NCBI GenBank assembly: GCA_951406725.2
Contig: OX597829.1
Location: 6,758,001 to 6,822,000, forward strand
DNA from: Octopus vulgaris
Taxonomy: Eukaryota
Direction: 5' to 3'
Length of the DNA: 64,000 nt
A program made the position numbers and the translations under genes. Shown in pieces: positions 1-64,000 of the stretch (positions are counted from its first letter, which is position 1; every line of letters starts with the position of its first letter). The notes beneath the pieces were generated by a model. That model was not told the origin of the DNA. It saw only the letters and a program-made list of their open reading frames with translations, and made no database searches.

Positions 1-754
1 TTGCCCAAATGGAAAACATAGATACATCATGCCGCGACCTAATAGCCAGACGTAGAATTCTACTTTTCAGAAATCGCTCCGTGAAACAGATTCAAAACAA
101 ACTTAAACAAACAGAAATGGCATTTAAATTAATTAGTAGACATTTTGTAAAACTCCAACGCGTCTTCTCTTCAAATACTGGTCAACACCACCAACAACAA
201 CAACAACCATCACCGCAACAACAAAAACAGCCACGGCAACAACAGTAACCACCTCGGCAAAAAAAAAAACCAGCCACAACAACCATCATAGCAACAACAA
301 CGTCCACCTCAGCAAAAACAACAATCACCAAGGCAACAACAACAACATCTGCAGCAGGAACAACTAACCAGTCTCAAACCTTAACACTCCTTAATTCAAC
401 TACAATTGATGACCTACTTAATGAAACGGTCAGTTTCTCAGATTCCAGCAATTCACGCCCCATTCAACTAGAGTTTGTTACCTACCCATCAAAACCTTTA
501 GCAGCATCAACGATTACAGCAACAACATTAACAATTACAGCTACAACAACCACCTCAAAAGCAGCAACAGACACAGCTTCAACCTTCTACAATCCCAGTT
601 TGTGATCAACCGACTAAATGCTTACTTGAAGACCCATAAATGAATTTGCCAGACACAAATGTACACAAATTAAAATCTATGCCCCTCACTGCCAACACAC
701 GAAACCCCAAAATATGCCGCTATTCACTACGCAAGAGGTTGTGAACTGACACTA

Positions 755-1545
755 ATTGCAAATTCCCTCGGGCGACTCCCTAGTGCCATCCAACAATAAC
801 AGAGACTTTGGAGTGATTGTTGATAACAATCTAAATAGCAATATATAGCAAGGTTGACTTGGCCCGCGAAATGTGCTGCTGGATTCTGAGAACTTACCGG
901 TCTAGAGATGTCTACACCGCCATCCTTCTCTACTCCACCTTTGCTCGATACCACTATGAATACTGTTGCCCAGTGTGCCTTCCCCCACCCATACGAAGTA
1001 ACTCATTATGAAAATGGAAGCACTCCAGAGGTCAATCACAAGAAAGATAGATGGCATGGGAGGCATTGACTATCGGGGTTGACTAAAAGAACTCAGTCTC
1101 TACTCTCTCCAACGCCGTCGGGAGCGCTACATCCTTTGTATGATGGGGAAAATATTCCACCAATATTGCACAAATAATGTTGGCACCGACTTTAAAATCC
1201 ATCCAAGACTTGGTCCAGTGCTATCCGTCCATTACAGAAATCGAACTCGGTACACATAACAATATTACGTCACAATAAGTTTAACTCAACCGGTCTAGCT
1301 CTCTTTAGTACCAAAATACATCAAAACGGAAACGGATCCCATAAAATTTAAATGTTCACTGGACAAATTTCTTCAAAGAATCCCGGACCAACTTCCTACA
1401 CCCCGTTATGTCTCCAACAGTAATAATTTCTTGCTAGAGTTGGCTATGGTGCCCCATATATGAGTAAAAGACTTCACCAGATGGTACTATTCAGTTAGAC
1501 ATAACCTGGGCCTATACTAGCCGCAACCTATCAAAGTTATCAATG
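755..1545 (+). mobile_element. Decayed CR1/L2-group LINE, 3' part of ORF2 plus tail
   Basis: Manual translation across frameshifts gives RDFGVIVDNNL, CWILRTYRSRD, LLYSTFARYHYEYCCPV and LKELSLYSLQRRRERY. These are post-RT motifs of CR1/L2-type ORF2 and resemble 22211-22777. The Q/T-rich 1-700 may belong to the same element (unproven). Confidence 0.8.
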
Positions 1546-1760
1546 ACCAACCCGAAGTATGACAATATATGTTACAACACATGATTTCACATCAGGAATA
1601 TTGCAAAATGAATTGTGAAACGTTAGATAAATATAAACGCACACACACACACACATACACACACGCATACACACACGCACGCACACACACACACACACGC
1701 ACACACAGACATATATATATACGCATGTATATGTATATGTATATATATATATATATTATA

Positions 1761-1800
<40 letters not shown>

Positions 1801-1899
1801 GTTATATGTATATACAGAGGATAGAGAGGAAGAGATGCATTCGAGGATTTTTTAGACTTTTTTTATTGTGAAGCATTTATTAAATTCAATGATGTATAA

Positions 1900-2125
1900 A
1901 AGTCAAACTTCTTACAAAGTAAGATTGATTGATATCAATGCACTTATTGTGGTACTCCAGCTACTTTGTAAAGGTCTCGTAGATGTCATCCAACACAAAG
2001 GTGTCCAGGAGCCTTGCCAAAGACTGCATCTTCTCAGAGTTTTCAAAGCGACTGCCCTTGAGGTTCTCTTCTGAACTGTTGAGAAGGTGAAGATAGGAAG
2101 TTTTGATGACCATATGTGCCAAGCT
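1900..2125 (-). mobile_element. Mariner transposase C-terminal remnant
   Basis: Minus strand reads YLHLLNSSEENLKGSRFENSEKMQ...LDTFVLDDIYETFTK*LEYHNKCIDINQSYF, resembling the mariner C-terminus (HLF..LKG.RF...KCI...G.YF). Confidence 0.55.
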
Positions 2126-2557
2126 GGATTGAATCTTGACAGACGTTTTCTTAGTAGGATGTATTACAGTCGTGTCCGTCAACTGGAATAAAAATTTGGT
2201 AGATTAGTTTAGTAGATGTATACTAACGATATAATAAATTAACATAGTTTAATCTATCCTTCCTGAAATATTGTCAAATATCTTAAATCTTAAAGCGGGA
2301 GAAGGGAGAGACAGACAGAGACGTTGGAGTTTTCAGAGCGGGGGGGGGAGAGAAAATTGGTATGGATGGTCTTGTGGGCAATGACATAGGGAGATATCAG
2401 CACCTGCGTCAGAGTTCAGTTTTTTCCAGGGCTGATGTTAAAATCTCTTGCTAAAAGAATTGGTTACAGGAGGTATTAAGTATTTTGTACGCAATTTTCT
2501 ACACACACACACAAATACATGTATATATGTATCTATATATGAATTTTTTTTTTTTTG

Positions 2558-2737
2558 GAAGCACTCCGTCGGTTACGACGACGAGGGTTTCGGTTGATCC
2601 GAATCAACGGAACAGCCTGCTCGTGAAATTAACGTGTAAATGGCTGAGCACTCCACAGACACGTGTACCCTTAACGTGGTTCTCGGGGATATTCAGCATG
2701 ACACAGAGAGTGACAAGGCCGGCCCTTTGAAATACAG

Positions 2738-2742
<5 letters not shown>
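2558..2742 (-). mobile_element. SINE family B, 3' half
   Basis: Reverse complement of the 3' half of the full copy at 40568-40950. Confidence 0.85.
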
Positions 2743-2796
<54 letters not shown>

Positions 2797-2798
<2 letters not shown>

Positions 2799-3316
2799 CA
2801 AAACAAAAAATGGAAAAAGGACGGAGCAGGCGACAACAAAACATTCGGACAGTTAGACGATACAAAAAAGAACAGGAACAAAACAAGGACGGGTCACGCG
2901 GAGCTTTCAATCATCAGTCGAGAAGCAAACTGTCTTTGCAGTTTCGAGCGGTTAATTTTGAGACTGCTCTAATCTGACCGGCCCCAAGAAAATCTATGCT
3001 AATAACACTAGATTCTATGGAAGAAAGCAAGCGAATGTATGCGAAAACAAGGACCCCAAAAAATAAAAGGAAAAATGGTACAGTATTACAAATACAAACA
3101 AGACATTATCAACAGGTGTCTTTCGACTAAGGGCGAATCAAATTAAACTGACGTGTGTAGAAGTGAATCTTTACGGCAGGGACATGAGATGAAAGCCATG
3201 GGAAGAAATATAAGAGATGCAACACGGATGGTAGTCGAATCAAGAGAGAAAGTTCAGGCTTGGCCGAGCACCGGTCAAGTGGAAGCAGAGCGGGGAGGTA
3301 GTCGGTAGAGGGATTC
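2797..3316. mobile_element. Non-coding interspersed repeat 'family E' between (TA)n tracts, probably PLE-related and non-autonomous
   Basis: Homologous by eye to 38565-38987, 38990-39305 (inverted) and 39663-39780, e.g. tcaggcttggccgagcaccggtca and gacagttagacgatacaaaaaag. Confidence 0.7.
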
Positions 3317-3323
3317 ATGTACG

Positions 3324-3380
<57 letters not shown>

Positions 3381-3384
3381 TTAC

Positions 3385-3800
3385 GTTTATATATTTGTTT
3401 TGTAAGATTTTTAATGTGAAATCGTGTGTTGAAACAGATATTGTTGTATTTAGGAATGGTCATTTTGCCAGTTTAGCCAATAAAAACACACGCACTATAT
3501 ATTTGGTGTTACTTTGCTTCAGCGTTATTTATTTTTTACATTAATGTTAATCTTATTTCGGCCGGAGTTCTTTCGTCACACTCCTGTGACCGCATCAGTG
3601 GTCCTTTGCTTTCTCCTTTCTTATTTGTGTGTCTCTCCTTACTATCCGTCAGCCATTTTGTATTTCTATTGTATATGTCTTCATTTGCGCATGCGTATAT
3701 CTCTATGTGCGTCTATGTTTAGTTAGTGTGTGTGTAGGGGGGAATGCCTGTAATATTTGTATCTCCTGTTGATATACGTTCGTGTAATTTGTTTTTATTT
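3385..3800 (-). mobile_element. Probable PLE terminal-repeat fragment with a variant hammerhead motif
   Basis: Lies between (TA)n and (TAT)n. Minus strand 3604-3561 reads GGACCA CTGATGC G GTCAC aggagt GTGAC GAAA GAAC TC CGGCC. Confidence 0.45.
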
Positions 3801-3837
3801 TTGTTTATTCTTATTTTGTTCATGTGTTTACACCCAC

Positions 3838-4212
<375 letters not shown>

Positions 4213-4283
4213 TTATGTATGCATGTATGTATAAAAATAACAATAGTAATAAGAATAAAAATATAAAGTAAAAATAAATGAAT

Positions 4284-4684
4284 AGGCGCAGGAGTGGCAG
4301 TGTGGTAAATAGCTTGTTTACCAATCACATGGTTCCGGGTTCAGTCCCACTGCGTGGTACCTTGGGAAAGTGTCTTCTACTATAACCTCGGGCCGACCAA
4401 AGCCTTGTGAGTGGATTTGGTAGACGGAAACTGAAAGAAGCCTGTCGTATATATGTATATATATGTATGTGCATGTGTGTATTTGTGTGTCTGTGTTTGT
4501 CCCCCTAGCATTGCTTGACAACCGATGCTGGTGTGTTTATGTCCCCGTTACTTAGCGGTTCGGCAAAAGAGACCGACAAAATAAGTACTGGGCTTACAAA
4601 AAGAATAAGTCGAGTTGCTCGATTAAAGGCGGTGTTTCAGCATGACCGCAGTCAAATGACTGAAACAAGTAAAAGAGTAAAAGA
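4284..4684 (+). mobile_element. SINE family A, full length (tRNA-like head, internal TA/TG microsatellite, LINE-like tail)
   Basis: Head with A/B-box-like motifs (tggcagtgtggt ... ggttcagtccc); tail ggcggtg...cagtcaaatgactgaaacaagtaaaaga; about eight related copies in the window. Confidence 0.9.
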
Positions 4685-4769
4685 TTAAATAAATAAATAA
4701 TTTTTTTTAATATTAACAATATAAAAAAATTTTATAAAGTCGTTCACAAAAATACGTTGCAATTTAAAA

Positions 4770-5376
4770 ATGTACAAGGACAACAACACGGGTGACAACA
4801 ACAACAGTAACAACACAGACGACAACAACAACACGAACAACTATAACCGCAGCAACAACACAAACAATAATGAACGCAGCAACAAAAACAACACGAACAG
4901 CTTCAACCCCAGCAACAACAACAACAACAGCAGCAAAAATGAATGCATGAACACAAACAACATATACAAATACAAAAACATAAACAGAGAAAAAATCGTA
5001 TACAACAGCAGCAACAACAACACCCATAACAACAACAATTATAGGGGGAACGGACACACAAACACACACACAGATAACCATAGTCACAAGGACACGAATA
5101 AAAGTTGTGTCATGGGGGTCACGATGGAGAATAAAGTTGAATGCAACATAATCCTTGGACAGGGAGTCAGTAGACTTGAAACAGATAACAATACTCATAG
5201 GAACAAAAATAACTACCACAAGAGAGGGAATGACAGGGACCAACAGACAGACATAAAACCCAACACTAATATGAACAACACATACACCAGAAACAGGAAC
5301 AATGAGAATATCACTAGCGATAATCAGAATGATAGCAATAATGGCAATGGTAGGAATAACAGTAATAACAATAATG

Positions 5377-5438
<62 letters not shown>

Positions 5439-5640
5439 GGTAACAGTAGAAGTAGTAATGATGGTAGTAGTAATAGTTGTAGTGGTGATAGTAATAATAG
5501 TAGTAGTGATGGTAATGATAGTGGTAATGATGGCAATAGTGGTGATAATAACAGTGGGGTTGATGATGGGAACAGTAACGACAGAAATATAGTAGCAACG
5601 GTAATGAAGAAGATAACCCTAGAAGGGCCATTAACATGTA
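4770..5640 (+). repeat. Low-complexity (AAC/AGT/GGT) region forming an N/S/G-rich open frame just upstream of the PLE RT
   Basis: ORF 4770..5696 is dominated by trinucleotide repeats. Confidence 0.6.
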
Positions 5641-6625
5641 TACCCACTCCTTTGACATTCAATTCTTCAACATATGTGACAAATCTTACTGCATGAGCCG
5701 GATTTACCCGACAACATTACCCTTCAACAAAAGGGTCAACATCCCAAGACATACTAATGACCATATGGAAGCACAGTTCACTATAGCTAGGACCAGACTT
5801 AGACAGGTTTTAGAACTATACACTAAGAGACAGAGACAGAATAAGACAGAGGCCCAACAACTCGGGGTTAAACCTGCATGTAGCCTACATAAACTCATTC
5901 AGCGCACAAGGAATGGAGAGGTGGTATGCCTTCCCACAGATAAGTCCGGCAGGATGTCAATAGACAGCTTACCGAACTACATCCAGGCAATGCAACCTCA
6001 TATCGCCAATACAAAAGTAACAATTTACAGGCGCATGAGGAGAGAGAAAAGGTCCTCAACGCCCACATGATGATGTGGACAATTGTTCTGGGACCCCAGA
6101 AACGCACAGTTAACAATTTCCAAGCCTGGAACAACGATATCCCGGCACTGTATGGACTTTGCAAGGACCATAAAGTAACCACTCCACTGACCCTGTAGCA
6201 GGACCACCAACAAGACCAGTCTGTGGAGCGAATATCGGTAGCAATTACAGAATCTCCTATTTCCTTTCAATGATCATACGCCGTATAATCCGGATGTCAC
6301 CTGATGTTTGTGACAGCACGGAAGATCTCCTCAGCAGGATCAACGACTGTAACAACACTTGCGACCTGACAGAATGTATGGTTGGTAGCATGGATGTGGT
6401 ATCCCTATACCCATCGATCGACGTGGATTTTGCGGTGGAAAAGTGCGTGGAGATGATCAACGAGAAGAAGGTGGAGTTCCGCAGTGTCAACACAGAGGAA
6501 CTGGTCCTCCTACTTAGACTGATATATGACAACGAATACCTACATAAACATGATCTTAGTAGTTTCTGCCCTAGTAGACGTTTAAGAGGTAGACCACCCA
6601 TAATTACTTCTATGGCTAGTCAACA
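5640..6625 (+). pseudogene. Penelope-like element reverse transcriptase, N-terminal half, frameshifted and 3'-truncated
   Basis: Motifs VVCLPTDKSGRMSI, PALYGLCKDHK, PPTRPVCGAN and MVGSMDVVSLYPSID match the PLE RT DKG, LYGLPKxHK, PxRP and SxDVxSLYxxI motifs. Split over ORFs 5636..6070 and 6270..6647. Confidence 0.9.
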
Positions 6626-6924
6626 ACGAACTTATAATGTTATGTGAAACAGCTGTAAGTCAAATTTTCTACATTAAAGAAATATGTAATGACCATTATT
6701 CATGCCGTGTCTTGTATATCACTCTTTGAAAAAAATCATTTTAACCGCAACACAACTATGGATTTACATTATAGAATGATGATGAACAATTACTGCGGAT
6801 CTTGCTACGAAAATGCACTGAGTTCTTTACTAATGTAAACAGTATTGCTAGCCTGGTATACAGAAAGCTTGGAAAATATTTTGCTCGGATTGATAATTCC
6901 TCACTAACACACACACACATACAG

Positions 6925-6982
<58 letters not shown>

Positions 6983-7822
6983 TGGTGTGAGAACACATTC
7001 AAGCGCAAATATACCTGCTTTTCCACGTATAGTATTCAAATGCAGTTGTGTTGAAGCAGATGTATAGTGACCGAGTTACAACCTAGAAAGTGGATGACTT
7101 TGTAGAAATATCATCTAAATCCAGAGACATTTTGTATCAGATTTAAAATAATATTTCCCCACAAAAGTTTCGTCTCCACCACAACATTTCCCATTTTCAG
7201 CTACAGCTCACTTTTTACATGACCATATTCGGTCCTAGGTCGTCTATGCTTGTCAATAATCTGGATTTTGAGTAATATTCACATCTTACTCAGACATGGT
7301 ATATCTCAGACTTCATTATGCAATATGACTTGGCATATTAATATTAGCGGTTATGTTGTCATTCTCACGAGTTACGACAAGTTGTTGAGGAAATTCATAA
7401 CAATAAAAGAACATTGGTTCGTATCTATTCAGTCATACGAAAACTGAGAATAAGTTATATAGAATAAGTGTTATGACAAACACAAGTCTTTGATATGTTA
7501 CTGTATCGTTAAAATATCAGAAATTTATTGAAACCTCCGAACTGCTCTCTATAATTTTCTAAACAATGCCAAGCTAAGATTAAATATATTTAGTAGATTT
7601 GCATCACTTAACTAACTCCAGATTTATTCATCTAAATGAGCGAAAGATTGAAATCTGATAGCATAATTAGAATCGATATATTAAAGAATTAACTTGCTAA
7701 TACTTTAGGTCATTTTTAGAAAAATTCAAATAAAAAAAAAAGAAAAAAGCTTAAATTTTATTGTCAATTTATTGGTATTTTCGTGCAGGAAAATTGCTTA
7801 TATCTGTCTATCTATCTATCTA

Positions 7823-7918
<96 letters not shown>

Positions 7919-8639
7919 TCTCTCTATATATATATAGATAGATAGATAGATAGACAGATGAGGTAAATACCACTGTTTTACGCTTGAAGCACGTCTACTT
8001 ATTCTGTTAATACAGTCCAATATGTTATCACAGTGCTGCTGTTTATCAGTCTAAATACAAATCAAAATTGAGAATTATGGAAATATCAATCGAGGAGTTA
8101 TTCGATAACAAAACAGGAAAATGTTGGCATTATTTATTCTCCATTTCACATGTTTCATTTGCTTGTATTAGATTTTTTATATAACTTGTATTTTCAGTTG
8201 TCCTAGTCGTTAGACGGCAGCCATACTGCTTGGAAGAATTTTTAGTCGAAAATTGATCTCAGTACTTGATTCATCTTTTGCGAGAACGTAAACAAAACAA
8301 CACAGTTTGTTTTGAATAATCTTTACGTGAGCACAAATTCGTTTTATCCCCCAAAATCTAGGAGTTTTAATTTCAGTTTAATGTACAATTTGAATGATCG
8401 GAGTGGCGGTGAAGATGATAGGGTTTGCAAAATAACTCTGCCACTTTTCGACATTCTGGAAATCTAACTGTTATGTTCAAAATTTTGGCATTCGTTTTTG
8501 AAAAACTCGACGAAAATTTTTAGTCAAAGCAATACATTAACTCGCAAAAGAAACATAATTTTTTCAAATGTCCTTATTATATGGTGAATTCTGAAACTTT
8601 ATTTCGGGGATGTAAGGGTAAATATTCTAAGACATGCTG

Positions 8640-9480
8640 GTTTATGGTTGAGACTCTAGTATGCTTTACTTTTCAATTTGCATAATCACTTCTCTACTAG
8701 GCAATTCTATCCCTGCCAGGAATTGTTCTTTACCTCGTTTCAGTTCCATTACATCACACTTTTTGTGTCCGAATTCCATCTTAATATCAATACTAAAACA
8801 GTGGACCGTGTTCACCAAGGAATTCGCTTGCACCTCATTCTTACCATTTAGCTTCAAATCATCAATGAAAATGAGGTGGTTAATTCTTTGAAATTTTCTC
8901 TTTAGCTGATATCTCAGGTACATTTTGTTCAACACCAAGGTTAGAGGAATCATACAGTAAACTAAAAGCAATTGAGATAAGCTATCTCCTTGGAAAATTC
9001 CCTTCCTGATTCCCAGGATACTCAAGCTTTGTCCGTTCGATGTCAACTCAGTTTTCCAACCCACCATTCTTTCCTTCAGAAAACATATTGCAATTCCAAA
9101 CAAATCTAAGCACTCTATGAATCACGGATTTGGAATCATATCGTAAGCTTTGCGGTAGTCAATCCAGGCCTTTCCCAAATTTGTTGTCCTTCGCTTACAA
9201 TCTTGCATTACCACATTATCTATTAAAAACTGGTCTTCAGTACCTCTGCATTTCCTCCTATAAAATTTTTGTTCCAACGATAAGATGTCCTTAACATCAA
9301 GAAATTTCTACATTTTTTCTAAAGTCCTTCCTGATTGTAATTTCCATATTAATGGAAAAGAAGAAGTTGGCCTATAATTTTCGGTTGTGTTTCTTTTCGA
9401 TATATCTTTCAGGCACAACACTGTTCTTTTGGTCAACCCACTCCGGATTTCTTCACCATCGATCTGCATAATCGAATATA
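8640..9480 (-). pseudogene. R4/Dong-clade non-LTR retrotransposon RT fragment
   Basis: ENYRPTSSFPLIWKL, WIDYRKAYDMIP, GIFQGDSLSQLL, INHLIFIDDLKL, FSIDIKMEFGHKKC; interrupted by stops and frameshifts. Confidence 0.88.
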
Positions 9481-9683
9481 TCAGACCATTTATAAAATTG
9501 TAGGGCATGAGTTGAGAGAGATTTGGTTGTTATGTCTAGCAAGAAGAGATGATAAATAAGTCAGCACTGTTATTATTCATATCAGTGGACAGTGGAGATG
9601 GTGTGTGTAGTGATGTATCCTTGTTTACCGCTAGTTAGAGATATGGAAGACGTTAGTGATACAAATCATTATGATGTTGATGC

Positions 9684-9905
9684 GGAGGAGGAGGAGGAGG
9701 AGGAGGAGGAGGAGGAGGAAGAAGAAGAAGAAGAAGAGAAGGAAGATGTGAACGAGGAGGGTGATACTGATTTTGATGATGGTTATAATAATCATGCTGA
9801 TGATTGAGACGATAGTTTATATGACAACTACGATAATGGAGACTGTTGATGATGATGATGATGATGATGATGACAACGATAACATCAAGAAAAACAACAA
9901 CAACA
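9684..9905. repeat. (GAG)n/(GAA)n/(GAT)n/(AAC)n trinucleotide cluster
   Basis: Directly visible. Confidence 0.9.
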
Positions 9906-11362
9906 AGAATAACAGTGGCTGTTAATAATTGTGACAACGTCAGTGACGTGATGAAGTGGTTCGTTGTGCATACAATGTGAAATCAAAACATTTAACTGTT
10001 GCAGCTGGAAATTCTGTCGGTTGTCAGTGTCAGAAATTTCAATTTCCAAAAACAAACTGAATTACCAATATCATTCAATTCACTTGATTATATATATATT
10101 TTCCTTTGTGATTCTAAGGAACTGCTACTCTCTCTCCCCCCTCTCTCTCTCTCTCTCTCATTCTCCTTCCTCTAATTCTTTCCCTCTATCTATTTTCTCC
10201 TTCTAACTCTCTTTATCTATCTCATATGCAGAGACATACAAATTTATTATAATACATATATATGTGCGCACACACACATGTTTATATATGCTTGTGCTTG
10301 AGTGCGTGTGTAGTCTTTGTGTGTGTGTAGTTTTTTTTTATAATTAATTTAGTGAACCATAGATGACAATAGAGTTGAATCTGTTCAAACTTGAATTTCT
10401 GCGGGAAGGCTTCACTGCACGCAAGTGGCAGCATGTACTCTTACTGAGGTACTGTTGGAAGTATATGAAGACTTAGCACTGACTCTAACTATAAACTACA
10501 AATATCAGATTTTAATTGGGCGATGAATGTACTGGATACGAAATTATCTCAATATTGAGGTATTAAAAATTTTTTGTTAATATGTTATTTTTTGTTTCGG
10601 CTCAACTCGATCGGGCAAGTCCATATTTAAAACTTCCAACCAGGAACGTCCTGTCTTATCTTGAACACAATTTGTTAACACCCACTTACTTTTCTGACAT
10701 GATGGGGTTAAACTTTTTCAGCAGATTTAACTGTTACACTGAAGCTCTCCCTTGAAAGGAAATAGTTAAGTTGGTGTTGTGGCATTGACACTTTCATTAA
10801 ATGATTTAATTACGTAAGGAATGTATCTTACAATGTTATACATGTTGATTTTTATCGCATGCCGATAGATGCGAACATGAAAATGTTCTTCGCTGCGGTA
10901 TATCAACTTCTTCTTCCAGACGAAAGTGAGTTTGTAACATATTTGATTTATCTGTGTAGGGTGAGATTTGAAATACCCAGTGTTTCTTCCTTGTTCTGTT
11001 TCCTCAGCTAAAACTACCTCGGACGAATGAAAGAAGATTTTTTTAATGTTTTATCGCTCCTGTTCATGCATTTACCAAGCAATTTATTTGCTGATGTGAA
11101 CTAGAAACTGCCAACCGTTAATAAATCGTTCTATGCATAGTGAACAACAAGAATCAGAACAATAACATTCATATTCATTCTTGATAAATTTTGGTTTCTA
11201 ACATTAATATATTAATCAGAGTCATATTTCGGTGTTCGAGAACAATGAGTAGAGTGTCTGAAAGAAGATTGATATTTAAGATATGATGTTTTTTACGAAG
11301 CAGAATTTGCAGTGAAAGACTTTTGCATCTAGTATGCAGTAGCCTGTTTAAAATAAGTATAT

Positions 11363-11425
11363 ACAGTGATCTCTCGCTACTTCGCGGTTCAACTATCGCG
11401 GATTCACGACTTCGCGGATTTTATA
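11363..11425 (+). mobile_element. Single end of a pogo/Tigger-like DNA transposon or MITE
   Basis: TA followed by CAGTGATCTCTCGCTACTTCGCGG, with three subterminal TCGCGG-containing repeats. No partner end found. Confidence 0.55.
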
Positions 11426-12964
11426 TTTTCACTTAACAAATCCTCGCAAAAATATTTATAAAATATTATGCATTTTCTTTTCTTTTCTTTTTTTTTTTTG
11501 AAAAGTACGTAAAAAAATCACATGAGATCAACATATAACTCAGTTTTCAGTCTTTTGTATGTAATTTATGCCTGCGTCACACCCTGTTTAAAATAGATAA
11601 ACGTGGCTTCTATCTTCAAAGCCTAATTATAATTACCATACAGTTTTTATGACTTCTAACAGAATCCAGTTTAGCGTCGCTACAATTCTTCAGTACTGAG
11701 CTTACATTAGCGTGGAGCAAACAAAATTAATTGAAGCACAAACATGTGTTGTGACCACTTTCAAAATGGATAAAAGGACTTGAAATCAGCGTAGTAAGCC
11801 ATAATTTCGATCATACATTGTTCTTGCAATGATGACGTCGCATCGAGCCGTTTGTGGTACCATTGGAGACTTTTTACTTTGAGTCACTTGAATTATAATT
11901 GCAGGTATCCTAAAGGGTAGGCATTGGGATACTCTAGATAGACTATCGTAAGGTCTTTGGGTCGATTCCCAAAGCAAGCAAAATAATTCTCTTGGAAAAG
12001 ACATTTCGTTTTATGCTGAAGTTTACTCAGCTGAAAATTTATTGCGCTCTTGCAGGATTAAGTGTTGAGATTTTAACACTCGCAGTTTTAAGTCTTGAGA
12101 TTATAAACGGGAATGACCATTAGACCTCCACAAGTTAAACCAACAGGTTGGAATCTTGAACAAAATTCATTGGATTCAGCTTTGTGAAATATAATGAAAT
12201 AACCATCATTTATACTTGTCCGTGCGCGTTTCACGAGGTTAGATTTGTCCCGCATCAACGTTTTATCCCTTGATAATCAAAATAAAAAGTGTGACAATAG
12301 TGGGAGCATATTCGATTAAATTGTAGGAACATTATTTTTTTTAATAAACTTGCCTGCATTATGATGTAATTGATCGTTTTTCAAGAAACTTAAAACACGT
12401 GAGTTTTTAAACTCACATCTACAAGCTGATAAAACACTCAGTAATATTATAAAGCTACGCACAACCATAAGCAGGGTGCGTCATTATGATAATATATAAC
12501 TGATCTCATTCTATCAGTATGTTTTCTGGAATTCTATTTACTCAGCATTCCATGTCTGTCTTAAATATCAATTACAAATATCAAGTTTGTATTCATTAAA
12601 CTGCTTCGTTTATTTGATTTTTATGAAATTTTGGTATCATTTTCCTGAGTACATGAATTATATTCTAAATATCACGATGCTTTTCAGAAAATTATATTAC
12701 TTAGAAGAGCGTGGTCGCATGAAGATAATAATATATAATCATAGTTTCAGTAAATTACCTTAGTACCTCTATCCAATGTGTGTGGTTGGGTGTGAAAGTG
12801 TATGTGAGAACGTATTACTGTTTTCTGCACAATTTTCTTATACAGAATTATTTCACACATCTGTGATGTAGGATCAATTTCATAAACACGAAGTTGCGAA
12901 GAGAACTCTTAACCATTTGATTCATATACTTCTATATTTCTGTCAGAAAATGTGAACATTGTTT

Positions 12965-13380
<416 letters not shown>

Positions 13381-14923
13381 TTATGTGCTGCGTATATTCC
13401 ACTGATGACGCATGTGAATAGACACAGATTTTAAGCCTATAAACGTATACAGATGTTTCATCATAACTCTCAACTATTTCTTGCCCAATTTATATCTTTA
13501 TATCTCAATTAGTAGTTTTATGGTAGGTGATTGTTTGCATTTGATGTATTTTCAAAATAATTGTGATCTTGGTTACAATTACCGGCAACGAGTTTTCAGT
13601 TGTTTGATCACGTGCTATAGTAAGATCATAAAACTAACATTCATGAGGTATGGTACTCAGCGGACACATATAATTCTAATGTTCTTTTTGGGGGCGGGGA
13701 TGGGTGCAGAATATCTGTGTAAAACACCGTGAAAAGACTGGCCCTTTGAATTAAAAATAAAATGCAATCGACTGTTTTGATACTGATTTTGTCTAAGATT
13801 TTCACTCACAAGGTTCTGAGAGACTAGAAAAATGACACTTAACACAATCCCATGTAATGAGAAGGAACACGGACCCTATAATGCCCTTAATCATTCGGCC
13901 ATAACGCATCTTCATATGCATACAAACATGTATATATCTATACATGCTCCTACACTAGGATCCCTAGATCGTATTTATATATAGATAAATATGTGTGTAT
14001 ATATGTATATAATAGTCAGAAGGCCATTCACTGCCTTTTGTTTTAGAGAAAATCTGTCGCTGTAGACGAAAATGTGTAGATATATCAGATCGATGGATGC
14101 ATGCATTTCGGAATGGTTATCTTCTCTTCAGCAATTTCACCTTGGATATGCACACACACACACAAAGAAATACATACACACACCTGTGTGTATGTCTATG
14201 TGTGTGTATTGTGCTTTTTCGCTTGTGAGTGCGTAGATTACGCATGCTCTAATATACCTACACATGCGAATATGTATATGTGAGTATTTATTTATTTATC
14301 GGTTTCGTTAATTAAAAACACAAGAAAATTATACGTTATTCTCCGCCTGTCATGCAGGCTTTCAAATATAAGATTTAATCACTAGAGTAAATTCCAATTC
14401 TACGGCTATAATACCACACAAGCTATATATATATTATTCGTTATTCAAACTTCCTTCAATGCATAAATCTCATCTAACGACATCATATCCTACTTTCTTC
14501 TACTTTCGTCAATATATCCATGGGAAACCTGTATTCGCATCAGATTTTGCGCAATGTCTCCAGTTCCTATCATTTTCTGTCCTTAATTTTATTCCCTTAA
14601 ATTTTTTCCGTCATTTCTCTCTCTCCCTTCTCTCTCTTTCTTTCTCTCTTTTTTTCTCTCCCATCTTTCTCTCTCTCACTTAACTTTTCAATCACTTTCG
14701 GAATTACAACAATTGGTGGCTTGGAGTTTTAACTGCTCTTTCTAGTGAGCCAGATATCTTATTCTTCGGGTATCTCTTTTGTGTTTGAACTTACACTGTA
14801 TTCTTCTTTGAATAATATATATTCTATTGACTAACTTTTTCTTTCTCAGTAGACCACTGGTAACTAAGAATTTTTCGATGAATATTCTTGCTACCCTAAG
14901 ATTTTAATATATATATATATATT

Positions 14924-14959
<36 letters not shown>

Positions 14960-15645
14960 TAAGTACATATATATGTTTATATATAAGTAAGTGCATTGAT
15001 ATATATGTATATATATGTTTATATATATATAAACATACATATATGTATGTGATAGCACTTAATTATATATAAATAAGGGTGTGTGTGCTGCTGTGAGTGC
15101 GTGAGTGCGCGACATGATATTATATGGCCTTTTGTTCAATTGTATAATTCAACAAGCAGTTATATATACGCTATTCCTCGGAAAGGAATATTCAAGTGCA
15201 TTTATGATTTGCCGTGGCTGTAGTTGAACAAAAGATCTGAAGGTCTCCACACCCAGGCATATGTATACATGTATATATCTGCATGTGTGACTTTGAAAGC
15301 GAATATGTGTGTGCAAAAAGAAAGCAGAAATGTCTTTCTGCACAGTTATGCGCGTGTGTGCGTGTATGTGTATATGTATACGTCTATAATTATGTACGTG
15401 TGTGTGTTTGCACGTATTTATATATGTGTATATAGGTATGTGTACGTGTACACACATACATACATACGTATATATGTGTATGATTGTGTATGATAAGGTA
15501 TTTCTTTGCTTTCACGTATGCGGCTAATATTTGTTTATAAAGATACGCATATATTTATGCGTATGTGTATGTGTGCCAGGGTGTGTAGTCCTTTAGATCT
15601 TTCTTCAACTATATATATACATAAATACATATATATACATATATG

Positions 15646-15689
<44 letters not shown>

Positions 15690-15725
15690 GATACATATAT
15701 ATACATACATATATATATACATATA

Positions 15726-15759
<34 letters not shown>

Positions 15760-15889
15760 TATATGCATATATATACATGCATATATATACTCATATGCAT
15801 ATACATATATATATATATATACATACATACACACACATATGTGCTTGTCTGTATGCGTATGTGCAGTTTCATAATCACACATATACACA

Positions 15890-15945
<56 letters not shown>

Positions 15946-16698
15946 CATACGTATATTACATACATATATTCATATGTAGGTGTGCTCACTACTCAGCGTT
16001 AATCTCACAGTGCTAAAGGAATCGGGCGATTTCTGTAGTATTCCATCTAAGCCGTAGTTAAGCCTCGTGTGTTTCACGGAAAAAGCAAGCAGGAAATACG
16101 GTAAGATGTTATATTGCTTGTCTCTGTAGAAAGTAGCAGCATTGTTTCTATCGAGGAATTATAAAACTTCCTTCACCCAAAGCGTCCCTCTGTGACGGGT
16201 TGGGATCTATCCGCTTCGACGCTCAAGGCTCTTCACCGGATTAGTGAATTACGATATTAGACATGACAGGACGAACATCACCGTAGTCGAAGTAGATGTA
16301 TATTCTGACAACATCCAGCCGTGTTTTAGAACTGTTCAGACTGAGGTGGAAATGTCAGGAACTGAACACGGCGTACAAACGTCTTGAGGTCAGCACAGCA
16401 ACATGTCCACTTTTACCTCATTCTCTACAATTCATTTGTTAAGATTTTTATTTTATTTTATTTTATTAGCTTTTTATTAATATTATTCCTTGTCGTTATC
16501 TTTCCTTTGGTGAACTGTCTCTTCTCTTTCGTTTGTCGGCTTCTTTGTTTGCTTTTATTTTTTGCCTTTGTAATGTCGAATCCTATTCTCCGTAAAGTAT
16601 ATAAATTTTCTTTATAATGTACATCGACATACACATCCAAACGCACTTGAGGTGTTTATATACGTATATATTGTATGTGTGTTTAACACACATACACG

Positions 16699-16767
<69 letters not shown>

Positions 16768-18689
16768 TAGAGAGAAAAAGAGGAAGAAAGAAAATAGATG
16801 TGTAGATAAATAGATTAGATGCCCTTATATGCACGTATATATAAGTGTTAAAACTGCACAGTTCATTTAGTGAAAATATAGCCTCAATCACTACTGGTCG
16901 AAATATAATGTATAAAGGCAATTGAAAGCAATGTTGCTTTTAATGACTCATAATTGATCTGGCTTGATTTTAAATGAAAATAATAAAAGTTTTCTTAGTG
17001 GTGTCACGTGGACAGTGGATTAAATTATCAAATGACAAGAGGCAAGATGAAATGCTGACTAGATCTATAAATAAGAGAGAAGGCATGAACTGAACATTTT
17101 AATCGATCGTTTTTTAAACTTAGTCGAACCTCGCTATGTTTACTGTCCTCTTATTGTTGGTAAAAAATCTGCTGATACTTCAAATATTGTCGGAAAAGAA
17201 AATTTGATACACTTATAACATCAAGGTTTTGACAGTATTTTCAAAGCATTATATTTTATTTGTATATTATCCCCACACTGATGCAGACAACTGTGCTCAG
17301 ATTTATGCAAATTTGGATTTGTAGAGGACTATTATAGACATTTAGGTCAAACAGTATTTTAAAGCTTTTTATCCTACACTTCTGAAATGTTATAAGGCGG
17401 AATATAAGCATACAAACATTTTATACAAAAATTTTATACATTTGAATGTATTGCGACTAAAGCCTCACCATAGCGAAATATGTGTCTGCTGCATATCATT
17501 CATCGTAAATAATGGTAAATTCATTTAAATATCTTAGATTTTTCTATGCCTCATTAACATAAGTACAATGAACAATACAATTTCTTCTAGTTCTATTTTA
17601 GTTACGTCCAAGATTGGTAGGTCACTGTAAACGGGAATCTACAATTATCATTATAAATTGATTTCATACGGTGTGCTATATTTTAGCATCACAGTTTATT
17701 TTCAGAAAGTGAGGTGTTCGTATGGAACCTGATTTCTTTTGGTTAAGCACGGTGATTTTGTATTTTATAAAAGAACAAGTGATCTACTTTTGTACAATTC
17801 TAGACAGACAACGTTATCAAAGAGATTTCCTTTCATTTCATAGACTTCTAACAGTAATGAAATGAATTACTATCAGTTTAGTATATCTTGTTATATTGTG
17901 CGATCGAAGTGGTCTTCGACTTTTTAATGTATTGAATAGATTAGAGAATATACTCGCTGGATGACGCAATCAGCGCGATTTCATATAATACGATTGTAGA
18001 ATTGCTGTCAATACTAAAAATGAACAAAAGACAGTATGATTGGTAAAGGAACCTAAATAGAGAACAAGTTAACTTCTCTGTCCATAAAATTCCTGTAATT
18101 TTCAAATAATGAAACTTTTAGTAATCCTTTTGATACCACCTTAACTTTAGGTTACTTGGACTATTATGTATGTTGTTGAAAGGGAAAAACGCAGGATGAA
18201 TGATGAACAGGTATACTGTTTATAAATATTTAATTAATTTTCGATTTTGGCCGAAGTTGCTTTTACATGAAGAAATACAAAAAATATATTTATATGTAAA
18301 TAATTTAAAAGTAATTAAAAAAAAAAGAAAGTAATTAAAGGTGTTCATCTGCAATCTTTTTTTAAAGTAAATTGTCTATGTAGTTAACTTTTCCAAATAT
18401 AATCCTTCTTTCAAACTGCAAAGCATTTCGCAATGGCTGCTCAGCCGTACAGGAAAGAAACTATTATATAATTAGTCAACTACAAGCACCCACGTTCTTC
18501 TCTCTCTACACACTCACTCACGCTCTCACTATCTTTCTCTCATACAGGCACGCACACACATGCACACATAGACAAACATACAAACATACACACATACGCA
18601 GTGATGGTGCATGCATTCTTGTGAGTATGTGTGTATTATTATCATTTTTTTTATTTCAACTATATTTTCACAATTAGAAGCTAAGCAAC

Positions 18690-18885
18690 GCTGTGCAATA
18701 TCATAATGCTTATCGTCATTTCGTCTGTCTTTACGTTCTGATTGCAAATTACGCCGAGGTTGACTTTGCCTTTCATCCTCTCGGGGATGGTATATTAAAT
18801 ACCAGGGGAATAATGGAGTCGATTAAATCGACTAGCCCCTACCCCAAAATCTACAGGCTTTGTGACTATAGGAGAAAGGATAATT
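18690..18885 (+). mobile_element. SINE family C (Meta-domain-like), degenerate
   Basis: gccgaggttgactttgcctttcatcctctcgggga...ataccag resembles the MetaSINE central domain; homologous to 27103-27305. Confidence 0.7.
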
Positions 18886-19092
18886 AAAGGAACCTACTTG
18901 GACCATTGCTCCCATTTTTATCATTATATTACCGATAACAGAAACGTTATGTCAATATGTAAATAAGAAAACCTATATGTACGCATGTATATATGTATAT
19001 ATATAAGCATGTATGTGCATATATATATGTGTGTGTGTGTGTGTGTGCGTGTTTGTGTGTGTACGTATGCATATAGGTATATATAAGCATGA

Positions 19093-19126
<34 letters not shown>

Positions 19127-19179
19127 TTTTAAGTATACGTACACTGTTATCTATTTGCCTGCAAATGTATTACACACAG

Positions 19180-19622
19180 CTTGGGCAATTATCTTCTACT
19201 ATAGCCTCGTGACAACCAAAGCCTTGTGAGTAGAATTGGCAGACGGAAACTGAAAGAAGCCCGTCGTATATAAGTATATATATATAGGTGGAGACGCAAT
19301 GACCCACACGGTAGTAGGATCACGGTTTCGATTCCCAGACCGGGAGTTGTAAGTGTTTATTCAGCAGGAGTTCGTGGCGAACCTTACTGTGCTCTTTCAC
19401 CACAACTTTCTCTCACTCTTTCATCCTGTTTCTATAGTACCTGTATTTCAAACGCTCATCCTTGTCACAACCTATGTCACGCTGAATCTCGCCGAGAACT
19501 ACGTTAAGGGTACACGTTTCTGTGGAGTGCTCAGCCACTTGCATGTTAATTTCTTGAGCAGGCTGTTCTGTTGATCACATCAACTGGAACTCACGTCGTC
19601 GTAACCACGGAGTACCACGATA

Positions 19623-19653
<31 letters not shown>

Positions 19654-19872
19654 CGCACGCACACACATATATATTTATTTGTGTGTCTGTGTCTACCTGT
19701 GTTTGACTCCACCACCAATTTACAACTGATGGTGGTGTGTTTAAACCCCTGTAACTTAACTGTTCGGCATAAGGAACCAATAGACTAAGCTCCAGTTCGA
19801 CTGAAACCCTTCGAGGCAGTACCTCAGTATGGCTGCAGTCAAATGACTGAAACAAATATACGATAAAAGATG
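19180..19872 (+). mobile_element. SINE family A split by a family B insertion in its internal microsatellite
   Basis: A 5' part at 19180-19270 and A 3' part at 19680-19872 flank SINE B. Confidence 0.8.
19287..19618 (+). mobile_element. SINE family B nested in SINE A
   Basis: ggtggagacgcaatg...ggtttcgattcccagacc head and gtcgtcgtaaccacggagt tail, matching 40568-40950. Confidence 0.85.
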
Positions 19873-20120
19873 AAAAACATAGGAAGATGACTTATGTAAA
19901 TTCAGTCCGAATGTATGACTGAATGCTCTACTCTTTTGAAATTTATTATCATATTTCAGAGATTGGTTATACTTTATTACACGTCATTTGTGTTACCGAC
20001 ATTTTATTTAGAAATACCGATAATAAATAGTAATGCCTGCAAGAATTTACCGATCACGTCTTTCTGCTCTATTGAAAATTTCATATGGCTGTGACAGTAT
20101 TTTTTCTCCGAGGGAACAAT

Positions 20121-20189
<69 letters not shown>

Positions 20190-20194
<5 letters not shown>

Positions 20195-20460
20195 GACGGT
20201 TTAAAAATACAAAGGACTTTTAGAGGTATTTATTGATTTGACCGGTTTCACCTTTTTAGAAAAAGATTATCAAAAGTAAAATGTAAAGCTTTGAATAGGC
20301 TTTGTTGTGTTAAATACTGGTTGTCACAAAAGTATTAAAATACAGTAATACATTCTTTGATAATGATAAGAAAATGTTAAAAACAGTTCACAAGAAAGTA
20401 TTTCAGAATATATTCAAGAATGGGACTACAATAAGTATTTTCAGTTCAATAACAATCATG
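20190..20460 (-). mobile_element. Probable PLE terminal fragment with a degenerate hammerhead
   Basis: Minus strand reads TTGATAA t CTTTTT ct AAAAAG gt GAAACCGGTC (about 20274-20238); abuts (TA)n. Confidence 0.45.
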
Positions 20461-20488
20461 TTTGTTTGGTAGTATATCTCGTACTCAA

Positions 20489-20865
20489 CTCTTTTACTTG
20501 TTTCAATCATTTGACTGCTGCCATGCTGGAGCACCGTCTTTTAGTCGAGCAAATGGACGCCAGGACTTATTCTCTGTAAGCCTAGTTCTTATTCTATCGG
20601 TCTCTTTTACCGAACAGCTAAGTTACGGGGACGTAAACACACCACCATCGGTTGTCAAGCGATCGTGGGGGGACAAACACAGACACACAAACATATACAC
20701 ACGTATACGTATATATATATATATGTATATATATGTATATACAAGGATTTGGTCGGCCCGAGGCTATAGTAGAAGACACTTGTCCAAGGTGGCACGCAGT
20801 GGGACTGAACCCGGAACCATGTGGTTTGCAAGCAGGCTACTTACCACACACCCACTCATGCGCCT
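20489..20865 (-). mobile_element. SINE family A
   Basis: Reverse complement of the 4284-4684 family, with an internal deletion. Confidence 0.9.
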
Positions 20866-20878
20866 AAAAATGTGTGAC

Positions 20879-20984
20879 GCTTACAGCACTAGGTTTCCCA
20901 AGCGGTCACCCACCTAAGTACTAACTAGGCTCGACGTTGCTCAACTTCGGTGACCGGACGAGAACCGGTGTTTCTACGTGATAT
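20879..20984 (-). pseudogene. 5S rRNA-like copy lacking about 10 nt at the 5' end
   Basis: Minus strand ATATCACGTAGAAACACCGGTTCTCGTCCGGTCACCGAAGTTGAGCAACGTCGAGCCTAGTTAGTACTTAGGTGGGTGACCGCTTGGGAAACCTAGTGCTGTAAGC follows invertebrate 5S rRNA, with internal promoter A-box and C-box regions. A T5 run lies 8 nt downstream. Confidence 0.9.
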
Positions 20985-21099
20985 ATGCAGAAGGAGATAT
21001 GTTTAAGAATTTACAAAAAATTGGCGAGGAATAACTGACCTGTCTGACATTTTCTCTCTTGTCTGTAGCTAAGGAATGCTTGCTATTTTAAGGGATAGG

Positions 21100-21830
21100 T
21101 GGGAAGTTGTTTGTGTGTGTGGTGGGGGGGTAGCAATGTGGAATCAAAAGATTCTTGGGGCTGGTCTCAGAGGTCAGAATGGTGTGAGTGTGTCTCTGTG
21201 CACGTCGCTGTGTGTTTGTGTGTGGGGGTCGTTATTCATTGGTCCCAGTGTTTATTGTGGTGTGTGTATATGGGTCTGTGTGTGTGCGTGTGTGTGTATG
21301 TATGTGATTAGTATTTGCCAGGGTATTGCGTGTGCGCATATGTGTATATGTGTTGGTTCGCGTGTGTGTATGTGTGCGTCTGTGTGTGCGCGTGTGTGTA
21401 TTTGTGTCTTTTGTGTTGGTGTGGATGTTATGTGTGTGTACGTGTGTGTATGTGAGTGTATGTGTGTGTCTCTGTCTGAGCATGTTTGTGTTGTTATAAT
21501 TGTGCTGGTGGTGTGTGTGTTTGTGAGCAACCTATGTGTATGTGAGCGTCCATATATATGTGTGTGTGGGTATGTGTGAGTGTGTATGTGTGTCTGAATG
21601 TATTGCATTTATTAAGGGGTTCTGTGAGTGTTCGTGTGTGTTGGGTTTATCCGGGTGGTGTGTATGTGTGTGTGCGTGTACATTCTGTGAATGCTGGTAC
21701 TGATTATGCGTTTGTGTGTGTATATATATGTGGGTATAGATTATGTAGTTTCCGGGTGTGTGCACGTGTCTATGCACTGTATTTGTGAGTGGTTTGTGTT
21801 GTTTGTATTGTTCGTGCAGTGTAGTGCACA
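21100..21830. repeat. Degenerate GT-rich low-complexity tract
   Basis: Directly visible; source of C/V- and H/T-rich ORFs. Confidence 0.9.
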
Positions 21831-21881
21831 AACATAAAAAAATACCTTAGGAATGAGAACCTAGGTTCAAAATTTCCCCAA

Positions 21882-21927
21882 GACACCTGATGAAGGTTGG
21901 AGGGTATATCAGCTGAAACGTTGTGTT
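21882..21927 (+). ncRNA. Minimal type I hammerhead ribozyme motif (PLE-type)
   Basis: GACAC CTGATGA A GGTTGG agggtata TCAGCT GAAA CG TT GTGTT. Helix I is GACAC/GTGTT, helix II has G-U pairs, and helix III is the palindrome AACGTT. Confidence 0.7.
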
Positions 21928-22208
21928 AACAACAAACAAGATGAGGGAAAATTTCCGTCAATTTTAAATAATTTAAACTATGTACATAATTTCTCATCTC
22001 TTAAATATAGAAATGAACATCATTATTAATTCACAATTAACGTGAAGTCTTTCTTAGAATTTTTTCTCACTAGCCCGATTTCAGCCGCGTGTATATTTTA
22101 GCTGGAGCTTTTGGTAGTTTTTGAAGGTATTGGCACTTCAAGCATACTGGAGAAAGGCCGTTTTCGCCCGATCTCTTTTGATATAATATATATATATATA
22201 TATATATA

Positions 22209-22933
22209 AAGTGCACATTACCAGGATGGCGACAAAGTGCCGACGACTGGATGGATGGATCCTAAGAACATTCAGAACCAGAGATAAGGAAACCATGATG
22301 GTCCTCTGGCGGACATTCGTCCTCAGCCGCCTGGATTACTGCTCACAGCTATGGTCATCCACCAGTGTGAAATTAACAGCGGACCTTGAAGCAATCCAGA
22401 GAAGATTCACAAAGAAGATCGTCTCTTTGCAACAGCTCAGATACTGGGAAAGGTTGAAACAGCTAAGACTCTACACCCTGGAGAGAAGACGGGAGAGGTA
22501 TGCAGTAATATATATCTGGAAGATCCTGGAAGGAATTGTGCCAAATTTTGGCATTGTTAGCTACACCAATGCTAGAGCGAGACGACACTGCATAGTGCCA
22601 AAGATCCCAGCAATGCCATCACGCTTCAGGACCAGCTACTGCAACAGCCTGGGTTTCAAGGGCCCACAGCTTTTTAATATTCTCCCAAAGAGTCTGAGGA
22701 ACTTGCACAAAGATGTAGTGTTTTTTAAATCAAAGCTGGACCTCTTCCTGTCAAGAGTCCCAGATGAACCTACCTGACGGCAAGAGGTGCGAATGAGAGT
22801 AGCTATATCAAACTCCATTCTTCACCAAGTGCCACATATTAGAGGAGGCTCTTCGTAATAACAGTGTAGCACAAAACGGCGGTACATCAGCATGGCCGCA
22901 GCTCTGAGCTGAAACAAGAAAAACGAAAAACGA
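22209..22933 (+). mobile_element. 5'-truncated CR1/L2-group LINE (ORF2 C-terminus plus 3' tail) inserted in (TA)n
   Basis: ORF 22211..22777: GWILRTFRTRD, FVLSRLDYCSQLWS, LEAIQRRFTK, LRLYTLERRRER, FKSKLDLFLSRVPDEP. Tail has a stem-loop and gaaaaac repeats. Confidence 0.92.
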
Positions 22934-22951
22934 ATATATATATATATATAT

Positions 22952-23159
22952 ATAAATACTTTTACCAATAGAACCCCAACTCCTATTTCAGGACAACCTT
23001 ATTTTCTGGAATACACATAGAAAGTTATATCCAATATAATTATATAAGCATTTTAAAGGCTTTGAAATGCTTATATCATTATATTGGATATAAGTTTCTA
23101 TGTGTATTCCAGAAAATAAGGTTGTCCTGAAATAGGAGTTGGGGTTCTATTGGTAAAAG

Positions 23160-23166
<7 letters not shown>
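22952..23166. repeat. Near-perfect 215-bp palindrome (fold-back) flanked by (TA)n
   Basis: Arms of ~107 bp centred on 23059; three mismatches seen by manual comparison. Confidence 0.92.
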
Positions 23167-23190
<24 letters not shown>

Positions 23191-23236
23191 GTATATACGC
23201 ATATGTATAGATTAGTATATACATACATATATACAT

Positions 23237-23271
<35 letters not shown>

Positions 23272-23310
23272 CGCATATGTATAGATTAGTATATACATAC
23301 ATATATACAT

Positions 23311-23347
<37 letters not shown>

Positions 23348-23382
23348 CGCATATGTATAGATTAGTATATAAATACATATAT

Positions 23383-23445
<63 letters not shown>

Positions 23446-23449
23446 CTTT

Positions 23450-23740
23450 TAAAAAAGGAGAAATAAGCCAATAAGCTATTTTAAAACTTTGAGCGAGATG
23501 CAAAGAGTAGCATTACGGAATCGTAACATATATAGTTGCCAATCGAATGTGGCGTCATATGCAGACCACTGCTTCTGACATTTGTAGCCCCAGGAAGGCA
23601 TCTCCTCCAGCTGGCTATCTACACACATTTTGTGTCCGATTAGTATTTTCGAAGGGAGTAAATAGCTGCTATCTCTAGCTTTACGTGATGCACACAGACT
23701 CGAGATTTGGGGTTGTAACCCGTCCTCAACGTGTGTAAGT
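23450..23740 (-). mobile_element. Diverged monomer of the 352-bp hammerhead repeat family
   Basis: tagccccaggaaggcatctcctccagctggc...tgtgtcc...agtattt and cacacagactcgag...cgtgtg align collinearly with the 55851-56867 unit. Confidence 0.8.
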
Positions 23741-24849
23741 GTGTGCGCGCTTGTGGGAGTGCGTGCGCGTGTTTGTTGGACCGTATATCGTATGGTATAC
23801 ACGTGGTTACTTACTGGTGAAGCAAGTTTACCTTGGCAGTGTTCGTTGGGCATTTGACTAATGATTGGGATCGATGTAGGAAGATACGAGAATGCTTATT
23901 GATTGCTACAGTTGTTTCGACCCATGGAGCATCGATCGTCTCGGATGGAATAGTTATAAAGTAGTTTCGGAGCATCTGTTTGTGTAGATATGTCATCTAA
24001 GTTGATGATAGAATGATGCGTCTCGTTAAAATAAAGACTATTCCGCAAGGTCCTTTAGCGAAATATCAAGTGTTATTCTTTCCATCTTCATTGCATACTA
24101 ACTTACTCCCGGAAATGAGAGAGCGTTTGGGGTTATTACGTAATATATCGTATGGTATGCCCCAAGTTGCTTACTGGTTAAGCACCTTCATTTTCTCAGT
24201 GTTCATAACCAATAGATGTGACCTATGTTTAGAATAATTCTACCGTGTTTTCACTTCCAAGGGTATTGTAATAGATTCTTGACAGGAACAAGCATTAGGA
24301 AATTCAAACGAGGAAATTCACATTTACCAAATATAAAGGAATAATTATAACTTAAACTATAGAATGTTTTGGAATGGTGGACTAAAAATGACTATCCAAT
24401 AAGAATTTGAAATTGTTTGCGTTGAAATTAACGGACAGCTCTGCATTATACGAAAATATTTAAACGGTCATATCGACGGATATGAAGTAAAGACCCCGAA
24501 GAAACTGCACCGTTTTGCACTAGGGTTGCAAGTTCAACGGTTACTAATCGGCGCAATTGAAACCTCTGTTTGTCTCTGAAAGAGGTATATAAATTAGAGA
24601 CTTTTCAACTGTAAGTATGGAAAACAATTAAACTTGGAAAAATTAAAAGAAAAGTTCTATTTTTTAAAGAATATTTGCATAGTGTTCAAATACAATTGGC
24701 ATTTTCCTTGTTTCTGCCTGCCTCTGTCTCTCTTGTTTACTCTTGTGGGTTCGATATATAAAAATATATATATAGATATATGTATATAGGCATACATGTC
24801 TGTCTGTCAGTATGTATGTATGTATGTATGTATATATGTATGTAAATGA

Positions 24850-25060
24850 ATGTACATGGTTTAGTAGTCAGAATATTGCACACGTGATTGTGAGATTGTG
24901 CCTCCGTGTCATGGGCCGGACGATGCATTTCATTCTTGAGCAAAACTCTCCATTTCTGGTTGCTGAAATCACTTCGCTGGCAAAATAGTGACAAAGTGGT
25001 GGTCCGTCCAGTGGAAAATATCTAGTCGCCGAATCCAGGAAAGAAAACTTATGAGCTAAC
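24850..25060 (+). mobile_element. Old degenerate tRNA-headed SINE (family D-like core)
   Basis: catggtttagtagtcag head and ttcttgagcaaaactctccatttc core resemble family D. Confidence 0.45.
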
Positions 25061-25115
25061 ATTTTGGGAAGGACATTTTGTCCTTTTTGATATGTGTATG
25101 TGTGTGTGTGTCTGT

Positions 25116-25155
<40 letters not shown>

Positions 25156-25971
25156 CGAACGATACAAATGCCGCTAAATATGGTTATGTATGTATATAAA
25201 TTTTAGCGATTTATTTTGCGCTAGAGTATTTCGATGAATATTCGAAACCTCGGCACATTTCGGATAACAACCATTGCTATTGCATATTTGTTCTGCATCG
25301 ACACGAATACACTCGTATGTTATTTTTGCTATGAGAACATACTTAGCAAGTGTAATCAACGTCGGTTTTATTCAGTAATTGCAAAACAAATTAAATAAAT
25401 AATCCGCTTTTGAACTCTATTCTTGAGTAACATACACAAGTGAACTAGTTTCCAGTTTTTCTATATCTGTACTGTCTAGATGATCGTCGTTATACAAACA
25501 ACCCCAGCATAAACCAATCCCTTTTATGATGTTTAGATATATTCCAATTATTGCGGAAAATAAGATGAGGCGAACAGTTGTGTGATCTTGTTTATACCAG
25601 CATCAGTATGTTCAATGAGGGTAGTTACTCGAGAAACAGAAGAATATCCTTGTTCTTGTCAATCGAGGCAGAAGCGAAATCTGTAATTCGCTTTCTTTCA
25701 TTCTTTCTTTCTTTCTTTCTCTCGTTTTCTCTTCTCTTCTAAATCCCTTTCCTCTTGTAGGAAAAATCTAAGCAGCCTTTTTCTGTCCCTTTTTTTACCA
25801 ATGCACTGCTTAGTCATGCATAGATAAAAGGCAAACTAAAAGATGCAAAAGAAAAAAATATTTTACCTGCTGCCGTGTCAAGCTAACACTGTCGGTCTTT
25901 AAACATACGATATGATGCAGCAATGGGCACAGGAACAGAAACATATGCTCCACTAATGCGTACAGACACAC

Positions 25972-25976
<5 letters not shown>

Positions 25977-26029
<53 letters not shown>

Positions 26030-26139
26030 TCTTTCTACATATGTACATGCATACATATATACATACATACATACACACATACATACATACATACACACAT
26101 ACATACATACATACATACATACATACATACATACATACA

Positions 26140-26205
<66 letters not shown>

Positions 26206-26263
26206 CATCCATCCATCCATCTATACATACATACATACATACATACATACATACATACATACA

Positions 26264-26312
<49 letters not shown>
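25977..26312. repeat. (CT)n + (CATA)n + (TA)n microsatellite
   Basis: Directly visible. Confidence 0.97.
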
Positions 26313-27102
26313 GCATAAATATTCTGCAGGCAACATACAAATCTTGAACATATCCTTTTTAATAAAGTTTTATATCCAACTTCTTGCCTAGAATGGACAG
26401 ATTTTTTTCCAGCATTTAAGAAAGAAAAAAAAAGAAACAAAGAGACAATATCTAAACATGCAATTTATACTGGTGATATCATATGTCGTTGGTTAAACAT
26501 ATTTAGGTAACAGCATTATGTATCCCTATTTTAAATGCAATGGAGAAGATGACAAAAAAATATCGTAAATATTATTTAAATGTCTGTTTATTTTATGACA
26601 CGTCAGTTTGTATTTGTTAATATAAAAGAGCATGAAAATGTAAAGTGGAATATTTGTGGATTTTAAAAGTTTAATCCAGATAGGTAAGATAATTTGATTT
26701 TTATTCAATATGATGCAGTATCTGCTCATTATTAAACATCAAAACATTGATTATTAAATTTAGAAGACAGTAAAAACAAAACGTTAGTTGTATGTTACGG
26801 ATATTAATTTCATTTATATGATCCTTTCGAAAGTGTAAACAAATGAATCAAAGCAAAATTTTAAATTTTAAATATTGCGAGGCATTTTTAGCTGGCGCGC
26901 CAACGTTGTTCTTTCCATTTCGCTCGTGAAGAGGCAGAATCTTAAAAGCGTTGAATTGAATGCTTCTGCGATGATATTTGAACTCGGTTCCGTGCACTCC
27001 GTGTTGAAAGCCTGGCGAGACTAACGGTGAATATCATCCTTTTGCGGTCGGCAACAAAGTTCTTACTTGAAGAAAACTAGAGTAAAAAAAAAAACGATTC
27101 AG

Positions 27103-27305
27103 TATTCTTTTCTACTCTAGGCACATGGCCCGCAATTTTTTTTGTGGGGGGAGGGAGCTAGTCGATTAGATCGACCTCAGTAGGCAATTGGTACTTAATT
27201 TATCGACTCCGAAACGATGAAAGGCATCTCAGAACATAAAGACAGACGAAATATCGCTAAGCATTTCGCCCGGCATGCTAACGTTTCTGTCATCTCGCCA
27301 CCTTA
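27103..27305 (-). mobile_element. SINE family C (Meta-domain-like)
   Basis: Minus strand gcctttcatcgtttcggagtcgataaattaagtacc...ggtcgatctaatcgactagc...gtgcctagagtagaaaagaat, preceded by a tRNA-like head. Confidence 0.75.
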
Positions 27306-27326
27306 AAAGCGCTCCACTATTAGCGA

Positions 27327-27395
<69 letters not shown>

Positions 27396-27517
27396 GCTCT
27401 ATGACATTTTGTTTTCATTCTCTACTGTACTTACAGTTCAAAGGCCCAGCCTTAACACATTTTATTGCGAGTTCGATTGGTTCAATAACTGATTTTTCTT
27501 CATCTCCTCTATCACTA

Positions 27518-27518
<1 letters not shown>

Positions 27519-27610
<92 letters not shown>

Positions 27611-27635
27611 TATATACATATATACATAAATATAT

Positions 27636-27667
<32 letters not shown>

Positions 27668-27689
27668 AAATATATATACATAAATATAT

Positions 27690-27721
<32 letters not shown>

Positions 27722-27743
27722 AAATATATATACATAAATATAT

Positions 27744-27775
<32 letters not shown>

Positions 27776-27777
27776 AA

Positions 27778-27808
<31 letters not shown>

Positions 27809-27946
27809 CATATATATACATATATATATATATATATAAATATATATACATATATATATAAATACATATACATATATATATATATAAATATATATACATA
27901 CATATATATATATATATAAATATATATACATACATATATATATATA

Positions 27947-27994
<48 letters not shown>
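27519..27994. repeat. Long interrupted (TA)n microsatellite
   Basis: Directly visible. Confidence 0.98.
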
Positions 27995-27996
<2 letters not shown>

Positions 27997-28205
27997 CTAT
28001 CTTGTCTGTAAAAGATTTGTGACTATTTGGTGGTACAGAAGTATTTTTGACTTCTATCATTAGCGATATAGGTACTCATGTAGTACCCTTGTGTATATAT
28101 GTACATATCTAATATTGTATGTGCATATTTTATTAATTTGCCTGCACGTTTGATAATTCGCTTACCACTTGTGATGCTATTTTAATAATACCATCCGTAT
28201 ATGTA

Positions 28206-28303
<98 letters not shown>

Positions 28304-28405
28304 AATATATACACGATCAGAATACAGTTGGCAAGATTTCTGTCATAAGTGTACTTAATATGAAGTTAACTACTATTACTGCTACTATTCCTGCTGCTAC
28401 TGCTG

Positions 28406-28441
<36 letters not shown>

Positions 28442-28749
28442 TACTTGCTAAAACGAAACGAAAGTTTGCAAAATTTATGTTAGTATTATTGAGTGGCCAT
28501 AGGTTGGGATAAAAATTCAAACTTTAGACTCTTTTCTTTTCTCTTTTTTTTTTTTTTTTACAAAAATACAATTTTTCATTCCTCATATTGTCCTATATTT
28601 TAAAGGGGCAACTATTAGTTATTTCGATTTCACTACGTATTGTTTCCATTTTGGGAATGCGTATATATATATATGTCTGTGGTGTATGTCCCACGAACAG
28701 GAACGTGAAATTCTGAGTATCTATCTATATCTGTGTGTGTGTGTGTGTG

Positions 28750-29240
28750 TGCGTGTATCTTTTATCTTTTAGTTGCTTCAATCATTAGACTATTGCCAAA
28801 CTGGAACAAAGCCTTCGAGAATCCATTTTTTTTTTTTTTATTTAGGATTTGGACTTATTATGTTGGTCTCAGTACTGAACCGCTCGCTAATTTACGGAGA
28901 CGTAAGCAAACCAACACTGGATGTGAAGCGATGGTGGGAGATAAACACAGGCACCTAGACAGACATATATACATACACACGCACGTACAAATACATACAC
29001 ACACACAAATACGCACACAAACACACGAAGGTACACGCACGCACACACACACACATGCACACACACACACACACACATACACACACACACACACACACAC
29101 ATGACAGCCGTCTTTCAGTTTTCGTCTACCAAAAGACTTTGGTCAGCACGAGACTATTGTAGAAGACAATGGCACGCAATGGGGCTTAACCCGGAACCGT
29201 GTATTTGGGGAGCAACCTTCTTACCACACAACTATGCCTA
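28750..29240 (-). mobile_element. SINE family A, degenerate, with an expanded internal CA tract
   Basis: ggagacgtaagcaaaccaacactgg and ctttcagttttcgtctaccaaa...aacccggaacc match family A. Confidence 0.75.
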
Positions 29241-29343
29241 CACATGCATGTATGTATGTTTGTATGTATGTATGTATGTGTATTTATGTATTAGGTGAAT
29301 TGAAGCCATTTAAGCATCTCCCGTCAGTGTGTGAGTATATCTA

Positions 29344-29371
<28 letters not shown>

Positions 29372-29374
<3 letters not shown>

Positions 29375-29579
29375 TTTTTACTCTTTTCTTTCATTTCTTT
29401 CAGTCATTTGACTGCGGCCATGCTGGAGCACCGTCTTTAGTCGAACAAATTGACCCCAGGACTTATTCTTTGTCAGTCGAGTACTTGTCCAATCGTCTCT
29501 TTTGCCGAACTAGGGACGTAAACACACCAACATCGGTTGTCAAGTGATGGTGGGGAACAAACACAGACACACAAACATA

Positions 29580-29620
<41 letters not shown>

Positions 29621-29959
29621 ACATATTTATCTGAGACCCCCTTCGGTCACGACACAGACCATGGGATTGCACCTAGAAAGTTACCCTCCCAGGCACAAGT
29701 CCGGGCAAGGTTGTTTATGGAAGACTCGCAGTCGCCCATGCATATCGGCCTCCCCTCTCCACACAACCAGTGTTATCCAAGGGAAAGGCAAAGGGGCCGA
29801 TACATCTTGGCACCTGTGACGTCGCAACTCATTTCTACAGCTGAGTGAACTGGTGCAACGGGAAATAAAGTGTCTTGCTCAAGAACACAACACGCAGCTC
29901 GGTCCGGGATTCGAGCTCACAACCTTACGATCGTAAGCTCGACGCTCTAACCACTGAGC

Positions 29960-30028
<69 letters not shown>

Positions 30029-30168
30029 GACAGGCTTCTTTCAGTTTCCGTCTACCAAATCCACTTACAAGGCTTTAGTCGGCCCGAGGCTATAGTAGAA
30101 GACAGCTTCCGAAGCTGCCGGAACGTGTGGTTGGTAAGCAAGCTACTTAGCACACAGCCACTCCTGCG

Positions 30169-30171
<3 letters not shown>
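29372..30171 (-). mobile_element. SINE family A split by a family D insertion
   Basis: A tail at 29372-29575 and A head at 30024-30171 flank SINE D. Confidence 0.85.
29632..29961 (-). mobile_element. SINE family D (tRNA head plus CORE-like central domain) nested in SINE A
   Basis: Minus strand tggctcagtggttagagcgtcg head and cttgagcaagacactttatttcc...cactcagctgtagaaatgag core; homologous to 38087-38425. Confidence 0.85.
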
Positions 30172-30239
<68 letters not shown>

Positions 30240-30986
30240 TGTTATGAAATTCTATAAATGGCAGGGTATTATGCTAATAAAACTAAATAAATGAAACTGA
30301 TACAATCTCCTTACTCTTATCAAAAAATGTCTAAGTATTTGTAAAGCACGCATTTTGGAAAAGCTGTGCTTGTGACACTTCGGAAGGATTTCTACACACA
30401 AATCCCACAATACATGCATAAAATTTCCCATCACACTTGTTTTTTTTTATACTCTTATATCTAATTACCTCATATTCCATGCCTAATTAATAAATAGTTA
30501 TTATCATTAGCAAAATCAGCTGCATCAATAGTATTAGTAATGATAATAGTCAACGGGTTACAATATTTTATGAGGTCACTCTGTTTATTTCTCACTCACT
30601 TTCTCTCACTCTTCTTTCTTACTCCACCACACTCTATTTTTTCTTTTGTTTTTAAATTCTTCTCTTAAGAAATTCGAGATTGCTATGTTTGTTTTGGATT
30701 ATTTCAAAAGCGGATTTATTCAATTGCTAAAGGTGATTAGGTGATTTATGTAATGTAAACCAATTGCCGAGTTAATATAACTGTAAGTACATTACTCTGA
30801 TCTAAGTGGACATAATATTAAGTCGATCAAGTTGATTTTATACTTATACGATTTATAGGGGTCACTTACGTTTTCTTCACTCACTATTTTAACAGCTGTT
30901 TCTTATGATGACTTCCATCAGGAAATCTATTAGGAAAATAATGCATATAAACAAAAATAGCAACGAAAATGATGATGATGATGACG

Positions 30987-31019
<33 letters not shown>

Positions 31020-33521
31020 GTAATAATAATAATAATAATAATATAACAAAAACAGTGCCGTAATTAGGCAAGCTGCCTTGGGTAAAAGTAGAAATCAGTG
31101 AACAACTTGTAATAATAATTATGCCTTTGCGAAGAATATTAATGCAGTAAGTGGATCCGTTCCAAGTGGGAATTTTAATTCAGTAGCAGATTGCATTCAT
31201 AATGAGTGCATTTGCTTTACATCCGCTAGCTGACATTACTACATTGTGATTGCACCTCCACTCGCACTGCCATCATCACAACATAGAACTTCATACTCAA
31301 TGAATACACAGTTCTAAGAGTGTAAACAAATTTTGTCAATAAATAATAACAAAAATAGTCATCAGGATAAATTACTAAAGTAGAGCAATTCAGAAATATT
31401 AGTTGTCAAGGCAGAAAATGTTTGTGAAAGAAATACAGCGAAAGACTGAGGTTACGATAGAGTAACATGACTCTGCATTCAGGACAAGTTGATGTTCTTT
31501 AACATGGCGAGGAAAGATCTAACAATATTGCCATATATAATTTTCTTTATGGACACAGATAAAGTATAAAACTGAAGGGATCTCATAGAAAAGAGAAATA
31601 TAAACAGTTTGTACAAGCATTCAAATAAGGATTTCAGAGTTTGGACTGATTTCTGAATTTAGATTAAGCGTGTAATCAATTTCCTCACCCAAGTTAAGAA
31701 CCTCAGTAAAACTAGACCTGTCGCACTAACACAAGTAAAAATAAAATGAATGGTCGATATTCTTCAAAAACAGAATAGCAATTCAGAGGTCAGAAAATAT
31801 TAACATTTCAGAAATAAAAGTTGTGTTTCTTAACAGGGACAACAAAATAGTTCCCAACGCAACGCAAATTCTAGCAATGGTTTCAAAGAATGTGAGATAT
31901 GTTAATGACTAACCAGTTACATATAACTAGTAAATATAGGAACATGATGGAAAACATTAAAACTGATTCCCCGTCAAAATTAGGTTTGATAAAATAACTC
32001 GAGTAATCTCATAGAAACGTATATCACTTGTATATAAGGCAAAACGGTGAATGAGATATTTAATTCTATATATACTTGCCCTTTTGTCATGTGTTCATTA
32101 AAATGGCACTTCAGGAATTATGGTTAATTTCTACCGTCACATCGACGATGATTGAGAATTAGGATTGATTTTTCCTCCATTTCTGGCGATAAAATTTGTC
32201 GTTTGCCGTACTGGAGTTTTATTCGAAAGGAAGACACGGATTTTCAGCATTCTCTAAAACAGGTGAATGACCTGTTTTTTTTTTCTCCATTAGATATACC
32301 GAGAGGCCTGGGGTTTACACGGGATCCAGGTCACTTGCTGACATAGATGTGGCAACAACTGCGAATCTATTCATGACGTACGTGTGAGGCTTTAAGGCAG
32401 CGCTTTTACTGGACACTTTCGGATATGCAATGCATGGGAGAGCGTAATGGATTTTAGTATCTACATTAGTATCTAATGGAATTCAGTATCTATCGCAAGT
32501 ATATATTGTAATTATACAGAAGAGGCAATACCTTATGTGAGACTAATACGAACAACTGTAATAGTATAATTACTGTTCAGCTGCACATACATGACTGACA
32601 TTGATACACTCACACTTGGCCACTTGCAGAAATTACTGCAGCGATTCCTCTACAGTGAGCAGGTGTGGTTGCCGTTCGCGAGGTGCGTTCTTCTGCAGCT
32701 AGTTTCCTTGACGGAAGTTCAATCCTGCATGAAACACAATTGAATACCTGGCATCCACGTGACTGGGCTAGCCAATTGTTATTAGGCAGTGATAGCTGGG
32801 AAATCTGTCCACCTTCAATCTATATAAAGTTTTAATTGTAAGAAAAGGCAATAGCGTTCATGAAGAAGTTCTAAACGTCAACGAAAAGGAACAGGCTTCT
32901 CTCACACGGGGATCATTTGATGGGGGACTAGTATGAATATCTCCCAGGAATCGTTCGCATGGGAGCATTACAGACAGACTGGAACCGATTCAGGATGAAG
33001 TTTACAGACACAGGAATGTTGTTTGGCAACACTGTCCGAGACTCGTGCAGACCAAAGAAACTGTTTTGCAAATATTCAATTTGGCTTGGAATTGCTGACT
33101 TGTGGATTTTTGCCTAACATATAGTGGTGTGTGAAATGGAGTCGGTTTGTTGGCGAAATCGTTGTGATGATTGCCACGTGACCTTTCTTTCAAGACAGCT
33201 GTCAGTTTTCTTCTCACTATAACGGAAAAGGTTGTGTGGAAGACGAGACTATATGATAGCAATGTTTGGGAACAGACAATTGCACATTTAGTCAAGCCTT
33301 CGACAACGTTTTTAGGTATTACTTGAAAAGAAATGTGACTATAGTAAGGCAGATTCTACATTCAAGATAATTTCTTAAAAGGCGGTATCAAAATAGACAA
33401 AGCACCCAAACATATATTTTTATACATATTTATATTTATTTTTTCAATACAACAATCTTTTCCACACGTGTATATCTTTCTGATATTGATTTCCTAATAT
33501 TATTAATAATATATCATTAAA

Positions 33522-33567
<46 letters not shown>

Positions 33568-33743
33568 AAAGTAAGATAGGGGTTATGGGTGTAACCCACT
33601 ATGGGATATCATATATCCAATATACTGTTGGTAAATATCCGTAAGTTGATGAACAAACTAAATTTGTTTCACCATTTTCTTATTTGTATTATATATATAT
33701 ATATGTATGTATGTATGTATGTATATATATATATATATGTATG

Positions 33744-33784
<41 letters not shown>

Positions 33785-33905
33785 TCACTCGTATTAAATA
33801 TATAAATACTTTAATAGTATTAATACTTTGATACAATGGAGTACTCAGTATAAATTCATTATATAATATTCTCATTGAATATATTTAACTAAAGATTTAT
33901 TATTA

Positions 33906-33972
<67 letters not shown>

Positions 33973-33982
33973 GTTATTATTG

Positions 33983-34085
33983 CCCGAGACAGCAGTGCCT
34001 GCGTTTAAAGAGACACTGGGTTACAATATACGAAACCAGAATACCTATCATGACTATCCGTCTGATAAGAGTACACCAGACACAG
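33983..34085 (-). mobile_element. Short end fragment of the (TAA)n-associated element at 34718-35264
   Basis: Reverse-complement match to ~35160-35262; abuts (TTA)n. Confidence 0.75.
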
Positions 34086-34161
34086 ACACACACACACATG
34101 TTTAGCAAATCGAGTGACTGCCTAGGGTTACTATTCTTTTGCTTCCTTCACTATTTTTTTA

Positions 34162-34253
34162 TATCTCTGAAGAGCAAAAGCGTTGTCTATAGATGCTTAT
34201 CAATATAGGATTCCATTATAGGGACAATTCTTCTGCGAAACGATCGTAAGATG
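34162..34253 (+). ncRNA. Type I hammerhead ribozyme motif with a long helix II
   Basis: TATCT CTGAAGA GCAAAAG..TTGTC.....GACAA..CTTCTGC GAAA CGATCG TA AGATG. The core is intact, helix I is TATCT/AGATG, helix III is the palindrome ACGATCGT, and the predicted cut follows GUA at 34248. Confidence 0.8.
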
Positions 34254-34431
34254 CTTTAAATAATTAATTCAAAACTTTTAAACTGTCATATACATTATAT
34301 ATTTATACTTATACATATTCATATTTATTTATATATTTTTAATACAAGAATCATTTTTCACGCGTGTTTATCTTTCTGAGGTGTTTTGATATTGATATCC
34401 TAATATTAATAAAATATTATTGAAAAATATG

Positions 34432-34433
<2 letters not shown>

Positions 34434-34487
<54 letters not shown>

Positions 34488-34542
34488 CAAATACAACAAC
34501 AACAATAAAAATAACAACAACAATAATAATAATAATAATAAG

Positions 34543-34588
<46 letters not shown>

Positions 34589-34678
34589 TTAATATTAATA
34601 ACAACAAATACAACAACAACAATAACAATAACAACAACAATAATAATAATAATAATGATAATAATAATAATAATAATG

Positions 34679-34717
<39 letters not shown>
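34434..34717. repeat. (AAT)n microsatellite
   Basis: Directly visible. Confidence 0.97.
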
Positions 34718-34720
<3 letters not shown>

Positions 34721-35264
34721 GCCCTGATGTAGTACCAGGCAGTGGCTCTCATGGCATCTGATCTTAACTGATTGGAAGTGTTATCATGTACATTGTTTTG
34801 TCTTAGTATTGGCTACAGCAAATATTCTGCTCAATACCACAGATTTGCTTGTCAGTTGTTTGACTTTAACCATTTGAGCATGTCCCATAGTGGCTGACGA
34901 TATGTGCATCTCTGATCACGAGCAGTAGTGAGGGAGCATTATAGCCATGTGTTGAGAGGGATTGTTTTGGGTTTGAATAATTCACCTCTGGAAACATGGG
35001 TGGTTCTTTCAACATCCTTAAACAACCCTTATTCAGGGACCTTTTGAGCAGGATGGGTTACTCGACCAGAAGAAAATTCTAACTGGGCCCCACCTGCAAG
35101 GTCATGTGCTGCTTATCTTGATATGAGATCACCATGTCGCGCACATATGGTTGTGATGCATGTGCCTGGTGTACCCTTATCAGACGGGTAGTCATGATGG
35201 GTATATTGGGCTTCGTATATTTTACCCCAGTGTCACTTTGATGGCATGAACTGCTCTCTCACTC
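34718..35264 (+). mobile_element. Non-coding interspersed element inserted in (TAA)n (non-autonomous retroelement or LINE UTR)
   Basis: Complex sequence bounded on both sides by TAA repeats; partial second copy at 33983-34085. Strand inferred from TAA orientation. Confidence 0.6.
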
Positions 35265-35283
35265 AATAATAATAATAATAATA

Positions 35284-36090
35284 ACTCGGCTAAACTAAAT
35301 GCAAAAGAAATAGACAAAGAAAAATCCCAGCAATTGTTGAGAAGCTCAGGACTCAAAGCAGAAACTGAATAATTTTTAATTGCAGCACAAGACCAAAGCC
35401 TCCCCACCAGAAATTACCAAAAACATGTAATGAAAAACAAAAAACATAACAAGTAAGTGCAGAATATGTGGAGATGGACAAGAAACAATAAATCATATTA
35501 TCTCTGCCTGCCCAGTCCTGGATAAGAAGGAATATACGACAGAGTTGGGACCTACATACACTGGAAGCTATGCCAACATTGTGGAATAACAACAGAAAAA
35601 AGATGGTATAGGCACACACCAGAAAAGGTCACAGAAAACGAGAAAGCAACCATACTCTGGGATATGCCAATACACACAGATAGAGAAATTAAGGCGAACA
35701 GGCCAGATATAGTTGTCAGAGCTCAAGAAGAAAAAATGATTTCTAATTGATGTATTAATACCAGCAGATGACAACGTTTCGCTAAAAGAAATGGAGAAAC
35801 TTTCAAAATACAAAAACCTGGAAATGGAGGTAACTTGAATGTGGAATCTAAAAGCAGAAACAATTCCTATCATTGTAGGTGCATTAGGCATGATAAAAAA
35901 ATATTCAGACAAATACATTACAAAAACACCAAGACTTATAAATATATATAACATACAGAAAATTGCACTACTAGGCACCGCACACATCCTACGCAGAACA
36001 CTTTCCATACAGTAACCATCAAAGCATCACAACAAATCACAACACATACCCAAGGCACACAGAGCACGTGATAATAAGACTACTGAATAC
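35284..36090 (+). mobile_element. 5'-truncated R4/Dong-clade LINE (CCHC knuckle plus restriction-like endonuclease and 3' UTR) in (TAA)n
   Basis: Manual translation: AAQDQSLPTRNY, KCRICGDGQETINHIISACP, ILWDMPIHTDREIKANRPDIVV, EKLSKYKNL, IPIIVGALG, IQKIALLGTAHILRRTL, with stops. Dong elements are known to target TAA repeats. Confidence 0.92.
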
Positions 36091-36117
36091 TACTACTACT
36101 ACTACTACTACTATTAC

Positions 36118-36149
<32 letters not shown>

Positions 36150-36835
36150 GTATGATTTGATGAAGATAATGATGATCATGATCATGAGGATAAATTTACA
36201 TAGGACACTTGTCCTATATTTTGCACAGTTTGTCAAGACATTTCACTCTAATTTAGGCGAAATCTGCTCGAGGTGAAGCTCGTGTGTTGTATTTGTAATT
36301 TGTTGTATTTTATATTACGTAATGTTTATTTTTCATCTTTTAGTTATCTACTGATGTCGTCAAAAGTTTAATACTAAACTCGATTTCTTAGGATATTATA
36401 TGTCTTCTTAACCTTCGTTTTGTATGCATTCCGTTCGTCTACTAGAGATAATTTCTTAGTTTATTTTACATTTTACCATTTCTGGATTGTCTGGATAGTG
36501 CTTTGTTAGCACATACTTTCGGATATATAATTTTGACTGATATTTTCTGAATACGTTGAATATTCTCTGAATATTTTCTAAATACGCTGACGATCATCGC
36601 CATTCTATTGTGTATTTACCAATTAAAGATGTGATCTTTCTCCGTTCTTATTCTTCTTTTCTACTCTTATACTTCTTGAAATTCTTCTCAACGATATTTG
36701 CATTTACTTATCATAGATGAGGGAATTTCCTGGCATTTATTCTCCTGGCATTTATTGGTGTCTGATTGTTTGATATAATTAACCAAATTCGTTTAACACG
36801 TAATGTTTTATAGATATCTGCTAGGGTTCTTTTCA

Positions 36836-36906
<71 letters not shown>

Positions 36907-36910
<4 letters not shown>

Positions 36911-36990
36911 GGCGGACTGATATGAAAATGGCGGTGCCCCAGCGTGGCCACAGCTCGTGAGCTGAAACTAGATGAAATAAAAACATAAAA
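36907..36990 (+). mobile_element. Extremely 5'-truncated CR1/L2-group LINE tail
   Basis: ggcggtgccccagcgtggccacagctcgtgagctgaaac matches the tail at 22877-22920; embedded in (TA)n. Confidence 0.75.
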
Positions 36991-37057
36991 TATATATATA
37001 AATATATCTATTTGTGTGTGCGTGTGTGTAACTATGTATGTCTGTATGCTTGTATAC

Positions 37058-37102
<45 letters not shown>

Positions 37103-37105
<3 letters not shown>

Positions 37106-37500
37106 TTTACTCTTTTACTTGTTTCAGTCATTTGACTGCGGCCATGCTGGAGCACCGCCTTTAGTCGAGCAAATCCACCCCGGGACTTATTCTTTGTAAG
37201 CCCACTACTTATTCTATCGGTTTCTTTTGCCGAACCGCTAAGTGACGGCGACGTAAACACACTAGCATAGGTTGTCAAGCAATGCTAGGGGGACAAGCAC
37301 AGACACACAAACATACACGCACATACATATATATACATATATACGACGGGCTTCTTTCAGTTTCCGCCTACCAAATCCACTCACAAGGCTTTGGTCGGCC
37401 TGAGGCTATAGTAGAAGACACTAGCCCAAGGTGCCACGCAGTGGGACTGAACCCGGAACCATGTAGTTGGTAAACAAGCTACTTACCGCACAGCCACTCC

Positions 37501-37503
<3 letters not shown>
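37103..37503 (-). mobile_element. SINE family A, nearly full length
   Basis: Well-preserved reverse complement of 4284-4684. Confidence 0.92.
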
Positions 37504-37537
<34 letters not shown>

Positions 37538-37689
37538 CTACAAAATTAGAAAATGGAGAAACATACTTAAATCAATAAAACATCAACTATCAGATGATAC
37601 CCAATCAATACTTTATTACACCATTACATTGGGTACCTATCTAGCAGTATACTGGATATATGTTATCCCATGGTGGGTTGAATTTTCAA

Positions 37690-38001
37690 CCCCGTCTGTT
37701 ACGACGACGAGAATTCCAGTTGATCGGATCAACGGAACAGCTTACTCACGAACTTAACGTGCAAGTGGCTGAGCACTCCACAGACACGCGTACCCTCAAC
37801 GTAGATCTCGGAGAAATTCAGCGTAACACAGAGTGTGACGAAGCTGGCCATTTGAAATACGGTTCCTACTTATTTTCTCAGCTGATTGGACTGGAGCAAT
37901 TAGAAATAAAGTGTCTTGCTCAAAGACACAACGCGTCGCTCGAAATCGAACTCATGAACTTGCTATATTCAGTCGAAAAATCTAACCATTAAGCCACGCG
38001 C
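37690..38001 (-). mobile_element. SINE with a D-type head and core and a B-type 3' half
   Basis: 37690-37860 matches the B tail; 37878-38001 matches the D core (ttgagcaagacactttatttc...tcagctg) and a tRNA-like head. Confidence 0.8.
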
Positions 38002-38086
38002 TTTTACACACATACACACACAGACACACAATATGTATGTGTGTGTATGTGTGTGTGAGAGAGAGAGAGAGAGAGAGTGTGTAAAT

Positions 38087-38425
38087 CCGCATTGCTCAGT
38101 GGTCAGAGCGTCGGGCTCACAAACATATGGCAGTGAGTTCGATTCCAGGTCTAGTCTGTGTGTTGTGTTCTTACGCAAAACACTTTATATTTACGTTGCT
38201 TGAGTTCGCTCAGCTGTAGAAATGTGTAGAATTGAGATGTCACTGGTACAAAGCTGTATGAGTCTTTGTCTTGGATAACATCAGTGACATGGAGAAGGGG
38301 GACTGATATGCATGAATGACTTCTGGTCTTCCATAAACAACCTTTTTTAGACTTGTGGCTCAGTGGGGAACTATGTAGGTGCAATGTCATGGTCATTCAT
38401 GGCTGAAGAGGGTCTTTACCCTTTA
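38087..38425 (+). mobile_element. SINE family D, degenerate
   Basis: gctcagtggtcagagcgtcg head, gagttcgattcc B-box, core and tail homologous to 29632-29961. Confidence 0.8.
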
Positions 38426-38564
38426 TATATATATCAGGTAGCCAGCATGTGAATAAAAACTTTCAAAAGTAATAATGTTTATTAAAATTATAATTTTGGC
38501 TATCTAAGAGATACCACTACGCTGGAAATAGCAGCTAAAACTTGACTCTAAAACCACATTAATA

Positions 38565-39302
38565 TGGTGACTTTCGACCAAGGACGTATTAAATTAAGCT
38601 GGTGTGTGTGGGAGTAAAAGCCTTACGGCAGAGATACAAGATTTCACAGGCACAGGGAAGAATATAGATGTTGCACGGACGACGGCCGAACCAAGAAAAA
38701 ATATCAGGCTTGGCCGAATTCCGGTCACGTGATGAGAGAGGAGAGAGAGGTAGAGGCAGAGGGACAGAAGAAATAAGGAAGGGCGAGAAAAATGAGAGGG
38801 ACACAGTGAAGTGAAAAGAGGAGGGAAAGTGAGCAAGAAGAGTAGGCAGGGAAATGTGAGAGAGGGGAAACGAAAGAACGAAGAGTGGAAAGGGCACGAT
38901 TTGTGTCCTTGACACACATACAAAATGGGACTAGAACGCAAAACATCCAGACAGTTAGTTGATACAAAAAAGGGACAAAAAACATTATGACAGATGATGT
39001 TGTTATGTCCTGTTATTTGTATTTGTGTAACATTCTCCGTTTTTTTCCGTCCCTGGTTCCGTTTACATTCGCTGCTTTCTTCCAAGGAATCTAATGCTCT
39101 TAGCTCAGTTTTTCCTTGGGGCTGATAAGATTGAAGCAATCTCGACTATAACTAGCCGAAATTGCAAAGATAATCTGGAACTCGACTGAGGAAAGAAAAC
39201 TCCGAATGACCAGTCCTTGTTTTCTCATTATCGTCAGTCTGGATGTTTCGTTGTTCTTTTTTTGTATCATATGTGTGGATGTTTTGCATTCTTGTCCCAT
39301 TT

Positions 39303-39305
<3 letters not shown>
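38565..39305. mobile_element. Family E repeat: two arms in inverted orientation, one circularly permuted
   Basis: 38565-38987 corresponds to 3115-3316, then extra purine-rich sequence, then the start of the 2797 copy. 38990-39305 is the reverse complement of roughly 2800-3115. Confidence 0.75.
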
Positions 39306-39365
<60 letters not shown>

Positions 39366-39413
39366 GTACATATATATATATATGTATATATGTACATATA
39401 TATATATATGTAC

Positions 39414-39470
<57 letters not shown>

Positions 39471-39662
39471 TATACATATATATATATACATATACATATG
39501 TGTGTGTATGTATGTTATATGTACATATATAAGCATTAAAAAACCTGTATTTTTGGTATCCAATGTGTCTTTTCGCTTTTTTTCTTCTTACTTTCCCCAT
39601 ATCTTTTCCACGTGTAGTTTCTTTTTGAGATGTATCTCTATTATATATATATATATATATAT

Positions 39663-39780
39663 AAGATTGCGCGGGCACAGGGAAGAATGTTGCACGGACG
39701 GCGGACGAACCAGGTAAGAAAGATCAGACTTGGCCGAACACCGGTCACGTGAGGAGAGAAGTGAGAGAGTTAGGGACAGA
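39663..39780. mobile_element. Family E fragment
   Basis: ggcacagggaagaatgttgcacggacg...cttggccgaacaccggtcacgtga matches 38650-38735. Confidence 0.8.
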
Positions 39781-39793
39781 AGGACATACATAC

Positions 39794-39832
<39 letters not shown>

Positions 39833-39833
39833 C

Positions 39834-39870
<37 letters not shown>

Positions 39871-39974
39871 AAGTCAATAATGAAGATAAGCTGTTTAGGG
39901 ACATTAAATATATCAAATATAACAGTTTGGGTATGACATAGAAAATACGTATATATATATATATATACAGACAC

Positions 39975-39975
39975 G

Positions 39976-40018
<43 letters not shown>

Positions 40019-40047
40019 GCACACACACACACACACACACAAGCACG

Positions 40048-40106
<59 letters not shown>

Positions 40107-40157
40107 GCACACACACACACACACATGCACACACACACACGCACACACGCACGCACG

Positions 40158-40220
<63 letters not shown>

Positions 40221-40235
40221 GCACGCACGCACGCA

Positions 40236-40303
<68 letters not shown>

Positions 40304-40305
40304 TA
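39975..40305. repeat. (CA)n/(CACG)n microsatellite
   Basis: Directly visible. Confidence 0.98.
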
Positions 40306-40567
40306 CAAGCAAAACGAGAGAAAGCAAAAATTGGAGAATTTCAGGTGCTGAATTTGTAAGTATAAATATATAGATATTTATATTAATAAGTCCGACTTAT
40401 ACAGTGTACAAACGACAGAGAAACTTAAAGCGGAGGAAGAAAAGTTGTTTCCGGGGGTTCGAAGATCCATAATAATGTTGGTATATATTGTTCATCACAG
40501 TTATAATTCATTCATCGTCGGAAAGTGTCTACGGCTTCCTTTCTTTCGCTTTGCATATATACATATG

Positions 40568-40950
40568 GGTGGAGGCGCAATGGCCCAGTAGTTAGGGCAG
40601 CAGTTTCGCGGTCGTAGGATCGCGGTTTCGATTCCCAGACATGGCTTTGTGAGTGTTTATTGAGCGAAAACACCTAAAGCTCCACGAGGCTCCGGCAGGG
40701 GATGGTGGTGATCCCTGCTGCACTCTTTCACCACAACTTTCTCTCACTCTTACTTCCTGTTTCTGTTGTACCTGTATTTCAAGGGGCCGGCCTTGTCACT
40801 CTCTGTGTCACGCTGAATATCCCCGAGAACTACGTTAAGGGTGCACGTGTCTGTGGAGTGCTCAGCCACTTACACGTTAATTTCACGAGCAGGCTTTTCC
40901 GTTGATTCGGATCAACCGGAACCCTCATCGTCGTAATCGACGGAGTTCTT
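40568..40950 (+). mobile_element. SINE family B, full length
   Basis: tRNA-like head (tggcccagtagttagggcag ... ggtttcgattccc); body and tail shared with 2558-2742 and 19287-19618. Confidence 0.9.
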
Positions 40951-41348
40951 CCATCCATACATATGGATATATTTTTTATTTCATAACCAAAGTATTATAT
41001 TTAACATATTTAATGTATCTAATTTGTTTATCCGCATAATTGCCTCTATACCCGCTCAACTTGATCCGTCTCATAGCCTTTCTTTACCATGCAGAATGAT
41101 CCCCTGTAAAGACACTGGAGTCTAAGCTTGAATGTTTTGAGCGCTACTAAGTGCCATCTATACAGAGAATCTCTGGATATCATTTGTGTATATACATACA
41201 TATACATATATATATATATAATTTATACACACACACACATATATATATATTTACACATATACACACATATATATATATGCATAAAATATATATATACACA
41301 CACGCGCACACACACATAGACGCATATATATATATATATATACATATA

Positions 41349-41494
41349 GACGACAAGCATCTTTCAATTTCCGTCTCCCAACACCACTTACAAGTTTTTG
41401 ATTAACCCGAGGCTATAGTAGAAGACACTTGCCCAAGATGCCACGCAGTGAGACTGAACCCAGAACCATGGCTTCTTACCACACAGCCACGCCT
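41349..41494 (-). mobile_element. SINE family A, head fragment
   Basis: cccgaggctatagtagaagacacttgcccaag...ttaccacacagccacgcct. Confidence 0.8.
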
Positions 41495-44400
41495 ATATAT
41501 ACTCATATAATATTATTTTTTTTTATATTATTCATATACTCGTATATAAATGTCGATCTATGTGTGTATGCGTGTTTATGTATTATGCTTACTTCTCTTT
41601 ATATATACGTACGTGCTTCGACAGCAATATTGTTTCTTTTCAATGTGTATTGTTAAAAACTTGGCAATACTCCAATTATCCTGTAGTCGAATGCACTCAC
41701 ACACACTCCGGCAGCCATTCATAATACATGCATATGTGTGTGTGTGCTTGTGTATTTATACGTATACATATATTTATATATGTATACTCACTTTTGCATG
41801 CATATATGTTTGTCTGTATCTATGTGTGTGTGTGTGTGTATGTGTGTGTGTGTGTTGTGCGTGTGTATATATATAGGTAGGTAGGTAAGTAGGTAAATTG
41901 GTTGGTTGATAGTTAGGCAGGTAGGTAGGTAGGTAGGTAGGTAGGTGTACATTGTCATCCGCATCTATGTCTGTCTTTGTGAGAGTACAAGCTTCTTTGG
42001 TGTTATGCATATTGCTAATGCAATGCCTTCCAGTCCGCTGACCATATAAATTCTAGCATCATGCACAAACATGTATGCTGCCGTGTAATGTATTTATATA
42101 CAATATTTCATTAACTAAGTATACTTTTAAAATCTTTCCCGTGCGGCCATTAATCTCTTAATTATTCTACTCAGCCATGGTTACGAGAGAAAATCAATGT
42201 GCAGAATGAAACAAATTTACATATTTTACTACAATACAAAGGCACATTAATTGATATTGAAACACTAATAACCAGTCACTCTGCGCATTTTCAGGCAGCT
42301 TTGTTGGAAATCATTTCAACCCTTTCCGTTCATAGTAAGGACAATCCTGTTATGTATGATGGCGTAACAGCAGTACTTTAGTCGGTGAATTCTGTTCGTG
42401 ATTTTCTATCAATTACCTTGATTTAAGTAGCGTTCTTCCTATCGTAACACCAGTTTTATAGTCGTTATATTTGAAGGTCAACAAAGAAAAGCAAAATAAT
42501 AAATTCTTATCAAAGCATTATGAAATTGCAGACGTAATTTATATCGTATTAAACAAAACTAATATTTTTTTTTGAAATACATGACGGAACAGTTTTCTTT
42601 TTAGTAAACTATTTAATTCAGTGTGGTTATATAGAACGAAAGAATAAAATAAAATACCGGAAAACATAAGGTCACTTTACATTTAGTTATCAGATCTCAC
42701 ACTGATTGGCTTTGCTCTTCATCACTCTTCCGTTAATAAAATATCAGTCATATATCTGTTTAATGGAATGTATTAACATGATGCCCACCACTAAAAATGT
42801 ATGGCATTGTTGTAATGCGAAAAACCGTCATTTCGTTCATCTGATGAATGGTAGAAATTAAATAGCAGATCAAGCTAAAGAGTCACATCTTGTGGGTCTA
42901 TGAAAAGCAATCCGAAACGGATTATGAACAGTTAAAACAATGAAGTTGGATAATAGTTATTAACGACAGAAGCAATATTAATACGGAAAGGCAAGCTTTA
43001 TCTCAGCCGTGGGTGTTGTATTAGGACACAAAATACTACGTTATTTACCTTGTGATGACCTCTCGTATACACTTGTGGCATATAAAAGCACTCGTATTTA
43101 TATCGTTGACAGACGAGAACTGTTTGCTGCGGCTGCTGAAAATGCCAGATCATGTGATTTTGCCTTGTTTTGGGCTTCTCAGTGACAGGCATCCAGAATT
43201 AACATATCAGCAGAATCAAAAAAATATAGAAAGTGTAGGGAACTTTTAAAAATCTTCCGTAAACAAGAGCGTAATAGCCAAGAGTAGGACATATACATGT
43301 ACGTGCTTGGAAGTCAACGTAAATGCGGTGACACCTGCCGGACGGGCTCAGGTCACTAGATCTAGATATGGTAACCATCAATGAGACTAGAATTTCTGTG
43401 ACTAACTCTCACGATCAGCTTCTGGCATTAACGTGTTGTAAATTTATTTTCTTTAGAAAGTCACGGTCTTAGTCGTAGGTACCACTCGCCTAGACAGTAA
43501 CCAGAGGGTTACTTTGTACAGACGAGTGGCCTTTTATGACCCGACAGTCCCTAGAAGGCCGGATTTCTCCAGATGCCCAAACTTCTTTTGAAACATCAAG
43601 CTCGTTTTAATGTGCAATTAGATTTGTATCTTAAACGTACGCAGAGTTCGGAGCCAGAAATGTATGATAAACTTGCTTTAGAGTTTCCAGTTATCTGGCA
43701 AATATGACTTGGAAATTACAACCACACCGGAGCAGATCCGAACATACCGCAACATATCTTACAGAGTAAACATTTCTTTGCATTAGATAGGTATTCAGAT
43801 AGAAACAGTGTAACGTGCTCACAGTCTCGTGCACTTGACTACATAAACCACAAATTTAAGATTTGTATACTCAGCTTCATAAGACTAAAAATAAGATACT
43901 GGTTCTAAATACCACTTTCTCAGCACGCAAAGCATTCTACGATGTGGTAAGTAAAGACAGCGCTTTATTTATTAACAACATTTTTTATGCTTACTCAAAA
44001 GTGAATTAGTGCAAAACTTGGCTACTGGTTTATAAGACGGGCCGTGAAATGTGTTGCTATTTTGAGCACTCTCTCTACCCAAAATCGAAGGATGCGAATT
44101 TCGCGTATGACCATGGGTGTTGTGCGCACCCCTATGTCCTTAATAAGCTACAGCTCGTGCATTCTATCCAATTCCAAGCAGATGTATGCAAATTTTCAGG
44201 ACATTTTACCAAACTATTCTTATGGAGTAAAATATATGAGGTGGACATCGATACCCTCATAAATGATCTGTACTTAGTTACCTAATGAATGTGTTTCGTA
44301 TTGTCTACTTTGAGTGGTAGCCACGTACCTTCTTAACTTTGAAGATGTTAGACCCGCTATAACTGGGCCACAAATGAGATGGACCGAAGTGATATCTCCA

Positions 44401-45003
44401 TCCGGCACATTAGATATTGCAGTAGTTGACGACTTTCTGGACGGATATTCCTCTGGAAGCACGTGCTTCAACTGAAAATCTCATCAGACTTGCAACTCCG
44501 CATCCGAAGGTGCAAGTCCACGTGGGATTAAGGTATCTGTTGTATTAACAATTTTAGTTGTTTGAGGATCTGGTGAGAATCAAAGTTACAGGTGCATAAA
44601 AGTTTACGAACAAAGTTTCTAGTCTCATTCAGAAATCATCTCGGAAGAATCTATCCAGGAAAAGCTGACAATTTAGGCACAAGTAACCAGTATTTACATC
44701 GGAGACGTGTTACCGTCTGACCATCATGCCTTTTCATACAGGTAATAACATTTACCATTTAGTAAATATTTGGTATCAATAATTTTCAATCTCATTTTTT
44801 AGAACTAATTACTGGTATTTAGTTCTAATTACCAGCAATTAGTTTTCTGATCTCACTCCATGTCCTTAATTGACAGGCCAATGATAGAATACCATAGTAC
44901 ATGGACATATGCACATATATATACGTATAGATATAGATAGATAGATACGTGTGTGTGTGTATTTGTGTGTCTATGTGTTTATATATAATTATACGTATGT
45001 ACG

Positions 45004-45055
<52 letters not shown>

Positions 45056-45189
45056 TATATACGTTTGAATATATATATATATATATATTTATATATGTAT
45101 ATATACGTATGTGTATATATATATTTATATATATATATACTTATGTATATATATATATGTGTATATGTGTGTTTGTGTGTGTGTGTGTG

Positions 45190-45225
<36 letters not shown>

Positions 45226-45282
45226 CAAAGAGAGAGAGAGAAAGATGTATGTATATATTTGTATATGTGCGGGAATATACAT

Positions 45283-45326
<44 letters not shown>

Positions 45327-47700
45327 GCATATGATTTGTTATTTGCGTGTGTCTGTATTTATAAACAAATATCAAAGCAGCAACATGAAGCAACTTAAGG
45401 ACACGATTCACGGTTTTTGTAATTAAATGACTAGTATAACTGACTGAAATACAGAAATATCTGCAATAACAGTCTCCTGCGTTTCTTACAGAAGCCAAGT
45501 ATTATGAATGACATCACGGGATACAGATGTACTTTAAAATTATATTTAATAGCTCGTTAGCATCAGCTGTCCACCGCGAATACAATGAAACTAATGTTAA
45601 TTTATAGCATGTAAAGAAGTCAATATAGTGATCGTCTTATTTCTTTGATATTTCATAGATATTTTCACAACTACTATTACAAAAATATTATTAAGACATA
45701 TATAATAATGATCAAACGCTATTGATCTTTACTTTTAATAACATATATAGAGGTATATTTTGGTGAACTAAACTTCCATATCGAAAAAGGCTAGGAACGT
45801 ACTATGAGACAGAAAGAAAAAAGACAAACTAAAATGTCAGCCGCCTAATCCTACTCTAGGATTATTTATTTGTAAATATTTCGCATATGAGACAGAAAGA
45901 AATAGGCTAATACTCAATCATTGTATTTTGTACCAAGCTTAAATAAAGTGTCCAAGACAAATCATCTACTTAGCAGGATATTGTTTCTACAGTCCTTCCC
46001 ACTTTCACACAAAGCGATTTGGAAATAAAGCTTAGTAACATGCAAAACATGTATTTTAACTGCAGATGTCGCCACATCGACTAGACTACTCTATTAATAG
46101 GAAAGCAAATATTGTTTATTTAGTACCGTTCCAAGATATATCAAACTTCACTATTCCTCACAGAAAAAGATAACCAATCTCACAGAAAACAAATTTGCAG
46201 CTATATGACATACTCTTCGAGTTGAATTTGATATTGGTATATTTAAATTAGAAATGAAGAACGGCATTAAAATTTGAAGCATTCTTCCATAAGATTATTA
46301 ATTATAAGCAAAGATAAAAGCCGAGTAAATAGGATTTTGTCTTCTGTTATATAGTTAGTAATTTCAAAATTATTACTAAGCCGATGTACTTCAAAACAGG
46401 GAACTATATTCTAATCGGTATATCTCAACTATCCTATGAGAATATACGTACCAGATATTCTGCGAATGTTAAATGATGTGTTGGTGTTATGCTGAGAATG
46501 TTTATTTCATTCGTTTCATAACAAAAATTATGAGTGTCATACAAGTCTCCACAGATTCGTGGATCCATTAGGGCATTGAGAACAATTTAGGGAAAATTAC
46601 ATTTTAAAGCCATCTACCTATAATTCTGTTATACACTCTAGTTTTACATGAATTCCAATTAATTTCGTTCCTATGCGACAACGATTTTCGTTTTCCTTCT
46701 TTTCACATTTAGTCGTATTTTATATTTTTTACAAATATTTCAGTTGAAAATCTAAAAGTAATTATTTTTTTTATGGCAATATCATCTCTAAAGCAGCTAC
46801 GAGACGATTTCAACTATATAGGAGAAATTTAGCTATCATCAGAAAACTTCACTTCTGAACAGGAATTAGTGTTACGGATATTATAAAATAAACATTTCTT
46901 TAAATATGAGGCAACATAAACATCCACATATATAAAAGAGCTTTTTCTTATTTATATAGCCATAAAAACTTCCAGCAGAAAACTAATTAGACCCTTCTTT
47001 CACTAAATAGGATAAAAAAGATTGTTTTTAACATTTCTAAAATGGCAGAAAAAATGGGATAAAAGCGACGAATCATAGGTTGTCGGTGTCGGGAGCAACG
47101 CCTCACGCTATTTAGTTATCAGCAACTTAACAACTGAATCAGATGCTTACAAAAACTGTTCTCCGCTAAAGGCACTAAAAGGACATATTAGGGCGTAAGA
47201 TGGGTAACAAATTGTGTGCCAAGCTCGAACAGTACAATGTATATAAGGGGTCTGCGCACAGTTTACCTCTCACACACTCAATTACACTCAGAATTCATGA
47301 ATTGCCTTGAGGTTCTGGTCGAAGATGTATACGTAAAGTTTCGGACAGTGGAATCAAACTCATAAGCACATTCGAAACCATGAAAAAGCATTCGTCGATT
47401 TTATTGTGTTTTGATAAGGAAATGACACATTTATAATTTATACCTATCTACCGCTAAAAGGGTGGGATGATCGCAGTTGGAATGTCTTTAGTCATAGCTC
47501 TTCTCAATCAAACTACACCTGGGTGGTCATTAGATAATGTAGTCTTAGATACAGTAGATAAACATGAAGTCTAAACAGAATGGTTACAGCTACAGCAAGT
47601 TTTATCATTGTTCCAATGCATCAAGTTCCACCTGAGAATGGCAGAATAGCAACAAAATCAAGCAAAAAGTATTTAAGCAATAGATTTAAAAAGCATTTAA

Positions 47701-48003
47701 GAACTATAAACCAATCCTTCCAGTTCTTTCAGAACTAATATTTATTAAAACACACCGTGTTAATAATTTTATTGACCGATGTTTCGATTTAGTTCTAAGA
47801 AGGCAATTGATCATATGAAATTCACTTGGCTCCTATTTCTACAAGAAATATACTCAAACTAGTAGAAATGGGAGCCAAGTGAACTTCAAATGACCACGTG
47901 CTTCCTTAGAACTAAATCGAAACATCGGTCAATAAAATTCTTAACACAATATGTTTTAATAAATGTTAATTCTGAAAGAACTGGAAGGATTGGTTTAGAG
48001 TTC
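47701..48003. repeat. Imperfect ~300-bp palindrome (fold-back or MITE-like)
   Basis: Arms of ~141 bp (gaactataaaccaatccttccag.../...ctggaaggattggtttagagttc) around a ~19-nt spacer. Confidence 0.9.
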
Positions 48004-48879
48004 AGCTGGATCAATGTCATCTGGAGCTAAAACCAATGAGGGATACATTAAATGACGTAATTCTACATAAACTGCGATTAAAGAAATAAGTAGGATGGTC
48101 AGGGATGGTTCACCTTTCCTTATGTCTGAGTTCAAATGACTTACCGAAAGTAACAACCAGATCTTACTTAAATATCGCTCAGTTCAGGGTGAGCGAGTTC
48201 TAACTATTACAAAAGTGACATCGTTAGATATACAGAAATGTAGAATTAATTTGTGAAATCTGTATTTTCAAGTGATTTTCATTACACATTTTTGAAAACG
48301 CTTTTATAATTCATACATACACAAACACATACTCCAACATATATACATTTGTGCGATATACATATATTCATGTATGTGTGCGAGTGTGTACATGAATATG
48401 ATATATATATATATGGTGTGCAACGGTATTATTTACCGGTGCGTGTAAATCAAACATAATTGAGTTTATGTAATATTCATAATGTTCATTACAATAACAT
48501 ATAATGCTGCTTCTTGAGAAAAAAGTAAAGAATACCCTAAACGAATAAACAATATGGAAAGGATATAATCGCAAATAGAATAACACGTTGGATTCTGTTA
48601 CTGATGCTGATGTTGCTACCGATTATGTGTTTTTCCTGCGTTTACCTTTTCTTTTAACGCCGTCCTTGCAAAAACTCTTATTTAAATTCATTATTATTTG
48701 TATTGCTATTAATTTAAATTTTCACATTTGTTTTATTTTCATGAATCGATGTCATGAATATATTGCGACTGAAAATTGGGGTCCTGGCAGAAGTTTACTG
48801 ATTTGATTAGGTGCATATAATATCCTAGATTCTCTGTTTGTTATCTTCGGTGAATTTCTATTTTATTTATTTATGCACC

Positions 48880-49250
<371 letters not shown>

Positions 49251-50145
49251 CTATTGTTTTTTTCCATTTTTTTTTTAGTTGTTGACCTTCCTACCGCCGC
49301 CTCTACAGTTACGGCTGCTATTGTTGTCACTGCTGCTGCTAACAGTGTTAGTGCTTTTCGTATTTTTTTTCCTCTTGGCCCCGTAACACTTTTTCCTAAT
49401 TTTAGATGTAAATCTAACAGCTGAAAATATATTTGAGGAAATAAATATAAAAAAATAACTAAATAAATAAAATTTCGTGCAAAGTAGAATATAACATAAT
49501 AAAATCATTGCCCATTTTGAAATTGGTGTTTGCACTCAGTATTCAGAGAACTCAGAACTGCATTACCATGCATGTTAAATGTTTTATCTAATCTTTATCT
49601 CTTTTGTAAAATCGGGAACACATCGTATTGAGTCTATATGCTTTAGTGAAGAAGAAAGAAAACAAAAACAAAATTGGTGATTCATATCCACGGAAATTAT
49701 TTGTATCAATTGGACAGGAAACAGAATCACAAAACATGACAAGAAGACGTGACAAGTTCTCCGGCCGTAAACAGCCGATTTTTCCCCCACGTTCGTGTTT
49801 ACAAAATAGTGATTGCTTTGCAAAACACTGTGATGAAGTTAGTCGAAAGAACAAGAACATCGTCGCTTAATCTGTGTGGGGATGCGTCATTTGTCCCAGG
49901 ACTAGGTGTCATTTTATCACTAAAAAAAAGGGAGTAATGTTTCAAATCTTAATGGGTGGAGGTCGTCGTAGAAAATGCAATTGTGGTACAAGTTATTCAG
50001 TACTGGCCATCATGAATTAGCTGATATGCTGCATGAAGAATTCAAAATGAATATAAAAAAGCAACAAAAAAATTACGTTTACAATATAGGATTAATTCAA
50101 AAAAGAAAATATTTGACTGTCTCACGATGAAAAATGTCACTACAT

Positions 50146-50412
<267 letters not shown>

Positions 50413-50670
50413 TGGCAGAGTAGTGTCGTTGCTGTCGTTCTTGTGGCCAGTCAATACTTTCGCTACTCATGGTATGATAGATATCAGATTTCATGATTCA
50501 CATGAACCACATGACTGCTTTTAATTGTACACACTCACATCGATTTTAATGCAAATATCACACAGTTTAAAATACAAGCATACACACGCACGCACATACA
50601 CACGCACACACACACATATATATATATATATACATATATCTATATATATAAAACTATATATATACATATA

Positions 50671-50880
50671 TCTATATATATAAAACTGAGCATGTGTGTC
50701 TGCGTGTTTGTGTGTCTGTGTCTGTGTGTGTCTGTCTGTCTGTGTGAATCCCTAAAACTTGAGAACTACACTACCCATTTGATTCAAATTTTACACATGC
50801 CTTACTTAGGGTCCATGTAGTGTCATGGGCAAAAAAATTTTTTTAACTTCTTGCCTAGGGCGAGCCGACAGCAATATCAT
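50671..50880 (+). mobile_element. Non-autonomous Helitron-like 5' end
   Basis: TCTATATATATAAAACTGAG, then a (TGTC)n tract, then aactacactacccatttgattcaaattttacaca, the usual layout of invertebrate Helitron-N elements. 3' end not located. Confidence 0.55.
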
Positions 50881-51202
50881 ATCTTCTCCACTATCTCAGT
50901 ATTACGATATAAAAGTGAAACAAAAACATCTCTCTTTTGTAATGTCAGATACTTTCACTTTAATACTGAAACTATTAAAATGAAAGTGTTATATAACAGG
51001 GATGAACCATTAACAGTGGACATTCATTTTGCTAGAAGATCCGCTATGATCTTATATGCTACAACACTGGTTTTTAATTTATATTAATCAAATTAATATT
51101 CAATTTTTCACCCTTATCATTTTAAATTTAAATTTACATGTATATATATATATAGATGTATACTTATAGATCTTTATATATATAGATGTATATATATATA
51201 TG

Positions 51203-51249
<47 letters not shown>

Positions 51250-51458
51250 AATATAGGATAACATTTTTTTAATTTTATCAATGGCCAGCATATTAAAAAT
51301 ACCTTTAAAGGGTAAACTTATAAATAACTTATAAACAAGGATAAAAGAAAAAAATTTCTAATGCCAAATATGCCGAAACTAGATACGTCGTCCCTAACCA
51401 TATAATTTATCACTATAAGCCCGTATCTCGAAGAAAGCACAGAAATTTGCGGCGCATT

Positions 51459-51512
51459 TATCACTGACGAAGAGAATGTTCTTTTGAATTAACTCTGAAA
51501 TCGGGTCCGATA
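51459..51512 (+). ncRNA. Type I hammerhead-like motif in a (TA)n-flanked repeat (51270-51625)
   Basis: TATCA CTGACGA AGAG ... CTCT GAAA TCGGG TC CGATA. The core is intact and helix II is AGAG/CTCT; helix I has an A-C mismatch next to the core. Confidence 0.6.
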
Positions 51513-51713
51513 TGGTAATAACGGAATATTTTTTGGAAACTTCTGTCCGCTTTCTTCGAGATACGTGCTTATAGTGATAAATTATATGGTTATGGACGAC
51601 GTGTCTTTTACTCTTGTTTATAAGTTTTATATATATATATATATACATGTATATGTATACATGTATATGTATAGCTGTATATGTACACATGTATATGTAT
51701 ACATGTATGTGTA

Positions 51714-51763
<50 letters not shown>

Positions 51764-51839
51764 TGTACACGTATATATACACATATATACATGTATACAT
51801 ATATACACCATTACACACATATCCCACACACACGTACAT

Positions 51840-52160
51840 AGGTGCAGGTGTGGTTGTGTGGTAACAAACTTGGTTCCAAAACACATGGTTCTCATTTCAG
51901 TCCCACTGTGTGGTAACTTGGCATGTGTCTTCTGCTATAGCCTCAGACCAACCAAAGCCTTGTCAGTGGATTTTGTAGACAGAAACTAAAAGAAGTCAAT
52001 TGTATATATATGTATGTATATATGTAAGTGTATGTGCGTGTCTTTGTCTCTGTGTTTCGCCCTCATCACTGCTTCACAACTGATGTTCATTTATTTACAT
52101 CCCCGTAACTTACTGGTTTCACAAGAACAAACTAATGGAATAAGTACCAGGCTTATCAAC
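51840..52160 (+). mobile_element. SINE family A, degenerate
   Basis: aggtgcaggtgtggttgtgtggtaac...cagtcccactg...accaaagccttgt. Confidence 0.8.
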
Positions 52161-52978
52161 ATAAAAAAAGCATTAGGCTGTGTCTCATATGTTTGTTTGC
52201 CCACTCACATGTATCTATCAATTTTTCTGTGTATGAAATTCTAGTCATTTTTTATGATCAAAAACTAAGTCAAAAGTACTGAATGGATCTTTATGAAATT
52301 TGGAAATTATATTCTATGCATAAGGGCCATAACCCCCGTGACAATTCATATATTTTTGCTGTTGATGAAATTTTAACCATAGATATTAGACACAAATGAA
52401 GTAATATTTATAAAACTCCGTCTTCTTACAAGCTACAAAGACCCCTCCATGGGGACTTAGCACCTACAATTTTGTCATTTCATCTAAGTAAAAACGAATA
52501 CAGTTGTGCTCTTGGAAGCTGTGGGGCTACCCGAGCATAAAAGATGAGCATTATTTGTAATTCATGGTACAACAGTGTAACAGTTTGCTTTCACATACAC
52601 TTAGATTGTGATTTCTGCAATATGGTGCATAAATTGTCAAGTAAATGAGAGGCATCTTTGCCTCCACTGATTCAGTTGCAAAGTGTTGAGTAAAGTTATT
52701 TGAATGCAGACCTCCTTTCAGTCTTTTTATTATCACTCGGTCACACATAGTCCCCAGATGATAACATTGATTTCAAGGCCTTTCCAGATGATTGACTGGT
52801 TATTCAAAGACATTTATAGATTTCCAATTTATTCTGTCCTGTTACGTATCAGTATAGTGGTCATTTGCAAACTCCAGAGGTGACACTTGCATTTCTCCTT
52901 AACCCTCTCTCTTTCAGTCCCTCTCTCCCTCTCTCTCTTTCAGTCTCTCTCTCTCTTCTTCTTTGTGTGTGTATGTAA

Positions 52979-53010
<32 letters not shown>

Positions 53011-53566
53011 ATGTGTGTGTGTATGTGTGTGTGTGTGCACATACATACATACACACACATACTTATATACACCGATAAAATGTAATATCTTCGTCACTCC
53101 GAGTTTTTTCTATATGATATACAAAAATTCTAAATGTCAGTGTAAAAGCATCCAATACATAACTAGATATTAATCTAGGAATTTGAGTATTAAGTTACTG
53201 AGAGTTTACTGCAAGTGAATGTCCGTAGCACTGTCGAATATGAAACAATAATTCTCATTGGCAATGTTTTTAATTCCTCGTAAAATTTCAGTCCATTATA
53301 ATGATAGAGATTAACATTTGGTTATCTAATCGTAAGTTCATGTTCTTATTTTTTTTTCTTTGTGATATGTTGATTCTTTTCCTTAAATTTGTGTTCGCCA
53401 AATATTTGATCTGGGATATAGTCTCATGCTTATTTAATCATTTACTAATTTAACTCATATTCATTCATTTTAATATTTTCCCTAATTGCATTTTACTCAT
53501 TTTGTAAACTAAGATTGACTGATATATGTTAAGATGTGTATGTGTGTGTGATATACACATGTTTGC

Positions 53567-53623
<57 letters not shown>

Positions 53624-53660
53624 ATGTATATATATGTATATATATATGTATATATATATG

Positions 53661-53701
<41 letters not shown>

Positions 53702-53702
53702 T

Positions 53703-53755
<53 letters not shown>

Positions 53756-55764
53756 ATGTATATAGTGAAAAGTGCAAGATCCCCTTATCTACCAAGGAAA
53801 TTATTTTATTGGATAATTCTGAACTTGAATATGTCTCTGATTTTCATATGTGTCTTCATTATAGTAGCAAATGAATTAGGAAACCTAACAAGAGGTCTTT
53901 CACTAGCATCAATGATGCTGAGAGCTTTTAAGAAGCGCGATCAACAACATATGGAATGTCTACGAACAGCTCGAAGATATCTCGCAAACAACTTGCACAT
54001 GCAAGTGCTACCAGTCGAAAGCTTCGCATACCGGAAGCCAGCAAGTGTATGGGGCCATCAGGAAAGAATGCGCGCAGTTTCGGGGTCTACCTCTCGACCG
54101 TATCATTGTGCACTTTCACTGATATGATGCCCAGCATGCTAGATCAACTGGTTATCAAATAAAGCTCCATAGTCTAGCCATCGCTCATCGTCTCTTTTTA
54201 ACCAAATCCCGTGGCTAGCCTTTGGTTTAGATATCGGTCATGTTGGTCCCAAAATGCTTTTAAAGTATCACTTTCGAAACAACCCTTGAAAATGAGATTA
54301 AACCCTGAAGATGCACACAGACAAGAAGATTGTAAAATGTTACATTTACAGTCTATATTATAGATACCATTACGAAATTAGTGTCGAAATAGTGTGATAA
54401 TAGTAATTCTTCACAAAAAAGGCGTCGCGTTAATAAGAAAGAGGCTGACATAGTGTAATAGCTCAGAAGCAACGTAAGTTGATTTGCCAAAACCTAGCAT
54501 AGAGGAACCATAGAGGTGGACACAGGTATACCTATTGAATAGCACATACACATTCAGTATATTTGAGCGTATCTGTTGTTGCACACGCATGCGTGTGAGT
54601 GATTATGAAGTATGTGAATATAACTGAAGTATTACAATAAATATTTAACTTTTAAATATTATGTAACAAACAGGGGTTCTTTAATAATAGCTTTGGCATT
54701 TATATTTTCTGTATTTAGGTAGTATCCATGACCAGTCAGAATATATTCAGCATTACACAGCATCTAATATTATAAGCTACCGAATGTCCCTAGGGTTACC
54801 TTTAATCGAATATAACTATGATCGATGCCATTATACCGGTGAACATCCCGCCTTATTGGTTATATGTAGACCACTGCTATTTCTCGTAGGTTGAGTGATC
54901 TCATAGCTCGGTATGATATTTTTTTCGTTCTTACTAGAACTAGCAACCTGATAGCTCCCGCGGGATACTTTATTGGATATCAAAACAGTTATTTTTTGGC
55001 AACAAATGGCAAAATATTTTTTTTTCTGCCGATGAGTTTTGTAAGAAAATTCTGTCAGTTTGTCAAAAGAGAAAGAACATGACTAATGGTATTTTTACAG
55101 TGTCTGCGATAATTGAGAAAAAGGAAGTACAACAGCTATTTTATTCCCAAACAAGAAACGTCTGGCAAGAGAATGAACTCCCCTACATATAGACAAAGGA
55201 GTGTGTGAGGCATTAAACCGTTGTAAAAAAAAGACTAACGGCTTAGTAAAACAATTATCATTCTCTATGCCTTACATTTAGATGCAGTAACAAGATTTCA
55301 TTTTATCAAAGCTTTCATAAAAAGGCAGTTTTGTGCATCGGAATTCAGTCTGAAATGAAAGACTGTGAACAAAATTTGAAATCACATTGTCAATGCTAAG
55401 TAGACGTTTTTTTTTTTTTGCAAGTAGACTTTTAAATTACATAATTCAAGATGTCTTTGCATTATTCAATAAAGTAAAGCGAGAAGTGATCCACACGAGA
55501 TTTGTGTTGGCTTTTACATCAGCGATATATAATAATTTCTCTATAACGGTGATATGGGACAATGTTAACTCTAGTTTCTCTTTCTGGAGTTTCTAGTGTT
55601 ACTAAACTTGATAAAGGAAATAGAAATTATCCCTCTCTTTCTCTTTCGCTCTCCTTCACACACATTGCTTTATTTATTTATTCTGCTTCTCTCTCCTTCA
55701 TTTTTCACCCCAAACAAACTCACACACAAACACACATATATATGTATACAGAATATATACACAC

Positions 55765-55803
<39 letters not shown>

Positions 55804-56059
55804 GTAATCATACATACATACATACATATATACATATACATATATATATGACAATGATAAATATCAAAGTGAGTTATATACAGTAGCGGTAACACATCGT
55901 GACGTATATTTGCCATCTCAATATGGCTACCCCTAAGGGTGAATGCTACTGTAGTTTTTAGCCCCAGGAGGACACACTCCTCCAGCTGGCCATAGACACA
56001 CTTTCTGTGTCCTGTCAGTATTTGCAAAGGAAGTCATCCTTCCCGTTCAACTTATGATA

Positions 56060-56104
56060 CACACGGACTCGAGTTTCGAAGTATTGACCTCTCGTCAGCG
56101 TGTG
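56060..56104 (-). ncRNA. Type I hammerhead ribozyme (array copy 1)
   Basis: CACACG CTGACGA GAGG TCAATA CTTC GAAA CTCGAG TC CGTGTG. Confidence 0.92.
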
Positions 56105-56411
56105 ACAATCATAGTTGTCGGCGAGAATTAGATTTCCTTCACAAATACTTATACTTTTTCCAGCGTCCACTGTCGCTGATATTGAAAAAGTGAAATCAAA
56201 CAATGATAAATATCAAAGTGAGTTATATACAGTAGCGGTAACACATCGTGACGTATATTTGCCATCTCAATATGGCTACCCCTAAGGGTGGATGCTACTG
56301 TAGTTTTTAGCCCCAGGAGGACACACTCCTCCAGCTTGCCATAGACACACTTTCTGTGTCCTGTCAGTATTTGCAAAGGGAAGTCATCCTTCCCGTCTTC
56401 AACTTATGATA

Positions 56412-56456
56412 CACACGGACTCGAGTTTCGAAGTATTGACCTCTCGTCAGCGTGTG
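56412..56456 (-). ncRNA. Type I hammerhead ribozyme (array copy 2)
   Basis: Identical motif to copy 1. Confidence 0.92.
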
Positions 56457-56763
56457 ACAATCATAGTTGTCGGCGAGAATTAGATTTCCTTCACAAATAC
56501 TTATACTTTTTCCAGCGTCCACTGTCGCTGATATTGAAAAAGTGAAATCAAACAATGATAAATATCAAAGTGAGTTATATACAGTAGCGGTAACACATCG
56601 TGACGTATATTTGCCATCTCAATATGGCTACCCCTAAGGGTGGATGCTACTGTAGTTTTTAGCCCCAGGAGGACACACTCCTCCAGCTGGCCATAGACAC
56701 ACTTTCTGTGTCCTGTCAGTATTTGCAAAGGGAAGTCATCCTTCCCGTCTTCAACTTATGATA

Positions 56764-56808
56764 CACACGGACTCGAGTTTCGAAGTATTGACCTCTCGTC
56801 AGCGTGTG
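56764..56808 (-). ncRNA. Type I hammerhead ribozyme (array copy 3)
   Basis: Identical motif to copy 1. Confidence 0.92.
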
Positions 56809-57237
56809 ACAATCATAGTTGTCGGCGAGAATTAGATTTCCTTCACAAATACTTATACTTTTTCCAGAGGTCAATACTTCGAGAGGTCAATACTACGAGA
56901 GGTCAATACTTCGAAACTCGAGTCCGTGTGTATCATAAGTTGAAGACGGGAAGGATGACTTCCCTTTGCAAATACTGACAGGACACAGAAAGTGTGTCTA
57001 TGGCCAGCTGGAGGAGTGTGTCCTCCTGGGGCTAAAAACTACAGTAGCATCCACCCTTAGGGGTAGCCATATTGAGATGGCAAATATACGTCACGATGTG
57101 TTACCGCTACTGTATATAACTCACTTTGATATTTATCATTGTTTGATTTCACTTTTTCAATATCAGCGACAGTGGACGCTGGAAAAAGTATAAGTATTTG
57201 TGAAGGAAATCTAATTCTCGCCGACAACTATGATTGT

Positions 57238-57282
57238 CACACGCTGACGAGAGGTCAATACTTCGAAACTCGAGTCCGTGTG
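57238..57282 (+). ncRNA. Type I hammerhead ribozyme (array copy 4)
   Basis: Same motif on the plus strand; predicted cleavage after GUC at 57276. Confidence 0.92.
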
Positions 57283-57487
57283 TATCATAAGTTGAAGACG
57301 GGAAGGATGACTTCCCTTTGCAAATACTGACAGGACACAGAAAGTGTGTCTATGGCCAGCTGGAGGAGTGTGTCCTCCTGGGGCTAAAAACTACAGTAGC
57401 ATCCACCCTTAGGGGTAGCCATATTGAGATGGCAAATATACGTCATATATATATGTATATATATATATATATGTATATGTATGTATG

Positions 57488-57518
<31 letters not shown>

Positions 57519-57939
57519 GGATGTATATGTATATATATGTATATATATATATATCTATGTATATGTATATATATATATATCTATATAGATATATATATCT
57601 ATGTATATGTATGTATATATATATATGTATTTCAACTACATTATGGCTCAAAGGTAACTGTTTACTCAGCTCTCCCATGGTCTCTTTCTCAGCTCTACCC
57701 GCCCCTCCTCCGTTTCACACCTAGGGAGATTTTTGATCTTGATCACCAGCTTGGCCTTCGTGTATGAATAGTACCAATAATATATTAAGTTAAAAACCAT
57801 CTTGCATGAGAGAGTCGAAAGTACACACACGTTTCGAACACACATCTTGTGTATAAACGTAAAAGGAAGTGTATCTCTGTTTCTCTGTCTGTCAGTGTGC
57901 GTGCGTGCACATACACTTTATATATATATATATATATAT

Positions 57940-58213
57940 CACGTGACCACGTGACCGACCAGGCAATCAGATGTTGCAACACCTCGCTGGTCACAATGCG
58001 CTTCGCATTGTTTTAGCCTTCAAATGACGCCACCCAGCTGGCTAAGCGAGCAGGCCAACAGAAGAAAGATTGAGAGAAAGTTGTGATGAAAGAGTACAGC
58101 AGGGATCATCACCACCCCCTCCCGGAGCGTTAGGTGTTTTCGCTCAATAAATACAACCGCGATTCTACGACTGCGAGTCCACTACCTAAACCACTGGGCC
58201 ATTGAGCCTCCAC
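57940..58213 (-). mobile_element. SINE with a B-type head and body but a different 3' tail
   Basis: 58065-58213 matches B (gtggaggctcaatggcccagtgg...ctgctgtactctttcatcacaactttctctc); 57940-58060 is unrelated to the B tail. Confidence 0.8.
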
Positions 58214-58244
58214 ACACAAACACACACACATATATATACATAGG

Positions 58245-58291
<47 letters not shown>

Positions 58292-58755
58292 TATATATAT
58301 ATGTAAATAATATATATATATATGTATATATATATACATATATATATATATATAAGTTTATATATACACATATATATATTTGCATATGTGTGTATATATA
58401 TATACATATACATATATATACATAAATATTTGCATATGTGAGTGTGTGTATATATATATATATATACATATAGATAGATACATACATACATACATACATG
58501 CATATAGATACAAACATACATACATACATACATACATGCATACAGCAATAATGGGCTATATACATTTATTTATTATAGGTATACAGTTGTTTGAGATATG
58601 CGTTTGCGTGTGTTTACGGTTCAATCTTATCACTTGATCGACTGAAAATATGGGGAACAATAGAGGGAGAGGGAGAGTGAGAGAGTGAGAGAAAAAGGTA
58701 CGCACACGTACACATTTCTGTCTATCTATATATTCGCCCTTCCTTCTCCATTTAA

Positions 58756-58815
<60 letters not shown>

Positions 58816-59358
58816 CTCATACATGTGTATTTTAGACTGAGATGTTCATATGTTCAAATGTACATAAATACATACACCTACCTACTTGTATACGTAAAAT
58901 AATCCCATTCACATCGCAAAATCATCTCAAACACATTCCGAGAAGTACATAAATAGACTAACTTTACGACTACGAGCATCTATGCACCCATACACATACC
59001 TCCATCTGTCTTTCAGCCAATAGCAACTCTAATTCTTTTGTTAATTTTGCTGAAAATAAACAGAGTTTTTATAGTTAATAATTAAGATTACTTCAGAATG
59101 CAATGGCGCTTTGTCACAGACCCATTGAGGTGCGTATAAATAGCATTGGTGCTAGCTGAATTCTTGTCAATTCTCGAAGAGGAAGTTAAGTGCTCCAAGA
59201 TATATTAAGGCTGTTGATTCAAGTTATATTAAGAACAGCATTAAACATCAAAGTTCTACGACTAGCCTTTCTCAATATCTCTTTCTATTTCTCTCTACCA
59301 ATCTCTTCTTTATTTTCCTCTTTCTCTGTGTAGCACCATCTTTTCGTAACTTATATCT

Positions 59359-59394
<36 letters not shown>

Positions 59395-60034
59395 AGTGGC
59401 TTTCATCTCTGTCAATTTCTTTCCTATTTTCTGTATTTGTGTATCAGCTTCTTTCTCTGCCTCTAACGTCTCAGTTTTAGTATGTAGCGCCCCCCTCCCT
59501 CTCTCTCTCTCTCCCTTTCTCCCTCACTCTCTTCCTCTTATACATAATCTCCTATTGATATATGAGCGGCGTTTCTGCTGTCTCGCCCGCCTTCTCTGGC
59601 AACTACTTGAGGCTATCAGATAAATGGACTTACACGAAATGAAATCTTCTATTTCGTTAGGTTTCCTTACGCATGATTGGCAATTTAGACGGAAGATGCT
59701 GTCCGACCGTTTCAGGTCCGTCTGTCCGACTGTTGAAAGGTTCATAATGGTTTTTAGTTTGTCAAGTGACCAATACTATTTTATATTATCAAACCAGTAA
59801 ATGAAACACGCCCCGAAACTACGTCACTGAATGCACATACAAGATCATTATGCATGTATCACACACATACCCGCATGCATAAGGAAAGAGTCACGCGTAC
59901 ATACAGATATACAAATACACACATACATATACATATATGTGTGTGTGTGTGTTTGTTTGTATATATGTGTGTGTGCCTGCATATGTGCTTATATTCATAC
60001 ATACATACCTATATACACACACACACACATACAC

Positions 60035-60067
<33 letters not shown>

Positions 60068-60412
60068 CATAGATGCACCATTCATACACACAAACAGACA
60101 AACAAACAAACTGAGCGAGGAGCAATGGAATCAAGCCAGTAACGAACGCGTGAATGGATGATGATACCACTGCTCCTAACGTTTAAACAATACACGTACA
60201 TTGAGTACTTTAATCAGATAATGTTTAAATTAAAAAGTGTTTCGATAGCAAAATCTATTTTGCTCATGCAGCTCCATGGCAAATCAGAAAATTCATTTTA
60301 GTCAACCTGAATATGCTACCGGATAGAGATTTCGATTTTATTTTGCAAGTGACTCGAGTTTACGGTTTTGATTACCTGCAACTAAAGTGAAATACTTATT
60401 AACCACTCCCGT

Positions 60413-61295
60413 GCGAAAAGGTATCAAAGGGTTCACGGACTGGTTAGGTTTGATAAAAAATAACTTAGTCTCCTAAGTTTTAACAAAAGTTCCTTCGTAT
60501 TAGTCACATCGCGCTGCAGTGCACCGTTCCCAGCGTTCCTGCCTATTTAGGAATCCGGCCTGAGAGTTGTTTTCCGTAAGCCAGTCGATGACCTTCAGTG
60601 ATTCGCTCTGGATCTCGATAACGGGGTTAAAACGGCGACCTTTGAGCCGCATTTTTATCTTGGGGAATAGATGGATGTCTCTAGCGAATAGGGTGGATGC
60701 GGAAAAGATGCCATTCTGTTTTGGCGAGAAACTCGCGGGTTAGGCGAGCTCAGTTACAGGGGGCATTGTCGTCGTGAAGATCCTAATTCCTTGTGCTCCA
60801 CAGATCCGGTTGCTTTCACCGAATGCCCTCCCTCAAACGCTTCAAAATGTCACATCAGAGCTTTCGATTAACGGTCTGGCCACGGGGGCCGAATTCTTGA
60901 TGCACAAAACCACATTTTCGGGGGGTGACGATCAAGGCAGGTGTTCCAGCGACGTTCTTCCGCTTTTGAAGTTCCTGTGCTACTAGAAATGTTGCGTGCG
61001 ATCCATTGCCTCGTCGCCGTAAGCTTGCTGAAGCATATTTAATGTACCTGTAGCAGACTTATTAAGTGTAACGCAAAATTTCTCGTTGGCTCCTTCTTCT
61101 TGTCCATAACAAAATCGCAGACTACAGTATACACGTAATCACAAAATGACAATTTTCCCAATTTGCGAAGACAGCGATGTCACTTGGCACACTGCGTCAT
61201 GAAGATCATTGCTAGCCCTAACGACACACGCAGCTGTGTGCTGCTATCTGTTGGTGTACTACTGAACAAGACCGGAAACGTTTTCATACCTTCTG
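60413..61295 (-). mobile_element. Internally deleted, decayed mariner element with degenerate TIRs
   Basis: Minus strand: MLQQAYGDEAM...FKSGRTSLE (N-terminus), LHDDNAP, PHPPYS, HLFPKIKMRLKGRRF, ERWERC. Ends aaggtatcaaagggttcacggact and agaccggaaacgttttcatacctt are imperfect inverted repeats. Confidence 0.85.
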
Positions 61296-61504
61296 AAGCC
61301 ATTTTTCTTGTCATAGCTTGTCATAGCTCTGGAGTAAATCTCTTTTTGTAACACTGTATGCATTTAAAGATACTTCTTCCCTACTGATAAATCGCAGCTT
61401 CCGGTGTTTAAATAACATAGGTATGTGAGTATGGGGTAGCGTTAATGTGTACATTCCAAAGCTGTTTCAACTGCATAAGCTGAATATATATATATATATA
61501 TATA

Positions 61505-61544
<40 letters not shown>

Positions 61545-61721
61545 TGTGTATACACACAATTATAAGATTATATATAGATATATATGTGTGTGTATATATA
61601 TATATATATATACGTAATATATATTATATATATATGTACGTATACATATATGTATAGATGTGTACGTATATATGTGTGTGTGTACGTACATATATACGCA
61701 CACAAATATATGATTATATAT

Positions 61722-61783
<62 letters not shown>

Positions 61784-61797
61784 GTATATGTATGCGC

Positions 61798-61847
<50 letters not shown>

Positions 61848-63221
61848 AAAGGGTTTTCAAAATGATGGTGTAGAGCGAATCATAATCATGTAAAGGAGTT
61901 CCAACTTCATATTTCAAGCAGCAGTTAACAGGAAGTTTAAATACAATTGATTGTTAAAATAAATGAGATTATACAATATAGTTCGTACATTAACGATACA
62001 TAGTTTTTTTTATTTTTTATTTTGATGTATTATGAAAGAAATACTTTTTTCTTTAATATCTAAAGTGATGTTTCTGTATTGGTGTGAGTTTTGCATAGCA
62101 TTTAACATTTCATTTACTCAGATACTTTTTTTTCTCAGCTTTCTACCCACTCGGCCGAGAATTGCATTATATTGACGTGTTGCTAGTGGAGGTGTGGTGG
62201 TGGTTTGAGGTACTATTATTTTCCTTTACGCTGTTGCTTTTTTGGTCCGCTTGGGTTTGGTTCCATGGAAGTTAACACGTACAACTTTTGAGATGATGTT
62301 CGTGACTGTAACTTCGACGACGTTGAGCAACCTAATAGTTATGATCTTTTCAGAATACGCATAAATTTTAGATGAGTCTTCAGGCCTATAAATTCGTCCA
62401 ATAAAGGATTAGAGACATCGGCATGGTAGTTCCCTGTTAGAATGATCCAAGATAACTTCCATCTATCTAGATTTGGGGTTAAAACATATTCGGTGGCTAA
62501 GTGCTCTAATCAAGCTAAATCAATTTAATTGATACGGCTGTGTTGATTATTGATCCTAACTAACTGTTTGCCAGCCACTAACTACATGTTTGCCAGCCAC
62601 TCAAATTGTCTAAGGTAAATAAACCTACGGTGGGACAGCAAATCAAAGTATATAAACTACTAATTTAAGAGAATAAATTGAAAAATCGTTGTAAAGTTCA
62701 GAAATGGTCCACCTATCAGCCAAAACCACCTTGAAAAATTAAATCCTCACATCCTTTGACGAAAAAAAAAACGGGGTCTTTTATATGATTGTAGCTTTAA
62801 TTAAGGAAGCTGTTTAGTGGACGCAGCTGAATGGTCTGAATAGAGAGCCTTTCCTTCCAATGCAAATCCTCGTTAAATTCTTCAGGTTCGCATAAAGAGA
62901 GAGGTAAGGTAAAGAGCAAATTTTATGAAAGACGGGCAGGAATATTGTAATTGGTGAGGACAACATGAATTTGCGGATTGGCATATCTGCTCTGCATAAT
63001 CCTACTTGGTCTCCCCCAACCGTTTCGGAGATTATTTTTGTGATTTGTTACTCTATTCTGTTATGGATTTTTATTATTATATGTTATCTTCTATATCTTT
63101 GTTGTTTTGATCTTGTAAATCACCTATTGATTTTTATTTATGTATACTTTTGTATTTACCTTTGGACTATCGTGAATGTGACAGGCCCTTCGGACATTAA
63201 AATACATTATTATTATTGTTA

Positions 63222-63548
63222 GGTTACGCTACCTGCAACGATTTTTAGACGGTGAGAGTGTGTGGGCTCCGTTTGTGAGGTTCGTCTTTGACGGACTTGC
63301 TGTCCTGGGTGAAGAAAAGACCGAGGCTAGGCGCCTGACGCTTAGAATGTCGTCAGGCTCTCACAGCCCTCACTTCCAGTCTGGCAGTGGGATGGATGGA
63401 TGGATGTTCCACTTTAGAAATTTATAGAGGATAAGTGGTGGGAATTGCGATGACGTTCTCAGGAAAACTCAGGGCTCCGACGAAAACGAACTGGTCAGTT
63501 TGTTCCGCAGGGCTTTCCTGTCAAAAACTATCGTGGACAATTTCTAGA
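63222..63548 (+). pseudogene. Probable Tx1/L1-like LINE ORF2 post-RT fragment
   Basis: LRYLQRFLDGESVWAPFVR, ECRQAL, STLEIYRG, LVSLFRRAF...DNF. Family assignment from general resemblance only. Confidence 0.45.
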
Positions 63549-63910
63549 TATGCTTGGTCTGGCAGTGATTAATATAGGGATAATCATTTGTAATGATGAT
63601 TGCACCGCCACCTTTCTTCAATCGGGCAGGCAAGGTAGTTTTCCTTTGCCTTGTGGTTGGACAAGGCTGTAAGGTATGAGAAAAGATATATTCCTCTTTG
63701 GTAGAACTCCCATTGATTTCAAGTTTCCCTTGGAAAGGAAATTGAGACTGGAGAGGGAAGTGCTGTCCTCGGCTGAGTTTATTGAAAAATAGGTGAAAGG
63801 GGCGAAAATGGTAAGTGTAGACCTGTAAATCGGAAGGAATGAATTGTAGAGGGAACTTGCTCTTGGTGTTCAGGGACAGTTGAGTTCTTCGATTATCTCT
63901 GGAGGCCATC
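63545..63910 (-). pseudogene. Probable PLE pre-RT fragment
   Basis: STKEEYI...KKGGGAIIITNDYPYINHCQ resembles the PLE NLTxEE...DKGGAIVIMxxxxY region. Confidence 0.45.
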
Positions 63911-64000
63911 CATTATCAGGAGGGCAACATCTCTATCATCCTCCACACTTTTTGTTTAAACCTTTGTACACTATGTATATTTCCCTTCCTTTTCATTGAA

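Follow-up and report, generated by a model that had tools for sequence, protein, structure and literature searches.

Paired fixed ends in head-to-head insertions of a 352-nt hammerhead repeat in the genome of Octopus vulgaris

Animal retrozymes are described as non-coding tandem arrays with units of 150–450 bp, each carrying one type I hammerhead ribozyme, with a GC content below 50% and strong self-pairing; circular RNAs are proposed to serve as templates for tandem cDNA, mobilised by Penelope-like elements (PLEs) (Cervera and de la Pena 2020, PMC7229834; Li, Clavereau and Pollet 2026, 10.64898/2026.07.22.740005). In the available text of PMC7229834, the entry of retrozymes into DNA is only proposed. 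PLEs with an endonuclease insert with an inverted, 5′-truncated copy at the 5′ end and a tail of 30–40 bp that is often found at one end only (Craig et al. 2021, PMC8557442). The head-to-head arrangement is their commonest form, for which self-priming has been proposed (Arkhipova et al. 2013, PMC3846280). The Naiad, Neptune and Hydra groups target (TA)n, with target duplications of 8–10 bp (PMC8557442; PMC3846280). As far as their available text goes, both papers attribute the inverted form to self-priming or to endonuclease resolution and call the mechanism open, and PMC8557442 calls the origin of inverted insertions and the one-sided tail an open question.

The Anolis PAc system has been studied in vitro. 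Its targets are AT-rich, both of their strands are cut and extended, and reverse transcription begins at two positions inside the RNA, which delimit the tail (Frangieh et al. 2024, PMC11167929). Its template is linear, ribozyme cleavage is dispensable and unprocessed RNA is the main substrate; the start site is equal between the strands, and a one-of-each rule is not stated in the available text (PMC11167929).

Here we analyse a 64,000-nt stretch of the O. vulgaris genome (assembly GCA_951406725.2, contig OX597829.1, positions 6,758,001 to 6,822,000; hereafter the window), in which an earlier note, made from the sequence alone, had picked out two inverted arms of a ribozyme repeat and had proposed that both broken target ends primed cDNA synthesis on a circular or multimeric RNA. 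The locus is a real, young retrozyme insertion with a Penelope footprint. Its element class, inverted form and tail are already published, and the layout itself is ordinary. The family to which it belongs is short, young and numerous, and supplies counts that separate the models.

The insertion and its repeat unit

The insertion is a head-to-head pair of arms, with 2.9 and 1.6 copies of a hammerhead repeat of 352 nt, set in a TA microsatellite (Table 1). Coordinates and hammerhead matches bear out the reading that the sense strand runs leftwards in the left arm and rightwards in the right. TRF on the left arm returned a period of 352 with 2.9 copies at 99%, and the 551 nt over which the arms overlap are 100% complementary. 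The type I hammerhead model RF00163 gave four full matches (30.4 bits, E 4.4e-5, under the gathering score of 34), present in all four complete copies, which fix the sense strand; the right arm starts within a fifth hammerhead whose 5′ core is missing. Folding of the unit, shifted by one base, gave a z-score of -6.89 against 100 shuffles.

Table 1 Features of the insertion in window coordinates. Unit positions are counted from the predicted hammerhead cut.
Feature	Position	Strand	Remarks
Left (TA/CA)-type microsatellite target	55736..55850	.	TRF row 55736-55849 plus sequence
Left copy of 12-bp palindromic target-site duplication (CATATATATATG)	55839..55850	.	
45-nt tail, unit 174-218	55851..55895	-	found at left end of insertion only
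Left arm	56867 to 55851	-	1017 nt = 2.89 units; unit 255 to 218; ends at long (tailed) site
Type I hammerhead motif	56060..56104	-	predicted cut after 56066
Type I hammerhead motif	56412..56456	-	predicted cut after 56418
Type I hammerhead motif	56764..56808	-	predicted cut after 56770
27-nt junction insert between arms	56868..56894	+	TRF period 16, 3.3 copies
Right arm	56895 to 57445	+	551 nt = 1.57 units; unit 323 to 169; ends at short site
One full cut-to-cut unit, 352 nt	56925..57276	+	strong fold
Type I hammerhead motif	57238..57282	+	predicted cut after 57276
Locus-private C>T, unit 338 (hammerhead stem II)	57262	+	also 56910 (+) and 56080, 56432, 56784 (-)
Right copy of 12-bp target duplication	57444..57455	.	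first 2 nt common to arm end
Right (TA)n-type microsatellite target	57446..57630	.	TRF

No reading frame within the repeat exceeds 75 aa and, unlike an autonomous PLE, it has no RT and GIY-YIG frame; an LTR-type layout was absent from every locus examined. The repeat is dispersed, with 751 exact matches to one 27-nt pattern and 2900 candidates in a first look at the 2.8-Gb assembly. A protein-free, multi-copy unit of 352 nt with a hammerhead in each copy is best assigned to the animal non-LTR retrozymes, with predicted self-cleavage and a putative circular form. Rfam miRNA matches were rejected as microsatellite noise. An older subfamily (L183-L211), whose copies are about 90% alike and about 81% identical to the young unit, has the same permuted unit and the long end; in its hammerhead, read by eye, the core is kept and stem II is changed yet still paired.

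The outer ends of the focal insertion, ...atttatcattgt and ...aatatacgtca, both adjoin (TA)n-type repeats, and neither coincides with the cut site; what had been said of them, that they abut microsatellite and stop at different unit positions away from the cleavage site, is confirmed. The 12-mer given in Table 1 is a candidate target duplication, which starts at 2 of the 4844 positions of the window's TA-rich tracts, only here, with the caveat of its low complexity. The junction insert consists of additional copies of the 16-mer with which the right arm begins, a join of the templated-insertion type. The earlier note had missed this insert, the target duplication and the fact that the two registers are the family's two fixed ends.

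Within the left arm, two small deletions and one substitution set the outermost unit (55851-56065) apart from the other copies, and one substitution (56337) does so for the next unit; these private changes are copying errors, later mutations or consensus errors. Elsewhere in the window lie an old fragment of the same family (23570-23657, minus strand, 79% identical to unit 37-125) and a 5S rRNA-like copy (20878-20994, minus strand, 68.6 bits). Beside the locus, at 57960-58200, is a short repeat of extreme copy number, with a summed contig depth in the millions. When contigs of four public runs were compared with window 55000-58200, none spanned the locus and repeat contigs swamped the arms, so it is the recurring architecture and the insertion scars that back the assembly here.

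Outer ends and pairing across the family

We tabulated arm polarity and end positions across the family. The first sample, which is biased towards long arms, combined all 40 loci scored in the first look with the loci behind the first 100 of the 751 pattern matches, ordered by position, and came to 69 independent loci with 102 outer ends after removal of duplicates. Ends were assigned to a short window (unit 164-175) or a long window (unit 213-221), which together make up 6% of the unit. The tallies exclude diverged old fragments (below about 88% identity), duplicate fetches, L061 (the same as L054) and, in L172, the second copy. Loci L034 and L049, which have short inverted stubs, were scored as single-armed, and in L018 a copy of 70% identity, tail-to-tail with the young one, was taken as a separate older insertion.

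The earlier note had expected random end registers with a constant head-to-head polarity, and had named fixed ends or equally frequent tail-to-tail junctions as findings against its model. The ends are fixed: 99 of 102 fall in the two windows, 61 of them short and 38 long. All 33 two-armed loci of the first sample are head-to-head, 30 with one short and one long end, none with two of a kind and three with one off-register end, so that the classifiable loci are short–long in 30 of 30 cases (p 9e-10 against 0.5). An outside check on 32 further long-ended loci, taken from the first 100 of 280 long-end pattern matches and thus a set unable to show short–short pairs, found a second arm at 26, all head-to-head, of which 21 were short, one long and four off-register. 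One additional hand-picked locus was short–long. The predicted polarity therefore holds at 60 of 60 two-armed loci, with tail-to-tail junctions not seen; 52 are short–long, one is long–long, none is short–short and seven have one off-register end.

Different end registers are the known ‘tail’ pattern of Penelope-like elements, here with a tail of 43–47 nt across the family, and the focal locus, with ends at 169 and 218, is an ordinary short–long member. The statement that each arm is longer than one unit holds at the focal locus and does not extend to the family: among 22 position-selected two-armed loci, 8 have two arms of more than one unit. Single arms in the first sample are short-ended in 30 of 36 cases, and the unpaired state is commoner for short than for long ends (Fisher p 0.001). 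Across the assembly, forward-strand pattern matches numbered 292 for the short end followed by TA, 65 for the long end and 0 for the cut site; the short- and long-end patterns differ in stringency, and only forward counts were used, reverse-strand counts being inflated by overlapping matches.

Inner ends scatter, and 0 of 162 lie within 3 nt of the cut site. Among 28 inner joins examined, 18 overlap by 1–6 nt (a number inflated by alignment end effects), two overlap by 14–16 nt, four are blunt, two have 1–3 extra nucleotides and two have templated inserts of 26–27 nt; the joins look like end joining. At L036, a two-armed insertion in unique sequence, the target duplication is 11–13 bp.

The inner ends of long-ended arms cluster at unit 117-149 (21 of 72, permutation p 0.001), and those of short-ended arms show no clear excess there (13 of 90, p 0.2). 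This stretch forms the 5′ side of a long hairpin predicted at unit ~120-190, which would be whole only in first-pass products started at the long site. Two further observations concern duplication of whole insertions. L054 and L061, about 1 Mb apart on G000:C1, have an identical insertion and junction in opposite orientation, marking a segmental duplication or a duplicated haplotype, and at L172:2557-2952 an entire small two-armed insertion is tandemly duplicated across its TA flank.

Template and priming

The suggestion that both arms came from a common template is upheld by the haplotype they share. At the focal locus a private T at unit 338 is present in all five hammerhead copies, in both arms; the 24-mer containing it has five exact matches in the assembly, all at this locus, and the family allele, C, has 469. 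At a second two-armed locus, six of six assembly matches to its private allele lie inside its own arms. A third candidate private allele proved non-private, with four matches within the locus and two elsewhere. Over 15 shared polymorphic sites, discordance was 2.8% within an arm, 4.8% between the arms of a locus and 24.2% between loci, although these comparisons are non-independent and subfamilies may have been active in turn. Rare alleles in the first sample occurred in all copies of their locus in 26 cases, in some copies in eight and in one copy in 191, and where multi-copy rare alleles fell at sites covered by both arms, 14 of 17 were present in both. The private base change in all five hammerhead copies of both arms therefore favours one template read repeatedly from both ends, and the simplest reading is a single mutant unit read round several times from both ends. 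As far as sequence can tell, a circular template is likely.

We tentatively propose, as the best explanation at somewhat short of even confidence, that a borrowed Penelope-type reverse transcriptase and endonuclease used both ends of the cut target to prime DNA synthesis on a single, probably circular RNA. Of its parts, two-ended priming from two fixed sites is probable, and, granting that, we lean towards a circular monomer as the template. Staggered nicks about 12 bp apart would supply two 3′ primers, one of which would start at the short site (~170), usually first, and the other at the long site (~216). Each product would extend towards the RNA 5′ end, past the ribozyme cut site and then round again, and end joining, through microhomology or templated insertion, would link the inner ends of the two. 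Prior use of the short site is suggested because lone arms are mostly short-ended and long ends are mostly partnered. A further possibility, put forward with less confidence than the scheme itself, is that a dimeric enzyme holds one circular RNA and gives the short site to the first nicked strand and the long site to the second, the two active sites chasing each other round the circle. If the proposal is true, an ordered two-primer rule would account together for the inverted arm, for the tail on one side and for arrays of several units, and each insertion would preserve in the genome a direct record of an animal ribozyme circle copied by rolling-circle reverse transcription.

No partner enzyme was found among the GIY-YIG matches, of which 150 of 6136 candidates were scored. 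Comparison of 40 GIY-YIG loci with the 352-nt unit matched only two old, separate copies, and a search of 20 such loci at E ≤ 0.05 returned no hammerhead. In 30 copies of the older subfamily the upstream sequence was again the circularly permuted unit, and no flank of coding length was common to them. A young Penelope-like family (L117-L132) with an intact 781-aa RT and GIY-YIG frame ends in (TA)n; its overlapping upstream frame of 479 aa has no clear family, and a simple motif scan gave no hammerhead. A Neptune-type Penelope-like copy (L133:3795-6992; RT and GIY-YIG, CX4CXXC motif) has 775-nt head-to-head arms in TA with an extension of about 26–30 nt on one side only, a layout like that of the focal insertion. 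Neither shares visible sequence with the unit, and the Hydra-1_Obim hammerhead row in the supplement of PMC8557442 is dissimilar by eye to the hammerhead of the repeat.

The alternative that survives best keeps two-ended, two-site Penelope-type priming and replaces the circle with a linear, uncut read-through transcript of a tandem source array. The PAc results agree with it, in that unprocessed RNA is the main substrate and ribozyme mutants are harmless in vitro (PMC11167929, available text), and an uncut multimer explains equally well why arms cross cut sites, where no outer end and none of the 162 inner ends fall. Mixed templates in some cases are suggested by the eight rare alleles that several, but not all, copies of their locus carry. 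A linear template would, however, require a tandem source in which three or more units carry the private allele, and the assembly holds none for either of the two loci tested; moreover, linear sources yield only shorter daughters, yet near-identical arms reach six units (L037). We consider this reading unlikely.

Self-priming, in which a single priming event is followed by fold-back copying and the tail is what endonuclease trimming leaves at the far end, is the explanation derived from PLEs (PMC3846280, PMC8557442, available text). It accounts directly for haplotypes common to both arms, a few loci (L034, L049, L083) have palindromic centres or short fold-back stubs, and the inner registers lie no more than 7 nt apart in 5 of 33 loci. 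Fold-back needs one arm to contain the other and so cannot make 18 of the 52 short–long pairs, in which neither arm is long enough; in 37 of the 52 the long arm cannot copy the short arm. The inner registers are otherwise spread over 0–176 nt, the tail corresponds to two reverse transcription start sites in vitro (PMC11167929, available text), and loci with both arms below one unit and both ends in register are already seen (for example L086 and L156). Self-priming is improbable. Two target-primed products from two fixed start sites fit the arm lengths that exclude fold-back, the scattered inner registers and the lack of L1-type register sharing. Both target ends look primed, judging from the target duplication and these lengths, and the claim of the earlier note falls in its random-register form.

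Two separate insertions in one TA tract, or the later growth of a short insertion through tandem duplication, with conversion making its units alike, would be in keeping with the reuse of TA tracts (in L018 an old copy adjoins a young one, and L069 has two insertions), with the local expansion proposed for retrozyme arrays (10.64898/2026.07.22.740005, available text) and with the duplicated locus in L172. This is very unlikely, given that the arms have no TA between them, that all 60 pairs are head-to-head, that the ends follow a one-of-each pattern, that one target duplication encloses both arms and that the private allele also occurs in the junction insert. An assembly artefact joining repeat copies is scarcely credible: the lack of a spanning contig and the small deletions of the outermost left unit, which resemble long-read consensus errors, speak for it, but the architecture recurs at 60 loci with differing inner junctions, and mis-joins do not make a unique junction insert, a private allele and a target duplication. 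Least credible is priming of broken ends at random registers on circular or multimeric RNA, the model of the earlier note, whose polarity prediction holds but which fails because the ends are fixed within 6% of the unit.

Several observations count against the proposal of two-ended priming on one, probably circular, RNA. The RF00163 score is under threshold, some rare alleles occupy only part of their locus and the third allele was non-private; the long–long locus and the seven with an off-register end break the pairing rule. This single assembly could lack a tandem source that carries the private allele, and later conversion could make arms share alleles.

Comparison with described systems

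LINE-1 twin priming, to which the earlier note had likened the insertion, produces head-to-head arms with the RNA 3′ directions outward and a flanking target duplication; microhomology places the second primer at variable sites, and the arms are approximately complementary parts of one RNA. The focal locus shares the head-to-head arms, outward 3′ directions and target duplication. The repeat differs in that both start sites are fixed, poly(A) is lacking and the arms overlap by whole units. The analogy also fails on register, as no more than 20 nt separate one arm's inner start from the outer end of its partner in 7 of 33 loci, about chance level.

The 352-nt repeat fits the animal retrozymes in its non-coding tandem units, unit size, type I hammerhead, GC content below 50% and strong self-pairing, cleavage here being predicted. 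Its two-armed form, fixed ends and tail are undescribed in the available text of PMC7229834 and 10.64898/2026.07.22.740005, in which the word ‘inverted’ is absent from the former and occurs once, in a reference title, in the latter, and ‘octopus’ occurs in neither. With PLE insertions the repeat has in common the head-to-head inverted, 5′-truncated copy, the one-ended tail, the (TA)n target and the short target duplication; it differs in having no reading frame, a tail of 43–47 nt, arms that may both exceed one unit and no sequence link to any autonomous family examined.

PAc resembles the repeat family in its AT-rich targets, in the two internal start sites on either side of the tail and in the cutting and extension of both strands (PMC11167929, available text). 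The repeat family shows one-of-each pairing, whereas PAc has no strand difference in start site, and since that site is the same on both strands the PAc system does not itself predict such pairing. A 352-nt substrate with two mapped start sites is now available to the existing in vitro assay.

In the freely available literature covered, which for PMC11167929 and the preprint means the available main text, short–long pairing, evidence for one template and twin priming in these elements are not stated. The evidence that separates the models is the strict short–long pairing, the length pairs that exclude fold-back and the private mutations in every unit of both arms. Class and layout are known, because published PLE and retrozyme features and the Neptune-type copy in this genome match them; what the family adds is mechanistic, namely strict pairing, exclusion of fold-back and one template for both arms.

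Follow-up and report, generated by a model that had tools for sequence, protein, structure and literature searches.

What produced three copies of one ribozyme helix at the joint between two inverted arrays in the genome of Octopus vulgaris? The joint lies in a stretch of 64,000 nucleotides of contig OX597829.1 (assembly GCA_951406725.2, positions 6,758,001 to 6,822,000), which is called the window here and whose own numbering is used below. In the preliminary description of this stretch, the repetition was read as the footprint of an RNA structure: a reverse transcriptase would have stalled at the core of a hammerhead ribozyme and re-primed repeatedly, and the joint would support an RNA intermediate.

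The insertion is a 352-nt hammerhead retrozyme that lies within a TA microsatellite and consists of two arms in head-to-head orientation. The unit is in tandem, with 2.9 units on the minus strand and 1.6 units on the plus strand. The left arm (55851–56867), the sense strand of which is the minus strand, runs from a 5' end at unit position 267 to a 3' end at unit position 230, and the right arm (56895–57445; 551 nt, plus strand) runs from unit position 335 to 181, where unit position 1 corresponds to 56913. The two 5' ends meet at the joint, and both 3' ends run into TA repeats; in this single insertion the 3' ends are 49 nt apart in the unit. The right arm is an inverted repeat of 56249–56799 (551-bp arms with a 95-nt spacer). 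Since the units are 98–100% alike, the insertion is young. An (AT)5 run is present at the left end (55840–55849), and the identical run starts the right flank (57445–57454). These runs are a candidate 10-bp target-site duplication, although a microsatellite cannot prove one. Beyond (AT)5, the mirror symmetry of the flanks extends for just 6 nt, a length that 7 of the window's 123 AT runs also reach; on this ground, an inverted flank duplication was rejected. Before the insertion, the site was likely a short palindrome made of (AT)5 plus six mirrored bases on each side (55834–55849 and 57445–57460), of a kind not rare here.

Each full unit carries one type I hammerhead, and four cores are intact: three on the minus strand (56060–56104, 56412–56456, and 56764–56808) and one on the plus strand (57238–57282). 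The match to Rfam RF00163 was 30.4 bits (E 4.4e-05), below the gathering score of 34, and no hammerhead in the window matched at the gathering threshold. Inside the units, no frame of at least 110 amino acids was found, except one chance frame running into the microsatellite. The unit has an AT content of 57.4% (GC about 43%), and its circular fold is predicted to be stable (−117 versus −82 for shuffles). From these features, the unit appears to fit the non-LTR retrozymes, which have a tandem period of 150–450 bp, a hammerhead per unit, no coding capacity, and a GC content under 45–50%. As far as the available passages on animal non-LTR retrozymes go (PMC7229834; bioRxiv 10.64898/2026.07.22.740005), the octopus unit is like them in its tandem arrangement, the single type I hammerhead of each unit, the short palindromic helix III, the low GC content, and the lack of a coding frame, and the units of mussel and axolotl are similar in size. 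It differs in its host, in the head-to-head insertion with two arms, and in the stuttered joint. Tandem hammerhead units are the subject of the retrozyme passages at hand (PMC7229834, PMC4209133, bioRxiv 10.64898/2026.07.22.740005), and joints are not described in them. A search of viral and metagenome contigs for the pattern of family members gave 0 matches.

The layout of the insertion resembles that of Penelope-like elements. In the accessible portions of PMC8557442 and PMC3846280, insertions of these elements are described as a partial tandem with an adjacent inverted, 5'-truncated copy, at TA targets and with duplications of 8–10 bp, and self-priming on an antisense template is proposed for their head-to-head joints. 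According to the available part of PMC11167929, both strands are cut by a purified Penelope-like protein, which also extends them from two sites within the RNA. The head-to-head layout, with a partial tandem and an adjacent inverted, 5'-truncated copy, is shared with the endonuclease-bearing elements treated in these excerpts (PMC8557442, PMC3846280, PMC11167929); the TA target, the candidate duplication, and the two 3' ends offset by a tail may correspond as well. Unlike those elements, the octopus unit is without an open reading frame, and its offset is 49 nt versus 30–40 nt in the reported cases. The joint itself is a direct triple repeat, whereas the rotifer joint, as reported in the available text, is a palindrome. 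A Penelope-like reverse transcriptase likely made the retrozyme insertion from an RNA template.

At the joint, stretches of 15, 16, and 16 nt occupy 56866–56912, which amounts to 32 bases beyond a plain join. The first copy of helix II (56866–56880, plus strand, 15 nt) begins with a 2-nt AG microhomology to the left arm (56866–56867). The second (56881–56896, plus strand, 16 nt) is entered via the CGA at 56880–56882, and the third (56897–56912, plus strand) is the native helix II of the right arm, with a core lacking CUG. The repeated piece corresponds to helix II plus two core bases of the type I hammerhead. A maximal-match parse against the 352-nt unit gave a first segment at 56866–56882 (unit 338 to 2), a second at 56880–56894 (unit 336–350), and a third beginning at 56895 (unit 335 onward); the CGA triplet is common to the first two. 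Tandem Repeats Finder (TRF) detected a period of 16 at 56862–56914, with 3.3 copies and 91% matches. Bases 16 nt apart agree at 31 of 33 positions, and such a repeat appeared in none of 3000 shuffles of 56700–57100. The parse and TRF confirm in the assembly the joint as it had been described earlier, with three copies of about 16 nt, AG shared with the left arm, and loss of CUG. Furthermore, the segment parse supports the earlier idea of repeated re-priming through the CGA triplets on both sides of helix II. The stutter is a single, well resolved event that looks real, and its confirmation comes from the assembly only.

In the second copy, there is a T-to-A change at 56895. This A is the base found there in the native CUGA core, and it disrupts one pair of helix II. 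At the substitution rate of the array, chance mimicry of this native base has a probability of about 0.001. The second and third copies hold core bases from further upstream, which would be missing after a plain AG join; the stutter was therefore made from an intact core. It was likely formed with such a core at hand, at or near the time of joining. Plain slippage after insertion was rejected for the same reason. Run-off at a self-cleaved RNA end was also rejected: the cleavage site is after unit position 12, and the stops are at unit 335–338.

The competing mechanisms were weighed by judgement. With about even confidence, we favour iterative templated insertion during the end joining of two cDNA ends, which is predicted to be of the polymerase-theta type. 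An endonuclease would cut both strands around (AT)5, and each of the two 3' ends would serve as primer for a reverse transcriptase that starts inside a circular or multimeric RNA, at unit 230 for 2.9 rounds and at unit 181 for 1.6 rounds. Next, the left cDNA end might use AG to pair either close to where the right cDNA has its 3' tip or with an upstream copy of its own. After 15 nt had been copied and released, the new CGA would re-anneal at the same tip and 16 nt would be copied; the CGA would then re-anneal once more, this time productively. The terminal base of the right cDNA would be retained as a mismatch and be fixed as the A at 56895. According to this proposal, the repetition of helix II is due to its place next to the cDNA end, with a CGA triplet on either side, and not to its folding.

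All three primings are within 4 nt (unit 336–339) of the native end of the right arm (335), the microhomologies run 2, 3, and 3 nt, and the template is 0–20 nt from the joint. The last joint seems to be the only place where end joining could keep a base of the right cDNA, and the A at 56895 sits there. In the sections of PMC7165422 at hand, polymerase theta is described as starting its scan at the 3' terminus and abandoning synthesis primed by short microhomologies, after which a longer second one is used; it leaves templated insertions of 3–30 bp, and longer ones over several rounds. First-round tracts are rarely over 10 bp there, and the typical templated insertions are AT-enriched. The octopus joint shares with the insertions of those sections (PMC7165422) the copying of DNA by the break within about 30 bp, the 2–3 nt priming, and the several rounds, and differs from them in its rounds of 15–16 nt, the lack of AT enrichment, and the exact threefold register. 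Such rounds are long, and the piece is 56% AT versus 57% for the unit. As these are tendencies only, the long tracts without AT enrichment lower the case for membership in the polymerase-theta class and still allow the mechanism. In addition, end joining takes two extra steps to give the T-to-A change (the mismatch is kept and then fixed), compared with one step for slippage of a reverse transcriptase. There are parallels among other retroelements: L1 inversion junctions carry end-joining microhomology in the available part of PMC11702581, and excerpts of PMC11702581 and PMC11371274 report both end-joining and snap-back junctions in L1 and R2. The inserts in these R2 and L1 junctions (same excerpts of PMC11371274 and PMC11702581) were likewise copied from DNA beside the break and primed by microhomology. 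A specific polymerase or template is not assignable from one sequence.

These considerations divide the earlier claim of an RNA intermediate. The insertion as a whole points to an RNA origin, through its tandem hammerheads, its TA-embedded 3' ends, and its Penelope-type layout. The stutter by itself is no proof of an RNA template, because DNA-templated re-priming on cDNA yields identical letters. The T-to-A change was considered as proof of an RNA-templated direction as well, and this argument was dropped, since a terminal mismatch kept in end joining gives the same base.

A doubtful alternative to end joining, in line with the preliminary description, is that the reverse transcriptase met a barrier at unit 335–338 on the RNA, moved its cDNA end back by 16 nt to pair through CGA, as telomerase does, and made helix II two more times before an AG-mediated join. 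About a third of the weight given to this slippage on RNA goes to the ribozyme fold or a bound protein as the barrier, and the rest to an RNA end or a collision. It explains the A at 56895, so improbable as a chance change, in one step, by a one-base overshoot extended as a terminal mismatch. Penelope reverse transcriptases are relatives of telomerase, and one such ribozyme is protein-assisted, according to the source portions available. With each slip, a hybrid of 16 bp (about −17 kcal/mol) would be lost and just 3 bp gained; the price for the DNA model is similar, but there it has a precedent.

The barrier that slippage on RNA needs does not seem to be supplied by the fold. Four of the five cores and all five cleavage sites of the insertion were copied without a scar, and the stutter is at the joint only. 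The pairing probability of helix II was about 0.01 in the circular unit, the linear unit, and the cleaved monomer, as predicted by folding programs, which disregard tertiary contacts and bound protein. Helix II alone was predicted to have −0.8 to −1.7 kcal/mol. Its cDNA was predicted to form no hairpin (0.0 kcal/mol), and the sense DNA strand a weak one (−1.4). Furthermore, the stops at unit 335–338 would be on the 5' side of helix II, which would already be unwound, not at the 3' foot of the helix; this is the wrong side for a block by structure. Strong stems are predicted elsewhere: unit 48–66 (56960–56978, plus strand) is one strand of the strongest, its partner being unit 281–298 (e.g., 57193–57210), and unit 57–64 pairs with 281–288 at a probability of 0.93–1.0. 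A long imperfect self-complementarity, between unit 3–68 and 277–343, exceeds that of all 500 shuffles. The ribozyme structure as the cause of the stall, on which the reading as a footprint of the ribozyme fold depended, is therefore not supported by the clean cores, the low pairing probability, the position of the stops, and, with limited power, the lack of recurrence described below.

Other copies of the family were sought in public sequencing runs. The contigs of four of the 24 listed runs (11,014 contigs) were aligned on 56800–57178. Of the 24, seven are presumed to be RNA and are outside the four, and none is recorded as RNA that contains the sequence. The four runs are probably from other individuals (0.79 was the best share of words); X1 was read as far as 80% and X2 as far as 76%, and contigs lose rare variants. 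Depth over the middle copy was zero in all four runs, and no second stutter of like kind was seen in their family contigs, where the power is limited. In many relatives the core reads CUGAUGA and does not offer the CGA match, and the native joint of this core was present in 6, 5, 3, and 1 contigs. Sixteen joints were collected (15 tabulated and one from a separate table, with 431 loose ends left out): one of native continuity, seven from left to right arm, two to the opposite strand, five same-direction skips, and one of a further kind. The skips, some of which resemble diverged sequence, were excluded from the inversion count. The seven left-to-right joints, which come from three of the four runs, are read as head-to-head joints of other family copies; the two opposite-strand joints come from one run.

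The nine joints of the inversion type give 11 right-arm breakpoints, of which one is in the ribozyme, compared with 1.3–1.5 expected. The enrichment at the ribozyme core anticipated in the preliminary description is thus not apparent in the contigs of the four runs, a sample of low power. Seven of the 11 are at unit 43–76, near the strongest stem (P about 0.005, for an interval chosen afterwards). Both ends are near this stem in three of the seven left-to-right joints (intervals 56955–56988 and 56826–56867, which are unit 43–76 and 240–308). Penelope-type inversions might be biased by sequence complementarity, as far as a small sample and an interval picked post hoc can suggest. By chance, one breakpoint of two would fall in the ribozyme with a probability of 24%, and in the helix II stretch with one of 10%. 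Two other family joints do terminate in the ribozyme, which favours slippage on RNA and counts against end joining. One is a jump from 56978 to 56901 with five letters between, present in all four runs, which leads from the CTGA at unit 63–66 into helix II; it is probably one old locus and perhaps a template switch via the identity of CTGA with the core. The other is an opposite-strand joint that ends inside the ribozyme at 56913. An old relative of the unit in the window (23453–23735), which loses similarity at helix I, is a further counterpoint to end joining.

A more specific form of copying on RNA, which we consider improbable, would be telomerase-style repeat addition by a Penelope-like reverse transcriptase in vivo. 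The protein-bound hammerhead core would be the template boundary, the 16-nt helix II would be re-added after a 3-nt realignment, and one base would be read past the boundary. Telomerase repeat addition copies the same short piece of template again and again, with a short direct repeat at its limits. DRT2 reportedly shows template jumping and repeated copying of one short template stretch. Both of these are programmed and recurrent; the octopus stutter, in contrast, is one event, not seen in other copies in the four runs.

It is also unlikely that the stutter is an artefact of assembly or consensus in the middle of the 551-bp palindrome. No contig of the four runs crosses the junction, and depth was zero over 56878–56890 in all four, a gap that does not prove absence. 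Inverted structures of this sort trouble assemblies, according to the passages at hand of PMC8557442, and two small deletions in the leftmost unit are of the kind that long reads make. All three joints, however, show either template-consistent microhomology or a native base, and a fold-back read is excluded because the two flanks do not mirror each other. The family does have real head-to-head joints; the runs are probably from other individuals and the insertion is young. It should be mentioned that the leftmost unit (55851–56077) has one 2-nt deletion, one 1-nt deletion, and one substitution, none of them in the right arm, and that the second unit has one substitution, at 56337, absent from the right arm. 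These left-arm variants may be copying errors, later mutations, or consensus errors. An origin of the right arm entirely by snap-back copying from the left cDNA is disfavoured: the variant at 56337, a single site, is not mirrored at 57357.

Later template switching during replication of the palindrome, in which a nascent strand altered a simple junction by borrowing the intact core of the left arm (56782–56799), is very unlikely: 551-bp arms with a 95-nt spacer can in general form hairpins, but two or more switches would be needed with plain slippage excluded, and the arms have no other rearrangement.

The element and its head-to-head layout are of known kinds, and the stutter is one event in such an element. 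In a literature search that covered few subscription papers and whose scope was the main texts rather than the supplements, a possible home of junction examples, no report was found of repeated helix copies at the joint of a Penelope element or a retrozyme, nor of octopus retrozymes. As to how Penelope-like elements build their head-to-head insertions, this very young and fully resolved insertion shows the order of joint events base by base, and the many such joints of the family lend themselves to a catalogue. Scars of the polymerase-theta type would mean that host end joining finishes these insertions, as for L1. If the telomerase-like reading is true, the joint would be a fossil of repeat addition in the sister enzymes of telomerase and would bear on the origin of repeat addition.

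Several other features of the window may be mentioned. A frameshifted and truncated Penelope-like reverse transcriptase is present at 5579–6647 (plus strand), with its best relatives, 85–90% alike, in Octopus vulgaris, so the host genome likely harbours such elements; the fragment had no sequence match to the 352-nt unit. Frames at 8666–9121, 22187–22777, and 35568–36026 resemble, by eye, fragments of LINE-type reverse transcriptases, and a Pfam search of the reverse transcriptase fragments in the window gave no useful match. The old unit relative at 23453–23735 (minus strand; unit 326 to 245) has a decayed hammerhead and an end near unit 245 beside a TA repeat, and its similarity is lost exactly at helix I. 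Finally, a sequence resembling 5S rRNA (68.6 bits), probably a dispersed copy or a pseudogene, is located at 20878–20994 on the minus strand.
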